Shown here: positions 1 to 64,000 of the stretch, in pieces | How positions within the stretch are numbered: the stretch's first letter is position 1 | Layout: each line of letters starts with the position of its first letter | NCBI GenBank assembly: GCA_012516125.1 | Contig: JAAYXB010000075.1 | Coordinates: 5,829 to 69,828, forward strand | DNA: 64,000 bases | Reading direction: 5' to 3' | From: Bacillota bacterium | GTDB lineage: Bacteria > Bacillota > SHA-98 > UBA4971 | Made by a program: the position numbers and the translations under genes | Notes under the pieces: model-generated | What the model saw: the letters and a program-made list of their open reading frames with translations, nothing else | What the model was told of the DNA's origin: nothing | The model's database searches: none

Positions 1-430
1 CAGCCATGCCCAGTTGCACAAACCTGGCCTGGCGGTTCACGATCTGCGCCAGCACCGCTGAAATAAGCTCGGAGAAGCTCACCTCGAGCGGTAACTCGAG
101 AAGCGGCAACCCGTGCTCGTCCGCGGCCTCCACCATGTGACCAGGCACGGTGTCTATGTAGCGCTTGGGTTTGAACGCCACTGCCGCGAGGCCCTTGGCT
201 GCGAGCCTGGGAAGGAGCGCCTTCTGGGCTTCCACATCGTCCTTGATGGGGTAACCAGTAGTAAGGAGAAGGTCTCCTTCCCTGATCCATTCCAGGATGT
301 CCGGCACCTCCATAACATTGACGTTCGTTACGACGCGGCCGAGCCCCTGGCGCCCTCCTATCACCTTCGCGCCGGCAAACGCCGGGAGCGTGAGGACCTC
401 CTCCACGGTTATGCCAACCTCGTGCAACAT
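1..430 (-). CDS. PucR/CdaR-family transcriptional regulator, N-terminal part; C-terminus lies beyond the window start
   Basis: Minus-strand frame from ATG at 430 reads MLHEVGITVEEVLTLPAFAGAKVIGGRQGLGRVVTNVNVMEVPDILEWIREGDLLLTTGYPIKDD..., typical of the N-terminal domain of PucR-type regulators. GAGGTG RBS about 8 nt upstream. Absent from the ORF track because there is no stop codon inside the window. Confidence 0.55.
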   Translation of the reverse strand, partial: MLHEVGITVEEVLTLPAFAGAKVIGGRQGLGRVVTNVNVMEVPDILEWIREGDLLLTTGYPIKDDVEAQKALLPRLAAKGLAAVAFKPKRYIDTVPGHMVEAADEHGLPLLELPLEVSFSELISAVLAQIVNRQARFVQLGMA

Positions 431-793
431 GGCGCAAACACCTCGCAGAGCCCGTTTGTGTTTGGGCGGACGGAATCCTGCGACGTCGTTCCCTCTGTGC
501 CTGAGTCCTTGAAGAACTTCGACACAGAGCGCCACCGTTCCTCCGACCCCGTTTCACTGCCGGGCCACGCTCGACCGCAACGAGGTACGACCAAACCCGC
601 GAGGCTCGTCGAAAGTTGCCATAAAGCACGAGTCGAAACTTTATGAACGATATCCAAAGGACACACCGAGGACGCGAGTAATTAGTGTAATGAGAGTATC
701 GAAGTGTCGAATCAGGCCACCTCTGGTTGACATTGTCCGGGTCGAGTCGCGTTGCCGTAAGAGGCCAATGCCATGAAAAGGAGGATTCCAAGG

Positions 794-1468
794 ATGATCG
801 TTGACAAGCTGGAGCAGTCCCTTCGCCCACCCGAGACAAACATGCCTCCGTATCCGCCCAAGTACATAACGCTTGCGTCCGGCGAGAAGATGGTGGTCCA
901 CCAGGCCAGCCGAGAAGATGTCCCCCGACTTCTCGAGGCCGTAAGGCCCCTCGTGACGGTTGAGAAGGACTTCTACGACATCGTGGCCGCCCGCCTTTAC
1001 GCCGAACTCCTTGCGTATCAGCGGTATCGCGTCAAGGACGAGTACGTTCTGGTGGGCACCATCGACGGCGTCATCGTCGGCATCGTCAATGGTCGGATGG
1101 TCGACGACAGGGTCGGGATGTCCTATCACACCGTGGCTATCAAGCGGGGTCTTCGAATCGGGGCTCAGCTCTTCGCCGCCAAAATGGAATACCACATGGA
1201 CTACCTGGGCCAACAGGAGGTGCTCATCGTCGCGGAAAGCCCCATCGGGTATCGGCGATGGATGATCGAGTATGAGCTCGAGAGCAGGCCCAGCACCTGG
1301 CACGAGCTTGGCGGCGTTCCGACGCACGTTCTCACGAAGGCTCTCTGGGAAAAGCACAAGCCCATGAAGTGCACGGGCCGTCGCCCCGTGCCTCCCGAGA
1401 TGCTTGAGGTCGCAAAGAAGCTGATTCTGCCCTCCGAGTATCCTCAGATTCCAGGCTTCAAGCGCTAA
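794..1468 (+). CDS. Hypothetical protein with GNAT-like acyltransferase signature, first gene of the thiolase operon
   Basis: ORF 773..1468. AAAGGAGG RBS favours the second ATG at 794. Motif VAIKRGLRIGAQLF resembles GNAT motif A (R/Q-x-x-G-x-G/A). A 14-nt gap separates it from the next gene. Confidence 0.5.
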   Translation: MIVDKLEQSLRPPETNMPPYPPKYITLASGEKMVVHQASREDVPRLLEAVRPLVTVEKDFYDIVAARLYAELLAYQRYRVKDEYVLVGTIDGVIVGIVNGRMVDDRVGMSYHTVAIKRGLRIGAQLFAAKMEYHMDYLGQQEVLIVAESPIGYRRWMIEYELESRPSTWHELGGVPTHVLTKALWEKHKPMKCTGRRPVPPEMLEVAKKLILPSEYPQIPGFKR

Positions 1469-1481
1469 GAAAGGTGGGATC

Positions 1482-2675
1482 GTGGTGAGGAAGGTTGGAA
1501 TCGCCGGGGTAGGCCACACGAAGTTCGGGCGCTCCGAGGTCCCCCTCGTCGACATGCTTGCCCTTGCCGCCCTGGAGGCTCTCGACGACGCGGGGATCAG
1601 GACAGGAAAGGGACACGGCGTGGACCAGGTGTTCGTGGCGTCGATGGGCGCCGGGCTGCTTAACCGCCAGAGCAGCGTCGCGTCGGCCCTCGTGGACACC
1701 CTCAACCTGCAGCCTGCAATGGCCGAGACCGTCGAGAACGGCCCTGCCTCCGGCGCGTCCGCCGTGAAGCTGGGCTACATGGGCATCGCAAGCGGCATGT
1801 GTGACGTGGCTCTGGTGGTCGGCGGCGAGCTCATGCGAGTTGTGACCGGCTGGGAGGCCACCGACTTCGTCGCCACAATGCTTCACCCTGACGCTGAGTA
1901 CGCATATGGCCTGACGCTCCCCGCTTTCGCGGGCATGTTCACCAGGCTCTACATGGACAAGTATGGCGTGACGGAGAAGGACCTCGCCATGGTCGCGGTG
2001 AAAAACCACGAGCACGCCATGCACAACCCGGTGGCCCATATACAGCTCGTTCCAAGCTTCCATGCGATCATCGAAGACGAGGACGCCCCCGTCATCAACC
2101 CGTATGTCGCAGAGCCTCTCCGCGTGTACGACGTGTGCCCCGTCTCCGACGGCGCGGCCGCCGTAGTGCTGTGCGCCATGGACCTTGCAGACCGGTTCCC
2201 GAAGAAGCCCGTCAGGATCGCCGGGATCGGCCAGGCCACCGACACTCACGTGGTGGCGGAGCGCGAGGTTCCTACGGACCTGCTTGCGGTGCGCCTTGCT
2301 GCCCAACGCGCATACGCCATGGCTGGCCTCAAGCCCGAAGATATCGACGTAGCAGAGCTGCACGACGCTTTTACAATACTCGAAATAGCCATATCAGAAG
2401 AGGCCGGCCTCTTCCCGAGAGGCGAGGGTCATCTCGCGGTTCGGCGCGGCGAGACCCGTGTGGGCGGCAGGATCCCCATAAACACCTCGGGTGGGCTCAA
2501 GGCCAAAGGGCATCCGCTGGGAGCAACAGGTGTCTCGCAGATCGTAGAACTCGTCCGCCAGCTCCGCGGGGAAGCAGGCGGCCGGCAGGTCGAGGGTGCA
2601 AGGCACGGCCTCGCCGTCAACTTCGGCGGCTTCGGGAACAACGTGGTCGCCACGATTCTCTCGAAGGAGGAGTGA
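1482..2675 (+). CDS. Thiolase-like protein (SCP-x / DUF35-partner type acetyl-CoA C-acyltransferase-like)
   Basis: GTG start with AAGGTGGGA RBS. N-terminus MVRKVGIAGVGHTKFGR and overall thiolase fold signature. Immediately followed by a DUF35 gene, as in known thiolase/DUF35 pairs. Confidence 0.75.
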   Translation: MVRKVGIAGVGHTKFGRSEVPLVDMLALAALEALDDAGIRTGKGHGVDQVFVASMGAGLLNRQSSVASALVDTLNLQPAMAETVENGPASGASAVKLGYMGIASGMCDVALVVGGELMRVVTGWEATDFVATMLHPDAEYAYGLTLPAFAGMFTRLYMDKYGVTEKDLAMVAVKNHEHAMHNPVAHIQLVPSFHAIIEDEDAPVINPYVAEPLRVYDVCPVSDGAAAVVLCAMDLADRFPKKPVRIAGIGQATDTHVVAEREVPTDLLAVRLAAQRAYAMAGLKPEDIDVAELHDAFTILEIAISEEAGLFPRGEGHLAVRRGETRVGGRIPINTSGGLKAKGHPLGATGVSQIVELVRQLRGEAGGRQVEGARHGLAVNFGGFGNNVVATILSKEE

Positions 2676-2682
2676 CCAGGCC

Positions 2683-3030
2683 ATGGAGCCCAGGATGTAC
2701 GCATACAGGTGCACGGCGTGCGGGAAGCTGTTTCACCCCGCGCGGGCGGTCTGCCGGGAATGCGGTGGTCGCGAGTTCGAGGCCGTCCCCCTCGAGGGCG
2801 AGGGCACGCTCCTCACTTACACCAGAGTGTACGCCCTGCCCGAGGGCTACATGAAGCCGTGGCTTGGGTTCGGCATCGTAGAGTTCCCGAACGGCGTCCG
2901 CGTCTCCGGCCAGCTGAACGCGGAGGACCTCGCTGTTGGGATGAAGGTCAGGGCAACGGTGGGCGTAGTCAAAGAGGGCGTTGGCAGAGACTACTACGGT
3001 TTCATCTTCGAGAAGGCGGCCCAAGTGTAA
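2683..3030 (+). CDS. DUF35 family Zn-ribbon + OB-fold protein (thiolase partner)
   Basis: Internal ATG at 2683 preceded by GAAGGAGGAG. CxxC...CxxC zinc ribbon (YRCTACGKLFHPARAVCRECGG) followed by an OB-fold region. Confidence 0.75.
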   Translation: MEPRMYAYRCTACGKLFHPARAVCRECGGREFEAVPLEGEGTLLTYTRVYALPEGYMKPWLGFGIVEFPNGVRVSGQLNAEDLAVGMKVRATVGVVKEGVGRDYYGFIFEKAAQV

Positions 3031-3091
3031 AGAAGGTACCCGCCACCTCGGTGAGGGTTCATTGGTTTGCCCCAGTTCCACAGCGTCTGGT

Positions 3092-3133
3092 GGGTTGCCA
3101 GTGTTGGACTCTCTCTGAGTCACCGGCAACGCG
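3092..3133 (-). repeat. Hairpin repeat copy A (inverted orientation), upstream of atpE
   Basis: Minus-strand reading GTTGCCGGTGACTCAGAGAGAGTCCAACACTGGCAACCC, with a GACTC-AGAGA-GAGTC inner hairpin. Confidence 0.6.
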
Positions 3134-3199
3134 TCCCAAAGTTGGGAGGATTCTCGTACCATCACTCAGAGGGACGGTGCCTGGAGGAGAATGTCTTGA

Positions 3200-3766
<567 letters not shown>

Positions 3767-3795
3767 CTCTCTCCGGTCGACCTTGGGGGGTTCTC

Positions 3796-4311
3796 ATGCG
3801 GCTCGACTACACGTACATCTTCCAGATACTGAACTTTATCGTCCTGTTCCTCCTCCTTCGCCGTTACCTCTTCGGTCCTGTGAAGGCGTACCTGGAGCGG
3901 CGGGAGCAGTATATCCGCGAGCGGATTTCGGCAGCGGAGAACGACAGAGAGCACGCGGCAAGGCTCAAGGAAGAGCTCGAATCCGAGCTTTCTCGGGCCC
4001 GAGCGAAGGCGCGCGAAATCACGGAGGAAGCCAGGCGTGCGTCCGACCAGGTCCGGGCCGATGCCCGCAAGCTGGCCGCCGAGGAAGCCTCGCGCATCGT
4101 GGCCCGCGCCCGTGAAGAGCTTGCCCGCGAGAAGGAGCGGGCTTTCCAGGAAATCCGCAAGCAGGTGGTGGACCTCTCGGTCACCGTCGCATCGCAAGCG
4201 ATCCGGGACGCCCTCGACCCAGAGACGCTGCGTCAGGTCGCGTCCATGGCCGCGCGCGACATCGTCGAGGCGAAACTCGGAGGCAAGGTCTATGGAGGCA
4301 GGGTCTCATGA
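3796..4311 (+). CDS. atpF: F-type ATP synthase subunit b
   Basis: N-terminal TM helix then a long charged coiled coil (AEE/ARK/RE-rich). GGGGGG RBS upstream. Confidence 0.85.
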   Translation: MRLDYTYIFQILNFIVLFLLLRRYLFGPVKAYLERREQYIRERISAAENDREHAARLKEELESELSRARAKAREITEEARRASDQVRADARKLAAEEASRIVARAREELAREKERAFQEIRKQVVDLSVTVASQAIRDALDPETLRQVASMAARDIVEAKLGGKVYGGRVS

Positions 4312-4949
4312 CCGCTCTCGATCCTGGCACGCTCGCGAGGGCCCTGCTCTCTATAGCGAGGGAACGCCTTGATCCCCAGACTGTCGCAGACGAGCTGGCA
4401 CAGGTCACGAGAATCCTGGCGTCAGTGCCGCTTCTCAAGCGAACTCTAGCCGACGCCGGTATTCCTGCCGAGGAGAGGCGCTCCGTTGTGTCGGATGCTC
4501 TGGGCAATTTCCTCTCACCCGTCACCCTTGGCCTTCTTGACCTGCTCATAGACGAAAACCAGGTACACACCGTCGGTGCGGTGGCCGACGTGTACCGGAG
4601 GCTCCTCGACGAGGACAGGGGCGTGGTGCGCGCCCGCGTGACGAGCGCGGTCGAACTTTCGCAGGTCGACGTCGAAGCGCTTCGGGCGGGCCTCGCCGAG
4701 AAGCTCGGCGGCCACGTGGTCATCGAGCAGCAGGTGGATCCCGGGATCCTGGGTGGCCTCATAGTGCAGGTGGGAGATACCGTGTTCGACGGGAGCATCG
4801 CCGGCCGCCTCCGCAGGCTGCGTGAGGAGCTCGAGACCCCTCCCCCCGCAAATGGTGAACCATCGCCAGCACCCGGAACCGGGACAGCCCCCGCAACCGG
4901 AACGCCGCCGGCGCCGACGGGGCCATCTGCGGCACCACCGGGAGAGTGA
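4308..4949 (+). CDS. atpH: F-type ATP synthase subunit delta (OSCP)
   Basis: ATGA overlap with the atpF stop; delta/OSCP-like sequence. Short Pro/Ala-rich C-terminal tail. Confidence 0.8.
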
Positions 4950-6541
4950 CGTGCTTGGAACTTTCGCCTGAGGCTGTGGCATCAGCGATACGGGCGCGCC
5001 TCGCCGAGATACGTCCCGGGGTCGACGTGTACACCCAGGGGACAGTGATCGAGGTAGGCGACGGGATCGCACGTCTTTCCGGGCTCCGCGGCGCCATGAT
5101 GGGCGAGCTCGTGGACTTTCCGAACGGGGTGTTGGGGATAACCCTCAACCTTGAGGAAGACACGGTCGGGGTTGCCCTCCTGGGTTCCGACGTGGACGTG
5201 AAAGAGGGCGACACGGTGCGCGGCACCGGCCGGGTCATCGACGTGCCCGTCGGGACCGCTGTGGTGGGCAGAGTGGTGAACGCCCTCGGAATGCCTATCG
5301 ACGGAAAGGGCCCGATTAACGCCCCGACTCGCCGACCCATAGAGCACCCGGCGCCCGGCATCGCCATGCGCACGCCCGTGTCAGAGCCTCTCCAGACAGG
5401 GATCCTGGCCATTGATTCCATGATCCCCATCGGGCGCGGTCAGAGGGAGCTCATCATAGGCGACAGGCAGACCGGGAAGACGGCCATCGCCGTCGACACC
5501 ATCCTGAACCAGCGGGGCAAGGACGTCATCTGCATATACGTGGCGATCGGGCAGAAACGCTCCACCATCGCAAAACTGGTCAAGCTCTTCGAGGAGGAGG
5601 GGGCGATGGACTACACGACCGTAGTGGCGGCGTCCGCGAGCGAGCTTGCGCCGCTGCAGTACATCGCACCGTACGCCGGCTGCGCCATGGCCGAAGAGTT
5701 CATGTACACCGGTCGCCACGCGCTCATTGTATACGACGACCTCTCTAAACACGCCATAGCGTACAGGGCCACGTCCCTTCTTCTCAGGCGACCGCCGGGG
5801 CGGGAAGCCTTCCCCGGTGACATCTTCTATCTCCATTCGCGACTTCTCGAGCGCTCAGCGAAGCTGGCGCCCGAGCTTGGCGGCGGCTCCATGACAGCCC
5901 TCCCAATAGTCGAGACGCTCGCGGGCGACGTTGCGGCCTACATACCGACCAACGTCATCTCCATAACCGACGGGCAGATATACCTCGAAAGCGAGCTTTT
6001 CTTCTCAGGGGTGAGGCCCGCCGTCAACGTGGGGCTCTCCGTGTCGCGCGTCGGAGGCGAAGCCCAGATACCCGCAATGAAGAAGGTCGCCGGAAGGTTG
6101 CGCCTCGACCTCGCTCAGTACCGGGAGCTTGCCGAGTTCGCACAGTTCGGCACGGAGCTTGACCCCGAGACCAGAGCCAGGCTGGAGAAGGGAAAGCGCA
6201 TCGTGGAGGTGCTGAAGCAGCCGCAGTACCAGCCATTGCCCGTGGAGGACCAGGTGATGCTCATATTCGCCGTGGTCCGCCGCCACCTCGATGCCGTCCC
6301 GGTGGAGGCCATCGCGTCTTTCAAAACCGAATTCATCGACCACATGCACCGGGCGCACCCGGACATAGCCCAGGCTATCGCCTCAGGGAAGGACCTCGAT
6401 GACGACCTCGAGGCGCGTCTTACGTCGGCAATAAAGGAGTTCAAGGAAGTATTCACGCCGAAAGGCGTGGAGGGGCCCGTCGAAACCTCCCCCAGGAAAG
6501 CTCAGGGCGGCATAGAAAGCCAGGTCATCGAGGGAGCGTGA
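4946..6541 (+). CDS. atpA: F-type ATP synthase subunit alpha
   Basis: GTGA overlap with the atpH stop; Walker A GDRQTGKT and alpha-subunit signature throughout. Confidence 0.95.
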
Positions 6542-6550
6542 CCAGGCCGC

Positions 6551-7510
6551 ATGGAGGAGCTTCGCGACCTTCGCCGCAGGATACGCAGTATCCGGGACAC
6601 ACAGCAGGTCACCCGCGCCATGTCCCTCGTGGCTTCCACGCGGCTGCGCCGGATCGAGAGGTTTGTGGAACCAGCTCGCACTTATGCCGAGACCCTCCGG
6701 CGCGTCGTGCTCGACATCGCCGCGAGAACCCCGCCATGGGCTCATCCGCTCCTCAAGCCGAGGGAAGCGGTGACCCGGGCATATCTCGTCATAACCTCCG
6801 ATAGGGGCCTTGCGGGCGGCTACAATGCGGAGATCCTGCGGCGAGCAACTGACCTCCTCGGAGCAGCGGACCTCATACCAGGCCACGTGGCGGTGGTGGT
6901 GGCCGGCAGGAAGGGCCGGGACTCCTTCCGGAGGCGGGGCCCGCGACCGGTCAGGGAGTACGTCCACCTCCCCGACACTCCTGACGAAGCGCTCGCCCAG
7001 CACGTTGCCGAAGGCCTGCTCGCGGATTATTCCGAAGGCCGGATAGACTCCGTGCACATGGTGTTCGCGAGGTTCGTGTCCCGGGGTTCGTACCAGCCCG
7101 ACGTGGTGCAGTTGCTGCCTGTGGAGGGGACGCAACACGCAGACTACCAGGACGAGACCCGGATCCCCGGCACCGACAACGGAGGCGATCGGAATGAGGT
7201 GATCGGCCGGGACAACGGCGGCCGTGACAGGGAAAGGCCGAATGGGCCGAACCTGCCTATCACGTATGAGCCTTCGCCCGAGTCCGTCTTCGACAGGCTC
7301 TTCCCCCACTATCTGGTGTCCGCGGTGTACGCGGCGCTCGTGGAGGCCAAGGCCAGCGAGCTTGCGGCGAGGACCATCGCTATGGATTCGGCCACCGACA
7401 ACGCGGGGGAGCTGATAGAGAGGCTCACGCTCACCTATAACCGGGCGAGGCAGGCCGAGATCACGCAGGAGATCTCGGAGATCGCCACCGGCGCAGAGAG
7501 CCTCCGCTGA
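6551..7510 (+). CDS. atpG: F-type ATP synthase subunit gamma, with a ~35-aa D/G/R/N-rich insertion
   Basis: MEELRDLRRRIRSIRDTQQVTRAMSLVASTRLRR...; C-terminal ARQAEITQEISEIATGAESL. Insertion GTDNGGDRNEVIGRDNGGRDRERPNGPN at about 7150-7260. Confidence 0.9.
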   Translation: MEELRDLRRRIRSIRDTQQVTRAMSLVASTRLRRIERFVEPARTYAETLRRVVLDIAARTPPWAHPLLKPREAVTRAYLVITSDRGLAGGYNAEILRRATDLLGAADLIPGHVAVVVAGRKGRDSFRRRGPRPVREYVHLPDTPDEALAQHVAEGLLADYSEGRIDSVHMVFARFVSRGSYQPDVVQLLPVEGTQHADYQDETRIPGTDNGGDRNEVIGRDNGGRDRERPNGPNLPITYEPSPESVFDRLFPHYLVSAVYAALVEAKASELAARTIAMDSATDNAGELIERLTLTYNRARQAEITQEISEIATGAESLR

Positions 7511-7654
7511 GCGCCGCGTTTGAGGCCGCACCGGTTTCCCCATGCAGTCCGTGCGCGTCGCATGCGTCTTGCGCGGCGCGGCGTCAAGGCTTGGCGCGAA
7601 TCTCTGGAGAGACGGGGGCAGTACCCCAAGCAAGGGTTCACTGGTCTCTCCTCG

Positions 7655-7757
7655 TTTTCGAGGGGGCGCAGGGTTGCCGACGACTCAAAGAGACTGTGCA
7701 ACCCCGGCAACCCGCCAGGTGTTGGCAAACTGTCATGAACTGACGAGCCCTAACGCA
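7655..7757 (+). repeat. Hairpin repeat copy B in the atpG-atpD spacer
   Basis: GAGGGGGCGCAGGGTTGCCGACGACTCAAAGAGACTGTGCAACCCCGGCAACCCGCC...CTAACGCA. Confidence 0.6.
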
Positions 7758-7793
7758 GCATGCAGTTGAGAACTCGCGAGACGGCGAGTGTAG

Positions 7794-9311
<1,518 letters not shown>

Positions 9312-9369
9312 AAGCACGGCAACGGGCGCGATTACAAACCCGGTCCTAAGCCAGCGATTACCTACGGCC

Positions 9370-9490
9370 ATATACGTAGGTGGTGCAGAAATGCTCCCAA
9401 CTGTTGGGAGGGGTTGCCGGTGACTCAAGGAGAAAGTGCAACACCGGCAACCCGGCAACTACTGACAATGGGGCAAGGACTAACGCACCC
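9370..9490 (+). repeat. Hairpin repeat copy C in the atpD-atpC spacer (most complete copy)
   Basis: ACGTAGGTGGTGCAGAAATGCTCCCAACTGTTGGGAGGGGTTGCCGGTGACTCAAGGAGAAAGTGCAACACCGGCAACCCGGCAACTACTGACAATGGGGCAAGGACTAACGCA. The 11-bp stem GGTTGCCGGTG/CACCGGCAACC is perfect. Confidence 0.65.
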
Positions 9491-9517
9491 TCACCTAGGT
9501 GCCCTCACGGAGGTGAG

Positions 9518-9784
9518 ATGGTGAGCCACTTCACCTTGCGCGTTCTCACGCGGCAGAAGACAGTCCTGGAAGCCCGGGCGACTTCGGTCTTCATCCCGGG
9601 CTTCGAAGGGGACTTCCAGGTCCTCGGCAATCATGCACCGGTCGTGTCGGCACTCCGCCCCGGGCGAATCGTTGCAACGTGCAACGGGGAGCAGAAAGAC
9701 GTCGAGGTAACCGGGGGCTTCGTCGTCGTCATGCCCGACCGCGTCGATGTGCTCGTAGACCTCGCCGACCTCACGCCTCGATGA
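9518..9784 (+). CDS. atpC: F-type ATP synthase subunit epsilon, beta-sandwich domain only (88 aa); no C-terminal helical hairpin
   Basis: GGAGGTGA RBS then ATG; MVSHFTLRVLTRQKTVLEARATSVFIPGFEGDFQVLGNHAPVVSALRPGRIVATCNGEQKDVEVTGGFVVVMPDRVDVLVDLADLTPR*. The stop lies inside the 3' end of the convergent GGDEF gene. Confidence 0.8.
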   Translation: MVSHFTLRVLTRQKTVLEARATSVFIPGFEGDFQVLGNHAPVVSALRPGRIVATCNGEQKDVEVTGGFVVVMPDRVDVLVDLADLTPR

Positions 9785-11534
9785 CGCGGTTGCGCCCCTC
9801 CCTCTTTCCACGGTAACATGCCATGTCCGCAAGGTATATGAGGTCCTTCTGGGTTCTGGCGTCGGTGGGATACGTGGCAACCCCCACCGTGACGGTAACG
9901 CGCCCGCTCGGTATCTGGTCCTCGTTGGGGAACGGGTATGCTTCTATTCTCGCCCTGATCTTCTCGGCCACCTTGAGCGCGTGCGCCTTCTGAGCCTCCA
10001 GGAGTATGACCACGAACTCTTCCCCGCCATACCTTGCCACAATGTCGGTTGACCGAACGGACCTCGTGAGGAGCCGCGCCACAGCTTTCAGCGCGGCGTC
10101 GCCTGCCGGATGCCCCAGCACGTCGTTATACTGCTTGAAATCGTCGATGTCGACCATTAGCAGAGATAGATAGCGTCCGTAGCGCTCGCACCTCGCAAGC
10201 TCCTCGGCAAGCCTCTCCTGGAAGTGCCTGTGGTTGAAAAGCCCCGTCACAGAGTCTGTAATGGCAAGCCTCTCGGCTATCCGGTGCAGACGCGTCACTT
10301 CGGCAAGCTGCCTGTCGAGCCTGGCGTTGACCCGCCTGAGCTCCGCCTCGCTCTTCTCGAGCAACTCGTTCTTCGCCTTAAGCTCGCGGTACAGCCTCGC
10401 GTTCTCTATAGCGATGGCCGCCTGCGTGCCGATGGTGCACACGATCCGCACGTGGTCCTCTTCGAAACGCTGGGTGTAGCTCTGTACCGACATCACTCCG
10501 ATGACCCTGTTCTGCACTGAAAGCGGGACCGCGATCACCGATAGCGGCTTATCTCCCAGCATGATGGCCTCGGTAGGCACGTGCTCCATGTCCCTGGACG
10601 AATCTCTTATGAAGAGGGGCTTCCCGGACTTTATCACCCACTCGGTGAGACCCTTCCCGGTGGGATAGGGCCGTGCGAAACTGGCCACGCGCACGCCATG
10701 GTCCACGACCATCTCGAACCTGATCTCGGAAGCCTGTTCGTCAAAGAGGGCCACGAAGAACGACTCGTTGCCGATGATCGCGGCCACCTGCTCGTACATG
10801 ACCTCGAGTAGCGCCGGAAGGTCGAGCACGGAGGTGGTCGCTACCGCCACTTTGTATATGCTCATCATCTCAGCAGCAAACCGGCGGGCCTCCTCGGTCT
10901 GGCGGCGCAGCTCCTCCTCCAGCTGCCTCCTCTGGGTCATGTCACGCACCACGCCCTGAATCGCCACGGGGGCGCCTTCCTTCCGGATGACGCTCGTGTT
11001 GATCTGGCAGTATACGGACTTGCCACCGCATCCGGCCAGCTCCACGTCGAGCATCTGGCAATCACGGGACATGCTGCTCGGCGAAAGGGCCGCGGCAACC
11101 TCATCGTGGCACGTATCGGCCACCACCTCGAAGATCCTCCGGCCCACAAGCTCGTGAGCTCCGCACCCAAGCATCGCCGCAAGGGGCTCGTTCACATACG
11201 TGATCGTGCCGTCGAGGTCGGCGACGAACATCCCGTCGCTTGCGTTCTCAATGAGCTGCCGGTACTTGGCTTCCGATTCAGAGAGGTCCCTGATGGTGGC
11301 CCTCACCTTCCTGCTGAGGGCCCTATTGGCCGCAACCGTGGCGAGGACGACAAAGAGGAGCGCCCCGAGGATCGTCAGAGCCATGAAGAAAGCCATAGAC
11401 ATCTGCTGCTGACTCGCGAAAAGCGGGCCATCGATAGGCATAGCAAAAGCGCTGCCGAAAACGGAAGCAGCGCAGCCTGCGACCGCCCCCGGGCAGGCGA
11501 ATGGACGCACCCATCCTGTGGCTGACCCCGGCAT
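9771..11534 (-). CDS. Membrane-anchored PAS-GAF-GGDEF diguanylate cyclase (GGEEF active site, RxxD I-site present)
   Basis: TM helix (FFMALTILGALLFVVLATV), PAS (ESEAKYRQLIENASDGMFVADLDGTITYVNEPLAAMLGC), GAF, then GGDEF (RSTDIVARYGGEEFVVILL). The ORF-track start is GTG at 11594; I prefer ATG at 11534 because of the GGGGGAGGTGG RBS. The 3' end overlaps atpC convergently by 14 nt. Confidence 0.8.
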   Translation of the reverse strand: MPGSATGWVRPFACPGAVAGCAASVFGSAFAMPIDGPLFASQQQMSMAFFMALTILGALLFVVLATVAANRALSRKVRATIRDLSESEAKYRQLIENASDGMFVADLDGTITYVNEPLAAMLGCGAHELVGRRIFEVVADTCHDEVAAALSPSSMSRDCQMLDVELAGCGGKSVYCQINTSVIRKEGAPVAIQGVVRDMTQRRQLEEELRRQTEEARRFAAEMMSIYKVAVATTSVLDLPALLEVMYEQVAAIIGNESFFVALFDEQASEIRFEMVVDHGVRVASFARPYPTGKGLTEWVIKSGKPLFIRDSSRDMEHVPTEAIMLGDKPLSVIAVPLSVQNRVIGVMSVQSYTQRFEEDHVRIVCTIGTQAAIAIENARLYRELKAKNELLEKSEAELRRVNARLDRQLAEVTRLHRIAERLAITDSVTGLFNHRHFQERLAEELARCERYGRYLSLLMVDIDDFKQYNDVLGHPAGDAALKAVARLLTRSVRSTDIVARYGGEEFVVILLEAQKAHALKVAEKIRARIEAYPFPNEDQIPSGRVTVTVGVATYPTDARTQKDLIYLADMACYRGKREGRNRVIEA

Positions 11535-11595
11535 CACCGCCACCTCCCCCATGGCCCTCAAGGTCCCAAGACCCTTCCGAAGCCGTGCTACCACC

Positions 11596-12645
11596 CTACT
11601 TCGCGGGCATCTTGCCGGTCTGCCTCAGGTAGTCGAAGAAAGACTCCTGGTCAGCGAACACCTTTGTGCAGTGGAATTTCAGGAACGGGCTCACGCGTTC
11701 CTTGAAGATCGCGTAAACCTCCTTGTTGTTCGTAGAGCCGTAGATGATCTCACAGAGCACCCCTGGGGACGTCTTGTCCGTCGGATAGTACACGACCACC
11801 ATGTCGCTCTGGTCGATCAGCATATAGTCGCGGATGACCGTCTGGTCGGCTATCTCGCCCCTCTCTGACGGCGTGATGGCGAACTCCGGACCTATCTCGG
11901 AAAGATTGTAGCTCTTCGACTCGTCCTTGCCCACGCCATACGAAAGCTCTGTGTCCTCCACAGCAAGCGGGTCGAAGACCTCAAAATGCTCCCTCAGCCT
12001 GTCCCGAAACTCCCTCACTTCCTGCATCTTCACAGCGTCGTTGTGCATTAGAGTTATCGGGAAGCTCAAGTATATCTTGGGAACTTCGGGCCTGAACATC
12101 AGGTTGTAAACGGTGCTCGCAGGCTGACCCACCGCCACAACGTAGTGCGGCTTTCGCTGGTAGGACGCCATCATCTTCGTAACGAAGATCTCCTCGTCCC
12201 GCCAGATGAGGATGTCCTTTAGTGACAGCCGTCCCCTCCACACAGGCGACTCATCCAGCCTTTTCGATACGTTGAGGACGCTGTCGATAATCGTCACGTA
12301 AAGGTCGGGCTTGAGTTCGTTCAGATAATGCACGTCAAACGCGGGCATGAGATAATTCTTCCAGCGGAAGCAGCCGTGCGTGGAAATGATGCAGTTCTCG
12401 ACCTTCTCGGCCTTCTTGAGAATCTCCTCAAATACCGCCGCCCGAAGCGACCTCAGCGTGGACGGAGAGAGATCCAGGATCTTCTCAGGGCTCGTGGGGC
12501 TCTCCAGCTCATCCGCTTTCTTGAACATAAGGTCGCCGACGTTGAAGAGGTGGACCTTCTTGCCAAGGGCCTCCGAAGCGGCAAGCGCCCCCTTGAGGTA
12601 CTCGAGCTTTCCTGAGCCGCTGGTGCCTGTGCATATGACCTTCAC
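11596..12645 (-). CDS. Fusion protein: N-terminal P-loop (Walker-A-like GTSGSGK) domain + C-terminal nucleoside 2-deoxyribosyltransferase/Rcl(DNPH1)/LOG-like domain; function unknown
   Basis: GTG start with GAGGAGGGG RBS. MKVICTGTSGSGK..., DLYVTIID (Walker-B-like). C-terminal DMVVVYYPTDKTSPGVLCEIIYGSTNNKEVYAIF fits the NDT-family core D-x-V-V....(S/T)-G-T-x-x-E-x-G-x-A-x-x-x-x-K-P-V pattern. Local G+C about 50-58% against about 62-68% in neighbours. Confidence 0.55.
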   Translation of the reverse strand: MKVICTGTSGSGKLEYLKGALAASEALGKKVHLFNVGDLMFKKADELESPTSPEKILDLSPSTLRSLRAAVFEEILKKAEKVENCIISTHGCFRWKNYLMPAFDVHYLNELKPDLYVTIIDSVLNVSKRLDESPVWRGRLSLKDILIWRDEEIFVTKMMASYQRKPHYVVAVGQPASTVYNLMFRPEVPKIYLSFPITLMHNDAVKMQEVREFRDRLREHFEVFDPLAVEDTELSYGVGKDESKSYNLSEIGPEFAITPSERGEIADQTVIRDYMLIDQSDMVVVYYPTDKTSPGVLCEIIYGSTNNKEVYAIFKERVSPFLKFHCTKVFADQESFFDYLRQTGKMPAK

Positions 12646-12701
12646 CCAAACCCCTCCTCACAAGAACGTTCGACACCCGTTGGTAGACTCCTCCTCCGCT
12701 C

Positions 12702-14048
12702 CTACCCTGCGAACCGCTCCAGCACCAAAGCCACAAACTTGATGCCTTCCAGGAAATCGGACACATTGACGTTCTCGTCCGGCCCGTGCACGCGCGATTC
12801 TGGGTTACCGATGCCAACGCCCACAGCGGGCGTGCCGAACTGGGCTGCAACCTGGTACATCGGGCCCGTGCCTGCGGAGGTCGGGTACACCGAGGGTTCT
12901 TTCCCAAACAATTCCGAACTTGCCTCCCTGATCACCTTCACTATTCGCGAGTTTGGGTCCGTTCTTGCAGGATGTTCAGCGCCAAGCCACGTCACGCGGA
13001 AGTCGCCGTAACCCTTAGCTCTGAGATAGTCCTCGAACTTCCTCGCTATGTCGTCGGGCCGCTGATCTGGCACCAGGCGCATGTCCAGCTTGGCCATGGC
13101 CTTGCTGGGTAAAACGGTCTTCGAGCCAGGCCCCTCATACCCAGCCGAGATGCCGCACACGTTGCACGTGGGCTCGAAGTAGAGCCGCTTCAGGACGTCC
13201 TTGCCGGCGAGGCCCAGCACGAACCGGTCGATGCCGAATAGCTTCGCCAGGCGCTCGGGGCTTGCGGGAAGCTTCTCGATGAGCTCGACGTCCTCCGGGC
13301 CAGGCTGGCGCACGTCGTCGTAGAACCCCGGGATAAGGATCTCCTCCTTCTCGTTCTTGAGAGAGTTCAGCGCCCAGAGGAGCCTCCACACGGGGCTAGG
13401 CACGACGGCGGCAAGGGAAGAGTGCAGGTCGTAGCTGCCTCCTTCCACCTCTATTTCAGCGTAGCAAAGCCCCTTGCAGCCCAGCGTGATCTCAAGCCTG
13501 CCGTCCTCCTCGCGACCTCCCGTTTCCCATATGCACGCGTCGGCACGGAAGGCCTCCGGGTGCTCCTTCGCGTAACGATCAAGGTTGGGACTGCCGATCT
13601 CCTCCTCGCCTTCGGCGACGAACTTCACCGTCACGGGAAGCCTTCCCCTGACCTTGAGAAGCGCCTCGGCTGCCTTCACACGTGCCATGAGATCCCCCTT
13701 GTTGTCAGCGGCGCCCCGCGCGTACAGCTTCCCACCATCGATCTCAGCGCCAAACGGGTCGTGCCGCCACCTGTCGAGAGGCTCCGGCGGCTGGACGTCG
13801 TAATGGTTGTAGAAGAGGACAGTCTTCTCTTGGTCGCCCGGTATCTCCGCCGTGACAAGGGGCGCGGCCCTCTCTATGCGGAAGACTTGCACCTTCGCCC
13901 CCACGGACGAAAACATTCGCTCGACGATATTGGCGGCATCCTCCACCCCATTGCCCTGGGCGGAGATGCTGGGCTGCCGCAGGAAAGCTTGCAGCTCCTT
14001 GACGAACCTGGACGCGTGCCGATCTACATAATCGAAGACATCTTTCAT
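12702..14048 (-). CDS. M20 family metallopeptidase (dipeptidase/ArgE/DapE-like)
   Basis: Internal ATG (MKDVFDYVDRH...) with AAGGT/AGGGGG upstream. HxD...D...E...H metal-binding pattern (FYNHYDVQP, GAADNKG, EGEEEIGS). Confidence 0.8.
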   Translation of the reverse strand: MKDVFDYVDRHASRFVKELQAFLRQPSISAQGNGVEDAANIVERMFSSVGAKVQVFRIERAAPLVTAEIPGDQEKTVLFYNHYDVQPPEPLDRWRHDPFGAEIDGGKLYARGAADNKGDLMARVKAAEALLKVRGRLPVTVKFVAEGEEEIGSPNLDRYAKEHPEAFRADACIWETGGREEDGRLEITLGCKGLCYAEIEVEGGSYDLHSSLAAVVPSPVWRLLWALNSLKNEKEEILIPGFYDDVRQPGPEDVELIEKLPASPERLAKLFGIDRFVLGLAGKDVLKRLYFEPTCNVCGISAGYEGPGSKTVLPSKAMAKLDMRLVPDQRPDDIARKFEDYLRAKGYGDFRVTWLGAEHPARTDPNSRIVKVIREASSELFGKEPSVYPTSAGTGPMYQVAAQFGTPAVGVGIGNPESRVHGPDENVNVSDFLEGIKFVALVLERFAG

Positions 14049-15922
14049 CCGAACCTTGAACCCCCTGACATCGAGTAATGCCTGCGCCTCCGCGCGCCCC
14101 TCGGGGAAACTTCGGCACGGCGGCGAAGCCACCACGCGCCGATCGAAAGCCCCGTGAGAACCGGCGATGACGCACCGATCACCGTCGTCTGAAGCAAGTC
14201 AACGTAATACTTGAACGCCCTGTGAAAGTCGGGCAGGTGCCGGGTGAACCTTGCGCCGTCGCCTGCCACAAACGTGGCAACCTGGAGGACAAGGGCGAAC
14301 ACGATCAGGTAAACGCAGGTCAAGCCCGTAAGAAGCGCGTCAAGGGGCCGCCTGCGCGTCTCCCACGCGAGCCACCCCGAGACCGCTAAGGCAAGCACCC
14401 CGCACAGGGCCGAGTCCGCCATCCTCCAGGTGAAGAACGGCATGACCTCGCTTTCGCTATTGAACATGCTCATGGAGAACGCGATGCCGCGCACGAGCAT
14501 GAGGCCATAAAACGCGGCAAAGTAGGTGGCCGCTCCGATGACAGGGATTCTCATGTTTCGGGCGCTTCCACCCGCGAGGAGCGCAAGCCCCCACGCAAGC
14601 CCGCCGAGGACGACAACGCTCGCAGGTATGCTCACGAGCCTCCGCGCGCCGACAAACTGCCGGCGCGCGCTGGATACCGCCTTCACCATCCGGCTGTCGA
14701 TCTCCAGGGCAATCTCCGTTGCCTCAGTATACTTGCCGTCGTTGTGAAGGAGGGCAGCGCTGGAGACAGGCTCGACGGTGGGAAGCCGCCTTCCGAGCAC
14801 GCGGAGGTACTCTTGGGCGAAAGCTCTCCTGGCCTCGGCCTGCCTTATCGCTCTCTCGGAAACCACGTGCGCGGCCGCGTCAAGCGCCTCGAAGAGGACG
14901 CTGCCCTGCGAGTGCGTGGGAACAGAGGTCCCGAGGAGCGCCGCACAGGTGGGGGCCACGTCCACATGGTGGGCGGGTATCCACGAAATCTCCGCGCTGG
15001 GATGCTCAGGCGTAACTATCCCCGCCCCGGCCGCCACCAGCGGGACTCGAATGACATCCTCCTCCCAGCCTCCGTGCCCGCCCCGTAGCGTGTGCCCGTG
15101 ATCAGATGTCACGATTATGGTGTCGCTGGTGAGATCAAGGTTAGCCAGGACCCTCCCGATCCTCGCGTCCACCTCGGCCGATGCGGCCCCGTAGGCGGCG
15201 CTCGCGGCGCCCGAGGCGTGGCCGGCAGCGTCCACTGACGAGAAATGCACCACGAGGAACCGGGCGTCGCCCCGCTCGATCTCGCCGAGAGCCGCACGAA
15301 GGACCTCGTCGTCGGCCTTCTTGCTCGCAGCAACCTCTGCCGCTGCAGTCGCATCCACGTATGTCGCCCGCGCGACGGATGCGCCGAAAAGAACCTTCCA
15401 ATCCCCGCTCGCCACGAGGGCGGTCTTTACCCCCGCGCGTCGTGCCGCATCGAAGAGGCTGTCCACGCGGACCGCGCCCCTGTACCCGTTGGTGGTCACC
15501 CCGGAGATCTCCGGAGGCGCGCCGGTGAGGAGCGTGGTCCACCCGGGGTAGGAGAGCGACGGCTGGCTTACCAAAAGCGAAAACGCGGCGCCGCGACTTC
15601 CGATGTCTTTCAGCACGGGCATCTCATCGACTCCAGCGAACCCGAGCCCGTCAACTATTACGAGGACCAGTCTCTGAGTGACTCGTGCCGTGGCGTCGCC
15701 AGGCTCAATCGGGAAAGAATACGGGCTCCGGTACCCCACGACGTCTTTCAATCCCAAGGTGGCAAGGTGCCACGAGATGGCTCCCAGGCTTATCATGACG
15801 GCGAAGGCGAGGACAACCACCGTTTCCCTTCCTCCAAGTCCGCGGCCACGAAGTCGCCTCGCCGTTCTCCTACCCGCACCCGACGTACGATCCCTCATCC
15901 TCGTAAGAGCGCCAGGCCCCAT
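14045..15922 (-). CDS. Membrane-anchored ecto-nucleotide pyrophosphatase/phosphodiesterase-like enzyme (alkaline-phosphatase superfamily, type I phosphodiesterase/NPP family) with a C-terminal polytopic membrane domain
   Basis: N-terminal TM helix, then LVIVDGLG, nucleophile region SQPSLSYPGWTTLLTG, HFSSVDAAGHASG (DxxGH), TIIVTSDHGH, followed by about 6 predicted TM helices. The start could instead be GTG at about 15820, which has a GGAGGAAGG RBS. Confidence 0.65.
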   Translation of the reverse strand: MGPGALTRMRDRTSGAGRRTARRLRGRGLGGRETVVVLAFAVMISLGAISWHLATLGLKDVVGYRSPYSFPIEPGDATARVTQRLVLVIVDGLGFAGVDEMPVLKDIGSRGAAFSLLVSQPSLSYPGWTTLLTGAPPEISGVTTNGYRGAVRVDSLFDAARRAGVKTALVASGDWKVLFGASVARATYVDATAAAEVAASKKADDEVLRAALGEIERGDARFLVVHFSSVDAAGHASGAASAAYGAASAEVDARIGRVLANLDLTSDTIIVTSDHGHTLRGGHGGWEEDVIRVPLVAAGAGIVTPEHPSAEISWIPAHHVDVAPTCAALLGTSVPTHSQGSVLFEALDAAAHVVSERAIRQAEARRAFAQEYLRVLGRRLPTVEPVSSAALLHNDGKYTEATEIALEIDSRMVKAVSSARRQFVGARRLVSIPASVVVLGGLAWGLALLAGGSARNMRIPVIGAATYFAAFYGLMLVRGIAFSMSMFNSESEVMPFFTWRMADSALCGVLALAVSGWLAWETRRRPLDALLTGLTCVYLIVFALVLQVATFVAGDGARFTRHLPDFHRAFKYYVDLLQTTVIGASSPVLTGLSIGAWWLRRRAEVSPRGARRRRHYSMSGGSRFG

Positions 15923-15929
15923 CGTCTCT

Positions 15930-16805
15930 TTACTGGGTTTTCGACACACCTGACCTGTCCCCTCCATCTCCGTCCGCGGCAAGCTCCCGCCGCCTCCTGT
16001 CGAGGTCGTCCACGACGCTATCAGGCACAGACACGCCTCCGAGCACGGCAGGCTCGTCGGGCGCGACGCCGTGGAAGTCGCTTCCACCTGTAACGATGAG
16101 GCCGTGCCGCCTGGCGACCTCGATCCACCGCCTGGTGAGTTCAGAATCATGAGCCGGGTAGTATGCCTCGATCCCCTCAAGCCCCGCCTCGATTAGATCC
16201 TCAAGGAGAGCCTCTCCCGCCGTCCTCCCGGGGTGGGCCAGCACGGGCACACCCCTCGCCGCCAGCACCAGCCGGACAGCTTCTGTCGGGGTCAGTCCGT
16301 AATGCTCCACGTACGCAAGGCCTTCTTTCCCAAGGTATTTCTCGAAGTCGCCGTAACGTCGCTCAGGCCTCGCATACCCCAGGTTCACCATGGCGCGGAA
16401 GACCTGGCTTCTTCCCACGAAACCCTCCTTCCCGAGGCTCAAAACGTAAGGCAGGGAGATCTTGATGCCAAGCTTGCTCAGTTTCTCCAGTATCCTCTCA
16501 GCCCTGGCGATCCGTCCCTGCCGCAACATGTGAAGAGTCCCCAGGAACGTTGCCGAGGATGTGTCGACATGGTAGCCGAGGACATGAACCTCGGCTTCCT
16601 CCACGTCGGTCGATAGCTCAACGCCGGGTATGACGCGCACGCCCAACTCCATCCCAGCGAGCACCGCCTCCTGCACACCGTCAACGGTATCATGATCGGT
16701 GAGCGCGATGGTCTTGACGTTTCTATCGAATGCCAGCCGCACAAGTTCCTTCGGAGAGTAGCGTCCATCCGACGCCGTCGAGTGAACGTGCAGGTCAACC
16801 GCCAC
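15930..16805 (-). CDS. PHP-domain metal-dependent phosphoesterase (TrpH/YciV-like)
   Basis: GTG start with GAGGGGGA RBS; MAVDLHVHSTASDGRYSPKELVRLA...GGSDFHG PHP signature. Confidence 0.8.
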   Translation of the reverse strand: MAVDLHVHSTASDGRYSPKELVRLAFDRNVKTIALTDHDTVDGVQEAVLAGMELGVRVIPGVELSTDVEEAEVHVLGYHVDTSSATFLGTLHMLRQGRIARAERILEKLSKLGIKISLPYVLSLGKEGFVGRSQVFRAMVNLGYARPERRYGDFEKYLGKEGLAYVEHYGLTPTEAVRLVLAARGVPVLAHPGRTAGEALLEDLIEAGLEGIEAYYPAHDSELTRRWIEVARRHGLIVTGGSDFHGVAPDEPAVLGGVSVPDSVVDDLDRRRRELAADGDGGDRSGVSKTQ

Positions 16806-17214
16806 TTGGAAATCCCCCTCGCATCCCCTGCAGGAACACAGGAGCCGCCCTTCTTGCGATCCCGTACATGCAATTATTGCCCGCAGATGTCGGTTTATTT
16901 CTCATGCCTGTGGACATAATAGTGGTGCAAAGGTCCCCGCTGGGCCGAGCTAAGACCGCCGTGCGCCTTCTCCTGGGCGCTGCAGGCCCGGAAAGCCTCA
17001 CGGCGATCGAGCGAAAGGTGGCACCTCGCCTTGCATCTGCAACGCTTGTGCCGCCCGAGCGAAGGTCAGCGTGCGGCCTCCCAAGGATCCGTCCGGGCCG
17101 GAAGGCCTTGCCGGGTTCGAAAGAAGTCGCCCCTGGCCGAGCCAAGACTTGCACTGGTCCGAAGGTAGTCTGTGTACGGTTGAAAGATCGTGTATGGTCT
17201 ACCCAGGATCTCTG

Positions 17215-17345
17215 CTGGTCGGTCAAAGGTTGCCTCCAGTTCTGTAATGTACTGCAGCTAGAGGTTGTCCCGGCCGGAAGGTCGTTGCAGCCTCGTTAGG
17301 GACTGGACGCAGCCGGCGAGAAGGTCCGCGAGGACCTTTGCCTTT
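17215..17345 (+). ncRNA. ffs: Probable small (4.5S-type) signal recognition particle RNA
   Basis: Aligns by eye to E. coli 4.5S RNA: CUGU..., the domain IV core GUCCCGGCCGGAAGGUCGUUGCAGCC (consensus GGUCCGGAAGGAAGCAGCC) and GACGCAGCCGG (GACGCGUGUGCCGG). A terminal helix GGUCAAAGG / CCUUUG(C)C closes the molecule. Ends are approximate. Confidence 0.45.
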
Positions 17346-17400
17346 TGTCCTGTTCCCTGTGACTTTGAGACATGCCGTCCCCAACTCCTGAGAGGAAAAT

Positions 17401-17440
17401 GGGTTGCCGGAAGGCAACCCGTGACTCGTCTTGAAAACCC
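17401..17440 (-). terminator. Intrinsic-terminator-like hairpin downstream of hbs; also sits downstream of the putative ffs on the other strand
   Basis: On the minus strand: GGGUUGCC-UUCC-GGCAACCC followed by AUUUUCCUCUC, 18 nt after the hbs stop. Sequence-related to the hairpin repeat family. Confidence 0.5.
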
Positions 17441-17457
17441 CGATTCTATGATATGGA

Positions 17458-17736
17458 CTATCTCGCGGCAACCTTGTCCTTGAGAGCCTTGCCGGCCTTG
17501 AACACCGGCACCCTGGATGCGGCGATCTTGATGGACGCGCCGGTCCTCGGGTTCCTCCCCGTGCGCGCAGCGCGCTCCCTCACTTCGAAAGTGCCGAATC
17601 CGACAAGCTGCACCTTGTCTCCAGAAGCAAGAGCGCTTTCCACAGCCTCCAGCGTCGCGCCGATGACCTTCTCGACATCTTTGCGCCTGGCGCCTGTCTG
17701 CTCGGCAACTTTCGCCACGAGCTCCGCCTTATTCAA
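17458..17736 (-). CDS. hup: DNA-binding protein HU
   Basis: TTG start after a GGAAGGAGGGA RBS; (M)[85 protein letters not shown]. Confidence 0.9.
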
Positions 17737-17887
17737 CTCCGTCCCTCCTTCCGCCCTGCAAATGCTCAGGTCGTGCGGTTTTGCCTGACCTCTGCCATTT
17801 GCTATTCGATTCGATTCGGCATTCTCCTTCTCACTGTGGCGAAAAATGTTGATATGACGCCATATGCGTCGATGGAAAATCATGCCC

Positions 17888-18757
17888 TCAATTCCCTGGA
17901 AACGATCTTTCGACGACCTGACCCGGCTTGCCCAGCACACCGATGTGGACCCCATTGTAGGTCACATCTATTCCGCTGGCGTTGCCCACCTTGATCCGGA
18001 TGGACTCCCTCGCGCGCCAGGTGGCTTGCTCCCCCGCCAGCATCGAGCGCTCGAAGACCACTTTCCCGTCGGCCACCACCCTCACCCAGCAGCGCTCGGT
18101 TATGGACACAGAGATTTCGTGACCTTCTGCGACCGCGGAACCTTCCTGCGTTGAAGGCTCCGCAGGTGACCGGGATGATGTCGTCGGCGCAGGCTGTGAA
18201 GATGTTTTCCTTGCCGCCTGCAGGCCTCCCTCCGGCGCCACCTCTTCCGGACGCGCATCCGGGAGGGCCTGGTCCTCTGACAAAACCAGAGCATCACCTG
18301 TCGCAACGTCTGTAGCACGTTCATCATGGCGAACGTGCTGCGCACCGGACACCTCAGCCAGCCCTGCAGGCACATGCCCATGGCGCCATACCGTGACGCC
18401 TACGACAACCGCCACCACAGCAACCGTTCCGACGGCGATCAACAAGCGTCGCGGAATTCTGGCTTTTTTCGACACATCTCGCCTTTTGTCGGGAGATGCC
18501 TCCCGGGCCTTCTCCGCCTCGATTCTGGCGCGCTCCGCTTTGTACCGCGCCACGACCTCATCCCCGCGAAGGCCCACCGCCTCTGCGTAGTTGCGAAGGA
18601 ATCCCTTGACGTACACCTCCCCGGGGAGAGCCTCGAAGTCCCCTTGTTCTATCGCCTCCAGGTACCGACTGCGTATCTTCGTTGCCTCCTGCACGTCGGA
18701 AATAGTAAGACCCCTGGCCTCCCGCGCTTTCCTCAGAAGCTCGCCGAGCTCTCGCAC
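17888..18757 (-). CDS. rodZ: RodZ-like cytoskeleton protein (XRE HTH, TM segment, C-terminal DUF4115-like domain)
   Basis: [63 protein letters not shown], then a TM helix and a conserved C-terminal beta domain. Confidence 0.75.
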
Positions 18758-18814
18758 GACGCATCCCCCCTCCCGGCACGCTCTCGAACTTCTTCAACCT
18801 GCACGGTTCCTGCT

Positions 18815-21109
18815 TTATGAGTCGCGGGCTTTCGCCCGGATCGCGTCCCACCTTTCAAGGGTCATGAGGACCTTTCGCGGCTTGCTGCCCTCATACGGGC
18901 CCACAAGGCCTCGTGACTCCATGGCGTCGATAAGTCTCGCCGCACGCGTGTACCCTATCCTGAACCTCCGCTGGAGCTTCGAGATGGATGCTTCTTCCGT
19001 CTCCAGTATGAGCCTGACCGCATCCTCGAAGAGTGGGTCCTCCTCGCCAAGGCTCTCACCGTCGGTAGCTTCCCTCGTCACGCTTTCGGCGACATACGTC
19101 GGCTCCGCCTGCGCCTTCACGAAGCCCACGATCGCCTCGATCTCGGAGTCCGAGACGTATGCACCCTGCACTCTGATAGGCTTGGGCGCTCCGACGGGGA
19201 AGAACAGCATGTCTCCCTTGCCGAGAAGCCGCTCCGCGCCCCCCGTATCCAGGATGACCCTGGAATCCACCTGGGACGGCACGGCGAAGGCGATCCGGGA
19301 CGGTATATTCATCTTTATGATCCCCGTGACAACATCAGCCGAAGGCCTCTGGGTGGCCAGGACCAGGTGAATCCCGGCCGCCCGGGCCATGAAAGCAAGC
19401 TGCGAGACGACATCTTCCACGTCTTTCTGAGCCACCATCATGAGGTCGCCCAGCTCGTCTATGATGACGACTATGTAAGGAAGAGGCTTAGCGTCGAGAT
19501 CATGCAGCTTGCCAGCCCTGCAAAGAGCGTTGTACCTCTCTATGTTCCTCACGCCGTTTGCGCCGAGCAACCTGTAACGGTTGTCCATCTCCTGGGCGAC
19601 CCACCTCAAATATCCGCCGGCTTCTCTCGTATCAGTGACCACGGGCGCCAGGAGGTGGGGTATCCCGTCGTAGGTGGTGAGCTCCACGCGCTTCGGGTCT
19701 ATCATGAGGAGCTTGACTTCCTCGGGCGTGGCCTTGAAAAGGATGCTTGCGATAAGGGCGTTGAGGCACACACTTTTGCCTGAACCGGTGGCTCCCGCAA
19801 CGAGCAGGTGAAGCATGTTCTCCAGGTCACCGACCACGGGCTTACCCGCGATGTCCTTGCCCAGGGCTATGGCAAGCTTGCTCTTGTGCCTCTGAAACTC
19901 GCTCGATTGCAGCACTTCTCTCAGGTAGACGAAGGAGATCTCCGGGTTCGGGACCTCGATTCCGATGGCGGACTTGCCCGGTATCGGCGCCTCAAGCCGG
20001 ACGCCAGAAGAGGCCAGTGCCAGTGCGATGTCGTCGGTGAGGCTCATGATCTTGCTCACCTTGATGCCAGGAGCGGGCGTAAGCTCGTACCTGGTTACCA
20101 CCGGACCCCGATCGACCTGCGTGACCTTGCCCTTCACGCCGAAGCTGGCGAGGGTCTCCTCGAGCAACTTCGAGTGATCCGGCGTCTCCCCTTGCTTCCA
20201 CCTGGCCGGTCGCGCAGGGTACCCGAGGAGGGTTATCGGCGGTAACACGTAGCCTCCGTCGCAGGGGGGTTCTGGCTTCTTACCAGGGACCACCGCGGCG
20301 CCCCCGGCGGGGCCGCAAGTTGCGGAAGCCGCCTCTTCCTTCGCGCCGACGCGCGGCCTCTTTGGGCGGGCCGGCTTCGCCTCGCCCGGGGCCGGCGCTC
20401 CCTGTGCCTCGGCAGCGGACACGGATGGCAGGCGGCGCTCACCCTCCTCCATGCCGTGCAACTCCGGCTCCTCGAAGAGGGGCAGAAGGATCCGCCGGGC
20501 GACGAACGAAGTCGCACGCAAGAGCACGCGCACAAGCGCTATAAGGCCTCCTGCGCCGAGTTTCGACCCGCGCACCGCGATCCTGGCGAGACCTGCGACG
20601 AGCCTCGGCACGGGCACGTCCGCAGCCAGGCTGACGCCGGCAAGCAGTATGACGCTGCACGAGACCACAGCACCGATCTTCCCGACGGACCACGAAAGCC
20701 ATCTCGCGATCTGCGAGCCTACCATCCCTGCACCAGCGAGGCCCAGGAGCGCGGCGGCGATGCACAAGAGCCCGCTCGTGCGGGTCGCAATCGCAGCCCC
20801 CTCCCGCTCGACCGCGATGTTGACCCCGACTGCCACGAGGAGCAGCGGCATGACCACAGCCCAGTCACCTGCGATCGCCCGAAGTGCGAGGGCCACTTTC
20901 TCGCCCGCAGCCCCCGCGTCGTATCGGGCGCCCGGAAGGTCGGAAAAAAGGCATACCAGGCCAAACACACCCGCACCGACGAAGAACGTGCCCAGCACAG
21001 CCAGGAGGTGAACCCGATACCTCCGTGCAGGATGCTTCGAGGGGAGCCCCTTCCTGCCTTTGCTTTCTTTTACGCTTTCTTTGAATAGGCGTCTGGAAAC
21101 TCCAGGCAT
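18815..21109 (-). CDS. ftsK: DNA translocase FtsK/SpoIIIE
   Basis: N-terminal TM domain, Pro/Ala-rich linker, motor domain with GATGSGKSVCLN, C-terminal gamma winged helix. Confidence 0.9.
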   Translation of the reverse strand: MPGVSRRLFKESVKESKGRKGLPSKHPARRYRVHLLAVLGTFFVGAGVFGLVCLFSDLPGARYDAGAAGEKVALALRAIAGDWAVVMPLLLVAVGVNIAVEREGAAIATRTSGLLCIAAALLGLAGAGMVGSQIARWLSWSVGKIGAVVSCSVILLAGVSLAADVPVPRLVAGLARIAVRGSKLGAGGLIALVRVLLRATSFVARRILLPLFEEPELHGMEEGERRLPSVSAAEAQGAPAPGEAKPARPKRPRVGAKEEAASATCGPAGGAAVVPGKKPEPPCDGGYVLPPITLLGYPARPARWKQGETPDHSKLLEETLASFGVKGKVTQVDRGPVVTRYELTPAPGIKVSKIMSLTDDIALALASSGVRLEAPIPGKSAIGIEVPNPEISFVYLREVLQSSEFQRHKSKLAIALGKDIAGKPVVGDLENMLHLLVAGATGSGKSVCLNALIASILFKATPEEVKLLMIDPKRVELTTYDGIPHLLAPVVTDTREAGGYLRWVAQEMDNRYRLLGANGVRNIERYNALCRAGKLHDLDAKPLPYIVVIIDELGDLMMVAQKDVEDVVSQLAFMARAAGIHLVLATQRPSADVVTGIIKMNIPSRIAFAVPSQVDSRVILDTGGAERLLGKGDMLFFPVGAPKPIRVQGAYVSDSEIEAIVGFVKAQAEPTYVAESVTREATDGESLGEEDPLFEDAVRLILETEEASISKLQRRFRIGYTRAARLIDAMESRGLVGPYEGSKPRKVLMTLERWDAIRAKARDS

Positions 21110-21205
21110 AGCAGGACCTCCGTGCCGCCTTGGAGACTTCTACGCGGCCGCGCGAATTCCTCCACGGGGTTCGGCCGGCGCGCCCGGCGCCCTGCGGCAA
21201 CGATC

Positions 21206-22837
21206 CTACTCGTGGGGGGGAACAGCGTTTTGGACGACGGCATCGGCGAGGTTGACCGCGTGGTCCGCCATGCGCTCGAGGTTGTCCACAACCTCGACGT
21301 AGATAACCCCGGACGCCGGGGAGCACCTCCCCTGGTTGAGCCGCCTGAGGTGGCTCGTTCGAAGGACGTCCTCGAGTTCGTCGATGTACTTCTCCTTCTC
21401 CCACACGTCCTGTGCGAGCGCAGGGTCGTTTTTCTCGAGGGCCTGGACGGCGTCGGAGATGACCTCGTCCACCCGCCTGAAAAGGTCACCGAGCTCGGAT
21501 TTGGCCTCGTCGGAGAACTCGAGACCCTGCTCAACCTTGTCGATGGCAAACTCGGAGATGTTCACGGCATGGTCGCCGATGCGCTCGATGTCGTTCACCA
21601 CGTGCAGCATGCCGGCGAGCCTGGTTGACTGGGGCTGGGTGAGCACACCCTGGGCCATGAGGGTCGAGAGGTACAGGATTATCTCGGCCTGGAGGTTGTC
21701 CACTACCTCCTCGCGAGCGTTTATGCTCTTGGAGACCGCGCTCGGCTTGCCTGCAAGGAGCGCCTGCCCGGCATCTTTCACCATCTCGCGCGCGATGCCG
21801 GCCATCCTGACAAGCTCTTTCACCGCAAGCTGCAAGGCGACGGACGGGGTGGACAGCATGCGCTTGTCCAGGTACTTCGGGCCCTGCTCCATGACGATCT
21901 CCTGTCCGGGGTACACCGCCGTCGCGATGCGGGCGAGGAGACCGGCCATGGGCAACCATACGAGGGTATTGAGAACGTTGAACGACGTGTGGGCGTTCGC
22001 TATGAGACGCTCGATGTCGCCCGTCGGCGTGACCACATGGACGAATGTCTTGAAGAATGGAAGCAGCGTAAGAAACAGGATGGTCCCGAACACATTGAAG
22101 AGCACGTGAACGATGGCCGTCCTGCGCGCAGAGAGGCTTGCACCGATGCTTGCGAGCACAGCCGTGATGCATGTCCCGATGTTGTCGCCAAAGAGCACGG
22201 GTATCGCCGCGTCGAACCCGACAAGCCCCTGAGACGCAGCAGCCATAAGAAGGCCGATGGTCGCGCTCGAGCTCTGGATGATCATGGTCATGGCCAGCCC
22301 GGCAAGCACTCCAAGGAGCGGATATTTCCCGAAGTTCGCTATCCATTGCACGAAAGCGGGGTTGTCGCGCAGCGGCCGCATGGTGTCGGTCATGACCGTC
22401 ATACCCAGGAACAGCAGGCCGAACCCGAGGATGACCTGGCCCAGGTACTTGTGGATCTTCTTCCGCGAGAAAAAAGTGATGATGAAGCCCAGGCCAACTG
22501 CGGGAAGAGCCAGGTCCGCAAGGTCGAACGCGATGAGCTGCGCCGTCATGGTGGTGCCGATGTTTGCCCCCATGATCACTCCAACTGCCTGCTTCAGCGT
22601 CATGAGGCCCGCGTTCACGAAGCTGACGAGCATGACCGTGGTCGCGCTGGAACTCTGGATGACGGCTGTGACGATAGTCCCCACGATCACCCCCAGCCAC
22701 GTTCTCGCAGTGAGGGCCTCGAGTATTTTCCGCATCCTGTCGCCGGCCGCCTTCTGCAGGCCGTCGCCCATCTGTAACATCCCATAGATAAAGAGCCCAA
22801 GACCGCCAAGAAGTCCGGATATGAGGGAAATCGTCAC
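21206..22837 (-). CDS. Na/Pi cotransporter family protein with C-terminal PhoU-like domain
   Basis: QSSSATTVM motifs repeated twice; C-terminal PhoU-like helical repeats. Confidence 0.8.
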   Translation of the reverse strand: MTISLISGLLGGLGLFIYGMLQMGDGLQKAAGDRMRKILEALTARTWLGVIVGTIVTAVIQSSSATTVMLVSFVNAGLMTLKQAVGVIMGANIGTTMTAQLIAFDLADLALPAVGLGFIITFFSRKKIHKYLGQVILGFGLLFLGMTVMTDTMRPLRDNPAFVQWIANFGKYPLLGVLAGLAMTMIIQSSSATIGLLMAAASQGLVGFDAAIPVLFGDNIGTCITAVLASIGASLSARRTAIVHVLFNVFGTILFLTLLPFFKTFVHVVTPTGDIERLIANAHTSFNVLNTLVWLPMAGLLARIATAVYPGQEIVMEQGPKYLDKRMLSTPSVALQLAVKELVRMAGIAREMVKDAGQALLAGKPSAVSKSINAREEVVDNLQAEIILYLSTLMAQGVLTQPQSTRLAGMLHVVNDIERIGDHAVNISEFAIDKVEQGLEFSDEAKSELGDLFRRVDEVISDAVQALEKNDPALAQDVWEKEKYIDELEDVLRTSHLRRLNQGRCSPASGVIYVEVVDNLERMADHAVNLADAVVQNAVPPHE

Positions 22838-22970
22838 CGCTCCACCCCCAGATGGCTTTTCCCCGATCTCTACGCTGTGTCTCGTCCCTGCGCCGGCGAC
22901 CGCGCCCGGGCTGCTCCCTCTCTCAACCGTGTCCTGACCATGGTCGCCGGTCCCCCGAAGCAGACCTGCT

Positions 22971-23810
22971 TCAGGCCCTCAGGAGCGCCCAGGCTATAAC
23001 CGCTGCGCCGACGATCCACGTGTAGATCGCGAACACCATGAACCTGCGCCGTCTCAAGGCTGAGAACACGAGGTGGATCGCCACGTACCCCGAGACGATG
23101 CTGGCGACTGCACCCCCGAGAAAGGGCGCCGCGAAGCCCTTCGCAAGGCCTGTTCTCACAAGGTCCGGAAGCTCAAGCGCGCTTGCCCCGAGGATCACAG
23201 GTATGGATAGCAGAAAAGAGAACCTCGCCGCGTCGTCACGCCGGAGGCCGAACAGGAGACCCGTGCCGATCGTCGCGCCGGAGCGGGAAAACCCCGGGAC
23301 CACCGCCAGCCCCTGTGCCACGCCGATGCAGAACGCACCAAAAGGTCCCAGGCAGCCCAGGGGGATACGCCCTGTGCTCACCCTGTCGGCAAGCCACAAC
23401 ACAAGGCCGGTCGCGACGAGGAAGATCCCCACAGCGAGCCTCGACGTGAACAGCCGCTGCACGACCGGTTCGAGCGCAAGCCCCATGAGCGCAGTCGGGA
23501 CGCTCGCGACGATAATGAGGAAAACCGCCTTTCGCCAGTCGTCGCGTGAGATGGCCTTGCCGAGGCCTGTCCCCCTGGCAACATCCGCTGCAATGCCCAC
23601 CGCCGCCGAGACAAGACGCGCCACATCGTGCCTGAAAACCAGGACAACCGCAACGAGGGTTCCAAGGTGCACCAGGACGTCGAACGATAGCAGCGCTTCC
23701 TGGGTCTTGAGGATCTCTCGCGCGATGACGAGGTGGCCCGAGCTTGACACGGGCAGGAATTCGGTGAGCCCCTGCACCATCCCCAGGACCACGGCTTTTA
23801 CGACGTCCAT
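22971..23810 (-). CDS. uppP: Undecaprenyl-diphosphate phosphatase
   Basis: Internal ATG (MDVVKAVVLGMVQGLTEFLPVSSSGHL...); BacA/UppP signature. Confidence 0.85.
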   Translation of the reverse strand: MDVVKAVVLGMVQGLTEFLPVSSSGHLVIAREILKTQEALLSFDVLVHLGTLVAVVLVFRHDVARLVSAAVGIAADVARGTGLGKAISRDDWRKAVFLIIVASVPTALMGLALEPVVQRLFTSRLAVGIFLVATGLVLWLADRVSTGRIPLGCLGPFGAFCIGVAQGLAVVPGFSRSGATIGTGLLFGLRRDDAARFSFLLSIPVILGASALELPDLVRTGLAKGFAAPFLGGAVASIVSGYVAIHLVFSALRRRRFMVFAIYTWIVGAAVIAWALLRA

Positions 23811-24742
23811 GTGCGCCCCCCTCTCACGATGTCCACGAACCTGCGGGACCACGGCAGCACAACAACGATGGACAGCAGGTTGAAGAGCGTGTGAGCGTTG
23901 GCTATGCCGTGCCCCGGGTCTTGCGGTGAAATAGCCTCCACGAGCCGAACGAACGCATTGAACACCGGGAGAACACAGGCCACCCCTGCAACGTTGAAGG
24001 CAAGGTGCAAAACGGCCGCTTTCCTCGCAGCGCGCGACGCCCCGACACTCGCGATGAGCGTTGTCACACACGTGCCGATGTTGCTGCCGAGAGCGACGGC
24101 CACCGCAGACCCGAGGTCCATGATCCCCTGTCGCGCAAGGCTGATGAGCACGACCGTGGCCACGCTGGAACTCTGGATGACTCCGGTGAAGGCCGCGCCC
24201 GCCATAACCCCCAGCGTCGGCACCTGCCCCAGCACCACCAGGGACTCAACCAGCCACGGCGCGCCTGCAAGCCAGGCCATGGCAGAGGAGGTCACGCCCA
24301 CGCCCCACAGGATGCATCCGAGGCCGGCCATCGCCACCCCTATGTCGCGATGAAGGCGCCGCCTCGCCGCCAGGTACAGCGCGAGCCCGGCACAGACGAC
24401 CGGGGCGCCCAGCGACTCCGCTCGAAATGAGACTATCTGCGCCGTCACGCAGGTCCCGAGGTTTGCCCCCATTATCACGCCGAAAGCCTGATAGAGGTCG
24501 AGAACCCCGGCGTCGACGAGCCCAACCACCATTACCGTGACCGCGCCCGAGCTCTGCAGGACCGCGGTCACCACCGTGCCCGTCACGGTCGCAGCCAGGG
24601 GTGTGCGGGTGAGCCCTCTCAGAGCATTCTCCGCGCGCCTGCCTGCAGCGCTGCGGAGCCCCGCGCGCAGCAACCGAATGCCCGTAAGAAAAAGGCCTAT
24701 CCCCGCAAGCAGCCGACAGAGCGAGGCGACCACGGCGCACAT
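23798..24742 (-). CDS. Na/Pi cotransporter family protein (short form, no PhoU domain)
   Basis: Two QSSGA/QSSSVAT repeats, polytopic membrane protein; overlaps the uppP start by 13 nt. Confidence 0.7.
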   Translation of the reverse strand: MCAVVASLCRLLAGIGLFLTGIRLLRAGLRSAAGRRAENALRGLTRTPLAATVTGTVVTAVLQSSGAVTVMVVGLVDAGVLDLYQAFGVIMGANLGTCVTAQIVSFRAESLGAPVVCAGLALYLAARRRLHRDIGVAMAGLGCILWGVGVTSSAMAWLAGAPWLVESLVVLGQVPTLGVMAGAAFTGVIQSSSVATVVLISLARQGIMDLGSAVAVALGSNIGTCVTTLIASVGASRAARKAAVLHLAFNVAGVACVLPVFNAFVRLVEAISPQDPGHGIANAHTLFNLLSIVVVLPWSRRFVDIVRGGRTWTS

Positions 24743-24954
24743 CTCCTCCACGCGCGAAGATCCGCCGCCACAGCGCATCGGTCTCAATATATGCCCTGTC
24801 AGCCCCAGTTATTATAGCACAGGGCGAATGCGGACGAAAAGCCCCGGCAAGACTCAGGGAGTTGCACTGAGTGCGCCGCCCCGGAGGCGAGTTGCCTGGA
24901 GCCGAATTGCGTGATGCTACGGAAGAGCAGCGGAGATCCCTGACTTGCTGGTTA

Positions 24955-25026
24955 CACGTAGTGCTTGAGGGGGCAAGAATGCTCCCGACTTCTGAGAGGG
25001 GTTGCCGGTGACTCAAAGAGGTTTAG
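24955..25026 (+). repeat. Hairpin repeat copy D (5' half only) between ylzJ and the Na/Pi transporter gene
   Basis: ACGTAGTGCTTGAGGGGGCAAGAATGCTCCCGACTTCTGAGAGGGGTTGCCGGTGACTCAAAGAG; the 3' arm is missing or diverged. Confidence 0.55.
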
Positions 25027-25038
25027 GCGCGGCCGCGA

Positions 25039-25266
25039 TCAACGAGCAACAAGAGACGGGGTGAGCCGAACGCGGCTGCCGGGCTGCAGGGAAGGATCGA
25101 GAAAGTGCTGAGGGTCAGTGCTGATGATCCGTACGATCACGGCCTCGTTCGCGGACACCTGCTCGACGACCACGTTGATACCATTGATTTCCACATTAGT
25201 GAATGTCCTTTCTCTATCGATGCCCTCCAGGACCAGCTCGAGCGGAAGAACGGTGTACAGGATCAT
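25039..25266 (-). CDS. ylzJ: YlzJ-like small protein
   Basis: 75 aa beginning MILYT..., overlapping the tepA stop by 4 nt. This position directly downstream of tepA is where ylzJ sits in Bacillus. Confidence 0.5.
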
Positions 25267-26105
25267 TGCAGCCGCCCAGCCTCCCTGTCGGCGACCTCGG
25301 CGCGGCCGGCTCGCCTCTCCTCAATCATCCTGTTGAGCGCGGCAAGCGCGTCCGAGAGGCCCCCGACCGCGTCCATGAGGCCGAGGTTGACGGCATCGCT
25401 CCCCACGAGGACTGTGCCGACGTCTCGCACAAGCTCTCCTGTGCGGAACATGAGCTCCCGGAACTTCTCCGGGCTGATTCTGGTGTGCTCGGCCACGAAT
25501 TTGATGACCCGGTCCTGCATTTTCTCCAGGTACTCGTAGGTTTGGGGAACGCCTATGACAAGCCCGGAGAGCCGCAGCGGGTGCACCGTCACTGTGGCCG
25601 TCGAGGCGATGAGGCGGTACTTGCAGCTCACGGCGACCGGCAGGGCAATCGAGTGACCCCCGCCGAGCACGAGGGACACCGAGGGCTTCGACATGCTCTC
25701 GATCATCTCAGCGATGGCAAGCCCTGCCTCCACGTCGCCGCCCACGGTGTTCAGAACGACGAGGAGGCCCTCGATAGCGGGATTCTGCTCGACGGCCACA
25801 AGCTGCGGGATAACGTGCTCGTACTTGGTACTCTTGTTCTGGGGAGGCAGAACGATGTGCCCCTCGATCTGGCCGATTATCGTCATCACGTGTATGTTGC
25901 TCTGCGGCGCCGGAGGAGTGCGCATCTCACCGAGTTGTTTCAGCGATGCTGGAGCCGACTCAGGAGTGTCCGGCACCTCGCCCGGCGTCCCGGGGGACGG
26001 CGTCTTCTCTGGAACCGGGCTGATCTCGCCGCCGAGCTTTGCCGGCGCAGGGCTGGAAATTGAAAGCGTGCAGCCGGTGCCGCACCGGTCGCTCATCTCA
26101 TTCAA
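25263..26105 (-). CDS. tepA: TepA/YmfB-like ClpP-fold (SDH-family) serine protease
   Basis: ClpP-like core ([18 protein letters not shown]...), a Pro-rich N-terminal extension, AGGAGG RBS. Confidence 0.65.
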
Positions 26106-26391
26106 CCTCCTGGTGGTAGTCGCCTGGAGCAGGATCGGCTCGAGCTGCGCCGGTAAGTATTATGCGGCTACCACCCGCAAATCATGCGCCCGAGGGCGGC
26201 CACATCCGGTTCGAGAAGGCGAAGGCTAGAAGCCGCAAGCGGCGTGGAAGCCAGGGGGCTCTGGCGCCGCCGCGAGAGTCGCAAGACACGGAAGGCCGCG
26301 CTCAAGCCCGCAGGGACCTTCTCGCGGCCTTACATGCCGACCGAGCGGTTGACCCGCCGCCGCGGTGCGACCAGCGGTACGAGCCGGATGC

Positions 26392-28092
26392 CTAGATCTC
26401 GAGCGCGCTCCAGAGCCTGTCCGCAATGGTCCCGAGGAGCTTCATCAGGGCCGCAAGGAGAATCGCAAGAACTCCCGCGATCCCTGCGACGATTCCCCAC
26501 GCAGGAAACCCGAGCTTGATGAAGAATCTTACGGCTAGGCCTAAGAGAGCTACGACGGCCACACCTACCAGCATCCCTGCCACCACGTTGAGGTTGGACT
26601 TCACAGCCTTCTGCTGGTCCGTCCAGTTCAGCATGGGGCGCCACATGTCGAACAGCACTCCGCACACGCACAGGACAAACGACGACATGATCCCGAGGAC
26701 GATCCCCGCCACCACACTCAGGACGGGTAACCTGACCAGGTACTCGAGCACGGCAACCCCGGGAATCGCTCCCAGGGCAATCATGGTCTCCGCCCCCACC
26801 GCCTTACCGAGAGCGACGGTCTTCCCGGTTGCCGGGAAGCTCCTCGGGATCCAGATGTTTCTCCTGCCCTCGCGGGAGAAGGCCGTGAAGGGAATGGACG
26901 ACATCGCCGTCAGGACAAAGAAGTACCCAGCAATGACGAGAGTTCCGACTGCCGCAAGACCGGGCATCGCGAGCAAGGCATCCCACAGGCGTGCGATTTC
27001 CGGAGTGCTCTTCACGAAGAACATCGCCACAAACATCACCGGGAATATCACAAACCCCGTGAACCCGTTCAGCACGAACACAGGGGTCCGCGTGAAGAGC
27101 TTCATCTCCGCAACGGCCAGCGAAGCCACGGGCGAGCGCGACACGTACCTTGCCGCCTGCGCCTTTCCCGCGCGGCGCGCGCCTCTCGTCGCTCCCGCCT
27201 CGAATCCGCTGAGCACGCCCTGGTAAAAGACCCTATCGCCGATGGCGAGGAGAGCCACGAACCCGAGCGCGCCCGCCGCGAGGAAGATCCCCAGATTCAA
27301 GAGGCCTTGCCAGGTGCCGGACAGCGCGAGCGCTTTCGTCGCCCAGATGCTCGGCGGGAACTGCGCTCCAACGATGTCCACGAAGCTGTTGGCGGTCGCA
27401 AGCATCTTCGCCAGGAACTCAGCCTCTTCAGCAACGCCGGGAGCTTTCGTCTGCACGAGGAACTGAAACACCACGACCACGGCTATGAAAAGGAAGCCTC
27501 CTATCATGGCCAGGGTGTCCTTCCGTCTCGACAGCCCCACGACCCTCATGAGAAGAATCGCGGGAATAGCGGCGAGCACCAGCGGCACCACTGGCAGCGC
27601 CAGGAAGACCAGGACGCTCGAGACAACATACGGGACAACGCTTACGCCGGCGCGGACTCCGTAGGCCACGAGCACGGGGACGACGAACACCGCGAGGCCC
27701 ACGTACTCGTTGGCGAGGATCACGGCGAACTTGCTCACGAGCACCTCGGCCGGCCGGAGCGGAAACGGGATCAGGATGCCGAGGTCGTTCGAGAAGTAGA
27801 ACACCGCTATGACCAGCACGAACCCGAGAATGAGCACGAGGACTTGTGAGAGGAGAATGCCAAGGGTCAGCGTCACAGCCCCCTGCCCTACGGCGGCAGC
27901 CGCAGAGTAATGGTACGACGCCGCCGTGTAAATGCCGATGGCAAGCATGGCTGCGGCACCGCCGATGCCCAGCACTATTAGGACAGGCTCCCACAGGCGC
28001 TGGCGCTTCTTGAGGTAGTAGTGGCGCGAGTGCGATATGGCAAAGTTCATATTGAGCTGGGCGAGGATGAGCGAAAGCGCTCGCCTTGCCAT
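26392..28092 (-). CDS. ABC transporter permease (large polytopic ABC-2-like membrane protein)
   Basis: About 12 hydrophobic helices; immediately downstream of the ABC ATPase gene. Internal ATG (MARRALSLILAQLNMNF...) chosen as start. Confidence 0.6.
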   Translation of the reverse strand: MARRALSLILAQLNMNFAISHSRHYYLKKRQRLWEPVLIVLGIGGAAAMLAIGIYTAASYHYSAAAAVGQGAVTLTLGILLSQVLVLILGFVLVIAVFYFSNDLGILIPFPLRPAEVLVSKFAVILANEYVGLAVFVVPVLVAYGVRAGVSVVPYVVSSVLVFLALPVVPLVLAAIPAILLMRVVGLSRRKDTLAMIGGFLFIAVVVVFQFLVQTKAPGVAEEAEFLAKMLATANSFVDIVGAQFPPSIWATKALALSGTWQGLLNLGIFLAAGALGFVALLAIGDRVFYQGVLSGFEAGATRGARRAGKAQAARYVSRSPVASLAVAEMKLFTRTPVFVLNGFTGFVIFPVMFVAMFFVKSTPEIARLWDALLAMPGLAAVGTLVIAGYFFVLTAMSSIPFTAFSREGRRNIWIPRSFPATGKTVALGKAVGAETMIALGAIPGVAVLEYLVRLPVLSVVAGIVLGIMSSFVLCVCGVLFDMWRPMLNWTDQQKAVKSNLNVVAGMLVGVAVVALLGLAVRFFIKLGFPAWGIVAGIAGVLAILLAALMKLLGTIADRLWSALEI

Positions 28093-28093
28093 G

Positions 28094-28849
28094 TCAGGTC
28101 GCCTCCCCCGCCTCAGTAAGCTCGAGGAATATGTCCTCGAGCGTTTCGTCTGCTTGCTTGCGGCGCTCGCGAAGCTCCTCGACGGTGCCGCACGCAATGA
28201 GACGCCCCCTGTTGATGATGCCCACCCGGTCGCAGAGCCTCTCCGCCACTTCAAGGATGTGCGTGGAGAAAAACACTGTGTGTCCTTTGTCGCAGTGGCT
28301 CCTCATCATGTCCTTGAAAAGGCGCGACGCCCTGGGGTCCAGGCCCACCATAGGCTCGTCCAGGATGAACACGCGGGGATTGTGGAGAAGCGCTCCGGTG
28401 AGGGCCAGCTTCTGCTTCATCCCGTGCGAGTAGCTTTGGATGATGTCGCCCACGGCCGACTCGAGCTCGAACATCTCCAGGAGCTCGGCGAGGCGTCGCC
28501 TCCTCTCGTCCCGCGAGACGCCGAAGATGTCGGCCACGAGGTTGAGGTACTCGATCCCCGTAAGCCTGTCGTAGAGGTCGGGGTTATCCGGGACATACCC
28601 GATGTCGGCCTTGGCGGCCACGGGGTCACGCGCCACGTCATGGCCGTTCACCAGGATGGTGCCTCTGTCGGCCTTGAGAAGCCCCACCACCATCTTGATG
28701 GTGGTAGTCTTTCCCGCCCCGTTCGGGCCGAGAAAGCCGAATATCTCCCCGGCCCGAACTTCTAGGGAGAGATTGTCCACCGCAGGCCTCGCTCCGCCGC
28801 GGTAAGTCTTGGACACTCCCTCCAACCTCAGCAAAGCCACCTCGCTCAT
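28094..28849 (-). CDS. ABC transporter ATP-binding protein
   Basis: Walker A GPNGAGKTT, Q-loop, signature, Walker B ILDEP. Confidence 0.9.
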   Translation of the reverse strand: MSEVALLRLEGVSKTYRGGARPAVDNLSLEVRAGEIFGFLGPNGAGKTTTIKMVVGLLKADRGTILVNGHDVARDPVAAKADIGYVPDNPDLYDRLTGIEYLNLVADIFGVSRDERRRRLAELLEMFELESAVGDIIQSYSHGMKQKLALTGALLHNPRVFILDEPMVGLDPRASRLFKDMMRSHCDKGHTVFFSTHILEVAERLCDRVGIINRGRLIACGTVEELRERRKQADETLEDIFLELTEAGEAT

Positions 28850-28906
28850 GCCGCGCTGACACCTCTTTACTTCACACACCGATCGGCCGTTGCCAGCGGG
28901 CCGCGC

Positions 28907-30571
28907 CTATACCTCCATCACGATGGGCAGGACCATGGGCCGCCGGCGGATCTTCTGGTAGACGAACTCCGCGAGGGCTTCGCGGACCCTGTTCTTGGTC
29001 GTCCCCCACTCGGTTATTCCCTGGGCTGAGCAGCGGGAGATTACCTCGCGCACCTCGCTCTCGGCCTCCTTGAGGAGCGCTTCGGACTCCTTCACGTACA
29101 CGAAGCCTCTCGAGACTATGTCAGGCCCCGCTATGACCTCGGCCGTCTGCTTGTCCACCGTGACGACAACGACGAGTATGCCATCCTGGGCGAGCACCTT
29201 GCGGTCACGCAGCACCACGTTCCCGACGTCGCCGACCCCAAGCCCGTCCACCAGCACCTGCCCGGCATCGACCTTCGCGCCGAGGCGCGCGCCTTCCTTC
29301 GTGAACTCAAGGACGTCCCCGATGTCGAGGATGAAGATGTTCTCCGGCGGTATCCCCACCTGCTCAGCGAGGCGTGCGTGCTTTACGAGGTGGCGGTACT
29401 CGCCGTGGACGGGCACGAAGTACTTCGGGCGCGTGAGGTTCATCATGAGTTTGAGCTCTTCCTGGCTCGCATGGCCCGACGCGTGAACCCCCGAGAACCT
29501 CTCGTAGATGACGTCGGCCCCCTGCCTGAAGAGATGGTTTATGGTCCGGCCGATGAGCTTCTCGTTGCCGGGGATAGGAGACGCCGAGATGATCACCGTG
29601 TCGCCGGGACGGATCCCCACCTTCTTGTGGGTCGCCATCGCCATGCGCGTGAGAGCGGACATCGGCTCCCCTTGAGTGCCTGTCGTGATGATAGTCAGCC
29701 TGTCCGCGGGAACCCTGTCCACCTCATCCACGGAGACAAGCATCCCCGGAGGTATGACAAGGTACCCGAGGTTCGTGGCTATCTCCACGGTGTTTTCAAG
29801 GCTTCGGCCTATGACGGCGACCTTCCTCCCGAACTTCCACGAGGCGTCCACTATTTGCTGGACCCTGTGGATGTTCGACGCAAACGTCGCCACGAGGATC
29901 CTTCCCTCTGCCTTGCTGAAAACGTCCTCGAAGGCGCGCCCTACGTCGCGCTCAGACATGGTGTACCCGGGGCGCTCCGCGTTCGTCGAATCTGAAAGAA
30001 GAGCCAGGACGCCTCGCGAGCCGAGCTCCGCGAACTTCCGAAAGTCCGGCGCCTCCTCGCCGATGGGCGTCTGGTCGAACTTGAAGTCGGCCGTGTGGAC
30101 TAAAAGTCCGGCGGGCGTGGTGATGGCGAGCGCTACCACATCGGCGATGCTGTGGTTCACCCGGACGAACTCGACGGTGAACGGCCCCAGCGAGAGCGTC
30201 TCCCCAGCCTTCACGCACTGAGGAGGAAAAGCCGGCGAAACGCCGTGCTCCGCGAGCCGTCCCTCCACAAGGCCAAGCGTCAGCCTGGTTCCGTATATCC
30301 TGGGGCTCACCTGCTTGAGGACGTATGGCAGGGCGCCGATGTGGTCTTCGTGCCCGTGCGTGAGGATGATCCCCCGTATGCGGTCCTGGTTTGCCACGAG
30401 ATACGAGATATCGGGGATGACGAGGTCGATGCCGAGCATCTCCTCCTCCGGGAAGGCCACCCCCGCATCCACCACGAGTATGTCCCCGTTGTACTCGATA
30501 ACCGTCATGTTCTTGCCGATCTCGCCTACCCCGCCCAGGGGCACGATCGAAAGCCTGTCGTCTTTGGCCAC
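28907..30571 (-). CDS. rnj: Ribonuclease J
   Basis: Metallo-beta-lactamase HGHEDH motif, beta-CASP and C-terminal domains. Confidence 0.9.
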   Translation of the reverse strand: MAKDDRLSIVPLGGVGEIGKNMTVIEYNGDILVVDAGVAFPEEEMLGIDLVIPDISYLVANQDRIRGIILTHGHEDHIGALPYVLKQVSPRIYGTRLTLGLVEGRLAEHGVSPAFPPQCVKAGETLSLGPFTVEFVRVNHSIADVVALAITTPAGLLVHTADFKFDQTPIGEEAPDFRKFAELGSRGVLALLSDSTNAERPGYTMSERDVGRAFEDVFSKAEGRILVATFASNIHRVQQIVDASWKFGRKVAVIGRSLENTVEIATNLGYLVIPPGMLVSVDEVDRVPADRLTIITTGTQGEPMSALTRMAMATHKKVGIRPGDTVIISASPIPGNEKLIGRTINHLFRQGADVIYERFSGVHASGHASQEELKLMMNLTRPKYFVPVHGEYRHLVKHARLAEQVGIPPENIFILDIGDVLEFTKEGARLGAKVDAGQVLVDGLGVGDVGNVVLRDRKVLAQDGILVVVVTVDKQTAEVIAGPDIVSRGFVYVKESEALLKEAESEVREVISRCSAQGITEWGTTKNRVREALAEFVYQKIRRRPMVLPIVMEV

Positions 30572-30725
30572 GCCTCTTGTGTCACCATCTTTACGAACCC
30601 GCTCGGGGCCCCCGCACTCGAAGGCAGGGAGCCTCGAGCGGCGTAGTCATCCGGATGCAATTGTAACATAACGCCACGGGCGTCTCAAGGTCGGCCTACC
30701 GGCCCGCCCCGGCCCTCCGACCGGG

Positions 30726-31610
30726 TCATGCCACGAGCCCCAGGCCTGAAAGCGCCTGATGGACGATCGCCGCCTCCCTCTCACCGGCCTCCACGAGGGG
30801 CGGCCGCAGCCCTCCCACGTCGAACCCCGTGAGCCTGAGCGCGAGCTTCACAGGGATGGGGTTTGTCGTCACAAACAGCGCTTTAAAGAGCGGGAAAAGC
30901 TCAGCGTTGATCTCCGCAGCCTTCGCCACCTGGCCGGCGACATACGCCTCAACCATCTCTTTCAGCCGCCTGCCGACGACGTGCGAGGCCACGCTGATGA
31001 TGCCCTCGCCACCCACCGCCAGGATCGGAAGGGTCAAGCTGTCGTCGCCGCTGTAAATCTTGAACGACGGCGGCGTGCGCCGACGGATGTCCGTGACCTG
31101 GTCGAGACTGCCACTGGCCTCCTTTACGGCCACGATGTTCTCAACGCACGCAAGCTTCTCGACGGTCTCGGGTGTCATGTTTATGCCGGTCCTGCCAGGT
31201 ATGTTGTAGAGGATGACCGGCAGACTCGTGGCCGCCGCGATGGCCTTGAAGTGGGCAATGAGCCCGTCCTGCGGCGGCTTGTTGTAATACGGCACGACAG
31301 CCATGACCCCGTGGACTCCGACCTTCTCGGCCTCACGCGTAAGCTCTATACTGGGCTGCGTCGCATTCCCGCCCGTGCCAGCGATGACCGCAGCCTCTTT
31401 GCCAACAGCCTCCACGACCACCCTGAAGAGGTTCACTTTCTCCTCTTTCGTCAGCGTCGGCGACTCACCGGTCGTTCCTGCGACCACGAGGCCGTCGGAG
31501 CCCGAGTCAACCAGCTTCCTTGCAAGCTCCGCAGCCCTGTCGTAGTCCACCTTGAGATCGGGCGCAAATGGCGTGACCATCGCGGTGAGCACTCGTCCGA
31601 AGCTCCTCAT
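30726..31610 (-). CDS. dapA: 4-hydroxy-tetrahydrodipicolinate synthase
   Basis: Internal ATG ([15 protein letters not shown]...); GTTGE and catalytic-Lys region. The longer ORF-track N-terminus is Gly/Arg-rich junk. Confidence 0.85.
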
Positions 31611-31681
31611 ACAAGCATCCCTCCAGTACAACCGTTGTCCCCGCCGTTCCCGGCTCATCTTGCGGGTCTCGCGCTTGAGGC

Positions 31682-32965
31682 TCACGCCCCGAGGCCGAAC
31701 TTCGCGTGCAGCCCTCTCATGGCCTTCTGCATGTCTTCCTTCTTCACCAGGCACGATATGCTGGCGTGGGAGTCTGACGTCTGGTATATTGGCACTTTCG
31801 CCTCCGCCAGCGCCTCCACCACCCGGGCCATAACCCCCGGCACACCCCTCATGCCCGCTCCGACCACGGACACCTTGGCACACCCCCGCATCACCTTTAT
31901 CGTAAGCCCATCAAGGCCAAGCCCCTCCAGGACGGCAACGGCGGTCTCGACCACGTCCTCGCTCACCGTAAAGCAGATGAGCTCCGGAAATACGTTGATG
32001 AGGTCAACGCTTATGCCTGCGTCAGCGAGCGCCCGGAAGACGCCTTTCGCAATGCCCGACTCGTTGACGTCCCTCGACGAGTCAATGCGGATCTGCGCGA
32101 CGTTTGTGAGATGGGTTACGCCTGTGGCCACCTTATCGGACCGTATCACCGCTCCGTCAGGGGGCGTCCCGGTCCTTGTCACCAAAGTGCCAGGCTCGTC
32201 GGAGAACGTGTTCTTGATCCGTATCGGGATGCCGCCCTCCATTGCTATCTCCACAGCCCTTGGATGAACGACCTTCGCTCCGAGGTGCGCCATCTCAACT
32301 ACTTCCCTGTACGTCATAACCCGAAGGGACCTCGCATCAGGGACGATCCTGGGATCCGCGGTCATTATCCCTTCCACGTCGGTGTATATCTCGATGACCT
32401 CAGCTCCCAGCGCCACCGCGAGGGCCGCGGCGGTGGTGTCGCTGCCGCCCCTGCCGAGGGTGGTGACGTCGCCCGACCGCGTCACGCCCTGGAACCCTGC
32501 AACCACCACAACCCTGCCGTCTTGCAGGTGCTCCAGCACCCGCTCCGGGCGGACCTCCAGAATGCTGGTGTTGCCGAAGTTGTCATCGGTGATGATGCCC
32601 GCCTGGGCGCCCGTGAACCCCACAGCCGGGCACCCCATTGCCCGGAGCGTCTGAGCCATCACGACGGTCGAGATCACTTCGCCGCACGATAGAACGAGGT
32701 CCAGCTCGCGCCGGTCGACCTCGCTGTGCACTTTCCGGACGAGATCTATAAGCGTATCCGTGGCGTACGGCTCCCCCATCCTTCCCATGGCCGATACGAC
32801 CACGACAGGCGAATAGCCGCGTGACTTCGCCTCCAGCACCCTGGTCGCCGCACGAGCCCTCTGGGCGGGCGTCGCGACTGAGGTGCCGCCAAACTTCTGC
32901 ACCAGGATCCTCACGGCCTTCACCTCGCCCGAGTCCTCAAGTTCCGCCCCCGGCCGACGAGCCAT
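31682..32965 (-). CDS. lysC: Aspartate kinase
   Basis: VQKFGGTSV...; kinase domain followed by two ACT domains. Confidence 0.9.
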
Positions 32966-33014
32966 ACGTCCTGGCTGCGCTCCATGCTACATTCCACGCT
33001 GCACTGTGCGGACT

Positions 33015-34046
33015 CTAGATGAGACCCTGCCGAAGAGCCTCTTCGGCTATCTCCACGGCGTTCAGCGCCGCGCCTTTTCGAAGCTGGTCACCGACAACCC
33101 AGAGGTTCAGGCCGCGCTCGATGGAGTTATCTTCGCGTATGCGCCCGACCTGCACCTCATTCCGCCCCGCCGCGAAGAGTGGCATTGGGTAGAGCATGTT
33201 CTCCGGGTCGTCCACGACGCTTACTCCAGGAGCCCGCGCCAGGATCTCGCGGGCCTCCTCCCGGGAAAGCTTTCTTTGCGTTTCGATGTTGAGCGACTCG
33301 GAATGGCATCTCTCCACTGGCACGCGCACGGTCGTCGCGGTCACGGCGATGCCCGGCCCCATTATCTTCTCAGTCTCGCGCACCATCTTCCACTCTTCTT
33401 TCGTATAGCCCATGTCCTGAAACACGTCTATCTGCGGGATCAGGTTGAACGCGATCTGGTAGTGCTTCGGGGCGGACGCAAAAGGCAGGGCCCCCGGGTT
33501 TACAGTCTCGCCCGCAAGATACGCCCGGGTCTCCTCAAAGAGCGCGCTCATCGCCCGCGCGCCCGCGCCTGAAACCGCCTGGTATGTGGACACTACGACT
33601 CGCTTCACCGTGGCCGCATCATGGATCGGCTTCAGGACGACAACCATTATGATCGTGGAGCAGTTTGGGTTCGCTATGATACCGGAGTGTTTTGCGATAT
33701 CGCCCGGGTTCACCTCCGGCACCACCAGAGGCACCTCCGGGTCCATGCGGAATGCGCTGGAATTGTCTATCACGAGGACGCCTGCCCGCGCCGCAGGAGG
33801 CGCGTATTCTCTCGACACTGAGGCCCCGGCGGAAAAGAATGCAAGGTCGTGCCCGGCGAGCCTCGCCTCCGAGAGCGCGTGCACCGGGAGGCTCTCGCCC
33901 CGGAAGCGCATGGTCTTCCCCTCCGACCTTGCCGAAGCGAACAGGGACAGGGTAGCGCAAGGAAACCCCCTTTCCTCAAGGACCCGCAGGAACTCCTGGC
34001 CGACCGCTCCCGTTGCCCCGACTATCGCCACTTTCAGTTTGCGCAC
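33015..34046 (-). CDS. asd: Aspartate-semialdehyde dehydrogenase
   Basis: MRKLKVAIVGATGAVGQEF... NAD-binding fold; catalytic Cys region NPNCSTI. Confidence 0.9.
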   Translation of the reverse strand: MRKLKVAIVGATGAVGQEFLRVLEERGFPCATLSLFASARSEGKTMRFRGESLPVHALSEARLAGHDLAFFSAGASVSREYAPPAARAGVLVIDNSSAFRMDPEVPLVVPEVNPGDIAKHSGIIANPNCSTIIMVVVLKPIHDAATVKRVVVSTYQAVSGAGARAMSALFEETRAYLAGETVNPGALPFASAPKHYQIAFNLIPQIDVFQDMGYTKEEWKMVRETEKIMGPGIAVTATTVRVPVERCHSESLNIETQRKLSREEAREILARAPGVSVVDDPENMLYPMPLFAAGRNEVQVGRIREDNSIERGLNLWVVGDQLRKGAALNAVEIAEEALRQGLI

Positions 34047-34159
34047 CGTTCTCCCCTCTCAACGCACTCCGGGCTGCTCGGCGCGCGCCGGTCGCCGCAT
34101 GGCTCCACCATGCATGCGGCGCTGTGCGTGCCGCTTGCCCCGGGAGTGCTGTATGAGCG

Positions 34160-34774
34160 TCATCTTAGGTTAGCATATCCCGCGCGCCTCTTCCTGTCAA
34201 CAAGCAGGGGCTGAATCTGCCTTCCCTCCAGGGCTCCTACGACTGTGTCCACCACGAGGCTCATGTCGCAAACGAGAGAGTTGGGTTTGCTTTCGGGCGC
34301 ATCCTGGCCGAAGGGGACCATGTACACGTTCCGGGTATTGAGCAGAATGCCGAGGTTCCTGGCATTTGCGCCGAGGGCGTCGTTTGTGGAGATCCCGAGG
34401 ATCACCGGCCGCCCGTTGCGCAGCGTTGACTTGGCGGCCATGAGCACGGGCCCGTCGGTGATGCCCAGCGCAAGCTTGGCGAGGGTGTTCCCCGTGCACG
34501 GGGCGATGACCAGGGCGTCGAGGACCTTCCCCGGCCCCAGGGGCTCAACCTCGTGGATGGTGCACGCCGGCTCCTTGCCCGTGATCTGCTCGAGCCGGCG
34601 CGCGATGTCAGCGGCCCTCCCGAACCGGGTGTTCTGCGTTGCGACCTTCTCCGACAGGATCGGATACACATCGGCTCCCTCGGCAACAAGCTTCTCGATC
34701 TCCGGCAGGACTTCAGGGATTGTACAGAAGGACCCGGTCAAAGCGACGCCAACCTTCTTGCCAGCAAGCCGCAT
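34160..34774 (-). CDS. dpaB: Dipicolinate synthase subunit B (flavoprotein-like)
   Basis: MRLAGKKVGVALTGSFCT... SpoVFB signature; sits between asd and dpaA as in Bacillus. Confidence 0.85.
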   Translation of the reverse strand: MRLAGKKVGVALTGSFCTIPEVLPEIEKLVAEGADVYPILSEKVATQNTRFGRAADIARRLEQITGKEPACTIHEVEPLGPGKVLDALVIAPCTGNTLAKLALGITDGPVLMAAKSTLRNGRPVILGISTNDALGANARNLGILLNTRNVYMVPFGQDAPESKPNSLVCDMSLVVDTVVGALEGRQIQPLLVDRKRRAGYANLR

Positions 34775-34811
34775 GGCTCACACCTCCAGCACGTGTTGCG
34801 CACGTTATGGG

Positions 34812-35708
34812 TCAGCGGAGACGGGCAAGTTCCCTGCGGATCATCTGAGGTAAAGCCTCGGCAAGGATCGCGCCGGCGGTTCTCGGCGCAACCTTTCCGG
34901 GCAGGCCCAGAGCATGGACGGTCTTTATGCCATAGCGGGCAGCAGCCTGGAAATCGGTGCCCCCGGGCTGGGACGCAAGGTCGATGATGAGCGACCCCGG
35001 CCTCATCCCCTTGAGCACTTCCTCGGTGAGCACGATGGCGGGCACCGTATTGAAGACCACATCGGCGTCGGACGTCGCCTGGGCCAGGGATGAGAGATGC
35101 ACCGTAGAAGCGCCTATCTCCTCGGCCCTCGCGAGCTGCGCGAGGTTTCTCGCGGCGACGGTGGTCCGCGCACCCAGGGCCAGCAGAACCCGCGCGAGCG
35201 TGATGCCGACCCGCCCGAACCCTACGACGACCGCGCGGCACGAATGGATCGTCACCGGTAGCTCCTCCATGGCGATCTGGACGGCGCCTTCTGCGGTGGG
35301 TATCGAGTTCCTTATGGCAACTTCGTCGTCCTCCGTCACCTCGACAAGGGTGACGCCGTGCCTGGCCGCGAACTCCTTGAGCCTGGGCCTGGCGGCTCCG
35401 ACGAAAAGCGGAGCCCTGGGTGCGATGACTTCGAGCACTTCCTCGCTCAGGGTGATGGTGACATCCGGGTCAAGCGTCCTCACCTTGCCGCCGACGTCAA
35501 GGCCCCCCATGCCCACCACCACAGCATCTACGCCGCGAAGGGCCTCGAACACGGACGTCTCTCTCTCCGCGCCGGCAAGCTCGGGGAGGTCAGGATATCC
35601 GACCACTTTCACCCTGGCCCCCTCGGCCAGGAACCTCTTTATCACCTCTATCTCTCGCCAGTCGCCCCCGAGTACCGCGATGACAAGCCCACCAAGGCCC
35701 CCCTTCAT
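34812..35708 (-). CDS. dpaA: Dipicolinate synthase subunit A
   Basis: SpoVFA-like Rossmann protein (VVGFGRVGITLARVL). Confidence 0.85.
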   Translation of the reverse strand: MKGGLGGLVIAVLGGDWREIEVIKRFLAEGARVKVVGYPDLPELAGAERETSVFEALRGVDAVVVGMGGLDVGGKVRTLDPDVTITLSEEVLEVIAPRAPLFVGAARPRLKEFAARHGVTLVEVTEDDEVAIRNSIPTAEGAVQIAMEELPVTIHSCRAVVVGFGRVGITLARVLLALGARTTVAARNLAQLARAEEIGASTVHLSSLAQATSDADVVFNTVPAIVLTEEVLKGMRPGSLIIDLASQPGGTDFQAAARYGIKTVHALGLPGKVAPRTAGAILAEALPQMIRRELARLR

Positions 35709-35816
35709 CCACGGTCCCTCCTCTGACCTCAAGTTGCTACGTGTAATATATGAACCTGCACGGGGACCGGTGCCTGTTCCGCCTGCCAGGGGACCGGAGC
35801 GCCTGCGGCGGTCTAC

Positions 35817-36629
35817 TTAGAGGTCCAGGAGATTCTCGAGGCCGAAGACCGCGTGATCCAGGCCCATGACTTCTCGGATGGCCAGCATGACGCCGGGCAT
35901 GAACGACTCCCTCGATATCGAATCATGGCGTATCGTGAGCACCTGGCCCGGTCCCCCGAAAAGGACCTCCTGGTGAGCGACCAGGCCCGGCAGCCTCACG
36001 CTGTGTATCCGCACGCCCCCGACGCTCTCGCCCCGGGCGAGGGGCTCCTCGCCCCCGGCCGCAGCCTCCGCCCGCGCCCGGTCCACCCTGGCCATGACCT
36101 GCGCAGTCTTGATGGCCGTACCGGAAGGCGCGTCCACCTTCCTGTCATGGTGTAGCTCGATTATCTCGGCGGCGTGGAAGTACCTCGAGGCCATCTCGGC
36201 AAACTTCATCATGAGTACCGCCCCTATGGCGAAGTTGGGGGCGACCACCGCGCCGATCCCGTTCTTGCGGCACAGCCGGTCGATCTCATCGATGTCCTGC
36301 GCGCTGAGACCGGTCGTGCCCACCACGCACCGGACGCCCATCCCCAGTGCCGTCCTGACGTTCCCCATGACGGCGGCCGGGTGCGTGAAGTCTACCATCA
36401 CGTCCGGGCACACCCGGGTGAGGGACGAGGCGAGATCGCGCGTCACCTCGAGAAAATCGTCCGTGCGCTCGGGGTCAATTGGCACCCTCCCCTCCCTAAC
36501 GTCGACCCCACCGACAAGCTCCATGTCAGGCTCCCTTGACACTGCAGCCACGACCTGCCTCCCCATCCGTCCCGCGGCACCAGCCACGACCACTCTTATC
36601 CGCGACGCTTTCTCCGTCTTCATCTCCAT
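35817..36629 (-). CDS. dapB: 4-hydroxy-tetrahydrodipicolinate reductase
   Basis: GGAGGAGGGG RBS then ATG; IRVVVAGAAGRMG NAD(P)-binding motif. Confidence 0.85.
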   Translation of the reverse strand: MEMKTEKASRIRVVVAGAAGRMGRQVVAAVSREPDMELVGGVDVREGRVPIDPERTDDFLEVTRDLASSLTRVCPDVMVDFTHPAAVMGNVRTALGMGVRCVVGTTGLSAQDIDEIDRLCRKNGIGAVVAPNFAIGAVLMMKFAEMASRYFHAAEIIELHHDRKVDAPSGTAIKTAQVMARVDRARAEAAAGGEEPLARGESVGGVRIHSVRLPGLVAHQEVLFGGPGQVLTIRHDSISRESFMPGVMLAIREVMGLDHAVFGLENLLDL

Positions 36630-36788
36630 GTCTTTCCCCTCCTCCATTCATGTCCTCATGTCCGTTCGCCCACGCCGGCCACAGCAAGCGAGAGGAAAAC
36701 GAAGAGCCGCCCGGTGCCCGGCCTTCCACGGCTGGACCCGCGACGGCGTCTTCCCAGCGGATGCCGAAGGCCACCCGGGCCTTTACCT

Positions 36789-37595
36789 CTAGTGGATCTC
36801 GATATCAGATGCCCCGAACCTCGCAAGCACGTTCTTCGCGTCGTCCACGGTGTTGTCGTCGGCCTTCACAACCGCGAGGATCTTGCCTTCCTTCACCTTG
36901 TTCTCGTAGTACCTTCCCCGCTCCTCGGGAATGCCGAGGTCAACGAGGCCTCCCACGATCCCGCCGGTCACAGCCCCGGTGAGACCTGCAGCTATGGGGC
37001 CCGCAGCGACGATCGGGCCGATCCCGGGGATGGCAAGCGCGCCAAGCCCGGCGAGAAGGCCCGTCGCGCCCCCTATGGCGCCGCCGGTGAGGGTCCCACC
37101 GGTAATGTCATTTCCCCCTCCCCGCATCGTGAGCCCGCCCTCGCCTCGGTCGCCTCCCTTCATGCGGTCCTCCTTCGCCACGATGGATACCTTGTCATCA
37201 CCGAAGCCCTTTCGCTTCAGCTCCTCGACCGCCCTTTCCGCCTGATCGCGTGAATCAAACGTGCCTATTACGCTTGCCATTTGCAAAGCCTCCTCCGAAA
37301 GACTGGATTTCGGCTTTAGTTTGACATAATGGCAAGCCTCGTATTCACCGTAGTCCACGGCGGCCGCGACCTGCTCGTTACACTGCTCACGGGAGTCCGA
37401 TGCATCATGGCCCTCGAGCTTCTCCTTGATGCGCAGGTACTGGGCGACAAGCCTGTCCAGGTTTTCGCTGATGCGGTATGTCTCCGCCCCGTCAAGCCTT
37501 CCGTCGTCCCGGGCTATGGCCGTGTGCAGCTCCGCGCGCAACTCCTCGATGGCACCCCGGAGCGACTGAAGCCTCTCGTCTATCCCGTCGACCAT
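36789..37595 (-). CDS. Spo0E-family aspartyl-phosphate phosphatase-like domain fused in frame to a YflT/GSP17M-like general stress protein domain
   Basis: GGAGGGAG RBS then ATG at 37595. N-terminal part IEELRAELHTAIARDDGRLDGAETYRISENLDRLVAQYLRIKE has the Spo0E SQELD-type motif. C-terminal part VIGTFDSRDQAERAVEELKRKGFGDDKVSIVAKED...Gly-rich...RYYENKVKEGKILAV is YflT-like. An internal GGAGGAGG-ATG (MASVIG...) occurs in the same frame. Confidence 0.6.
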   Translation of the reverse strand: MVDGIDERLQSLRGAIEELRAELHTAIARDDGRLDGAETYRISENLDRLVAQYLRIKEKLEGHDASDSREQCNEQVAAAVDYGEYEACHYVKLKPKSSLSEEALQMASVIGTFDSRDQAERAVEELKRKGFGDDKVSIVAKEDRMKGGDRGEGGLTMRGGGNDITGGTLTGGAIGGATGLLAGLGALAIPGIGPIVAAGPIAAGLTGAVTGGIVGGLVDLGIPEERGRYYENKVKEGKILAVVKADDNTVDDAKNVLARFGASDIEIH

Positions 37596-38808
37596 GGTAC
37601 TCCCTCCGAATGAACGACGATTTCGCCTTCCGCGGGCCAACCGCGGCCGCAACGGGCACCGCCCCGCCGAGCAGCTCCGCTGCCACCTCGCGCACGTCAT
37701 CTCCGGTCACGCCATCGATCCTTCTGAAAACCTCATCCGGTGTCTCCAGAGGTTCGTGGAAGAGCTCGAGCCGTCCGAGCCTGCTCATGCGGCTGTTGGT
37801 CGTCTCGAGATTCAACACGAGACTGCTTTTCAGCTGTTCCTTGCCCCTGATCAATTCCTCACCGCTAATCCCGCACGATGCCACCTCGTCAAGCTCCTCA
37901 CGAATGAGGTCCTCGACGACCTTGGCATGGTCCGGGCTTGTGGCCGCATAGAGTATGAAAGCTCCTGCGTCGTCGAACGACGCCACGTACGAGTACGTCG
38001 AGTACACGAGGCCCCGATCTTCCCTGAGCTTCTGAAACAGCCTGGAGCTCATGCCACCACCGATGGCGATGTCAAGGAGGTAAAGCGCAAATCTCTTTGG
38101 GTGCTTTCTGTTGTACGCTTCGACCCCGAGGCAAAGGTGCACTTGCTCGGTGTTCTTCGGTCGAAACACGCGCGCGCCCGGGATCCACGACGGCCGCACC
38201 TCAGCAGACTGGGCGGAGGACGGCAAGCTGAGGTGTCTCTCCACCGCCTCCACGACCCTTTCGTGGGTCACATGTCCGGCCGCCGCGACGACCACATTTT
38301 CGCACGTGTAGTGATCCCCCATGTACCTGAGGATGACATCCCTCGTGAGATTGCCGAGTGTCTCCTGCGTTCCGAGCACGGGCAGACCCACCGACCGGCT
38401 TCCCCAGGCCGCGCGAGCGATCTCGTCGTGGACCACGTCTTCCGGCGAGTCCTCGTACATCCCGATCTCCTCTGCCACCACGCCCCTCTCTTTCTCCACA
38501 TCCTCTGGAGCCAGGAGCGGGTGGCACACCAGGTCACACAGGATGTCCACCGCAAGGTCAACGTGCTCATCCAGCACCTTGGCGTAGAAACAGGTGTGGT
38601 CCTTGCCTGTGAAGGCATTCAACTGACCGCCGACGCCGTCCATCTCCTCGGCGATTTGCCTCGCCGTCCGCCGCGTCGTGCCCTTGAAGACCAAGTGCTC
38701 GATGAAGTGGGAGACGCCGTTCTCCGCTGGCGCTTCCCACCTCGAGCCCGCGTTCACCCAGATGCCGACGGAGCAGGATCTCACGTGAGGGATCTCCTCG
38801 GTGACCAC
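37492..38808 (-). CDS. M16 family zinc peptidase (YmxG/MlpA-like)
   Basis: HxxEH zinc motif (HFIEHLVFKG). The C-terminal ~45 aa are Arg-rich and overlap the next gene, so the true stop may be upstream (possible frameshift). Confidence 0.8.
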   Translation of the reverse strand: MVTEEIPHVRSCSVGIWVNAGSRWEAPAENGVSHFIEHLVFKGTTRRTARQIAEEMDGVGGQLNAFTGKDHTCFYAKVLDEHVDLAVDILCDLVCHPLLAPEDVEKERGVVAEEIGMYEDSPEDVVHDEIARAAWGSRSVGLPVLGTQETLGNLTRDVILRYMGDHYTCENVVVAAAGHVTHERVVEAVERHLSLPSSAQSAEVRPSWIPGARVFRPKNTEQVHLCLGVEAYNRKHPKRFALYLLDIAIGGGMSSRLFQKLREDRGLVYSTYSYVASFDDAGAFILYAATSPDHAKVVEDLIREELDEVASCGISGEELIRGKEQLKSSLVLNLETTNSRMSRLGRLELFHEPLETPDEVFRRIDGVTGDDVREVAAELLGGAVPVAAAVGPRKAKSSFIRREYHGRRDRREASVAPGCHRGVARGAAHGHSPGRRKA

Positions 38809-39128
38809 TCTTGCGCCACACGGAAGAACCGTCCGCTTGTAAGAGGCTGTGCCACGCCACTTTGACAGATCTCTCCACCCCTCGTCATCAAACGACAGAC
38901 ACTGATAGATTCGCCCACGTCAATATGATTCCTCTTTCATCCGGAGAGAATCTCACCGCGATCTTTCGCCTGGACGGACGGCGGTGGCTGCATGGCAGCT
39001 TATGCAGAAACAGGCTCCGCTAGAGGAAGTTACATAAAGGATCGTAGGCTTCGCAGTAGAACTGGACATTACACACCGTGTGCGTCCGCGTGCGGCCGGA
39101 CGCTTCCGCCAAGGAGGAGAAGCCCGAC

Positions 39129-40601
39129 TTGGACCCAAAGATCGCAGCAGCCGTCTTGACCCTCCTTCTACTCGTCTTCTCAGCACAAAACCAGACCCCC
39201 TCCCCAGGTTCCGTCGAGCCGCCTGCGAACGTGCACGGTGCGTCGCTGCCGAACAGGACCGTAGCCGAGCCTCCATCCGGGAAGGACGCCGCAAACCAGG
39301 GCCCCCAGGCCACGACCAGGCGCGCGCAGCCTGAACTCGGGGCCGGGGCGAAAGCGAGGCCGGTGCCCGAACTCGAACCGGGCACCAGCACAACGGTCAC
39401 GGAGCGCGCGAGAGTGCGTAAAGGGCCTGGCACATCGTATGCAACCCTCGCGAAGGTGAGCCCTTCCACAAAGTTAGTTACGCTCGCCCGTCACAACGAC
39501 TGGTACCAGGTCCGACTGCAGGACGGACGGGTTGGCTGGATTGCGGGGTTTCTCATCCTGGACCCGGCCGAAGGACGCGGACGCAGCGTGGATCCCGCGC
39601 CGATTCCGACGGCGCCTGGCGGGTCGAACCACAGGCCGCGCGGCACTCGCTGGGTGCTGGGGTACTACACCGAGGACTACCCGGGTGACCCGACATCATA
39701 TGGCTCTCTCTTGAGGAGCAAAGGAGTCCTCGACTCCATGGCAGCTTTCCTGCACCCTGTGGACGCCGGTGGCCGCGTCTCCGGAACGGCGAGCAAGCGC
39801 GCACTCGAGGCCGCGAAGTCCGCAGGAATTCAGGCCCTGGCTCTCGTGCACAACCTGACCACCTCGGGGTTCGATGGGAAGCGGGCCCACGCCATGCTCC
39901 AGAACACCAACTCCCGGACGAGGGCCATAGCGGATATCCTGGATATCCTGGAGCGAGGCGGGTACGATGGCGTGAACATCGATCTCGAGAACGTGTACCC
40001 GTCGGACCGCGACAGGCTCACAGCGTTCATGGAGGAGCTTGCCGAAAAGCTCAGGCCCCGAGGTTACCTTGTAACCATATCGGTGCCCGCGAAGACTGCG
40101 GATCACGCCGGGACCGAGTGGGTGGGGGCGTTTGACTACTACGCGCTCGGCCGAGTGTGCGACCACGTAATGCTGATGACCTACGACGAGCACGCATGGA
40201 CCAGCGGCCCGGGGCCGATCGCGTCTTACAACTGGGTGGAAAGGGTCGTGCGGTACGCCATCACTCAGATGCCGCGAAGCAAGATCCTGCTGGGCATCCC
40301 GGCCTACGGCTACGACTGGAACCTTCACACGGGCCGCGTCACGGCTCTTTCGTACACGCAGGTCATGAACCGTGCGAGAAGCCTCGGCATCGACCCGTCG
40401 TGGGACTCGACGGCGAGATCGCCTTACTTCAAATATGTAGACGCACGCGGCGAGCGCCATGAGGTGTGGTTCGAGTCTTCCCACAGCATAAAGCCCAAGC
40501 TTGATCTCGTCACCAGGTACGACCTGGGCGGAGTGGCCATATGGAGGCTGGGATACGAGGATGACGCCTACTGGCAGGTCATCCGCGAAAAGCTGGGGTG
40601 A
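39129..40601 (+). CDS. Secreted glycoside hydrolase family 18 protein with SH3b-like domain (putative spore cortex/peptidoglycan hydrolase, YaaH/YdhD-like)
   Basis: AAGGAGGAG RBS then TTG gives a signal-peptide start MDPKIAAAVLTLLLLVFSAQ (the ORF-track start at 39078 is GTG). GH18 core GVNIDLEN, MTYDEH. Confidence 0.75.
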   Translation: MDPKIAAAVLTLLLLVFSAQNQTPSPGSVEPPANVHGASLPNRTVAEPPSGKDAANQGPQATTRRAQPELGAGAKARPVPELEPGTSTTVTERARVRKGPGTSYATLAKVSPSTKLVTLARHNDWYQVRLQDGRVGWIAGFLILDPAEGRGRSVDPAPIPTAPGGSNHRPRGTRWVLGYYTEDYPGDPTSYGSLLRSKGVLDSMAAFLHPVDAGGRVSGTASKRALEAAKSAGIQALALVHNLTTSGFDGKRAHAMLQNTNSRTRAIADILDILERGGYDGVNIDLENVYPSDRDRLTAFMEELAEKLRPRGYLVTISVPAKTADHAGTEWVGAFDYYALGRVCDHVMLMTYDEHAWTSGPGPIASYNWVERVVRYAITQMPRSKILLGIPAYGYDWNLHTGRVTALSYTQVMNRARSLGIDPSWDSTARSPYFKYVDARGERHEVWFESSHSIKPKLDLVTRYDLGGVAIWRLGYEDDAYWQVIREKLG

Positions 40602-40725
40602 GGCGTGGGAGAAGCCTGGGCTCGTGCGAGCGCTGACGCGAACCCAGAGCCTGGCACGGCCCATGCCGCAGGACGACGCTGGACGCTGGACCTTGGCGCA
40701 GCCACACGGCTTTTCACAGGGCTGC

Positions 40726-41745
40726 TTACTGCATGCCGAGAAGCTCGGATATGGTGGCGAACTGATAGCCCTTCTTGCGTGCCGCCTCAACGATGGCCGG
40801 AAGCGCTTTGTTTGTGACCTCTGCGGGGTGCATCAGAATGATCGCTCCGGGGGTCGTCTTGCGTACCACCCGGTCGATCACTTTCTGCGGGTCGCTGGTC
40901 TTCCAATCTATCGTGTCGATGGTCCACATGATCGTGGTGTAGCCAAGGGACGCAGCAGCCGACGTCACCGTCTGGTTGCATTCGCCGTACGGTGGAGCGA
41001 AGAGCTTGCTGGGCCTTGCTCCGAGCCTTCCAAGCAGGTCTTCGTTCCGCAGGATGAGGTCACGGATCTCGGCCTCGGGCATCCTGGCCACGTGGACGTG
41101 CTTCGCCCCGTGGTTTCCGATCTCGTGCCCCTCGTCCGCGAGAAGCTTCACGAACTCCGGACGCTTTTCCGCCCACTCGCCGTCCAGGAAGAACGTGGCC
41201 TTCACGTTGTGGGCGCGGAGGGTCTCCAGCATGGCGGGGATGTGCTCCTCACCCCACGCCACGTTCACCGAAAGGGCCATGACCTTCTGGTCGGTCTCTA
41301 CCCTGTAGACGGGGTTGAACAGCCTCCGCGTTATGCTCGGCATTACGGCTACCCTGGCAAGCTCGACCGCCTCACCCGGCTTTGCCTGCATCACCCGGGC
41401 CACCGTGAGGTCCACGTCAACGTCGATCCCTGGCTCCTCCGCTATGATCTCCCCGGTCTCCTTGAAGAACATGGCGTCCTTCGGGGAGACCCGTTCCCGC
41501 TCTGCCATGGTCTCGACGATGCGTCGCACCTCCTGGGCCAGCAGCCCCGCCACCTGCTTGCCTTCAAGAGTCACGCCGGGACGGACCCCGTGGAAGACGC
41601 GTCTCACCTCGTCGAGGGATGAGACAAAGACCGCGGTGAACACCATTACAAGAAGGGCGAACGCCGCAAGCAGTACCCCCTCCCTGCTTATCACGATGGC
41701 GGTCAAGCGCGCCTCGCGCCTTGGCAGCAACCTGTCCTTACGCAT
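40726..41745 (-). CDS. Polysaccharide deacetylase (PdaA-like, NodB domain) with N-terminal membrane anchor
   Basis: NodB motifs TFFLDG, HEIGNHG, LMHP. Confidence 0.8.
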   Translation of the reverse strand: MRKDRLLPRREARLTAIVISREGVLLAAFALLVMVFTAVFVSSLDEVRRVFHGVRPGVTLEGKQVAGLLAQEVRRIVETMAERERVSPKDAMFFKETGEIIAEEPGIDVDVDLTVARVMQAKPGEAVELARVAVMPSITRRLFNPVYRVETDQKVMALSVNVAWGEEHIPAMLETLRAHNVKATFFLDGEWAEKRPEFVKLLADEGHEIGNHGAKHVHVARMPEAEIRDLILRNEDLLGRLGARPSKLFAPPYGECNQTVTSAAASLGYTTIMWTIDTIDWKTSDPQKVIDRVVRKTTPGAIILMHPAEVTNKALPAIVEAARKKGYQFATISELLGMQ

Positions 41746-42559
41746 CAGCCGGAGACCTCCCCTCATGCCGCCTCGCATCTCCCGGTGGCTCTATCGGGCG
41801 CTGCTCCCCTGTGTGAGGGTGTATGTAGTACCGTCCCTCCAGCAGGAGGCTGGAAAGGGGAACGATGGCGTAGCCCTGCTTCTTCAGCTCGGCTATGATG
41901 AGGGGCAGCGCTTCCACCGTGTGGGCGCCCGTCACATGGAACCGCACGATGGCGCCCTTGTGAATCTTCCCGAGGACCCTGGCCTTCATGTCAGCCGCAG
42001 GAGCGCCCCGCCAGTCCAGCGAGTCTATGCTCCACACCACCGTCTCATAGCCGAGGTCTCTGGCGGTCTCAATGACCTTGTTGCTATACTCGCCGTATGG
42101 GGGACGGAACACCTTCGGCGCCAGTCCCGTCACCTCTTCTATGGTCTTGTGAGCCTTCTCCAGCTCCCGCTTGAGCTCGGATGCGAGACACGAATTCGGG
42201 TGCGGCACAGAGTAGGTGTAGTTCCCGAGGTCGTGGCCACAAGACACGATCTGCCGGGCCGCTAGCGGATGGTCCATGACCCACTTCCCCGAGAGAAAGA
42301 ACGTCGCCCTGACATCGTGCTCCTTCAGTACCGCGAGGATCTCCGTGGTCCGGTCCCTGCCGAACCCGCTCTCGAACGTGAAGGCGACCTTGTCGTCCGC
42401 CGTTGCGACGAAGTATACGGGCACGAGCCTGCCCGATACCGTGGCGATGACCGCCCTTGCCGCGCCGACGAGAGCAAGCTCGGCAGCGTGCACGAGGACG
42501 AGCAGCACGACGGCTGCAATGAGCAGGCGGTGCCAGTTTCGTCCTATGATAACGAGCAC
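41738..42559 (-). CDS. Polysaccharide deacetylase (NodB domain), membrane-anchored
   Basis: TFFLSG, HDLGNYTY, RFHV motifs. Confidence 0.8.
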   Translation of the reverse strand: MLVIIGRNWHRLLIAAVVLLVLVHAAELALVGAARAVIATVSGRLVPVYFVATADDKVAFTFESGFGRDRTTEILAVLKEHDVRATFFLSGKWVMDHPLAARQIVSCGHDLGNYTYSVPHPNSCLASELKRELEKAHKTIEEVTGLAPKVFRPPYGEYSNKVIETARDLGYETVVWSIDSLDWRGAPAADMKARVLGKIHKGAIVRFHVTGAHTVEALPLIIAELKKQGYAIVPLSSLLLEGRYYIHPHTGEQRPIEPPGDARRHEGRSPADA

Positions 42560-42737
42560 GGACCGCCCTCCCTGTGGACCGCATTCCGGTTATATGTATG
42601 CGGGCCCAGCACCCGGCATGCCTCGGGTTATCAGGGCGGGTTTGGTCGCTCCCCCACCCCCGGCGCAGGGTGCCGACGGGCCGCCGCAGGGCAGGACGCG
42701 CACAAGTTCATCGCCGCTCCCGGCGCGAGGCGACGAC

Positions 42738-42758
42738 GGGGGCGGGCCTGCCGCCCCC
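42738..42758 (-). terminator. GC-rich hairpin downstream of sleB-like gene (terminator-like, no U-tract)
   Basis: GGGGGCGG-CAGGC-CCGCCCCC, an 8-bp GC stem, about 50 nt after the stop. Confidence 0.3.
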
Positions 42759-42807
42759 GCATGTGCTGTCGTGGAGATAGATTGACGTTACGCCGGCAGG
42801 CGAACGT

Positions 42808-43263
42808 CTACCTTGCGAAGTAGTGGTTGCCGATGACGGTGGTGATGGGGCGAGAGTAGATCCATGGGGACGTGACTCGGGCGGGATTGTAGAAGTAGAG
42901 GGCGCCGTACGTGGGATCCCATCCGGACAGCGCGTCCTGGGCCGCCCGATACGACTCCGGGTCCGGCGGCAGGTTAATCTGCCCGTCCATGACCGACGTG
43001 AACGCCCACGGCTCGTAGATCACCCCAGCTATCGTCTTGGGGAACAGCGGGCTTTTCACCCTGTTCATGACGACCGCACCCACGGCAACCTTGCCCAGGT
43101 ACGGCTCGCCTCTGGCCTCACCCGCTATGAGGTGGGCAAGAAGCTGGTAGTCAGATGACGCTGCGCTCGCGACATCGCCCGACGGCACGGGAAGATGCGC
43201 CGACGAGACGAGGAGCACGGCCAGAAGCCCGAGTGCTACAAGTCTGGTCTTGCCGTGTCTCAT
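42808..43263 (-). CDS. Cell wall hydrolase SleB/CwlJ family (spore cortex-lytic enzyme-like)
   Basis: Signal peptide followed by the hydrolase_2 domain (GEARGEPYLGKVAVGAVVMNRV...YFYNP). Confidence 0.8.
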   Translation of the reverse strand: MRHGKTRLVALGLLAVLLVSSAHLPVPSGDVASAASSDYQLLAHLIAGEARGEPYLGKVAVGAVVMNRVKSPLFPKTIAGVIYEPWAFTSVMDGQINLPPDPESYRAAQDALSGWDPTYGALYFYNPARVTSPWIYSRPITTVIGNHYFAR

Positions 43264-43414
43264 GGCGTTACCTCCTTACCTGGTACTCTGTCGTAGCGCG
43301 CGAAGGCGCGCCAAGCGGGGCCGAACGACCCCGTTTATACGAACTCGTGAGCGGATTATAGCATATACCTGCAGGAAAGAACAACCGGAAGATCATGTTA
43401 AGGCAGATCCTGGG

Positions 43415-45643
43415 CTAACCTAGCCAGGCGGACACGGTCGAGGCGACCTCCGCGGTGGTGCCTGTGAAGCACGTGACGCCGACCGGGAGCGACGAGAGGA
43501 AGACCCTGCCGTATGACTTCTCCACGAGCCTTCTATCGAGGACGACCACGACGCCCCTGTCTTCGCGGGATCTTATGAGCCTTCCGAATCCCTGGCGGAA
43601 CCTCACTACCGCGCTGGGGAGGGCATACGAGTAGAACCCGCTGGCACCAGCCTTTTCCGCAGCCTCCACCTTCGCTTCGACCAGCGGGCTTGTGGGCACC
43701 TGGAACGGCAGCTTGACCAGGATCACGCATGAGAGCGCTTCGCCCGGCACGTCAACGCCCTGCCAGAAGCTGTCGGCCCCAAGGAGGACACCAGGCTTCT
43801 CACGAAAGTGCGCCAGCATGAGATGGCGGGGCATATCGCCTTGCCTAAGCACAGGAATCCCTGCCGCCTCGAGGCCGTCGCGAAGCGCCTCGTGGGTGCG
43901 ATGGAGCATGTCCATGGACGTGAAGAGAACGAACGCGCGTCCCTTCGATGCCATTACGATGTCCATGATGGCCCTCGCGGCCGTGTCTACGAACCCCGGG
44001 TCCTGGGGCTGTGGGAGGTCGCAAGGCACAGCAAGCAGCGCCTGCCTCGAGAAATCGAAAGGTGAGTCGAAGATGAGCTCTATCGGCGGCTCGTCGAGGT
44101 CCGTAAGGCCGACCTCTTTTCTAAAGAACCCGAACTCGCCGCGCACAGTCATGGTGGCCGACGTGAACACGGCCGACTCCACCTGCGAGAACAGGCGCTC
44201 CGCAAGAATCGGCCCGACATCCAGGGGTGTCGCCACAAGCCCGATGTCATGTGGGGTTATCTCCGCCCAGTACACATACGCCTCGTCCCCCCGGCACATC
44301 ACGAAATCAAGGGCCGTCGCCTCCGATGAGATCCTCGCTGCCACGCCCTGGAGATCGGCCATCGCGCCCTGGAGATCCTCATCGGCCTCGTCGCCGAGGT
44401 CCGCAAGGCTGTCGAGGACGGAGCCAAGGTCGCGGGCAACCTCACCCGCCCTGATGATCACCCGCTCCGCGCCCGGTGTGACCTCCTCCTGCCACACGGG
44501 GCTTGCGGTAAGCTGCCCCTTCAGCCTCACGGCCCGCTGTCCGCTACGCTCACGTTCGCCTTGGCGTTCGCGCTCCCATTCACGTTCGCGTTGGCGTTCG
44601 CGTTCATGCTGCTCGCCGTTGGAGCTCCCCTGCCCCGTCGCCCGCACGAGCGAGTCGAAGAACCACTCGACGCTCTCTCGCAAACGCTTCACGCCTTCGG
44701 CAGCCGTATCCACCAGCCGCGCAATACCAGCAACGTCGCCCTCGGGCGCTCCTCCCGCGCCCCGAAACAGCCTCAGCCGGAGCGACGGAAGCAGCCCGCC
44801 CTCGCCACGCCGCTCCCGCTCGGTCCGGACGAGGTCCTGGCAGGCCCTGCGCATCTGGGCAAGGCTCGCGCGGCGGCCGAGTCTCTCCGCCGCAACCTCC
44901 GGGACGTTGTGCGCTTCATCGAAAACCACGTAACGGTAGTCCGGAAGCACCCGGGCGCCGGACGCGGTCGGGAACGCCGTCCTGAGTGCGAGGTCGGAGA
45001 AGAGCAGGTGATGGTTGGTGACCAGGATGTCCGCCTCCTCCATCTCCGCCCTTGCCCTGGCAAAGTAGCAGAGCGACAGGTACGGACACTTCGCGCGCAG
45101 GCACGACATGGAATCCGAGGCGATCCGATCCCAGAGGGCAGCGGGCACTATAGTTTGGAAGTCAGATCTTGAGCCGGTGGCGACCTTTGGCAGCTCCGCG
45201 AGGAGCGCCGCCAGTGCCTGGCGAAGGGACGGGTCGACCGACATATCGTCCGCCTCGTTCGCGACACATGCCAGCTTGCGTCGGCATATATAGTTCGCCC
45301 GTCCTTTGACAAGCGTGAAGCTGAATCGCACACCGAGAGCCCGCGAGAGGTCGGGGAGATCCTTGTGGATGAGCTGCTCCTGGAGGTTTATCGTGTTTGT
45401 GGATACCACCACCTTCTCACGCCTTTCGCGCGCCCATAGCACGGCCGGAACCAGGTATGCCATGGACTTGCCGGTGCCCGTCCCGCTTTCGACGACCGCA
45501 TGGCGGGACGTGGAAAACGCCCTCCACACCGCAAGGGCCATTTCAATCTGGGATTGCCTGACCTCGTAGCCGTCGAACGCGCGCGCGAGCGGGCCGTCAG
45601 GCGCGAAGACGGCCGCGACCTCGTCCCTGCCAGACCGCGCCAT
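43415..45643 (-). CDS. dinG: ATP-dependent DNA helicase, DinG/Rad3-like
   Basis: Walker A ESGTGTGKS, DEAH box (FDEAHN), helicase C-terminal motifs. Internal ER-rich low-complexity insert encoded by a 21-nt tandem repeat. Confidence 0.8.
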   Translation of the reverse strand: MARSGRDEVAAVFAPDGPLARAFDGYEVRQSQIEMALAVWRAFSTSRHAVVESGTGTGKSMAYLVPAVLWARERREKVVVSTNTINLQEQLIHKDLPDLSRALGVRFSFTLVKGRANYICRRKLACVANEADDMSVDPSLRQALAALLAELPKVATGSRSDFQTIVPAALWDRIASDSMSCLRAKCPYLSLCYFARARAEMEEADILVTNHHLLFSDLALRTAFPTASGARVLPDYRYVVFDEAHNVPEVAAERLGRRASLAQMRRACQDLVRTERERRGEGGLLPSLRLRLFRGAGGAPEGDVAGIARLVDTAAEGVKRLRESVEWFFDSLVRATGQGSSNGEQHERERQREREWERERQGERERSGQRAVRLKGQLTASPVWQEEVTPGAERVIIRAGEVARDLGSVLDSLADLGDEADEDLQGAMADLQGVAARISSEATALDFVMCRGDEAYVYWAEITPHDIGLVATPLDVGPILAERLFSQVESAVFTSATMTVRGEFGFFRKEVGLTDLDEPPIELIFDSPFDFSRQALLAVPCDLPQPQDPGFVDTAARAIMDIVMASKGRAFVLFTSMDMLHRTHEALRDGLEAAGIPVLRQGDMPRHLMLAHFREKPGVLLGADSFWQGVDVPGEALSCVILVKLPFQVPTSPLVEAKVEAAEKAGASGFYSYALPSAVVRFRQGFGRLIRSREDRGVVVVLDRRLVEKSYGRVFLSSLPVGVTCFTGTTAEVASTVSAWLG

Positions 45644-46525
45644 CTACCAGCTCACCGCCTCGGCTGCGATACGACGCAGTGCGGCAAGGTTGCGCGCATC
45701 GTCGTCAAGAGTCCTGTGGGGCGTCTCGAGGATGAACGGAAGATGCGCAAGCCTGCTGCAGCCGAGGATGGCACGAAAGCCGGCCTCGCCGATTCGGCCC
45801 TCGCCGATGTTAGCGTGGCGGTCAAGGTGCGACCCCAGGTCTCCCACGGAATCGTTGGCATGTACGAGCGCGAGGCTGTCCGCGCCCACGGTGGCCTCGA
45901 GCTCATCGAGGACCCGCGATATGCCCTCCATGGTCCGGACCTCGTAGCCCGCGGCAAAGATGTGGCAGGTGTCAAGGCATATACCGAGCGGCACCGCGCG
46001 TGCCCGGTCCATTATCTCCATCTGTTCCTCGAAGGTCTTCCCGATCTCCGTGCCTGCTCCCGACACCATCTCCAGGAGAAGGCGCGGCCCCTTTCCTGCC
46101 TCGTTCGTGGCCGGGGGTTTGTGGCACGCTATCTCGCACGCATCTACGATTGCCGCAGCGATTCTCGCTATGCCGGCCTCCTCCCCCGAGCCAAGGTGGC
46201 TACCGGGGTGGAACACGAGCATCTCGGCGCCGACCGCCTTCGCGAGCATGATGTCGTGGGCCAGCGCATCGCGTGACGCCTCATACGTTTCTTTCCTGGG
46301 AGAGGCGAGGTTGAGGAGGTACGGAGCGTGGATGACCAGGGGACCTGTGCCCGCAGCCGCAAGGCCCTCTCTGAAAAGCCTGGCTTCCTCCTCGTTGACC
46401 GACCCTGCACGAAGGCTCCGCGGGCTTCGCGAGAACATCTGGATCGTGTCGCATCCGAGGGCGCGCGCGGCATCGAGAGCGCTCATGAGGCCCCCGGCCC
46501 TGTTCACGTGGACGCCGAACTTCAT
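45644..46525 (-). CDS. nfo: Endonuclease IV
   Basis: MKFGVHVN... TIM-barrel xylose-isomerase-like AP endonuclease signature. Confidence 0.85.
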   Translation of the reverse strand: MKFGVHVNRAGGLMSALDAARALGCDTIQMFSRSPRSLRAGSVNEEEARLFREGLAAAGTGPLVIHAPYLLNLASPRKETYEASRDALAHDIMLAKAVGAEMLVFHPGSHLGSGEEAGIARIAAAIVDACEIACHKPPATNEAGKGPRLLLEMVSGAGTEIGKTFEEQMEIMDRARAVPLGICLDTCHIFAAGYEVRTMEGISRVLDELEATVGADSLALVHANDSVGDLGSHLDRHANIGEGRIGEAGFRAILGCSRLAHLPFILETPHRTLDDDARNLAALRRIAAEAVSW

Positions 46526-46633
46526 GGCACATCACCCCGGTGGCAGGTATTCGCTGCTCGGAAGGGATTTCCTGCAACCGGGCAACCTTCACGGTTTTGG
46601 GCGGAACGAACCTGCGATGTCCCGGGTCCCGGG

Positions 46634-47449
46634 CTACCTGCGTCCGAGGGCGTCAAAGAAGCGAAGGACCGGGTTCCGCTCGATGGCGGCCGTGATGGAA
46701 TGGTGCTCGGCGTAGACGTGGACAAGACCCAGGACGAGGAGCGCCGCCACCCTGACGGCAAGCGGGGTGGCGAGCACCAGCCAGTAGCCGAGGGCTGCTC
46801 CCAGGGGATTGCTCCCAGCGTCCCCGAGCATGCTGCGCTCAGCGAGGTCGTCCTTTATCCCCGCGAGCGTGGCCCCAGCCAGGCCCACCGGGACGAGCCC
46901 GGGAGCGGGTAGACCGGTCGTCAGCACGAGCGTTGCGACGCCCGCCAGGTATGCCTTGGCCGCACGGCCGGGCCGGAGGTCGAGGAGGTTTGAGAAATTC
47001 GCGGCGAGGGCCACGACCACAGAATTCATGACAAGGACGAGAGGAGGGAGCGCCGGTGCGGCCATGCGAACGGCGAGCGCCGCAAAGGTCAGGACGACGA
47101 CGGCCTTGAGGATGCCTGTCGTGAGGATCCCCTTTCTGAAAAGCGCCGCCGCGTGCCCGGCAATGCCCCGTGAATCGCCGGACCCAAACAGATCATCGAC
47201 GGCACCGGCGAACATGGCGGCGTTCACGACGAGAAGGCATGGGGCGGACAAGGCCACGCCGGCGCCGCCGAACGTCATAACGGCGCCGGACGCAAGCGTC
47301 CCCGAGATAACGAGGGGGATCCCCATTGACGCCGGAACGAGGCGCCCTGCGTAATTGGGCCGGAGGTGGCCCGAGCGCTCCATCATGTCACGCGCGGACG
47401 GGATGATGGCAAGGCCGAGCACACACGCGAGGACGAAACAGGCCACCAA
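46634..47449 (-). CDS. Short MraY/WecA-like (glycosyltransferase family 4) polyprenyl-phosphate sugar-1-phosphate transferase-like membrane protein
   Basis: AVDDLFG, NFSNLLD, MLGDAGSNPLG motifs; 271 aa, polytopic. Confidence 0.5.
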   Translation of the reverse strand: MVACFVLACVLGLAIIPSARDMMERSGHLRPNYAGRLVPASMGIPLVISGTLASGAVMTFGGAGVALSAPCLLVVNAAMFAGAVDDLFGSGDSRGIAGHAAALFRKGILTTGILKAVVVLTFAALAVRMAAPALPPLVLVMNSVVVALAANFSNLLDLRPGRAAKAYLAGVATLVLTTGLPAPGLVPVGLAGATLAGIKDDLAERSMLGDAGSNPLGAALGYWLVLATPLAVRVAALLVLGLVHVYAEHHSITAAIERNPVLRFFDALGRR

Positions 47450-47458
47450 TGCCTCGCC

Positions 47459-48175
47459 TCACCTCCCTGCCCCGGTCCTCGGGAATTGTATGACGCGGCA
47501 GGCGAGAGCCCGTGCCACCCAGTACAGTTGCCGCCCTCTGTGAACGAACCCGGCGAAATCCCGGGCCGTCGCCCTGTGCGACATCTCGCAGTCAACCTCG
47601 ACGATACGGTATCCGCGCCTTGCCGCGTCGATGGTGAGCGCGACCTCGACGCCGAACCCGCCCGCAAACGGCACAAGTCCGAGAACAACCTCGCGCCTCG
47701 CCGCCCGTTGCCCTGAAAGCGGGGCCGACAGCCAGAGCCCACACAGGCACCTTATGCCGAGCCTGGCCACGGCTTTAACGATGCCAAATCCGCCCACACC
47801 GGTTCCCCGGGGCGCCCGCGGGAACCTGGCGATGGCCATGTCCGCCTCGCCCCGCACGACCGGCGCGATAAGCCTCCCGACCTCGGATGCGGTCTCCGCC
47901 AGGTCGGCATCGAGAAAGACCACGACATCCCCCGTAGCCCGCATCACGCCCTCGGTAAGCGCGGCACCCTTGCCGGATCTGCGCTCCATGCGCACCACGC
48001 GCGCTCCCGCGGCCGCGGCTGCCGGAGCGGTCCCGTCGGTGGACCCATCGTCAACCACGAGCACCTCGCAGGCAAAACCGCAAGCCACGGCACCCGCCCT
48101 GGCGGCCCTCACCGTGGAGGCCACGGCGTGGCTCTCATTGTGTGCGGGAATGATCACGGAGACGGGGTAGCTCAT
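47459..48175 (-). CDS. Glycosyltransferase family 2 (dolichyl/polyprenyl-phosphate glycosyltransferase-like)
   Basis: Internal ATG (MSYPVSVIIPAHNE...), VVDDGSTDGT, DAD motif. Confidence 0.75.
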   Translation of the reverse strand: MSYPVSVIIPAHNESHAVASTVRAARAGAVACGFACEVLVVDDGSTDGTAPAAAAAGARVVRMERRSGKGAALTEGVMRATGDVVVFLDADLAETASEVGRLIAPVVRGEADMAIARFPRAPRGTGVGGFGIVKAVARLGIRCLCGLWLSAPLSGQRAARREVVLGLVPFAGGFGVEVALTIDAARRGYRIVEVDCEMSHRATARDFAGFVHRGRQLYWVARALACRVIQFPRTGAGR

Positions 48176-49119
48176 CCAGGAGGCCCCCAGACGTCCGGCA
48201 CCCGGGTTCCCGAGGTGTCCTTGATCCCGAAGTGGCCCTGTTGCCCGGCGAGGGCGTAAACCAGGGAGAGGCGACCAAGCGGGAGGTCGGCGCAATCAAC
48301 GGTGGGAATCCCTTCCCGCTTGTAGTCCACAATGTGCGAGACCTTCACGTCCCACCTCTCCGCCCCGACGACGTCCACCTGGAGGTTCTTCAGGGCCCGC
48401 ACGATCGGGATCCCTGCGGCGGCCGGGCTGAACGCCGGGTCGGGGCTGCCCACCACCACCACGACCGCATCCGCGCGCTCGCCATCCCTGGCCCGCCCGG
48501 CATCTTCCGCCCCCTTAGGACCACTCGTGCCATGCACCCCCTCGCCGCCTGAGGCCGCATATCCCAGCGCGAAGAGGGTGTCAAGCAGGGGATCAACGTC
48601 GCCGAGCACAACGTACAAGGCAAGCGCACGGGCGGCCTCGCGCCCCACGGCCTCGGCCCCGGACACCGCCAGCCCCAGTGATGATGCGACCTCCCTTGCC
48701 TCTCGGCCTGGCGCCGGGACAAGGCTCTTGTTGACGTAAACCGCTCGCACCAGCCTGCCTCCTGCATCCTTGATGCTGCGCTCGATCCTCTCTACCCCTT
48801 CTGGGGACATCGCCTCCCGACACACAACGATGGCCACGCTCCTCCCCGAAAGCTTGCCCCGGGTAAGCGACGCGACCACCATGTCTTCGAAGTCGAGCGA
48901 CGCAGCAAGGGCCCGCTCCGAGGCGGCAAGCCTCGCACCGAGGTCCTCCCTCTCGGCCTTGAGGCGGGCGAAGTCTTCCTCAAGCCGGTCGATCATCCGC
49001 TCCTGCCGCTCAACAAGGGCGCTGTCGGTCACCATCGCGCTACCGACCAGAATGCCCACGCCGAGCGCAAGGAACACGGCCACAAGGGAGGCCACGTGGT
49101 ATTTCATATCGATCATCAC
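48172..49119 (-). CDS. SteB/MctB-like membrane protein (N-terminal TM helix, coiled coil, periplasmic domain)
   Basis: The architecture, and the position immediately downstream of a SteA-like gene, mirror actinobacterial steA-steB/mctB pairs. Confidence 0.4.
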   Translation of the reverse strand: MMIDMKYHVASLVAVFLALGVGILVGSAMVTDSALVERQERMIDRLEEDFARLKAEREDLGARLAASERALAASLDFEDMVVASLTRGKLSGRSVAIVVCREAMSPEGVERIERSIKDAGGRLVRAVYVNKSLVPAPGREAREVASSLGLAVSGAEAVGREAARALALYVVLGDVDPLLDTLFALGYAASGGEGVHGTSGPKGAEDAGRARDGERADAVVVVVGSPDPAFSPAAAGIPIVRALKNLQVDVVGAERWDVKVSHIVDYKREGIPTVDCADLPLGRLSLVYALAGQQGHFGIKDTSGTRVPDVWGPPG

Positions 49120-49147
49120 AGCCGGGGCACCCCTTCCGGCTTAGCTG

Positions 49148-50341
49148 TCACAGCAGGCCTATATCCAGCTTGAGCCTGATAACCACAAGCCTCAGGATCT
49201 GCTTTGCGATGTCTGACTCGGCAGCTGCGAGGGCCAGCGGAACCAGCGCCGCGATGATGAGCAGGACAAGGTAGCCCGTCCTCATGCGCCCCCTGTAAAG
49301 CTTGCTCACGCCCTTCGCGTCCACGAGCAGCGACCCTACCTTGAGGCGAGTCAGGAACGTGGACGCCATTCCGGGGCGACCCTTGTCGAGGAATTCCTCC
49401 ACGCTGGTGTGCGCGCCGACGGCCACGATAAGCTCGGCGCCGTTTTCGTAGGCGAGGAGCATCGCCAGGTCCTCGCTGGTGCCGGGAGCAGGACAGGCAA
49501 TGGCATCGAGGCCGAGGCGCCTGACCCGCTCGAGGCCAGGGGCTCTGCCGTCTGGGTAGGCATGGACCACAAGCTCGTTCCCGCGCCGCAACGCTTCATC
49601 GGAGACGCTGTCCATGTCGCCCACGATGATGTCGGGGGAAAACCCGATCTCAAGGAGGGCGTCCGCGGCGCCGTCCACCGCAACGAGCGCGGGACGCACT
49701 TCCTCAATGTAAGACCTTATGGCGCGGAGGTCTTCCCTGTAATCCCTGCCCCGCGCCACTACAAGCGCATGCCTCCCTGAAATCCTGGTGCGGAGCGGCG
49801 GAAAGGGGAGATTGCCAAGGATCGCCGACTTTTCCCGCCGCGCATACTCGATGGTGTTCGAGACGAACGCATCGAGCTCGCGCGCAAGACCCTGTCGCGC
49901 GCGCCCGAGTTCACGCTCGAGCGACGCCAGCGTCTGGACCCGCCCTGTGCTCACCACCTTTCCGCGCCTTATTATGGCGTTCCCCTCTAGCTCGATGACG
50001 TCACCGTCCCGCACAAGGTCCGTAACCTGGGGACCAACCTCGTCAAGGACGTAGATCCCGGCGCGGCACAGCGTGAGGGGGCCGGGGTTGGGGTACCTGC
50101 CGCTTATGGACTTGCGCGCGTTTACGACAGCCCGCACCCCTGCTCGAACAAGGGACTCGCAAGCCACAAGGTCGATGTCCTCGTGGTCGACGACGGCGAT
50201 CTCCCCCGGGCGCAGGCGCGGCAGGAGGTTTTTCGTCTTTCGGTCCACCCTGGCGATGCCTCTGTACCTCACGTGGACGCCCTCCGCGAACCCCCTGCTA
50301 CCTCCTCCTCTCGTGCAATAGTATACTGAACCCCGGAACAT
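49148..50341 (-). CDS. SteA-like putative cytokinetic ring protein (thiamine-pyrophosphokinase-like catalytic domain, C-terminal TM segment)
   Basis: GIARVDRKTKNLLPRLRPGEIAVVDHEDID...; C-terminal hydrophobic helix. Confidence 0.5.
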   Translation of the reverse strand: MFRGSVYYCTRGGGSRGFAEGVHVRYRGIARVDRKTKNLLPRLRPGEIAVVDHEDIDLVACESLVRAGVRAVVNARKSISGRYPNPGPLTLCRAGIYVLDEVGPQVTDLVRDGDVIELEGNAIIRRGKVVSTGRVQTLASLERELGRARQGLARELDAFVSNTIEYARREKSAILGNLPFPPLRTRISGRHALVVARGRDYREDLRAIRSYIEEVRPALVAVDGAADALLEIGFSPDIIVGDMDSVSDEALRRGNELVVHAYPDGRAPGLERVRRLGLDAIACPAPGTSEDLAMLLAYENGAELIVAVGAHTSVEEFLDKGRPGMASTFLTRLKVGSLLVDAKGVSKLYRGRMRTGYLVLLIIAALVPLALAAAESDIAKQILRLVVIRLKLDIGLL

Positions 50342-50404
50342 ATCATTCCGGGGCTGTCCTACTACGACTCTTGGGAGCCAACTACTGGTATCGGTGCCAA
50401 CGGG

Positions 50405-51184
50405 TCAACTCGCTCGCATTTCCAGGCGCAGCTTATCGGCGACCCGGGCGATGAAGGCGGAGTTGGTGGGCTTTCCTTTTTCGCTGCTCACTGTGTGCCC
50501 GAAAACGCTGTTCAGAAACTCGATGTTCCCTCGTGTCCACGCGATTTCAATGGCGTGGCGAATGGCACGCTCCACTCGGGGAGGCGTGGTATCGAACTTC
50601 TGCGCTACCCTCGGGTACAGCTCTTTCGTGACCCCGTTCAGGAGGCCAACCTCATTGACCACCATGATGATGGCTTCCCTGAGGTACATGTAACCTCTGA
50701 TGTTCGCCGGAATCCCCATCTCGTGGATGATCCGGGTCACTTCGGTATTCAGATCACGCAGGACTTCATCCGGACCCGCCTTCCTCTTCCTGACAACCCC
50801 GCCGCTCTGAGCGACCTGCCGGATTCTCTGGGCCAGCGTCTCCATGTCGAACGGCTTCAGTATGTAGTAGTCGGCGCCAAGCTCGATGATGCTCTGAGTC
50901 ATGTGCTCTTGCCCAATGGCGGTAAGCATCACGAACCTCGGCCGCCTGGGGATATCTTGCTTTGCAAGCCGCTCGAGCACCCCGATACCGTCGAGGTGCG
51001 GCATGATGATGTCAAGGATCACCACGTCGGGGCTGGTGGTAGATATGCCTTCGAGAGCTTCCAGGCCGTCATAGGCAACTCCGACCACTTCCATGTCAGG
51101 CTGGGCGTTGATGAATTCCTTAAGGACCTCGCACAGTTCGTGGTTGTCGTCGACTATAAGAACGCGTGTCCGACCAGAAGCCAT
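50405..51184 (-). CDS. spo0A: Stage 0 sporulation protein A
   Basis: Receiver domain (VLIVDDN...D...K), Spo0A C-terminal DNA-binding signature [15 protein letters not shown]. Confidence 0.95.
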
Positions 51185-51304
51185 AGGACCACCTCATCCA
51201 CACGCTGCCAAATGATGGTATCCTAGCCTCTCCTGCTGATGTTTTAGGATTCTACGCCTCCGGATGAAGTCCTGCCCCCCTCGTGCAGAAAACCCCATCC
51301 CCGC

Positions 51305-52948
51305 TTATGCAGCACGGGGGGCAGGAATACGCTCCGGCGCAGGTACGCGCTGCGCCGAAGGCCCAGGCGCGGCGACCGCCGCCTCCGACCTCGACTCCTG
51401 CATAAACAGGCCCGCTTCCCTCGCAAGCCACTCCGCCAGCACACCGTAGCCCCGGGTCTGGTCCGACACGAACACGTGCGTCAGCACGCCCGCCAGCTTG
51501 CCGTCCTTGACGATGGGGCTACCCGACATGCCCTGGACGATCCCACCTGTTAGCGCAAGAAGCCTGGGGTCCACGACCCGTATCACCAGGCCCTTGATTT
51601 GCGGGGTCGCCTGCCTCGCCACGCGCTGGATCTCCACGCGGAACCTCTCGACCCGGCTATCCTCGACCACCGTGTAGAGGTCGGCGTAGCCCGGGGTCAC
51701 CTCCTCAGCCATGGCGATAGGGATCGCCTCGCTAAAGTAAGGGTTCCTCGGGACCTTCGTAAGCGTGCCGAATATACCGAACTTCGTGTTTCGCTCTATG
51801 GTGCCAATGACGTCCTGTTCGCCGCTGAAACTCCCCACCTTCTCGCCTGGCTGGCCGCGGCCGCCGTGGTGGATGCCGAGGATGTGCGCCTGCACGATCC
51901 TGCCTCTTGTGACATCCACTTCTCTATTGGTGGCAGCGTCAGTTATCACGTGCCCAAGGGCGCAATACACCCGGGACTCTGGCTCATAGAACGACAGCGT
52001 CCCCACGCCGGCCGCGTTCTCGCGAACCCAGATGCCAATCTTATACTGTACCTGCCCTCTCTGGCGCGAGAGGCCGAAGGTGTCTTCCGCCTCTACTTCC
52101 ACAGGCCTTACGTGGACGGTGAACGCCCTCGAGTCGCGCAGAATCTTGATTTCGACGGGCTTTCCGCTTCTTCCGGCAAGGTCGATAGCCCGCTCCACCT
52201 CAGCCTTGTTCTCGACGGCCTCGCCGTTGATGCTAACGATGACGTCGCCCACCTCGATCCCGGCTTCCCGCGCGGGATAGCGGCGCCTGCCGTCGGTCCC
52301 GGCCACCGGGTAATGCCCCACGACTACGACGCCCCTAGCCGACAGCAGCACCCCGATGGCGTGCCCACCCGGGATGACCTTCACCTCCGGGACCACGCTC
52401 ACCAGGAGACGCTTAACCGGGATCATATCCAGAAGCCTCACCTCGAGGTTTGTGTCGCCCTGAGCGAGCGGCACAAGCCTCACTCCCGCCCCGCGCCTGC
52501 CCGGCACGCCCGCGGCGCCCGAGGGCACCGTGTCCATACGCACGAGCTCCGCCCCTGTCAGCCGGAACTTCACGTCCAGCGGCACCCGGACCCAGAGATC
52601 CTTTGTGGAGCCTTCGAGGATAGTGATCCTGTCGGGCAGACTCCCGAAAGTGAGGCAGTATGCGATGGCACATCCCAGAACCGCGAGCAGGATAGCGAAA
52701 CGAACCTTTGGCCCCGATGGCCTGCCTCGCCGCCCTCCCGGCCCTCTGTGGGCGTGGTTGCCACCACGGGTCCCGGTGCTGCGAGCGTCGGTCGTGCCGT
52801 TGCCTACGACGCTACTGCCGATACTGCTCGCAGCGTTGTTGTCGCAGCTTGCGTGCCTGTCCTTATCTCGTGCGCTGGCGCCCGGAAAGTCCAACTCGTG
52901 GCTACCCCCGGCATGACACATGTCGCAGGCGCCCCAAGTCGCAATCAA
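51305..52948 (-). CDS. spoIVB: SpoIVB peptidase (S55) with PDZ domain; N-terminal boundary uncertain
   Basis: PDZ and S55 protease core (GTLSFYEP...GIVQGMSGSPI). The ORF-track start is TTG at 52948 and adds about 95 aa before the signal anchor; no canonical start lies just before the TM segment. Confidence 0.8.
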   Translation of the reverse strand: MIATWGACDMCHAGGSHELDFPGASARDKDRHASCDNNAASSIGSSVVGNGTTDARSTGTRGGNHAHRGPGGRRGRPSGPKVRFAILLAVLGCAIAYCLTFGSLPDRITILEGSTKDLWVRVPLDVKFRLTGAELVRMDTVPSGAAGVPGRRGAGVRLVPLAQGDTNLEVRLLDMIPVKRLLVSVVPEVKVIPGGHAIGVLLSARGVVVVGHYPVAGTDGRRRYPAREAGIEVGDVIVSINGEAVENKAEVERAIDLAGRSGKPVEIKILRDSRAFTVHVRPVEVEAEDTFGLSRQRGQVQYKIGIWVRENAAGVGTLSFYEPESRVYCALGHVITDAATNREVDVTRGRIVQAHILGIHHGGRGQPGEKVGSFSGEQDVIGTIERNTKFGIFGTLTKVPRNPYFSEAIPIAMAEEVTPGYADLYTVVEDSRVERFRVEIQRVARQATPQIKGLVIRVVDPRLLALTGGIVQGMSGSPIVKDGKLAGVLTHVFVSDQTRGYGVLAEWLAREAGLFMQESRSEAAVAAPGPSAQRVPAPERIPAPRAA

Positions 52949-53144
52949 GGAGGCACGTTTCGCGCGCCTCCTTGACCTGCGATTACGCCTGCAAGATTAC
53001 CCTGCCCGGGAGCCTGGTTTTTATGCCCCTAAAACTTTGCATGTCATGTTTGCGGCTGTCAGGTGGAGGGTAGCGATCACCTCTCAGGCAGCGACGTCCA
53101 CGAGAAGCAATGACATGGTGATCGCCGGTCTCGGTGACCAGCGG

Positions 53145-54536
53145 TTACGCATTGGCGTGTCGCACGAGGCGGGCGATGAAAAAGCCATCCATGGCATGGA
53201 TGTGAGGAAATGTCTCAACGTAAGGCAGGCCCTGATCAGGGAAAGCCTGCGAAAACTCGCGGGGCAGATAGGGCCTTACGGAGTCGACGGAGAAATCGGG
53301 GTGTTCTTCGAGGAACCTCTCAACGATCTGGGCGTTTTCCTCGGGTTCAATGCTGCACGTGCTGTAGACGATGACGCCTCCGGATTTCACTTGCGCTGCG
53401 GCAGCAGCTAGGAGATCGGCTTGGGTCCTGGTAAGGTCGGCGATGTCCTGGGGCTTCCTGCGCCACCTGAGGTCAGGCCGGCGCCTCAGCACACCCGTGC
53501 CGGTGCACGGCGGATCCACGAGGGCTCTGTCGAAGGGGCGGGATATGATGTCGCCGTCTCCGGAAAGGAGACGCGTAGCGTCTCGGACGACGGTCGTGAT
53601 GGAGTGAATGCCAAGCCTTTTCGCGTTTTGTTCAAGCAGCTTTATCCTGTGCCCATGCACATCGACGGCCACGATCTCGCCCCGATCACCCATGCGTTCG
53701 GCCATGTGCGTGGTCTTGCCCCCCGGCGCGGCGGCAAGATCGAGCAGCCGCTCGCCCGGGACAGGATCGAGCACGTAAGATACGAGCATGGAGCTTGGGT
53801 CCTGCACGAAAAACTCCCCGTCGTGGTAGGAGCGGTGGTCAAACAGGCCGCCGCCGTCGCGGATCTCGATGGCCTCGGGAACGTGCGGCGACGGGCGCGC
53901 CTCGACGCCTGCGGCGGAAAGCTCGTCGAGGAGCCTCTCGCGGGAGGTCTTGAGCGTGTTCGCCCGGATCGTAACAGGGGGGTCCTCGTTATTTGCCGCG
54001 CACAAGCGCGCTGTCTCATCGAAGCCGAACCGCCCGAGCCACCGCGAGACCATCCACTCCGGGTGTGAGTACTTCAGCGCGATGTGGTCCACGGGCCGCG
54101 CGGCCGCATCGGGGAAAACAGCCTTACCAGGCTCCCGAACCAGCGCCCGCAGAACGGCGTTCACAAAGGCGGCGGCGCCCGCGTGCCCGAATGCGCGGGC
54201 GATTTCCACCGACTCGCTCACAGCGGCGGGCGCGGGGATCTGTGCAAGGTAAAGGACCTGGTACGCACCGAGCCGGAGAGCATTGCGCACGACCGGGTCC
54301 ATCCTTTCGATGGGCCGCGCAGCGAAGGCCCCGATCACATGGTCGAGCGCCTTGCGCATCTTCGTCACGCCATATACGAGCTCGGTCGCAAGAGCACGAT
54401 CGCGCTCCGAAAGGCGCGCGTGCCTCAGAGCGCGATCTCTTGCAATTGCAGCGTACGCTCCTTTTTCGTCGATTTCAATCAGTGCCCGCAGGGCGGCCCC
54501 GCGAGCGCCGCCCGGCATGTCCACGAGGGAAACCAT
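53145..54536 (-). CDS. rsmB: 16S rRNA (cytosine967-C5)-methyltransferase RsmB/Sun with NusB-like domain
   Basis: NusB-like N-terminal domain; SAM motifs DLAAAPGGKTT, PCTGTG. Confidence 0.85.
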   Translation of the reverse strand: MVSLVDMPGGARGAALRALIEIDEKGAYAAIARDRALRHARLSERDRALATELVYGVTKMRKALDHVIGAFAARPIERMDPVVRNALRLGAYQVLYLAQIPAPAAVSESVEIARAFGHAGAAAFVNAVLRALVREPGKAVFPDAAARPVDHIALKYSHPEWMVSRWLGRFGFDETARLCAANNEDPPVTIRANTLKTSRERLLDELSAAGVEARPSPHVPEAIEIRDGGGLFDHRSYHDGEFFVQDPSSMLVSYVLDPVPGERLLDLAAAPGGKTTHMAERMGDRGEIVAVDVHGHRIKLLEQNAKRLGIHSITTVVRDATRLLSGDGDIISRPFDRALVDPPCTGTGVLRRRPDLRWRRKPQDIADLTRTQADLLAAAAAQVKSGGVIVYSTCSIEPEENAQIVERFLEEHPDFSVDSVRPYLPREFSQAFPDQGLPYVETFPHIHAMDGFFIARLVRHANA

Positions 54537-54538
54537 CC

Positions 54539-55252
54539 CTAATCCCGGCGGCTGCCCCGGAGGATGAGGAGCCGCAGAAGTTGCGTCACCGCGACCGCGG
54601 TGGCCGCAAGGTAGGTCATTCCGGCGGCGCTCAGCACCTGGCTGGCGTGGCGGAGCTCATCGGTCGTCATGTACCCGCCACGCTCCAGGAGCGCCAGCGC
54701 CCTCCTGCTCGCGTCGTACTCAACCGGAAGCGTCACGATGGAGAACGCAACGGCGCCGACGAAGAGCCAGATCCCCAGGGTCATCAGCCATTCGAGGCCG
54801 GTCCCCGCGAAGATGAAGCCTATGAGGAACAGCGGGAACGCGAGGTTCGAGCCAAACGTCGCCACCGGCACGAGGCTTGTACGGATGGCGAGCGGGACAT
54901 AGCCGTTCGCGTGCTGTATGGCGTGACCGGCTTCGTGCGCTGCGACGCCGAGCGCAGCGAGTGAGCTGCCCCTGTACACCTCGGGCGACAGGCGAAGGAC
55001 CTTTGCCCGCGGGTCATAATGGTCCTGCAGCCTCCCTGGAATCTGTTCGATTCGCACAGAGCTGAGCCCGCTGCCATCGAGGATGTGCCGGGCTACCTCG
55101 GCTCCGCTCACACCGCTACGTGCCCTTACCCTCGAGTAGGTGTTGAACACGCTCTGCACCCTGCTCTGCGCCCACAGGGCGAACAGCATCGCAGGGAATA
55201 TCAGAATGTAAGTTGGGTCCCAGAAAAACATCATCCAGCCCTCCTTGGACAT
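54539..55252 (-). CDS. Putative neutral zinc metallopeptidase (Zn_peptidase_2 family membrane protein)
   Basis: HEAGHAIQH zinc motif, membrane segments. Confidence 0.7.
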   Translation of the reverse strand: MSKEGWMMFFWDPTYILIFPAMLFALWAQSRVQSVFNTYSRVRARSGVSGAEVARHILDGSGLSSVRIEQIPGRLQDHYDPRAKVLRLSPEVYRGSSLAALGVAAHEAGHAIQHANGYVPLAIRTSLVPVATFGSNLAFPLFLIGFIFAGTGLEWLMTLGIWLFVGAVAFSIVTLPVEYDASRRALALLERGGYMTTDELRHASQVLSAAGMTYLAATAVAVTQLLRLLILRGSRRD

Positions 55253-55324
55253 CGCTGCTTAGTTTGACCGCATGAGACCGGTGTCGCTTTTTCAAGCGCC
55301 CAACATTCGTTACGGAATCGTCCT

Positions 55325-55353
55325 TCGTACCTAATTATAATCGACCAGGCGCC
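55325..55353 (-). promoter_or_regulatory. Candidate sigma-A-type promoter upstream of the Zn-peptidase/rsmB genes
   Basis: Minus strand: TTTAAT-17 nt-TATAAT about 65 nt before the ATG. Confidence 0.3.
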
Positions 55354-55548
55354 CGGATTAAACCCACTTCCGCCTCGTGTCGAGTTCGGAGTTCGCTGCC
55401 GCCTTCCCAGGGACTGCCGGTGTTGCAGCCCGGATGCCCACTCCCAGAGCCAGGATGGGTCTCGCGGAGCATCTCAACAAAACTCGGGCACCGGCAGCCC
55501 GAAACACAATGCTGGTCCCAAAAGCGCCGCGGATTCCGGGCAACGAAC

Positions 55549-56505
55549 TCAGTTCCCCAAAACCGTCCCCGGCTTCGCAGGGTGGCCGCGGAAGTAGTCG
55601 GCGGCCGACATGCGCCTGCCGCCCTCTGCCTGAACCTCCAGGACCAGGTAAGAGCCCTCGCCCGCTTTCACCAGAAGGCCCTCCGGCGTCGCCCGGCACA
55701 CCATCCCCGGTGGACCGCAGGAGTCAGCGGTATCGATGGCCTCGTCAATGGGCCGTCCTCTGAAGATCTTCAGGAGCACGCCATCAAACCTCGTGAACGC
55801 TCCAGGCCTGGGATTCCCGGCCCTCACTAGATTGTGGATGGCACGCGCAGGTTGCGACCAGTCGATCTCGAATTCCTCCGGTCTCACCCGGGGCGCGCGC
55901 GTCGCGGTCGCATCGTCCTGCCGGATCCTCGGCGCCTCGCCCGACTCAATGAGCGCGAGTGTCTTTGCGAGAAGCCTCGCGCCCCTCTCGGCAAGTTCCT
56001 TGCGAAGTTCCCCCGCGGTCACATCTTCGCCGATAGGGACCTTCTCCTGGAGGACGATGTCCCCCGTGTCCCAGCCCTCAGCCATGTACATCGTAGTTAC
56101 GCCGGTTACGCGCTCGCCCGCCATGATGGCACGCTCGATGGGCGCGGCTCCCCGGTACCTGGGGAGGAGCGAGGCATGCACGTTGATGCACCCGTGCTTC
56201 GGGATCCTCAGGACCTCCGGCGGGAGGAGGAGGCCATACGCCACCACTACGATGACATCGGGCGCCGCTTCCCTGAGAGCCGCAAGAACGCGCTCGTCCT
56301 TCAACGTTTCAGGAGTGAGCACCCGAAGCCCGCGCGACTCCGCAAACTCCTTCACGGGTGTCGGCATAAGCCGCCTGCCGCGTCTCCTCGCCCTGTCGGG
56401 CTGCGTGAGCACGCACGCAACAGTATGGCCTGCCTCGAGGACCGCCTCGAGCGACGGTACGGCGAATTCCGGGCTTCCCATAAAGACGACGACCATGTCA
56501 CTCAT
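55549..56505 (-). CDS. fmt: Methionyl-tRNA formyltransferase
   Basis: MVVVFMGSPEFAVP, SLLP motif, C-terminal domain. Starts within a few nt of the def stop. Confidence 0.9.
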   Translation of the reverse strand: MSDMVVVFMGSPEFAVPSLEAVLEAGHTVACVLTQPDRARRRGRRLMPTPVKEFAESRGLRVLTPETLKDERVLAALREAAPDVIVVVAYGLLLPPEVLRIPKHGCINVHASLLPRYRGAAPIERAIMAGERVTGVTTMYMAEGWDTGDIVLQEKVPIGEDVTAGELRKELAERGARLLAKTLALIESGEAPRIRQDDATATRAPRVRPEEFEIDWSQPARAIHNLVRAGNPRPGAFTRFDGVLLKIFRGRPIDEAIDTADSCGPPGMVCRATPEGLLVKAGEGSYLVLEVQAEGGRRMSAADYFRGHPAKPGTVLGN

Positions 56506-56962
56506 CCGCCTGCTCTTCCACGATATTGGTGGCCTTATCGGTGAAGAGGATGCCATCCAGATGGTCTATCTCGTGCTGGAGCGCCCTCGCGAGAAGCCCC
56601 TCGCCCTCGATGCGTCGCACTCCCTGGCCGTTACGGCCGAGGGCTTCCACGGTCACCCTGTCCGCACGGACCACCTCGCCGGTTACTCCTGGAAGCGATA
56701 GGCATCCCTCACGCGCCGCAGCCTCTCCAGCGCTCCTCACGATGCGGGGGTTGAAGAGCACCATCGGGCCATCACCGACATCCACCACGATGAGCCTGAC
56801 CGGTATGCCGACCTGAGGGGCGGCAAGCCCCACGCCGTCGGCGGCGTACATAGTCTCCAGCATGTTGTCCACGAGGGTCAGCATCTCTTTCGTGATCCTC
56901 TTGAGAGGAAAGGACTGCTTCCTGAGGATGGGATCCCCGAATTTGCGTATCTCCAGGACCAG
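56498..56962 (-). CDS. def: Peptide deformylase; start codon uncertain (no in-frame ATG/GTG/TTG before the conserved N-terminus)
   Basis: Conserved motifs GVGLAAPQ, EGCLS, QHEIDHL. The upstream in-frame sequence DELVLEIRKFGDPILRKQSFPLKRITKEM is conserved PDF N-terminus. It is preceded by an AGGAGGGAGGGGG SD with only CTG/GTC codons available. Confidence 0.8.
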   Translation of the reverse strand: MVLEIRKFGDPILRKQSFPLKRITKEMLTLVDNMLETMYAADGVGLAAPQVGIPVRLIVVDVGDGPMVLFNPRIVRSAGEAAAREGCLSLPGVTGEVVRADRVTVEALGRNGQGVRRIEGEGLLARALQHEIDHLDGILFTDKATNIVEEQADE

Positions 56963-57020
56963 TTCGTCCCCCTCCCTCCTGTTCGTAAGCTGGTCACAAG
57001 AACTCGCTGCCGTTGCGCCA

Positions 57021-59327
57021 CTAAAGGACGCTCTCGGGATCGACGTCCACCTGAACCATTATACCACGGGGAGGAGCGGGGCACACCGCAAGTCCCCTGC
57101 GGACGACAGCGGTCGCGCTCTCCACCGGGGCGCCTTTCAAGAGCACCTGCCACCTGTAGAGCCGTCTTACCCGCCTCATGGCGCAGGGCGAAGGCCCCAG
57201 CACGCGCACACCTGCAGGCGCGTCCCCAGGTCCCGGCGCCTCCCAGGGCCCTGGCTCTCCCGCCGACGGCGATGCGTCACACTCTCTTGCGGCGACGCGC
57301 AGCGCCGCGCCGAGGCTTATGGCATACCGCTCGACGTCCCGCGGGTCCTCGCCGGACACGACCACCAGCACAAGGTGCGCGAACGGAGGGTACAGGAGAT
57401 CACGCCGGGCGCGGATCTCCTCCTCGTAGAACCCGAGGTAGTCGTGGTTCTTTGCACGCTGCACGGCATAGTGATCCGGCGCGTAGGTCTGGATGATGAC
57501 CCGGCCAGGCCTCTCGCCCCTGCCGGCTCGCCCCGCGGCCTGGGTGAGCAGCTGGAACGTCCGCTCGCCTGCCTTGTAGTCCGGAAGGTTGAGGCAGGTG
57601 TCGGCGCTCACCACCCCAACGAGGGTGACACGCGGAAAATCGTGGCCCTTGGCCACCATCTGGGTACCAACGAGGATGTCGTACTCCCCGCCACGAAACC
57701 TGTTCACTATGTTTTCGTGGGCCCTCTTCGTACGGGTGGTGTCCAGGTCCATCCGCACCACCCTTGCCTCCGGGAATACCCGCATGACCTCGCGCTCTAT
57801 CCTCTCCGTGCCCGCACCGAAGTACTTGATGTAACTGCTGCCGCACTTCGGACAGGTGTCGGGCACGGCCTCGTCGTGGTCGCAGTAGTGACAGCGCATC
57901 CGCCCCTCCTCGGCGTGATACGTCAGGGCCACGTCGCACTCGGGACAGCGCAGGGCATGTCCGCATTCTCGGCACAGCACGAACGTGGAGTGGCCGCGCC
58001 GGTTGAGGAAGAGTATCACCTGCTCGCGCCGGGCGAGGCGCTCACGTATAGCCCTTGCAAGCGCCCTCGAGAAAATGCTCCTGTTTCCGCGCGCAAGCTC
58101 CTCGCGCATGTCCACGACTTCCACGGAAGGCAGAGGGCGCATCTCCACGCGCGTGGTCATGGCGATATAGTCGTACTCGCCCGTCCTCGCCCGGTAGAAC
58201 GACTCCACCGACGGCGTCGCCGACCCGAGCACGCACAGGCACCCCGCGACCCTCGCGCGCTCGCAGGCCACTTCCCGAGCATGGTATCTCGGGGACTCCT
58301 CCTGCTTGTACGAGTTTTCGTGCTCTTCGTCGACGACGACGAGACCCAGGTTCCGGGCCGGCGCAAACACCGCCGATCGCGCCCCCACGACGACCCTGGC
58401 TTCGCCTCGCTCCACCCTCCGCCATTCGTCGTACCTCTCGCCCGCTGAGAGGCGGCTGTGAAGGAGCGCCACTCGGCCGCCGAACCTCTCGCGGAAGGTC
58501 CTTGCAAGCTGCGGCGTCAGCGCTATCTCCGGGACGAGCACGATGGCCGACCTGCCGCGGGCAAGCACGGCCTCTATTGCGCGCATGTAAACCTCCGTCT
58601 TGCCGCTGGCAGTCACGCCGTGGAGCAGGATGGGCTTTGGGCCGTGCACATCCATGGCTGCGAGGATGGCCGACACGGCTCTATCCTGGTCTGCGGTCAG
58701 GCGGATCGGTGTCCGGCCGCCCTGCGGCGGGTGCGGCGGGGTCCCGCTGAGCGGGCTCCGCATGACCTCGACCTTTCTCGAGGCGAGGATCCCCTTGCGG
58801 ATGAGGGCGCGGACCGCGTCAGGGCTTGTCCGGATAACGGGGTCAGGGCCACCGACGCGCAGGACGGGCGACCTCTGGCCGAGGAGAGCGCGGACGATCT
58901 CTGCCTGGCGGGGCGCGCGCCTCTCCGCCTCAGCCACAAAGGCCTTGGCTTCCTCGGACGATACCGCCAGCTCAACGAAGGCTTGCGTTTTCGCGCTGGC
59001 CTTCCTCTGGCGGACGGCAGCCGGAAACATCTGGGCGAACGCCTCGGCGGGCAGGCATAGGTAACGCGCTGTCATCCACGTCGCGAGGGCCATCATATCG
59101 TCCGAAAGCGGCGCCACTTCCGACGCCACCTCGAGGATGTCCTTGACCTTCTCCACGTCCGGCGTCTCCACGAACCCCACGACGTAGCCGACGAGCCTAC
59201 GGCCGCCGAAGGGCACAACGACGGCGCTCCCTACCTTCACGCTTCCCCGCAAGGGTTCGGGAACCCCGTAGTGGAACGGCTTCGCTGCCTTCGCAGTCGG
59301 AACATCCACGACTACCTCTGCGAACAA
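57021..59327 (-). CDS. priA: Primosomal protein N' (PriA helicase)
   Basis: Walker A GVTASGKTEVY, DEEH box, Cys4 zinc fingers (CRECGHALRCPECD). Confidence 0.9.
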   Translation of the reverse strand: MFAEVVVDVPTAKAAKPFHYGVPEPLRGSVKVGSAVVVPFGGRRLVGYVVGFVETPDVEKVKDILEVASEVAPLSDDMMALATWMTARYLCLPAEAFAQMFPAAVRQRKASAKTQAFVELAVSSEEAKAFVAEAERRAPRQAEIVRALLGQRSPVLRVGGPDPVIRTSPDAVRALIRKGILASRKVEVMRSPLSGTPPHPPQGGRTPIRLTADQDRAVSAILAAMDVHGPKPILLHGVTASGKTEVYMRAIEAVLARGRSAIVLVPEIALTPQLARTFRERFGGRVALLHSRLSAGERYDEWRRVERGEARVVVGARSAVFAPARNLGLVVVDEEHENSYKQEESPRYHAREVACERARVAGCLCVLGSATPSVESFYRARTGEYDYIAMTTRVEMRPLPSVEVVDMREELARGNRSIFSRALARAIRERLARREQVILFLNRRGHSTFVLCRECGHALRCPECDVALTYHAEEGRMRCHYCDHDEAVPDTCPKCGSSYIKYFGAGTERIEREVMRVFPEARVVRMDLDTTRTKRAHENIVNRFRGGEYDILVGTQMVAKGHDFPRVTLVGVVSADTCLNLPDYKAGERTFQLLTQAAGRAGRGERPGRVIIQTYAPDHYAVQRAKNHDYLGFYEEEIRARRDLLYPPFAHLVLVVVSGEDPRDVERYAISLGAALRVAARECDASPSAGEPGPWEAPGPGDAPAGVRVLGPSPCAMRRVRRLYRWQVLLKGAPVESATAVVRRGLAVCPAPPRGIMVQVDVDPESVL

Positions 59328-59450
59328 GACACGGCCTCCCCGCGCAAGTGCTGTCCTACTTTTTCTACGCGAGGAAACAAAAACCTTCAGCTTCCAGCAC
59401 GAGTGCCCCGTCGGTTAATATGCGCCTGCGCCAGGATGTGTATCCCGGCC

Positions 59451-60011
59451 TTACTGTGGCCGGCACGTGGCGCTCCGTTCTGTCGGGCCCTCGCCGCTCT
59501 CAAGGAGGAGCATGCCTCGCCTGGCAAGGCAGCCGAGGACGGCCCTCTCCAGTTTTCTAATGACGCGGGTCGTCACGAATTCCCTGCGAGATGTGGGGAT
59601 CACGAGGATGGTGTACATGCCTGCGAGGTTTCCGCCGAGGACGTCGGTGAAGATCTGGTCCCCTATCACAGCAGTCTCCCCGGGAGAGGTGCCAAGCAGC
59701 GCGAGTGCAGCGCGAAACGCGGACCGCATCGGCTTGAGCCCTCTCGCAGCCGGGATCCCGAGGGTGCCAGAGATGGCCTCTATGCGCCTCCTGAGGTTGT
59801 TGGAGAGCACGCAAAGCCGGATGCCTCGCGCCTTCGCGTCGTCGAAGAACGCCAGCACCTCGGCGGGGATGTCAGAGCTTCCCCAGTCGACGAACGTGTT
59901 ATCCATGTCGAGCACGATGCCCTTTATGCCGCGCGCGGTAAGCCGTGAGAGGTCGACCTGGCAGATGGACGGCACATAAAGGTCAGGGCACAACATGGAC
60001 AGCAAGCCCAT
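59451..60011 (-). CDS. yqeG: YqeG-family HAD phosphatase
   Basis: DMDNT HAD motif I; aligns with B. subtilis YqeG (GVKGIITDLDNTLVEW...VIGDQLLTDVLGGN). Confidence 0.8.
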   Translation of the reverse strand: MGLLSMLCPDLYVPSICQVDLSRLTARGIKGIVLDMDNTFVDWGSSDIPAEVLAFFDDAKARGIRLCVLSNNLRRRIEAISGTLGIPAARGLKPMRSAFRAALALLGTSPGETAVIGDQIFTDVLGGNLAGMYTILVIPTSRREFVTTRVIRKLERAVLGCLARRGMLLLESGEGPTERSATCRPQ

Positions 60012-60042
60012 CCCTCCCGCCAGCAGAGGTGTCTACGCAGGT

Positions 60043-60075
60043 ATTATACCATGTACACCGGATTTCAGCGAGGCC
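60043..60075 (-). promoter_or_regulatory. Candidate promoter with extended -10 (TGGTATAAT) upstream of yqeG
   Basis: Minus strand GCTGAAATCCGGTGTACATGGTATAATACC, about 30 nt before the start. Confidence 0.4.
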
Positions 60076-60244
60076 CGGTCCCCGAGCCTCCGGCTGCTCC
60101 GATCGTTCCAGCCGCTCCGGTCGTCGGGTGCCCCGACCTGCCTCGGTCGCGCGGCGCCCCGGCACGCCCCCATGCGTGATACCGGCATGCGCCCCGCGTG
60201 GGGACAGGCCGGGCCTTGCGAGGTCCAGATTCGTAGCTACCCTT

Positions 60245-60949
60245 TCAATTGTAGCCTTCGGCAATCATCTCCTTCTGCAGCTTCAGGAGCGCCCGCTTCT
60301 CGATGCGCGAGACATAAGAGCGCGAGATGCCGAGATGCTTGGAGATCTCGCGCTGGGTCCTGCGAAGCCCGTCGCCGAGCCCGTAGCGCATCTCGATGAC
60401 CTTCTTCTCCCGCCTCGTTAGTTCCTGGACCTTCTCCGCGAGCTTTCCCTCCTCCACAGCGCCCTCGACGACCAGGGTCACCTCGTCAGGCTCGCTGCCC
60501 AGCACGTCGATGAGGGTGATCTCGTTGCCCTCCTTGTCCGCGCCGATGGGGTCGTACAGGAGGACCTCGCCCTTGCTCTTCCGCGTCGCGCGAAGATGCA
60601 TCAGAATCTCGTTCTCGATGCACCGCGCAGCGTATGTGGCGAGCCTCGTCCGCTTCCTTTGGTTGAACGTGTCTATGGCCTTTATGAGGCCGATGGTGCC
60701 AATGGATATGAGGTCGTCCTGGTCCTCGCCGGTGCCCTCGAACTTCTTCACGATGTGCGCCACGAGCCTGAGGTTGCGCTCGATCAGGATGTTCCTGGCC
60801 TCCTCGTCGCCTTTCTCCTTCCGCGCGAGGATCTCGGCTTCCTCCTTCTCCGAAAGGGGAGGCGGGAACACATTGCCGCTGGATATGTAGGACGCAAGGA
60901 GCCACAACCCCCGCAGAACCAATGCCGAGCCTATCAGGAGATCGAGCAC
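60245..60949 (-). CDS. sigK: RNA polymerase sporulation sigma factor sigma-K (pro-sigma-K, uninterrupted)
   Basis: GTG start with GGGGGTGG RBS; hydrophobic pro-sequence (LDLLIGSALVLRGLWLLASYISSGNVFPPPLSEKEE), LRLVAHIVKKFEGTGEDQDDLISIGTIGLIKA, ATYAARCIENEILMHLRA, DPIGADKEGNEITLIDVL. Confidence 0.85.
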   Translation of the reverse strand: MLDLLIGSALVLRGLWLLASYISSGNVFPPPLSEKEEAEILARKEKGDEEARNILIERNLRLVAHIVKKFEGTGEDQDDLISIGTIGLIKAIDTFNQRKRTRLATYAARCIENEILMHLRATRKSKGEVLLYDPIGADKEGNEITLIDVLGSEPDEVTLVVEGAVEEGKLAEKVQELTRREKKVIEMRYGLGDGLRRTQREISKHLGISRSYVSRIEKRALLKLQKEMIAEGYN

Positions 60950-61251
60950 GTGCCTGCCACCCCCTGCAAAAGATTCACTAGTATAGATATGAGTTGAGCT
61001 TGCGAAAGTGCCTGTCCACCTTGGCGGTATTCTCAGGAATAGCAGGCCATACACGCGAGCTGGCCACCTTCCGGCAGCACGCGCGACCCAGGGTCCGGCA
61101 AGGCGCGGCGGGGCGGCGCAGCCGCGGGCCATGACTTATCCGAAGCATCGCCTCCCGAGGAGGATGTGCCCGGCCGGTCGCGAATTGATCACTGGCATCA
61201 GCCTGGCAAGGAAACTTCGCGCCTGGGCGGCGGCAGGGAGGTAAGACGTCA

Positions 61252-62199
61252 GTGGAGCCGATCCAACGCTACCGAGGTTGTCTCCTGGGCCTTGCAGTGG
61301 GGGATGCGCTGGGGGCGCCCCTGGAGTTCCATCCCCCCGGCTCATTCGAGCCGATCGAGGACATGGTCGAGGGCCGCCGTTTCGGGCTTGCGGCGGGCCA
61401 GTGGACGGACGACACCGCGATGGCGCTGTGTCTTGCCGACAGCCTTATCACCTGCGAGGGTTTCGATCCGATAGACCAGCTCGAAAGGTACCTGCGGTGG
61501 TATCATGACGGCTATCTGAGCTGCACCGGTCACTGCTACGGCATAGGCATGACCGTGCAGGCCTCGCTCGCGCGGTTCGAGCGCGTGCGCGAGCCGTACT
61601 GCGGCTCGCAAGACCCCTACACCGCCGGAAACGGCTCCATCATGCGCCTCGCGCCCGTCCCCATGTTCTATGCTCAGAACCCGCGCGAGGCAATCGAGAG
61701 ATCCGGCGAGAGTTCGCGGACGACCCACCAGGCCGCTACGACCATTGACGCGTGCCGGTACTTTGGGGGCCTCATTGCAGGTGCGCTGCGCGGCGAGACG
61801 AAGGAGAATCTTCTCTCCGACCACTATTCTCCCGTTCCGGGGATTTGGGATGAGAAACCCCTCGCGCCTGAGATCGACGAGATCGCTGGAGGGTCGTTCA
61901 AGCGCCGCAACCCGCCTGAGATACGGGGCTCGGGATACGTCGTGGAGTCGCTGGAGGCAGCGCTCTGGGCCTTCTACCGCAGTGACTCCTTTAGAGACGG
62001 CTGCCTCATGGCGGTCAACCTCGGTGACGACGCCGACACGACCGGCGCCGTATACGGACAACTTGCGGGAGCGTTCTACGGCGAGAGGGGCATCCCGGAG
62101 ACGTGGCTTGCTAAACTAGCGTGGCGAGACACCATCGCCGAAATGGCGGAACGCCTCTTCGCACTCTCCGGGGCGGTCGGAGAGCCGTGTCAGCCATAG
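61252..62199 (+). CDS. ADP-ribosylglycohydrolase family protein (DraG/ARH-like)
   Basis: [43 protein letters not shown] metal-binding motifs. Confidence 0.85.
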
Positions 62200-62292
62200 G
62201 ACTATAGCGGGCGTGTAGCCAAAGCTAAGCTCGGGATGTTGTAGCCTGGCTGTCGTCCGACGGCGAGGGCCCAGGAGAGGCGGGGATGTTCC

Positions 62293-62320
62293 CTCGGGAG
62301 AACCCCGAGCTTCAGCTTTG
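62293..62320 (+). terminator. Putative terminator between convergent ARH and Uma2 genes
   Basis: CCCUCGGGAGAACCCCGAGC hairpin followed by UUCAGCUUUGG. Confidence 0.35.
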
Positions 62321-62347
62321 GGGAGGTTCAGGAGAACAAAGAGCGTT

Positions 62348-62944
62348 CTAGCGGAATACTCCATCTACCTGCAACTCAAAGCCGACAAGCGTAGGGCTCA
62401 CAAGAGTCGTACCTGGTGGGTACACCTGCACCGTGGCAAGCTCCTTGCCGTTATGCGCAGCTACCTCGATGCTGCGGCCCGCAGGATCTACCACCCAGAA
62501 CTCGCGCACGCCGTAAACGCCGTAAAGCCGACGCTTCACCACCCGATCCCACTCTACTGTGGAAGGTGAGAGGATCTCGACCACAAGGTCGGGGGCGCCC
62601 TGGATGCAGGCCTCCTTGATTATCCCAAGGCGCTCATGAGATACGTAAAGAATGTCGGGCTGGACCACGTTGTGCTCGCTCAGCACCACGTCGATGGGGG
62701 CATAATACACCTTGCCGAGGTCGTGGTCGTCAACCCACAATCGCAATGCCTTCTGGATCCTGCCGGAGACTTCCTGGTGAAAGACTGTCGGAGACGGCGT
62801 CATCTTCCTCAGTTCCCCCTCGACGAGCTCGTATCGCTCTGAAGACGGTATCCGGCAGTAGTCGTCGTACGTAAGGCGCAGGTGGGACGGTATGTATCGG
62901 GGCGCTGTTTCCTTCAGCACATCCGGGTCTTTCAATGAAGTCAC
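62348..62944 (-). CDS. Uma2-family (DUF820) restriction-endonuclease-like protein
   Basis: PD-(D/E)xK-like core ...PDLVVEILSPST...; typical Uma2 length (198 aa). Confidence 0.75.
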   Translation of the reverse strand: MTSLKDPDVLKETAPRYIPSHLRLTYDDYCRIPSSERYELVEGELRKMTPSPTVFHQEVSGRIQKALRLWVDDHDLGKVYYAPIDVVLSEHNVVQPDILYVSHERLGIIKEACIQGAPDLVVEILSPSTVEWDRVVKRRLYGVYGVREFWVVDPAGRSIEVAAHNGKELATVQVYPPGTTLVSPTLVGFELQVDGVFR

Positions 62945-63083
62945 CCCCTTGACTCGCCTCTACCCACCCCGAGCATCTTGCTGCATTCTCATTTTGCCAT
63001 GCCATGAATACCCAGTCAACACGAACTGACGTCTTGGAGTGCTTGCATAGCATGCAGGCATACAATACAATACCTAAAACGCC

Positions 63084-64000
63084 TCAGGGGTCTACCGCGC
63101 CAAGAGAGGCGCCTTTCCTGACGATGACTCGCGCTGCCATGCTGTTTCCCCACTCACCCCAGGCGCGGGGCGGCATGCCGTAGAGCAACGAAGCGAGAAA
63201 GCCGGCGTTGAAGGCGTCGCCCGCTCCCGTAGTGTCCACGGCTTCAACCCGGCGCGCGGGGCATTCAAGCCGCGCGGGCTGAAGGTCGGTCCGGCGGAGG
63301 CCACTTACGCTCGAAATGCGAGACGCGCCCGCTGCCGGCCCCAGCGCCACTATCGACCCGCGCTGCCCCAGTTTCAGCCCAAGACACGGCGTGCGTTGCA
63401 GGATGGACTCAATTCCGCATTCCATGTTTTCGCACCCTGAGAGAGTTCGCAGCTCGGAAGCGTTGGCGAGCACGACGTCGGCGACAGCAAGCATGCGCTC
63501 GACGATGCCACGTGCGAGCTGGCCTACGACCGGAGTAGGGTCGAACGCGACGATTCCGCCAGCCTTTCTCACCCTTTCGGCAGCATCCAGGTATAGCTCG
63601 GCCTGCTCAGCGTCTTGCAAACCGTACCCTGAGACCAGGATGAGCGGAGCGTGCTCCAGGGCCTCTTCGAGATCCGGCGTCATCTCCAGCGGGATAGATG
63701 CAGCGCCCCGGTACGAGAACATGGTCCGCTCCCCGCCGGAATCGACGAATGAGACCACATACCCCGTGGTGCCCCCCGACCGAACATGTGAAACACCCAC
63801 CCCCACGCTCTCAAGGTGGCGACGCAGGTAGCGCCCATCCTCGTCGTCGCCCACGGTGGTAACCAGGTGACAGGAGACCCCTAGAAGGGCCAGCCCTGTG
63901 CTGGTGTTAAGCCCCGCCCCTCCGGGATGTTTCCCGGACGAACGAATCACCGCGTCCCCGCCTACCGGCGGCATCAGCTCGATCTCACAGACATGATCGA
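63084..64000 (-). CDS. PfkB-family carbohydrate/ribokinase-like kinase; N-terminus beyond the window end
   Basis: GGAGLNTSTGLALLG (ribokinase GG motif) and TGAGDAFNAGF (PfkB signature 2). The frame stays open upstream of the annotated ATG to position 64000. Confidence 0.75.
   Translation of the reverse strand, partial: DHVCEIELMPPVGGDAVIRSSGKHPGGAGLNTSTGLALLGVSCHLVTTVGDDEDGRYLRRHLESVGVGVSHVRSGGTTGYVVSFVDSGGERTMFSYRGAASIPLEMTPDLEEALEHAPLILVSGYGLQDAEQAELYLDAAERVRKAGGIVAFDPTPVVGQLARGIVERMLAVADVVLANASELRTLSGCENMECGIESILQRTPCLGLKLGQRGSIVALGPAAGASRISSVSGLRRTDLQPARLECPARRVEAVDTTGAGDAFNAGFLASLLYGMPPRAWGEWGNSMAARVIVRKGASLGAVDP

Follow-up and report, generated by a model that had tools for sequence, protein, structure and literature searches.

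RUP of Streptococcus pneumoniae and the Correia (NEMIS) elements of Neisseria are MITEs whose movement is ascribed to IS630/Tc1-mariner-type transposases. The REP, BIME and REPIN sequences of Proteobacteria are mobilised by RAYT transposases, and the ERIC (IRU) elements of enterobacteria are imperfect palindromes of ~126 bp that occupy transcribed intergenic regions. We describe a repeat family found in a 64,000-nucleotide stretch of DNA from an uncultured Bacillota bacterium (contig JAAYXB010000075.1, positions 5,829 to 69,828; hereafter the window). Its copies are very likely non-autonomous transposable elements of a single MITE family, dispersed among the intergenic regions of one lineage, possibly by an IS630-type mechanism.

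The full unit is ~126 bp long and is composed, in order, of a terminal repeat, a small arm hairpin, a core hairpin and a second arm. The ends are 14-bp terminal inverted repeats that are perfect in the consensus (CTAAGTGAGGGTGC / GCACCCTCACTTAG) and were unmarked in the initial annotation, which covered only the core. The core hairpin, GGGTTGCCGG...CCGGCAACCC, is central in the unit; its consensus is GC-rich, with a 12-bp stem (GGGTTGCCGGTG/CACCGGCAACCC) and a 19-nt loop. The consensus sequences are CTAAGTGAGGGTGCAGAAATGCTCCCGACTTTTGGGAG for arm A, GGGTTGCCGGTGACTCAAAGAGAGAGTGCAACACCGGCAACCC for the core hairpin and GGCAACTACTGGAAGAGGGGCGAGAACTAACGCACCCTCACTTAG for arm B. The modules that had been recognised as shared are real: the 5' module corresponds to arm A including the small hairpin, and the 3' tail ending in CTAACGCA is arm B leading into the right terminal inverted repeat. 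Apart from the 14-bp repeats, the two arms lack mutual complementarity. The unit lacks coding capacity and is too short for a gene.

The ends are sharp in 52 repeat-bounded elements. Conservation begins at C-T-A-A-G and stops at C-T-T-A-G, the flanks are random, and each terminal-repeat position is conserved in 45-52 of the 52 copies. The modal length is 126 bp (21/52), with a second mode at 198-200 bp. This ~200-bp variant carries in its loop a 95-nt insert with a predicted three-way-junction fold. The arms are mosaic, and one core is combined with at least three arm sets (classes 1, 2 and 3). Among eight copies that were not picked by the search seed, the core stems are ~90-94% conserved versus 81-84% for the terminal repeats, which hints at a constraint on the core beyond a simple MITE model.

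The window was searched with the family HMM (nhmmer) and with a covariance model (CM), the latter with its filters off. Of the five related copies initially claimed, four are significant. These are a full short-loop copy at 9374-9499 on the plus strand (copy C; CM 122.9 bits, E 8e-29; nhmmer E 1.8e-34), a full inverted copy at 3047-3169 on the minus strand (CM 91.6 bits, E 7e-21; nhmmer E 3e-22), a full but decayed copy at 7626-7758 on the plus strand (copy B; CM 70.1 bits, E 2e-15; nhmmer E 7e-21) and a 5' half at 24966-25021 on the plus strand (nhmmer E 3.5e-15). The nhmmer alignments themselves cover 9381-9497, 3051-3169, 7628-7754 and 24966-25020, and the CM alignment of copy C covers 9376-9498. 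An unbiased repeat finder independently pairs 7671-7754 with 9411-9494 (74%) and 9382-9432 with 24970-25020 (84% match), and identifies 3110-3139 as an inverted match to both direct-repeat pairs. The stem 10-mer GGGTTGCCGG is by itself non-diagnostic, with 13 matches in the window at no more than one mismatch versus 9.3 expected; the significance of the family derives from the full-length unit.

The fifth claimed copy, a rearranged member at 17380-17440, did not hold up. Neither the HMM nor the CM reports this region at E<=10, and its best local alignment to the copy at 24955 scores 25, a score that three of 1143 other 111-nt segments of this DNA reach. The region does contain a hairpin on the minus strand (17401-17420, GGGTTGCC-TTCC-GGCAACCC followed by ATTTTCCTCT) that fits a terminator pattern and is located 38 nt past the HU gene (17458-17955, minus strand). 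It is HU terminator-like and could be a family relic or a chance match.

Copy C lies between atpD, which ends at 9311, and atpC, which starts at 9521 and whose identity was confirmed by Pfam. It begins with a degenerate left inverted repeat (9375-9386, CGTAGGTGGTGC), followed by the arm-A hairpin (9394-9410, CTCCCAAC-T-GTTGGGAG) and the core hairpin (9411-9453), whose stems GGGTTGCCGG (9411-9420) and CCGGCAACCC (9444-9453) enclose a loop at 9421-9443. Arm B (9454-9484) leads into the right inverted repeat (9485-9498, GCACCCTCACCTAG). Across ~120 nt, copy C shares 84-92% identity with many copies in a related genome, Bacillota MAG-64 (JACIXY01).

Copy B is located in the 388-nt atpG-atpD spacer, and its actual start is ~7626 rather than the 7655 given previously. 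HMM comparison indicates that it is a mosaic whose left arm best matches class 3 and whose right arm is B2-type; its core stems are GGGTTGCCGA (7671-7680) and CCGGCAACCC (7704-7713). The inverted copy occupies a 463-nt gap between a zf-ChsH2/OB gene (end 3030) and atpE (start 3494). The previously assigned interval of 3092-3133 captured its core hairpin (3092-3132, minus strand) and missed the remainder of the full copy. It is orthologous to MAG-64 L019:7673-7796, with collinear flanks.

The half copy runs through arm A and the left stem and breaks off early in the loop, where unrelated sequence takes over. It is situated between genes for a Na/Pi cotransporter (23798-24787) and a Clp-protease-like protein (25263-26105), both on the minus strand, and is therefore antisense to transcription. 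Loop-truncated halves of this kind also occur in related genomes. An apparent surplus of 5' halves was rejected as a biological signal and attributed to ascertainment, since the search seed sits in the 5' half. All four copies in the window are old and have decayed in part.

The family extends far beyond the window. The exact core 18-mer GGGTTGCCGGTGACTCAA was scanned against a collection with one genome per species and matched at least 80 loci, far more than the five copies from which the search was proposed; among the matches listed, 73 fall in seven MAG records and seven are unrelated chance matches. MAG-64 accounts for at least 54 loci, Yes71-24 for at least 10, MAG107 for at least five and four other MAGs for at least one each. 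Six of the seven MAG records listed are labelled Bacillota or Clostridia and one Betaproteobacteria. A 99.7-kb contig binned as 'Betaproteobacteria MAG135' (L018, JBLNCC010000076.1) carries a near-perfect full copy (129 bits); this contig is probably mis-binned, as it comes from the same project as Bacillota MAG107 and Clostridia MAG111.

HMM searches of ~600 kb of family loci yielded 160 distinct matches, 50 of them full length. Nearly all copies are intergenic, and only one or two of ~100 fall inside crude gene calls. The element apparently occupies dozens or hundreds of intergenic sites across a single lineage of high-GC Bacillota, uncultured and recovered from biogas reactors. A literature search for its sequence strings returned unrelated primer matches only, and the sequence family appears to be undescribed.

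Comparison of closely related genomes indicates that the units come and go as wholes. Three loci of MAG-64 overlap the window, with ~94% identity. At 54538-54542 the window has an empty site (ATCC-CTAA-TCCCGG) that is filled in MAG-64 by a 126-bp element (L035:2489-2614, ATC-CTAAG...CTTAG-TCCCGG), and the ends of this indel coincide exactly with the inverted repeats. A second empty site in the window (547-560) is likewise occupied by 126 bp in MAG-64 (L019:5059-5184), in a spacer too diverged for the target to be read. Further filled and empty sites between other MAGs (L045 versus L063 and L009 versus L001) bring the total to four pairs.

Once inserted, copies seem to be free to diverge. The inverted copy (3047-3169) and its MAG-64 ortholog are 83% identical, close to the 84.5% of neighbouring intergenic DNA and below the 91% of third codon positions, a pattern of change at a neutral rate and without purifying selection. 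Another orthologous copy has lost internal sequence in MAG-64, and one half copy arose by deletion between direct repeats of 6-7 nt (L029 versus L056).

The junctions suggest how insertion may occur. The initial annotation called for a check of target-site duplications, and none is present outside the conserved ends: direct repeats of 3-9 bp flank the 52 copies no more frequently than in shuffled controls, so a duplication of this type was rejected. When the boundary is moved 3 nt inward, so that the outer CTA/TAG counts as flank, 42 of the 52 copies have TA at both junctions. Most copies start with C (47/52) and end with G (46/52), with G...C and A...T pairs among the exceptions; this pattern is expected of a palindromic NTAN target, chiefly CTAG, with the TA duplicated. 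The two readable empty sites, CTAA and CTGG, are located where CTAG is predicted, and neither is exactly CTAG; at the other two, sequence divergence obscures the target.

Insertion of IS630/ISY100 at TA, and duplication of TA in the IS630 family, are documented (PMC2170065); a passage of the same paper, citing Tenzen and Ohtsubo 1991, attributes to IS630 a preference for TA within CTAG. Judging from the junction sequences, the elements described here may similarly insert into CTAG with duplication of the TA. CTAG is scarcer in the window than any other tetranucleotide, with 22 occurrences observed versus 215 expected from composition and 57 from a Markov model. This scarcity would help to explain both the intergenic location of the copies and the repeated use of one site. 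The next most depleted tetranucleotides in the window are TTAA, CTAA and TTAG.

In the mechanism that we propose, a transposase supplied in trans would bind the terminal repeats, and the element would be cut and pasted into TA, preferably within CTAG, with duplication of the TA as for IS630/Tc1-mariner elements. Inserted copies would then decay neutrally. Half copies may result from deletions at microhomologies, and mosaic arms from recombination or template switching at the palindromic core that the subfamilies share; inversion across short inverted repeats may flip the core or the whole element.

Most of the features that define a MITE are present; the target duplication is putative, and no partner transposase was found among the family loci. 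No pair of terminal repeats brackets a transposase in the ~600 kb of family loci, and the suggested association with a transposase was thus not borne out there. One 1.5-kb terminal-repeat pair was considered as an autonomous element and rejected, as it encloses a C39-like peptidase and not a transposase. All-against-all BLAST of the loci returned orthologous pairs only, with no multi-copy sequence >400 bp, and the ORFs downstream of half copies are host genes (among them those for AspRS, UvrA, an ABC ATPase and an FtsW-like protein). A TnpB-like fragment beside one half copy was judged incidental as a partner because it sits at a rearrangement junction that is missing from the orthologous locus. 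MAG assemblies usually lose IS copies, and the missing transposase is therefore weak evidence against a MITE.

The orientation of the copies relative to transcription carries some signal. In the window, one copy is inverted within a plus-strand operon, and inconsistent orientation had been put forward as an argument for a DNA-level repeat. That argument is weaker than claimed, since the main subfamily is sense in 20 of 25 gaps between co-directional genes of a high-copy relative (p 0.004, on crude gene calls). Copies of classes 2 and 3, scored by core direction, have no orientation bias (9:11). The 20:5 bias counts against a purely neutral cut-and-paste process, unless selection at the transcript level or strand-biased insertion is at work. 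It is probably due to selection on transcripts that affects which insertions persist; the antisense strand is pyrimidine-rich and may base-pair with ribosome-binding sites or weakly terminate transcription. A replication-linked insertion bias could also produce it.

The latter possibility bears on a REP/REPIN-type explanation, under which the core hairpin is the functional unit and is moved as single-stranded DNA by a Y1/HUH transposase, with the arms as passengers as in BIMEs. Bacillota genes are mostly co-oriented with replication, and the bias could reflect insertion into one replication strand, as in single-strand transposition; against this, the class-2 and class-3 copies are unbiased. 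The core is also common to subfamilies with unrelated arms, occurs in either orientation relative to them and has stems slightly better conserved than the ends. However, the sharp ends of the unit are at the 14-bp repeats, ~40 nt outside the core, presence/absence indels take the whole 126-bp unit and not the core, and isolated armless cores are not seen as a class. Moreover, the consensus ends lack a conserved GTAG-type 5' tetranucleotide, no Y1 transposase is present among the few ORFs examined, and the sole IS605-family signal is a TnpB pseudogene fragment. We consider REP-like movement of the core very unlikely, and the MITE interpretation accommodates the ends and the indels.

Several rearrangements involve the core or its inverted repeats. 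Five or six short-loop copies and one long-loop copy carry the core in flipped orientation with respect to their arms. In the window's species, a 200-bp long-loop element at L082:5043-5240, ~1.3 kb upstream of the window start, occupies the same orthologous site as L019:3029-3227 of MAG-64 in the opposite orientation; the two are ~88% identical after reverse-complementing and their flanks are identical. This pair could have arisen by inversion in place between the 14-bp terminal repeats, or from separate insertions into a single CTAG hot spot. Between Yes71-24 (L021:~3629) and MAG-64 (L049:~7345), collinearity breaks off precisely in a hairpin loop, that of a 5' half copy; beyond the junction, L021 has an OrfB_IS605 (TnpB) pseudogene fragment.

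Such changes could mark a protein-binding or recombination site adopted by the host, with a nucleoid protein, recombinase or invertase acting on the core and the flips representing active site-specific inversions. The flipped cores, the element found in opposite orientations at one orthologous site in two species and the synteny break placed exactly in a hairpin loop are all in line with this idea. Yet the flipped copies all belong to one arm subtype, as would be expected if one or a few ancestral inversions had been amplified and spread, rather than of continued switching. Orientation is uniform among independent assemblies of the window's species (L082 and L083), and no recombinase is associated with the elements. 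A host-adopted site of this kind is, in our view, highly improbable. Short inverted repeats promote rare RecA-independent inversions, and the mosaics, flips, in-place inversion and synteny break fit recombination or template switching at such repeats, with no new mechanism required of the MITE family.

Other structural variants were seen. A long-loop element at L037:3795-4065 has an extra insertion of ~68 nt in arm B, surrounded by 4-bp direct repeats (CTAC), that may be a different small insertion element. Among the variants at L026:327-405, L051:1841-1987 and L042:6566-6705, one joins the arms without a core and two carry tandem duplications (21 nt and 14 nt) inside the core.

The strongly folding consensus raises the question of a functional structured RNA, either an mRNA stabiliser or processing site that tunes operons such as atp, or a small RNA. 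The 126-nt consensus folds at -66.5 kcal/mol (z -9.5 versus shuffles) and the 200-nt consensus at -122.9 kcal/mol (z -10.4). In addition, the three copies in the atp spacers are fixed in every sampled contig of the window's species, and the predominance of sense copies in the main subfamily would suit a transcript-level role. A strong consensus fold nevertheless follows from the inverted repeats and palindromes of the DNA element, and the folds of the window copies (z -1.2 to -3.9) are little better than shuffles; copy C reaches -3.3, and copy B, at -1.5, is not better than its shuffles.

Covariation, which the initial annotation proposed to check along with the fold, is weak. Stem pairs are maintained in 89% of cases, and double changes are modest, with few that are compensatory. 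With the consensus G.T pair excluded, stem mismatches of the G:T and A:C types are equally frequent (54 each), which indicates that no strand-specific structure is preserved. Rfam returned no match at gathering thresholds across the whole window, and at E<=10 the best scores for copy C and the long variant were 12-15 bits versus thresholds of 37-99, in agreement with the earlier statement that the repeats belong to no known RNA family.

The behaviour of the copies also speaks against an RNA. The orthologous copy changes at the neutral rate. Genomes with 94% identity differ by gains, losses, truncations and inversions of copies, and two of the four copies in the window run antisense to transcription. 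Terminator and promoter patterns are absent from the three atp-operon copies (within 3047-3169, 7626-7758 and 9374-9499), which are probably co-transcribed passengers that form hairpins without terminating transcription. A riboswitch or leader RNA was rejected because the copies are numerous and mobile, decay neutrally and show no strand-specific pairing, and we regard a functional RNA in general as most improbable. The original view of a dispersed repeat acting at the DNA level rather than a cis-regulatory RNA is supported by the copy number, the mobility, the absence of an Rfam match and the neutral decay, and neither result that had been named as refuting it was obtained.

A phage or plasmid origin was rejected, as viral contigs contain one weak match to the core 18-mer and 42 matches to the inverted-repeat 14-mer that are all chance by HMM, and PLSDB plasmids contain no match to the element.

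We also considered, as an unlikely extension, that the core is an invertible or exchangeable module of a dedicated hairpin-binding protein with an active strand- or site-specific mechanism, or that sense copies have been recruited as operon RNA hairpins. If there were such a core-binding protein, the flips, the in-place inversion, the synteny break in the loop and the 4:1 bias would be outcomes of a mechanism undescribed for MITEs. If sense copies had been recruited, they would set relative gene expression within operons such as atp.

The operon that houses three of the window copies (1482-9784) encodes atpE-F-H-A-G-D-C, with neither atpB (a subunit) nor atpI upstream; a thiolase gene (1482-2675) and the zf-ChsH2/OB-fold gene (2683-3030) lie ahead of atpE. 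This layout is identical in eight independent metagenome contigs of the window's species, and without atpB in the operon the a subunit must be encoded elsewhere. A search for the atp operon of MAG-64 by identical AtpE protein returned only contigs of the window's species. The plus-strand GC skew is ~+0.01 over the plus-strand genes (1-10 kb) and -0.05 to -0.12 over the minus-strand genes, which suggests that the minus strand is leading and that the atp operon is on the lagging strand.

Recognition of the MITE family explains the unusually long spacers of the atp operon (209, 388 and 463 nt). The family will recur in all genomes of this biogas-reactor lineage, and flagging it avoids miscalling its hairpins as riboswitches, small RNAs or terminators. 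With so many copies it probably causes contig breaks (the contigs L086 and L089 both begin inside a copy), and it is a ready source of strain-level markers. The family is also a compact natural case of short inverted repeats driving inversion, deletion and module shuffling within a single repeat family, and its orientation bias points to transcript-level selection among insertions. General knowledge of mobile elements is unchanged by it, as this is an ordinary kind of genomic parasite, albeit of a seemingly undescribed family.

The family shares several traits with REP and BIME sequences, which are likewise GC-rich intergenic palindromes found within operons and arranged as mosaic modules in alternating orientation. 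REP units, however, are 20-40 nt long and consist of a palindrome with a conserved 5' tetranucleotide, and REPINs are long near-perfect hairpins of two inverted REPs. The unit described here is 126 bp long with 14-bp terminal repeats and non-complementary arms, and its indels involve the whole unit. Owing to these differences in size and ends it is neither a REP nor a REPIN, so that only the second half of the original designation, REP/MITE-like, applies.

With ERIC (IRU) elements the family has in common longer variants with internal insertions at fixed points, as well as shorter deletion variants, whereas sequence and host are unrelated. ERIC copies are few, and their high conservation across genera suggests constraint; the copies here are numerous and decay neutrally.

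Relative to RUP and Correia (NEMIS), no sequence similarity to described elements was found in Rfam, plasmid or literature string searches. The family differs from them further in its host, an uncultured high-GC Bacillota, in that a cognate transposase was not found in the family loci, and in a palindromic core that is shared by at least three arm sets in both orientations. In other respects it resembles them: the elements are ~100-200 bp long and non-coding, and they have terminal inverted repeats with TA at both junctions. They occur in dozens to hundreds of intergenic copies that are often co-transcribed with their neighbours, and they have stable predicted hairpins, size variants created by internal indels and insertion polymorphism among close relatives. 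In behaviour, the closest counterparts of this family are thus MITEs of IS630-type mobilisation, such as RUP and Correia.

Follow-up and report, generated by a model that had tools for sequence, protein, structure and literature searches.

Five minus-strand genes in the stretch of DNA that we analysed, a 64,000-nt window of a Bacillota bacterium genome (GCA_012516125.1, JAAYXB010000075.1:5829-69828), are probably co-transcribed as one unit (Table 1). We tentatively regard this unit, at slightly less than an even chance, as a composite operon specific to one lineage, with putative nucleotide roles and no dedicated cyclic-dinucleotide machine. An earlier reading of the sequence only had proposed a nucleotide-centric operon that may couple the synthesis of a cyclic dinucleotide to its dedicated turnover. 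A single transcription unit and the nucleotide-handling folds of four of the five proteins found support, but the dedicated coupling did not. The presence or absence of three genes as a block, the loss of individual members and the lack of linkage outside the clade point to a composite, probable operon rather than to a conserved signalling or turnover system.

Table 1. Positions of the five genes and of two features in the spacer upstream of them, counted from the first nucleotide of the window
Feature	Position	Strand	Description and basis
Gene 1, PHP phosphoesterase (TrpH/YciV family)	15930..16805	-	291 aa; profiles and structure
Gene 2, membrane NPP-type phosphodiesterase	14045..15922	-	625 aa; profiles and structure
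Gene 3, M20 metallopeptidase or deacylase	12702..14048	-	448 aa; profiles and structure
Gene 4, 'AKNDT', AdkA-like kinase and NDT-like fusion	11596..12645	-	349 aa; profiles and structure
Gene 5, PAS-GAF-GGDEF diguanylate cyclase	9771..11534	-	587 aa from ATG 11534; profiles and structure
Intrinsic terminator of upstream hup (HU)	17401..17420	-	8-bp GC-rich stem, then ATTTTCCTCT
Candidate structured ncRNA, outside the operon	16927..17345	+	~415 nt; covariation and conservation

ORF analysis bore out the common direction of the five genes, and their domain assignments were confirmed by profiles and structure. The genes are separated by 7, -4, 56 and 61 nt. The spacing between the PHP and NPP genes is short, as had been claimed, but it is 7 nt and not 8 nt, the ATG at 15922 being the first in-frame start past the PHP stop codon. 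The 4-nt overlap of the NPP and M20 genes (ATGA) and the 56-nt gap after M20 were as described. For the last gap, the estimate of about 60 nt held and the alternative of 1 nt, with a cyclase start at 11594, did not: this GTG was ruled out because the residues before 'MPGSATGW' are not conserved in the relatives L002-L006 and the ribosome-binding site GGGGGAGGTGG and the ATG are. The PHP gene starts with GTG, preceded by the ribosome-binding site GAGGGGGA. In agreement with the earlier reading, a simple terminator scan found no intergenic terminator in the cluster. The scan yielded seven matches in total (7.2 expected); just one minus-strand match fell within the cluster, and it is located in the GGDEF ORF itself. 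The same gene order and tight spacing recur in ~13 relatives.

Long spacers had been described on both sides of the cluster. The upstream one exists (652 nt, 16806-17457), although it is not empty; the downstream one does not, as the 3' ends of the GGDEF gene and the convergent atpC overlap by 14 nt. The hup terminator is the 5' boundary of the five-gene transcription unit. It is unchanged in the clade A relatives defined below, and the spacers of clades B and C show an equivalent hairpin.

The long spacer between hup and the PHP gene is filled, on the strand opposite to the operon, by a candidate structured non-coding RNA. Its nucleotide identity across clade A (80-95%) exceeds that of the flanking proteins, and the differences include 1-nt indels. 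RNAalifold gave -208 kcal/mol for the plus strand versus -147 for the minus strand, with 174 G-U cells. Twenty-one pairs were changed on both sides, compared with 7.1±2.2 in shuffled controls (0/500) and 1-6 in slid controls. The candidate occurs in clade A and on one metagenome contig only: among metagenomes, a scan brought up a single genuine copy with 99% identity, its other four hits being 18-mers matched by chance, a viral scan returned none, and nhmmer detected no diverged copy in clades B and C or elsewhere in the window. Rfam gave no match, whether the search covered the entire window (gathering scores) or the spacer (E<=10), and a tRNA/tmRNA search found none. A c-di-GMP riboswitch or other operon leader in the spacer was rejected since it is the other strand that carries the conserved structure, and a protein-coding spacer was rejected on account of the 1-nt indels in L015.

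We compared the locus with ~18 related Bacillota genomes sharing the backbone ftsK-rodZ-hup-PHP-...-GGDEF, which include clade A (L001-L006, L015), clade B (L007-L012, L096) and clade C (L092, L095). The complete five-gene order is found at all clade A and six clade B loci, and a core of PHP, NPP and AKNDT genes at every locus of these two clades with enough flanking sequence. At both clade C loci, the arrangement is ftsK-rodZ-hup-PHP-[GAF-GGDEF]-...-DAGK-RimO, where GGDEF directly follows PHP and the NPP, M20 and AKNDT genes are missing. Between PHP and GGDEF, these three genes thus either occur together as a block or are missing together. The GGDEF gene, in turn, is missing from L010, L013 and L014, which retain PHP, NPP and AKNDT. 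L092 and L095 are slightly farther from clades A and B than these two are from each other, with FtsK identities of 58-59% and 55-57% compared with 63-68% between A and B. Whether the block was inserted or deleted is judged here from such pairwise identities and not from a rooted tree.

The gene 1 product matched Pfam PHP (1e-11) and belongs to a group with >7700 homologues called TrpH or PHP. Its NCBIfam scores for 3',5'-nucleoside bisphosphate phosphatase (190.3 bits, cut-off 400) and RNase RNM (154.8 bits, cut-off 375) are far below the equivalog cut-offs, so that it qualifies as a family member with orthology unproven. It shares the PHP fold and all ligands of the trinuclear metal centre with RNase AM/YciV/TrpH and with the Cv1693-type phosphatase, and carries H6, H8, D13, H38, D39, E63, H74, R101, H191, D243 and H245. 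Like RNase AM, it is a cytoplasmic single-domain protein of ~290 aa. YciV/RNase AM converts pGpG to GMP, and the family cuts pGpG and pAp by means of the substrate-binding residues H38, D39, E63, R101, H194 and H253 in Chromobacterium violaceum numbering (PMC11528712). The residues listed there are present in the gene 1 product (H38, D39, E63, R101 and the later His), together with the metal ligands. Gene 1 encodes a TrpH/RNase AM-type PHP enzyme with putative pGpG and pAp activity.

Gene 5 encodes an ordinary cyclase, anchored in the membrane by one TM helix. The profile matches were strong for GGDEF (PF00990, 3.5e-48, 163.9 bits; TIGR00254, 181 bits), GAF_2 (7.8e-16) and PAS (3e-15). The GGEEF active site and the RxxD I-site (RSTD, five residues upstream of GGEEF) are intact, as previously stated, and nothing unusual distinguishes the protein from PleD/DgcA-type cyclases. 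The sensor domains of its orthologues differ between the clades (PAS-GAF in A, PAS only in B, GAF only in C). In two other Firmicutes examined, the PHP gene follows the RNA-turnover genes rny-ymdB, whereas here it adjoins a diguanylate cyclase gene at the clade C loci and shares a cluster with one in clade A. A pairing of PHP and cyclase makes mechanistic sense given the cleavage of pGpG by RNase AM (PMC11528712), and it is the only link between the five genes with outside support.

The gene 2 product has an N-terminal TM helix, a catalytic domain at about residues 80-350 and a C-terminal membrane bundle. The N-terminal anchor was as described; the C-terminal bundle most likely has five helices (1+5) and not six. 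Both tails are rich in Arg (N-tail +10/-2, C-tail +9/-1), which places the catalytic domain outside the cell, as had been proposed and as in Xanthomonas NPP and ENPP1-7. With these enzymes it shares the P-S-x-[ST]-[FY]-P motif with the Ser/Thr nucleophile, the conserved Asn and the D/H metal ligands; PF01663 scored above its gathering threshold, and the fold is NPP-like, with Xac NPP as the closest structural match. It differs from Xac NPP in its shorter catalytic domain (245/383 residues align) and in the absence of the insert bearing the base-stacking Tyr174. By sequence alignment only, this segment is opposite a 17-residue gap in the profile of the family, and Y125 aligns with F91 of Xac NPP. 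A catalytic domain preceded by an N-terminal TM helix and followed by a conserved bundle of about five TM helices is not seen in solved NPPs, and the bundle is kept throughout the family in several phyla. The missing Tyr174 segment and the lipid-embedded bundle suggest that the substrate may not be a nucleotide.

ENPP6, ENPP7, LtaS, EptA and the GPI ethanolamine-phosphate transferases act on membrane or cell-wall phosphodiesters. By analogy, the gene 2 product might act on phospholipid head groups or teichoic-acid-like polymers, with the cluster remodelling the envelope under c-di-GMP control. The two family features just named agree with this, as do the backbone neighbours rodZ, ftsK, bacA, pspC, a DAG-kinase-type lipid kinase gene and a D-amino-acid aminotransferase-like gene. 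These envelope genes, however, belong to the backbone and are also present where the NPP gene is not, the cluster itself contains no gene for lipid or teichoic-acid synthesis, and an envelope role of AKNDT or PHP is not evident. We therefore consider an envelope module improbable.

AKNDT (NLG80211.1, labelled 'AAA family ATPase' in the public record) combines an archaeal-type adenylate-kinase-like domain (~1-185) with a nucleoside 2-deoxyribosyltransferase-like domain (~186-349). Its structure contains the full AdkA fold including the lid, and the NDT fold. The sequence scores are below the respective thresholds, both for the curated AdkA profile (PRK04040, 43 bits vs 155) and for NDT (PF05014, 17.6 bits vs a gathering score of 28.8). 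A profile of the C-terminal domain searched against PDB sequences returned chance matches only and no NDT, and the kinship with NDT is visible by fold search only. The P-loop reads GTSGSGKL instead of the canonical GxxGxGK[ST]. Compared with AdkA (for example Aeropyrum pernix, 6ln3), the family pattern G-x-S-G-S-[GD]-[KR] is without the Ser/Thr after Lys, and most members carry Arg at the Lys position, so that kinase activity is unproven. The Lys is, however, also absent from solved methanococcal adenylate kinases, and the atypical P-loop thus does not exclude such activity. In the NDT-like domain, E299 is invariant across the family within a conserved SPGVxxE motif; it may occupy the position expected for the catalytic Glu of NDT/DNPH1-type N-glycosidases. 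We know of no characterised enzyme in which AdkA and NDT are fused, and literature searches on the kinase-NDT fusion found nothing relevant.

The AKNDT family is very highly conserved and comprises at least 379 sequence clusters from TACK archaea, Chloroflexota (Anaerolineae) and one Bacillota clade, with variants to which another kinase domain or a NUDIX domain is added. The Bacillota members are monophyletic within an otherwise archaeal and Chloroflexota family, which fits acquisition by transfer. Between clades A and B, AKNDT is 74-80% identical, above FtsK and HU. At 16 Chloroflexota loci, the gene lies directly upstream of that for a PII-like c-di-AMP receptor (DarA-like). AKNDT thus has neighbours connected with cyclic dinucleotides in two phyla, the cyclase here and the receptor there, and a tie to such signalling may exist. 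The inserted block might then be a new module for nucleotide processing or sensing around AdkA-NDT, perhaps tied to cyclic-dinucleotide signalling and perhaps setting or reading the pool of nucleoside monophosphates, but we give this little probability. In B. subtilis, tmk lies before darA, an order that resembles the one in Chloroflexota, and AKNDT was considered as a possible replacement of thymidylate kinase.

The same neighbourhood could speak for the coupling originally proposed, in which the cyclase makes the cyclic dinucleotide and PHP, NPP and the NDT-like protein form a dedicated intra- and extracellular arm for its degradation and recycling. cGAMP is a known substrate of mammalian ENPP1, the PHP and GGDEF genes are adjacent or share the cluster in clades A, C and most of B, and the catalytic residues for pGpG degradation are present in gene 1. 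Nevertheless, we judge an integrated system of this kind quite unlikely. Cyclase and degradative enzymes do not co-occur across the lineages: clade C keeps PHP-GGDEF without the block, and three loci have dropped GGDEF while keeping PHP-NPP-AKNDT. Profile searches detected no EAL or HD-GYP domain among the five proteins, and hence nothing in the cluster to open c-di-GMP; no phosphodiesterase that opens cyclic dinucleotides and reaches the cytoplasmic pool was found. An extracytoplasmic arm of turnover is not supported either: the NPP domain, lying outside the cell, has no access to cytoplasmic c-di-GMP and is without the Tyr174 segment. Among PADLOC defence models, PHP gave a marginal hit only (E 3.5e-4, 17 bits) and the other four proteins no match.

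It had been stated in advance that the proposal would suffer if the genes were never linked elsewhere, and this was found in part. PHP, NPP or GGDEF genes occurred within 6 kb of AKNDT at 0/65 archaeal and Chloroflexota loci, and NPP-family relatives outside the clade adjoined partner genes, PHP and GGDEF included, at 0/5 loci. Moreover, the ftsK-rodZ-hup backbone is as syntenic as the five genes themselves, and adjacency is therefore not specific to them.

These findings raise the question of whether the genes share a pathway at all. Unrelated genes could have come under one promoter by insertion history and genome compaction. The equal conservation of the unrelated ftsK, rodZ, hup, DAGK and rimO, the independent gain, truncation and loss of members and the missing linkage outside the clade are consistent with this. 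So is the M20 protein, which is outside the nucleotide theme and bears no evident relation to the other four genes. It has catalytic and dimerisation (lid) domains (PF01546, 5.7e-37, 128 bits; PF07687, 8.5e-13, 48.6 bits) and exceeds the 369-bit cut-off of NCBIfam PRK06446 with 428.6 bits; clade B has a shortened version of 288 aa that lacks the lid, and L013 and L014 have no M20 gene. On the other hand, NPP, M20 and AKNDT come and go as a block, NPP and AKNDT remain adjacent and tightly spaced although NPP identity falls to 32-38%, and for four of the five products the substrates are phosphoesters or nucleotides. We consider a mixed operon whose genes have no pathway in common rather unlikely.

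For the composite operon that we favour, we propose the following scheme. An older layer would consist of the TrpH/RNase AM-type PHP gene followed by the membrane sensor diguanylate cyclase gene, downstream of ftsK-rodZ-hup. The NPP-M20-AKNDT block would have entered between the two in a common ancestor of two subclades, or the third subclade would have lost it whole. PHP may act as a cytoplasmic 5'-to-3' nanoRNase and pAp phosphatase that clears 5'-phosphorylated di- and oligonucleotides, including pGpG, and the cyclase would make c-di-GMP upon signals received through PAS and GAF. The inserted block might be a scavenging or recycling module around nucleoside monophosphates, in which the ecto-NPP would cut external phosphodiesters, the kinase-NDT fusion would bind or convert intracellular (deoxy)nucleoside monophosphates by phosphorylation and/or N-glycosidic cleavage, and M20 would be a dispensable accessory. 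No transporter or 5'-nucleotidase linking external nucleoside monophosphates to the cytoplasm is found in the cluster, which counts against a salvage role. The five genes would be joined by a common promoter, though none was located, and by a loose nucleotide theme.

As an operon, the cluster is ordinary: it combines known enzyme superfamilies in a way specific to one lineage, and its history can be read from relatives. The PHP-cyclase pair may link RNase AM-type diribonucleases to the removal of the end products of c-di-GMP in lineages of the Gram-positive type, and the membrane-embedded NPP family takes the NPP fold into polytopic membrane proteins. The AdkA-NDT fusion represents an unnamed family, without literature or a solved structure, that spans archaea and two bacterial phyla. 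Its breadth and its conservation above FtsK between the subclades make the fusion attractive for enzymological work on nucleotide salvage or sanitation.

In the region examined, five ORFs lie on the minus strand (Table), as the sequence-only reading had proposed; small corrections were needed, and its domain assignments were borne out by profile searches. The 4-nt overlap and the gaps of 56 nt and ~60 nt (61 nt) were recovered, but the distance between the PHP and NPP-like genes, given as 8 nt, measured 7 nt. An alternative cyclase start at 11594, leaving a 1-nt gap, had also been offered. Relatives keep the RBS GGGGGAGGTGG together with the ATG, whereas the peptide preceding MPGSATGW varies, and we therefore rejected this start. 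A consensus scan found no terminator in the junctions among the five genes, in agreement with the earlier claim, and placed a good hup terminator upstream of the cluster at 17420-17401. Long spacers had been described on both sides. The upstream one exists (652 nt), but there is none downstream, where the cyclase gene (-) and the convergent atpC (+) share 14 nt at their 3' ends (9771-9784); the scan detected no terminator there on either strand. It is plausible that the five genes form an operon.

Features of the cluster, its relatives (loci, L; Bacillota subclades, clades A to C) and the upstream spacer
Feature	Position or loci	Strand	Remarks
Gene 1 (PHP)	15930-16805	-	GTG start, GAGGGGGA just 5'
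Gene 2 (NPP-like), start	ATG 15922	-	first in-frame ATG; gene 1 stop 7 nt before
Gene 3 (M20), start	ATG 14048	-	shares ATGA with gene 2 stop
Gene 4 (AKNDT), start	56 nt beyond gene 3	-	
Gene 5 (cyclase), start	ATG 11534	-	61 nt beyond gene 4
RNA candidate	16927-17345	+	~415 nt, fills hup-PHP spacer
RNA candidate copies	L001 5301-5746; L087 671-1121; also L002-L004, L006, L015		
Clade A	window, L001-L006, L015		five genes complete, then convergent atp operon
Clade B	L007-L014, L096		cluster order as in clade A, but M20 and cyclase altered or lost
Clade C	L092, L095		same backbone; PHP then directly orthologous GAF-GGDEF; without NPP, M20, AKNDT
288-aa M20 (clade B)	L007 9104-9970; likewise L008-L012, L096
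NPP-like gene neighbourhood	L084 7124-10225; L086 7700-10859		FeS-assembly-P (SufT-like) and UPF0182 large membrane protein genes

We gathered 80 genomic loci with relatives of gene 4, the AdkA-NDT fusion (AKNDT); the five proteins, together with their neighbours, served as queries against these loci. Fifteen belonged to a clade of uncultured Bacillota and 65 to Chloroflexota and archaea (Thermofilaceae, Nitrososphaerota, Brockarchaeota, Bathyarchaeia and a Korarchaeia-like MAG). The order ftsK-rodZ-hup-PHP-NPP-(M20)-AKNDT-(GGDEF) was found in all Bacillota AKNDT loci with enough flank. In the low-GC clade B, the M20 protein of seven loci has lost its dimerisation (lid) domain in frame (approximately residues 190-347 of the window protein), and L013 and L014 have no M20 gene. 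The clade B cyclase lacks the GAF domain, and its gene is missing from L010, L013 and L014. The atp operon abuts the cluster in clade A only, which indicates a rearrangement breakpoint immediately after the cyclase gene.

The two clade C loci were reached by tracing the PHP gene outward and, by pairwise identity, fall slightly outside clades A and B. Since they carry PHP next to the cyclase on the same backbone, without the genes in between, the five-gene cluster is a composite of an older PHP-cyclase pair and a three-gene block between its members; the PHP-cyclase adjacency is its oldest layer. Conservation extends to ftsK, rodZ, hup, a lipid kinase gene and rimO as well, and that of the cluster within the clade is therefore indistinguishable from plain synteny. 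The same Bacillota gene order occurs on contigs labelled Betaproteobacteria (L005, JBLNCC010000121, AKNDT protein 93 % identical) or Bacteroidota (protein-family members P0124, P0248 and P0519); these foreign-phylum labels in public MAG bins are probably binning contamination.

The sequence-only reading had named homologous genomes in which the genes are never linked as evidence that would refute it, and in part this is what the loci show. Inside the clade the genes are linked, but outside it they are not: no PHP, NPP-family or GGDEF gene was detected within 6 kb of AKNDT in any of the 65 archaeal and Chloroflexota loci, profile search included, and a marginal M20 match appeared in one. Five NPP-family loci of other phyla (0/5 linked) had unrelated neighbours, and PHP follows rny-ymdB in Moorella and one other Firmicute. 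In two non-Bacillota genomes (L084, L086), the NPP-like gene adjoins SufT-like and UPF0182 genes, with a polyketide-cyclase/FAD-monooxygenase/methyltransferase gene trio upstream; these surroundings may represent another conserved setting of the NPP-like family.

Profile searches identified gene 1 as a TrpH/YciV-type PHP phosphoesterase with more than 7700 homologues, whose top NCBIfam matches, 3',5'-nucleoside bisphosphate phosphatase and RNase RNM, each scored below the equivalog cut-off. Gene 3 encodes a standard M20 enzyme (PRK06446 match above cut-off) and gene 5 a membrane-anchored PAS-GAF-GGDEF cyclase in which the GGEEF motif and the RxxD I-site are intact, as previously noted. YciV/RNase AM, a PHP enzyme of the gene 1 family, splits pGpG into GMP and can substitute for Orn (PMC11528712); the residues reported as required in RNase AM are also present in the gene 1 protein. 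The proposal that the cluster couples synthesis of a cyclic-dinucleotide signal to its turnover gains from this activity and these residues, but the external NPP domain, the missing EAL/HD-GYP gene and the repeated cyclase loss argue against an integrated signalling system, as does the missing linkage outside the clade against the coupling. The functional reading is thus only partly supported. The PHP-cyclase link is the one nucleotide-signalling element with outside support, as a pointer to function and not proof of it. Defence-system models matched none of the cluster proteins.

Clustered at 50 % identity, AKNDT family members found at E<=1e-30 make up at least 379 clusters, and both domains are present in nearly all of these. 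The family's public names are 'AAA family ATPase' or 'adenylate kinase' and nothing else, and we found no literature on it. Invariant residues occur in both domains (H90, F93, R94, W95, W148, E151, E152; Y192, S194, P196, D273, Q279, G295, V296, E299). In the alignment, the P-loop (residues 7-14, GTSGSGKL) has its Lys in Bacillota members only; in archaea and Chloroflexota most members carry Arg instead, and some show Asp at the preceding position. The residue following Lys/Arg is never Ser or Thr. Five variants of ~600 aa (P0362, P0363, P0366, P0376, P0413) carry a second, N-terminal AAA_17 kinase-like domain, and the single-member cluster P0437 (491 aa) has a C-terminal NUDIX domain. These additions point to nucleotides as the probable substrates. 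The family tree places the Bacillota sequences in a single clade, alongside two clades of Chloroflexota and a diverse one of archaea. When clades A and B are compared, AKNDT identity (74-80 %) exceeds that of FtsK (63-68 %) and HU (58-70 %).

In 16 Chloroflexota loci (L017, L018, L020, L022-L026, L030, L032, L034, L040, L042, L047, L048, L077), the product of the gene directly 3' of AKNDT, just beyond the match at ~10001-11050, is a PII-like c-di-AMP receptor (PF06153, 1.4e-18). B. subtilis has tmk immediately 5' of darA; this parallel suggests that AKNDT may occupy a nucleotide-kinase slot. The receptor adjacency is a second pointer to nucleotide signalling, as a hint and not as a demonstrated function. 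RemA-like, Memo-like and R3H-ATPase genes also lie near Chloroflexota AKNDT.

Clade B genomes have 124-322 nt in front of PHP, and clade C genomes 186-233 nt. Within the clade A spacer, ~480 nt show 80-95 % identity, including in L015, where flanking proteins are just 50-75 % identical. A coding region was ruled out by 1-nt indels. The alignment folds at -208 kcal/mol on the plus strand vs -147 kcal/mol on the minus strand, and 174 G-U cells on the plus strand would be A-C if read on the other. Both partners vary in 21 of the 164 predicted pairs (shuffles 7.1±2.2, 0/500; slid controls 1-6). The fold has 16 predicted helices and several GNRA-type loops; invariant blocks lie upstream, the internal repeat GGCCGAGCYAAGAC occurs twice, and at the 3' end a hairpin precedes a run rich in U. 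No Rfam family matched. The element is single per locus and confined to the high-GC clade A and one metagenome contig. As only eight copies are known, all closely related, these features are suggestive but not final evidence for the candidate structured RNA gene, which would be transcribed divergently from the operon.

The cluster itself is probably a lineage-specific operon combining a sensor cyclase with phosphoesterases, a familiar sort of arrangement; the AdkA-NDT family and the RNA candidate are the better leads.

Follow-up and report, generated by a model that had tools for sequence, protein, structure and literature searches.

The window, the whole 64,000-nucleotide stretch of DNA that was analysed, contains a Pfam-confirmed gene neighbourhood of deacetylases, GH18, an M16 peptidase, the fused gene described here, dapB, dpaA, dpaB and asd. 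Between the M16 gene and dapB, an uninterrupted open reading frame (ORF) of 268 codons plus a stop (TAG at 36791–36789) encodes a Spo0E-like domain, a linker and a YflT-like membrane protein. Both Pfam matches exceed their gathering cut-offs. The sequence confirms the in-frame fusion without an intervening stop, and the start at 37595 with a Shine-Dalgarno sequence, that a preliminary description of the locus had reported. The main features, all on the minus strand, are as follows.

36789–37595, minus strand: fused ORF (Spo0E-like domain, linker and YflT-like membrane protein)
37600–37607, minus strand: Shine-Dalgarno sequence GGAGGGAG of the long ORF, with a 4-nt spacer to the ATG
37595–37593, minus strand: start codon ATG of the long ORF
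37410–37595, minus strand: Spo0E-like domain, two-helix hairpin, residues 1–62 (Pfam PF09388, profile against PDB, AlphaFold2)
37455–37469, minus strand: SxxxD motif SENLD, S43–D47
37281–37409, minus strand: linker, residues 63–105 (43 residues), predicted to be disordered
37146–37280, minus strand: YflT-like N-terminal beta-alpha-beta half-domain, residues 106–150 (Pfam PF11181)
36942–37106, minus strand: uncharged, Gly-rich hydrophobic segment, residues 164–218
36792–36926, minus strand: C-terminal alpha-beta-alpha-beta half-domain, residues 224–268, ending in an invariant E..H (AlphaFold2)
37492–38808, minus strand: M16 (MlpA/YmxG-like) peptidase ORF from its first canonical start codon (Pfam Peptidase_M16 and Peptidase_M16_C)
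37492–37595, minus strand: 104-nt overlap of the M16 3' end with the start of the fused ORF, in another frame
36694–36747, minus strand: putative intrinsic terminator between the fused gene and dapB, a GC-rich hairpin followed by UCUUCGUUUUCC (RNA fold)

The TTCGGAGGGA of the long-ORF Shine-Dalgarno sequence is kept in nearly all aligned loci, including two that have no M16 gene (L019 and L020). The candidate terminator is weak (z = −1.6) and was not reported by a consensus terminator scan. No PRC-barrel homologue of ymxH was found anywhere in the window and an outgroup (L023) keeps ymxH at this place, in support of the earlier suggestion that the gene has gone from its usual slot.

The Spo0E-family assignment and its SENLD motif were borne out. 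Pfam SpoOE-like (PF09388) matched residues 14–54 at 32.2 bits (gathering threshold 23), and S43 and D47 do not vary among 7 orthologues, the profile of which matched PDB 2bzb_A (E = 1.7e-4) with SesLD aligned to SRDLD. AlphaFold2 predicted helices at residues 2–28 and 36–61 with a loop between them, at a pLDDT of only 60–80, and Foldseek with this model returned no Spo0E structure. The domain is under purifying selection (dN/dS 0.28). Members of the Spo0E family are defined by an SxxxD (SQELD) motif, two helices and a length of 40–100 amino acids (bioRxiv 10.1101/2023.03.28.534590). The domain shares the two-helix hairpin, with SxxxD at the start of helix 2, with Spo0E, YisI and YnzD of B. subtilis, BA1655 of B. 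anthracis (PDB 2bzb) and C. difficile Spo0E. However, known members are stand-alone proteins of 40–100 residues, whereas in the window a 268-residue protein with a predicted membrane segment begins with the domain, whose first 35 codons are shared with the M16 gene. Sister lineages have stand-alone spo0E-like genes of the usual size (65–90 amino acids). A HMMER scan of a representative set of 1.84 billion proteins revealed no further fused member of this Spo0E-like subfamily: all 22 short matches were 55–93 amino acids long, and the five longer ones were multi-stretch matches, with no SpoOE-like domain in any of the three that were scanned. Spo0A is not encoded in the 64-kb window. We infer that the Spo0E-like domain would bind a response regulator in its phosphorylated form, with Spo0A~P the most likely candidate, and promote its dephosphorylation as a phosphatase.

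The YflT-like part comprises about 160 residues, and the C-terminal 163 residues of the fusion correspond to a full-length family member. The YflT/GSP17M-like label given earlier holds in part: Pfam YflT (PF11181) matched residues 109–145 at 36.9 bits (gathering threshold 26.2), but the match covers only model positions 2–38, or 37 of 99. The half-domain around it is predicted with good confidence (pLDDT about 87) and is strongly constrained (dN/dS 0.07). Residues 164–218 form a 55-residue run without charge (Kyte-Doolittle 19-residue maximum 1.95) that is nearly invariant over 61 homologues (dN/dS 0.02), with low AlphaFold2 confidence, and this segment is likely a membrane hairpin or glycine zipper. 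The C-terminal half-domain has a pLDDT of 80–90, and E266 and H268 are invariant. Sub-threshold Pfam matches were to ActD (C-terminal) and DUF1269, NCBIfam gave no match to the YflT-like part, and a PDB sequence search with this half returned a spurious low-complexity match and no relative with a solved structure. Foldseek on the AlphaFold2 model of the YflT-like half found nothing significant (E ≥ 0.2). Its consistent top matches were PII/GlnK/PstA proteins (double beta-alpha-beta with a T-loop; best match 4rwx_C, probability 0.91, target TM-score 0.72, E ≥ 0.2 and thus not significant), with the Gly-rich insert at the place of the T-loop, a resemblance without sequence similarity in a model with about 70 low-confidence residues.

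Compared with B. subtilis YflT (general stress protein 17M), the YflT-like part shares the N-terminal beta-alpha-beta of about 37 residues above cut-off, but then continues into the Gly-rich hydrophobic insert and a second half-domain. Closer relatives are Bacillota proteins of about 160 amino acids named ‘general stress protein’ or ‘SlyB-like’ (P0005–P0119), to which the C-terminal 163 residues are 58–92% identical with the same invariant residues. Their locus is often the same; there the gene is separate, whereas here it is fused 3' of spo0E-like. The Gly-rich segment may insert in the membrane as a hairpin, interrupting a split alpha/beta domain, and the fusion would therefore tether the Spo0E-like domain to the cytoplasmic membrane face via a flexible 43-residue linker.

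The linker is unconserved as protein (dN/dS 0.87, almost neutral; AlphaFold2 pLDDT <50), and it has gained or lost codons in frame twice independently (4 and 5 codons). It had been described as a low-complexity stretch of about 45 residues without a stop; the open frame stands, but the linker has 43 residues and is better described as acidic and lacking conservation than as low-complexity. A reading of the linker as a remnant of ymxH or dut was rejected, as neither left a trace in a tblastn search with the proteins of L023. At the nucleotide level the linker contains the following additional features.

37317–37346, minus strand: forespore-type (sigmaF/sigmaG-like) promoter motif, GAATA-N18-CAAACTA
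37346–37342, minus strand: −35 box GAATA, followed by an 18-nt spacer
37323–37317, minus strand: −10 box CAAACTA
37289–37296, minus strand: internal Shine-Dalgarno sequence GGAGGAGG
37278–37280, minus strand: internal start codon ATG of the YflT-like part, directly after the linker, equivalent to the start of the separate gene in unfused relatives

The conserved forespore-type promoter motif inside the linker is new here. Fifteen loci retain G[AC]ATA-N18-CAAACTA despite a variable spacer sequence, among them L009 and L016, in which this DNA is non-coding, and near-consensus variants occur in L021–L023. In B. subtilis the sigmaF/sigmaG consensus is a GHATR −35 box, a 17–18-nt spacer and a CAHWHTA −10 box. 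The linker motif fits the consensus of B. subtilis and C. difficile, both other organisms, with its 18-nt spacer at the long end of 16–18; our literature search found no written sigmaG consensus. The sigmaF/sigmaG-like pattern had two matches in the window (128 kb searched) against 0.16 expected, and the second lies upstream of an orthologue of TepA, whose gene is under sigmaF control in C. difficile (PMC3789822, Table S6). With a position weight matrix built on mapped C. difficile promoters (PMC3789822, Table S6; fitted spacer range 16–18), the linker motif had the top score in the whole window, 12.1 bits, compared with a median of 10.4 for the mapped promoters themselves.

Further downstream, the GGAGG core of the internal Shine-Dalgarno sequence is present in 14 of 15 loci (L003 has GGAGGGGG instead), and the start is ATG or GTG in all 15 related loci (ATG in five and GTG in four of the fused sequences). 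Both signals had been noted before with a 7-nt spacer, which is in fact 8 nt. Synonymous sites are frozen over codons 85–105 (dS 0.15, dN/dS 1.16), compared with a dS of 0.4–0.9 elsewhere. Since an Rfam scan of the region and of the whole window returned no RNA family, the conserved nucleotides correspond to no known RNA element. These alignments show that the predicted expression signals of the yflT-like gene are conserved at the nucleotide level inside the linker. They lend support to the earlier proposal that the second domain could be translated alone, and with a conserved promoter motif, Shine-Dalgarno sequence and ATG or GTG all in the linker, the locus most likely makes two products, the long fusion and a YflT-like protein alone in the forespore.

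The preliminary description had also suggested that the fusion could link stress status to Spo0A~P. B. subtilis yflT is sigmaB-dependent. In contrast, the conserved upstream motif here is of the forespore sigmaF/sigmaG type; regular-expression searches for sigmaB (within 200–300 nt), sigmaE/K and sigmaH motifs found none upstream of either start codon, and scanning for sigma-70 promoters from M16 to dapB gave none on the gene's strand. A stress link is therefore not supported, and it is further weakened by the YflT match spanning only the N-terminal third of the family model.

Relatives carry the locus in both fused and split states. The uninterrupted ORF occurs in at least nine independent assemblies of six GTDB species from different studies (the window, P0001, L001/L002, L003, L004/L011, L010 and L012–L015), and P0002 and P0003 show the same ORF. 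The sequences of these assemblies differ by 1–16% in protein and are monophyletic in a tree of the YflT-like part and DapB, forming a high-GC clade of uncultured spore formers. In sister lineages a TAG or TAA abuts the yflT-like ATG (L017–L020, two genes in the same order), a TGA lies 29 codons 5' of it (L009), or a TAG and a frame change separate the two genes (L016). A 168-nt spacer lies between spo0E-like and yflT-like in L022, the more distant outgroup L023 has the order M16–dut–spo0E-like–ymxH–yflT-like–dapB, and in L021 and L024 yflT-like has no spo0E-like partner next to it. The M16 overlap of about 100 nt with an Arg-rich, out-of-frame-looking tail, as first described, was confirmed: the tail RREYHGRRDRREASVAPGCHRGVARGAAHGHSPGRRKA results from reading the beginning of spo0E-like in the other frame, and the overlap measures 92–113 nt in 13 of 13 M16-bearing loci. 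It is, by this comparison, a conserved natural overlap, through which the predicted M16 protein gains a basic tail without evident function.

These comparisons show a history from adjacent pair through loss of a stop to a 268-residue fusion. The ancestor had a small spo0E-like gene (about 65–90 codons) just 5' of the yflT-like gene, in a sporulation locus ordered M16–spo0E-like–(ymxH)–yflT-like–dapB–dpaA–dpaB–asd. ymxH is absent in this lineage, and the high-GC clade retains no stop, which gives a single predicted 268-residue protein. Transcripts starting upstream would give the long fusion protein, and the linker signals would give the short YflT-like protein in the forespore. We consider this whole account, an inherited fusion with a tethered Spo0E-like domain, two products and a natural M16 overlap, to be probable, with its function, tethering and promoter use predicted from sequence and structural models.

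The least credible alternative is a sequencing or assembly artefact, in which the loss of a stop, or an indel, would have falsely merged two genes and lengthened the M16 ORF, as the preliminary description had allowed. The M16 tail does resemble out-of-frame sequence, the M16 gene has no obvious start codon (its conserved coding sequence extends upstream to about 38870), and the 163-residue part is called alone by some annotators. However, the same frame recurs across the nine or more divergent assemblies with in-frame linker indels, the M16 overlap recurs in 13 independent loci, and the 163-residue call in L003 reflects nothing more than which start codon was chosen, as the upstream frame there is open. 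One shared systematic error is excluded because the assemblies diverge in sequence, and we regard the sequencing-error reading as refuted and any artefact as extremely improbable. Three ordinary genes, the arrangement that an error would have masked, are not what the fused clade has, and a stop between the two domains is found in the sister lineages instead. The fusion is genuine and inherited by the evidence of the same ORF in at least nine assemblies of one clade with in-frame linker indels. The fusion could still be a neutral read-through, with the stop lost by chance, the halves working independently, the YflT-like protein made mainly from its own promoter and start, and the long product tolerated or cleaved in the linker. 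This would fit with all internal signals being kept, the nearly neutral evolution of the linker, the interconversion of fused and split states among close relatives, and an adjacency that is not universal (ymxH intervenes in L023; the yflT-like gene is alone in L021 and L024). A point against the main account is that the sister lineages L009 and L016 manage with a stop, so the fusion can be dispensed with and may bring little benefit. Against neutral read-through, none of nine fused sequences has a stop or an out-of-frame indel in the linker despite a synonymous divergence of 0.4–0.9, although both other frames do have stops; the chance of a stop-free linker under neutrality is about 0.004, assuming at least 106 substitutions and 5% of point mutations creating stops. 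The Spo0E-like domain is also under purifying selection within the fusion, and the abutting TAG and ATG in L017–L020 already suggest coupled synthesis, so that we judge neutral read-through unlikely.

Equally doubtful is a reading in which the N-terminal hairpin, instead of acting on Spo0A~P as a phosphatase, is an adaptor for another partner or just an oligomerizing coiled coil fixed to the membrane protein. In its favour, a small helical domain of low information content is what defines the family, the gene's neighbours are late-sporulation genes (dpaAB and others) and not genes of initiation, and C. difficile Spo0E has the regulator RstA as a further binding partner (bioRxiv 10.1101/2023.03.28.534590). 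On the other hand, SxxxD is invariant in all relatives, the Pfam match is above cut-off and the profile matches a solved Bacillus Spo0E-like protein, all of which favour the phosphatase reading. A more elaborate and rather improbable version of the two-product account would make the locus a compartment-split, two-isoform regulator of Spo0A~P, in which the long form would be a membrane-tethered Spo0E-like phosphatase, and the short form, made in the forespore only from the nested sigmaF/sigmaG promoter, would join the long form via the invariant glycine zipper and switch its activity. If true, the spo0E-like/yflT-like pair would be an unrecognised membrane-coupled Spo0A~P module in sporulation, possibly including a PII-like ligand-sensing domain.

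Returning to the inherited fusion with two products, IF2 (alpha and beta), ClpB and CheA (long and short each) are known to give two in-frame products via an internal start. The locus likewise has an in-frame internal Shine-Dalgarno sequence and start, and the short product would equal the C-terminal part. Unlike in those systems, the internal start here is a relic of a once-separate gene with its own alternative-sigma promoter motif; the products would therefore be split by cell compartment and not only by translation. The locus is a clean natural case of a fused gene whose linker retains what look like a working promoter, ribosome-binding site and start codon. The Spo0E family is known solely from very small, free-standing proteins that inhibit Spo0A, the master regulator of sporulation, and a stable fusion of such a protein to a membrane protein would be the family's first with a built-in localisation or partner domain. 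Because the fusion stems from a tightly coupled gene pair, it nominates the widespread, uncharacterised YflT-like Gly-zipper proteins of about 160 amino acids as forespore or sporulation proteins and as possible partners of Spo0E-like proteins; our literature search on a YflT–Spo0E link found gene-list co-mentions only. The linker-spanning peptide EQCNEQVAAAVDYGEYEACHYVK exemplifies a sequence particular to the long product.

The long M16 overlap is real, and automatic annotation of the locus is inconsistent, with calls of 163, 244 and 268 amino acids under three product names and the 163-residue part alone annotated by some gene callers.

The minus strand of the window holds a 268-residue frame that runs from 37595 to 36789 without a stop. 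In Pfam scans, residues 14–54 match SpoOE-like (32.2 bits, gathering score 23) and residues 109–145 match YflT (36.9 bits, gathering score 26.2; model positions 2–38 of 99 only), confirming the in-frame fusion put forward in the preliminary description.

Start signals of the fused ORF
37595, minus strand: ATG of the long ORF, preceded by GGAGGGAG
37296–37289, minus strand: internal Shine-Dalgarno sequence GGAGGAGG, 8 nt ahead of the ATG at 37280

The internal Shine-Dalgarno sequence and ATG are thus present as described, with a measured spacer of 8 nt rather than 7. The linker between the domains is stop-free, as had been said, and spans 43 residues; its sequence is not low-complexity but acidic, and it is not conserved. 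The M16 peptidase ORF upstream does overrun the fused gene, ending at 37492 after a 104-nt overlap, and its Arg-rich tail is the start of the spo0E-like gene in a different reading frame. Neighbouring genes are, in order, two polysaccharide deacetylases, a GH18/SH3 protein, M16, the fusion, dapB, dpaA, dpaB and asd, and the reported absence of ymxH holds, with no PRC-barrel homologue found across the whole window. The fused gene is followed, before dapB, by a GC-rich hairpin and UCUUCGUUUUCC (36694–36747, minus strand), which could conceivably be a terminator separating the fused gene from a dapB-dpaAB transcription unit.

Sequencing error, such as a lost stop, had been considered at both junctions. 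Protein searches recovered full-length fused relatives (P0001–P0003) at 84–96% identity, and we inspected DNA at the loci of fused protein relatives and GTDB species representatives. Error is refuted for the fusion junction because the frame is also uninterrupted in related loci from different studies (L001/L002, L003, L004/L011, L010 and L012–L015), and for the M16 junction because an overlap of 92–113 nt is common to all 13 M16-bearing loci, including members with ~49% G+C. For L003 the annotation gives only 163 aa, because the gene caller took the internal ATG; the upstream frame is open. The fused proteins form one clade in a tree built from the YflT-like part and DapB. L014 (JBLNCC010000007.1) was deposited as a 'Betaproteobacteria bacterium' MAG yet bears this Bacillota sporulation locus with 85–95% protein identity to the window; the contig is probably mis-binned or mislabelled.

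Outside the fused clade, gene order is unchanged but there are two genes. In L017–L020 the spo0E-like gene has 83 codons and its TAG or TAA, in frame with the yflT-like ATG, immediately precedes it; the codon aligned with the TAG is CAA in the window and CAG in L015. A TGA lies 29 codons ahead of the yflT-like ATG in L009, and a TAG plus a frame change separates the genes in L016. Further out, the spo0E-like gene of L022 has 65 codons and lies 168 nt ahead of the yflT-like gene. In L023, M16 is followed by dut, spo0E-like (90 codons), a PRC-barrel ymxH of 83 codons, yflT-like and dapB; elsewhere, in L021 and L024, the yflT-like gene occurs alone. These arrangements indicate that ymxH is missing from the wider lineage, that the two genes came to be contiguous and that the high-GC clade has no stop between them. 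L019 and L020 (3830–4000) lack M16 upstream of the spo0E-like gene; L020 retains, just ahead of the Shine-Dalgarno sequence, a recognizable piece of the 3' end of M16, which indicates deletion.

We computed dN/dS by region across nine fused sequences.

dN/dS by region, nine fused sequences
Spo0E-like domain: 0.28
YflT-like parts: 0.02–0.10
Linker (whole): 0.87

Both domains are therefore preserved as proteins, and the linker is nearly free to vary. The linker has no in-frame stop, whereas its other two frames contain stops in every fused sequence. Under neutrality the chance of a stop-free linker is ~0.004 (at least 106 substitutions, 5% of point mutations creating a stop), a rough figure as the variable part aligns poorly. 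Indels among the fused proteins are in frame: those in the linker measure 4 and 5 codons and that at the N terminus 3. The rarity of a stop-free neutral linker and the in-frame indels suggest that the frame is being kept open, if only weakly. Since split sister lineages exist, the fusion is non-essential.

The last 21 linker codons have a dS of only 0.15, against 0.4–0.9 elsewhere, with a dN/dS of 1.16, the signature expected of constraint on DNA rather than protein. Fifteen loci align without gaps over the final ~70 nt ahead of the internal start.

Conserved elements ahead of the internal start, 15 loci
−35 box G[AC]ATA: conserved; GAATA in 11, GCATA in 4
Spacer: 18 nt between −35 and −10, variable in sequence
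−10 box CAAACTA: invariant
Internal Shine-Dalgarno sequence: GGAGG core in 14 of 15; GGAGGGGG in L003
Internal start codon: ATG or GTG

Both boxes are retained in L009 and L016, where the stretch is no longer translated, and near-consensus motifs precede the yflT-like gene in L023 (GAATA-N17-CAGACTA), L022 (GAATG-N17-TAAACTA) and L021 (GCATA-N18-CATGCTA). The forespore sigmaF/sigmaG consensus of B. subtilis is GHATR, 17–18 nt, CAHWHTA, and the putative linker promoter fits it. Scanning both strands of the window gives just two matches to this pattern, where 0.16 would be expected. With a position weight matrix trained on the 40 sigmaF and sigmaG promoters mapped in C. difficile (PMC3789822, Table S6), the linker site has the top score of the whole window (12.1 bits; training median 10.4). 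Upstream of both start codons, searches for sigma-70, sigmaB, sigmaE/K and sigmaH motifs came back empty, and no Rfam family matches in the region or elsewhere in the window. The other pattern match, GCATG-N18-CATAATA (26158–26187, minus strand), lies ~50 nt upstream of a ClpP-like gene (25263–26105, minus strand) occupying the TepA position of the dapA...tepA...spoIIIE synteny; C. difficile tepA has a mapped sigmaF promoter (PMC3789822, Table S6). The second-best matrix score, at 16893 (plus strand), falls in ~0.8 kb (16700–17500) with neither a convincing ORF nor an Rfam match.

The N-terminal domain profile matches the B. anthracis Spo0E-like structure 2bzb (E=1.7e-4) with the SxxxD motif aligned, and S43 and D47 are invariant. 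AlphaFold2 predicts helices at 2–28 and 36–61, then disorder at 63–103; the Spo0E family is defined by an SxxxD motif and two helices in 40–100 residues, the second helix contacting Spo0A (bioRxiv 10.1101/2023.03.28.534590). Searched in full with HMMER, 1.84 billion representative proteins yielded 27 relatives of the domain. All 22 short matches are stand-alone (55–93 residues), with SpoOE-like assignments in 6/6 scanned against Pfam; the five longer ones are all multi-stretch, and the three Pfam-scanned lack a real domain. The fused architecture thus appears confined to this clade, as far as the scan sees.

The YflT-like part belongs to a well-conserved ~160-residue family (window 36792–37280; P0005–P0119). 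Its layout is beta-alpha-beta, a Gly-rich loop, a 55-residue uncharged hydrophobic segment (Kyte-Doolittle maximum 1.95), alpha-beta-alpha-beta and an invariant E-x-H end, His being the last residue. The hydrophobic motif GALAIPGxGPxxAxGP is almost invariant across the family, and cyanobacterial relatives, ~420 aa long, are often misnamed 'histidine kinase'. Foldseek returned no significant match for this half; its consistent top matches, PII/GlnK/PstA, with the insert at the T-loop position, are a lead rather than a result.

Taken across loci, the comparisons establish a single inherited ORF with both domains under purifying selection and the downstream half's apparent expression signals conserved at the nucleotide level. 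Transcripts started upstream, possibly shared with M16, would give the 268-residue protein; its Gly-rich segment would sit in the membrane, the Spo0E-like hairpin reaching response-regulator targets through a 43-residue flexible tether. Forespore sigmaF or sigmaG RNA polymerase would start near 37309, yielding only the 163-residue YflT-like protein. TAG-ATG abutment in the sister lineage, then fusion, argues for joint synthesis of both proteins and perhaps joint action; the case is a modest one, given a linker evolving neutrally, relatives that have split again and an outgroup in which ymxH intervenes. The proposed link between stress and Spo0A~P finds no backing, with no upstream sigmaB motif found and nothing else pointing to sigmaB or general stress. 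The fusion is a real, previously undiscussed domain architecture of uncultured organisms, and automatic annotation has given its proteins three different names in public databases; a literature search returned only gene lists in which both names occur, and nothing linking them functionally. Most worth testing are the nested forespore-type promoter and the implied Spo0E-like/YflT-like link.

At 38806–38922 (minus strand), neither ATG, GTG nor TTG precedes the conserved first strand YKRTVLPCGARVV of the M16 (MlpA/YmxG-like) gene; a TGA lies upstream at 38922–38920, and not until the GTG at 38808, inside the Pfam domain, does a canonical start appear. The picture is the same in L010; at the position of the window's ACA, L015 has ATG. 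A non-canonical start is possible, as a CTG with GAGGGGTGGAGAG ahead is conserved in several fused-clade loci and L016. Upstream of the M16 coding sequence, AATCATAT (38922–38932, minus strand) is conserved in the fused clade though it holds a stop codon in the window, and might be a mother-cell-type −10 element (CATA...).
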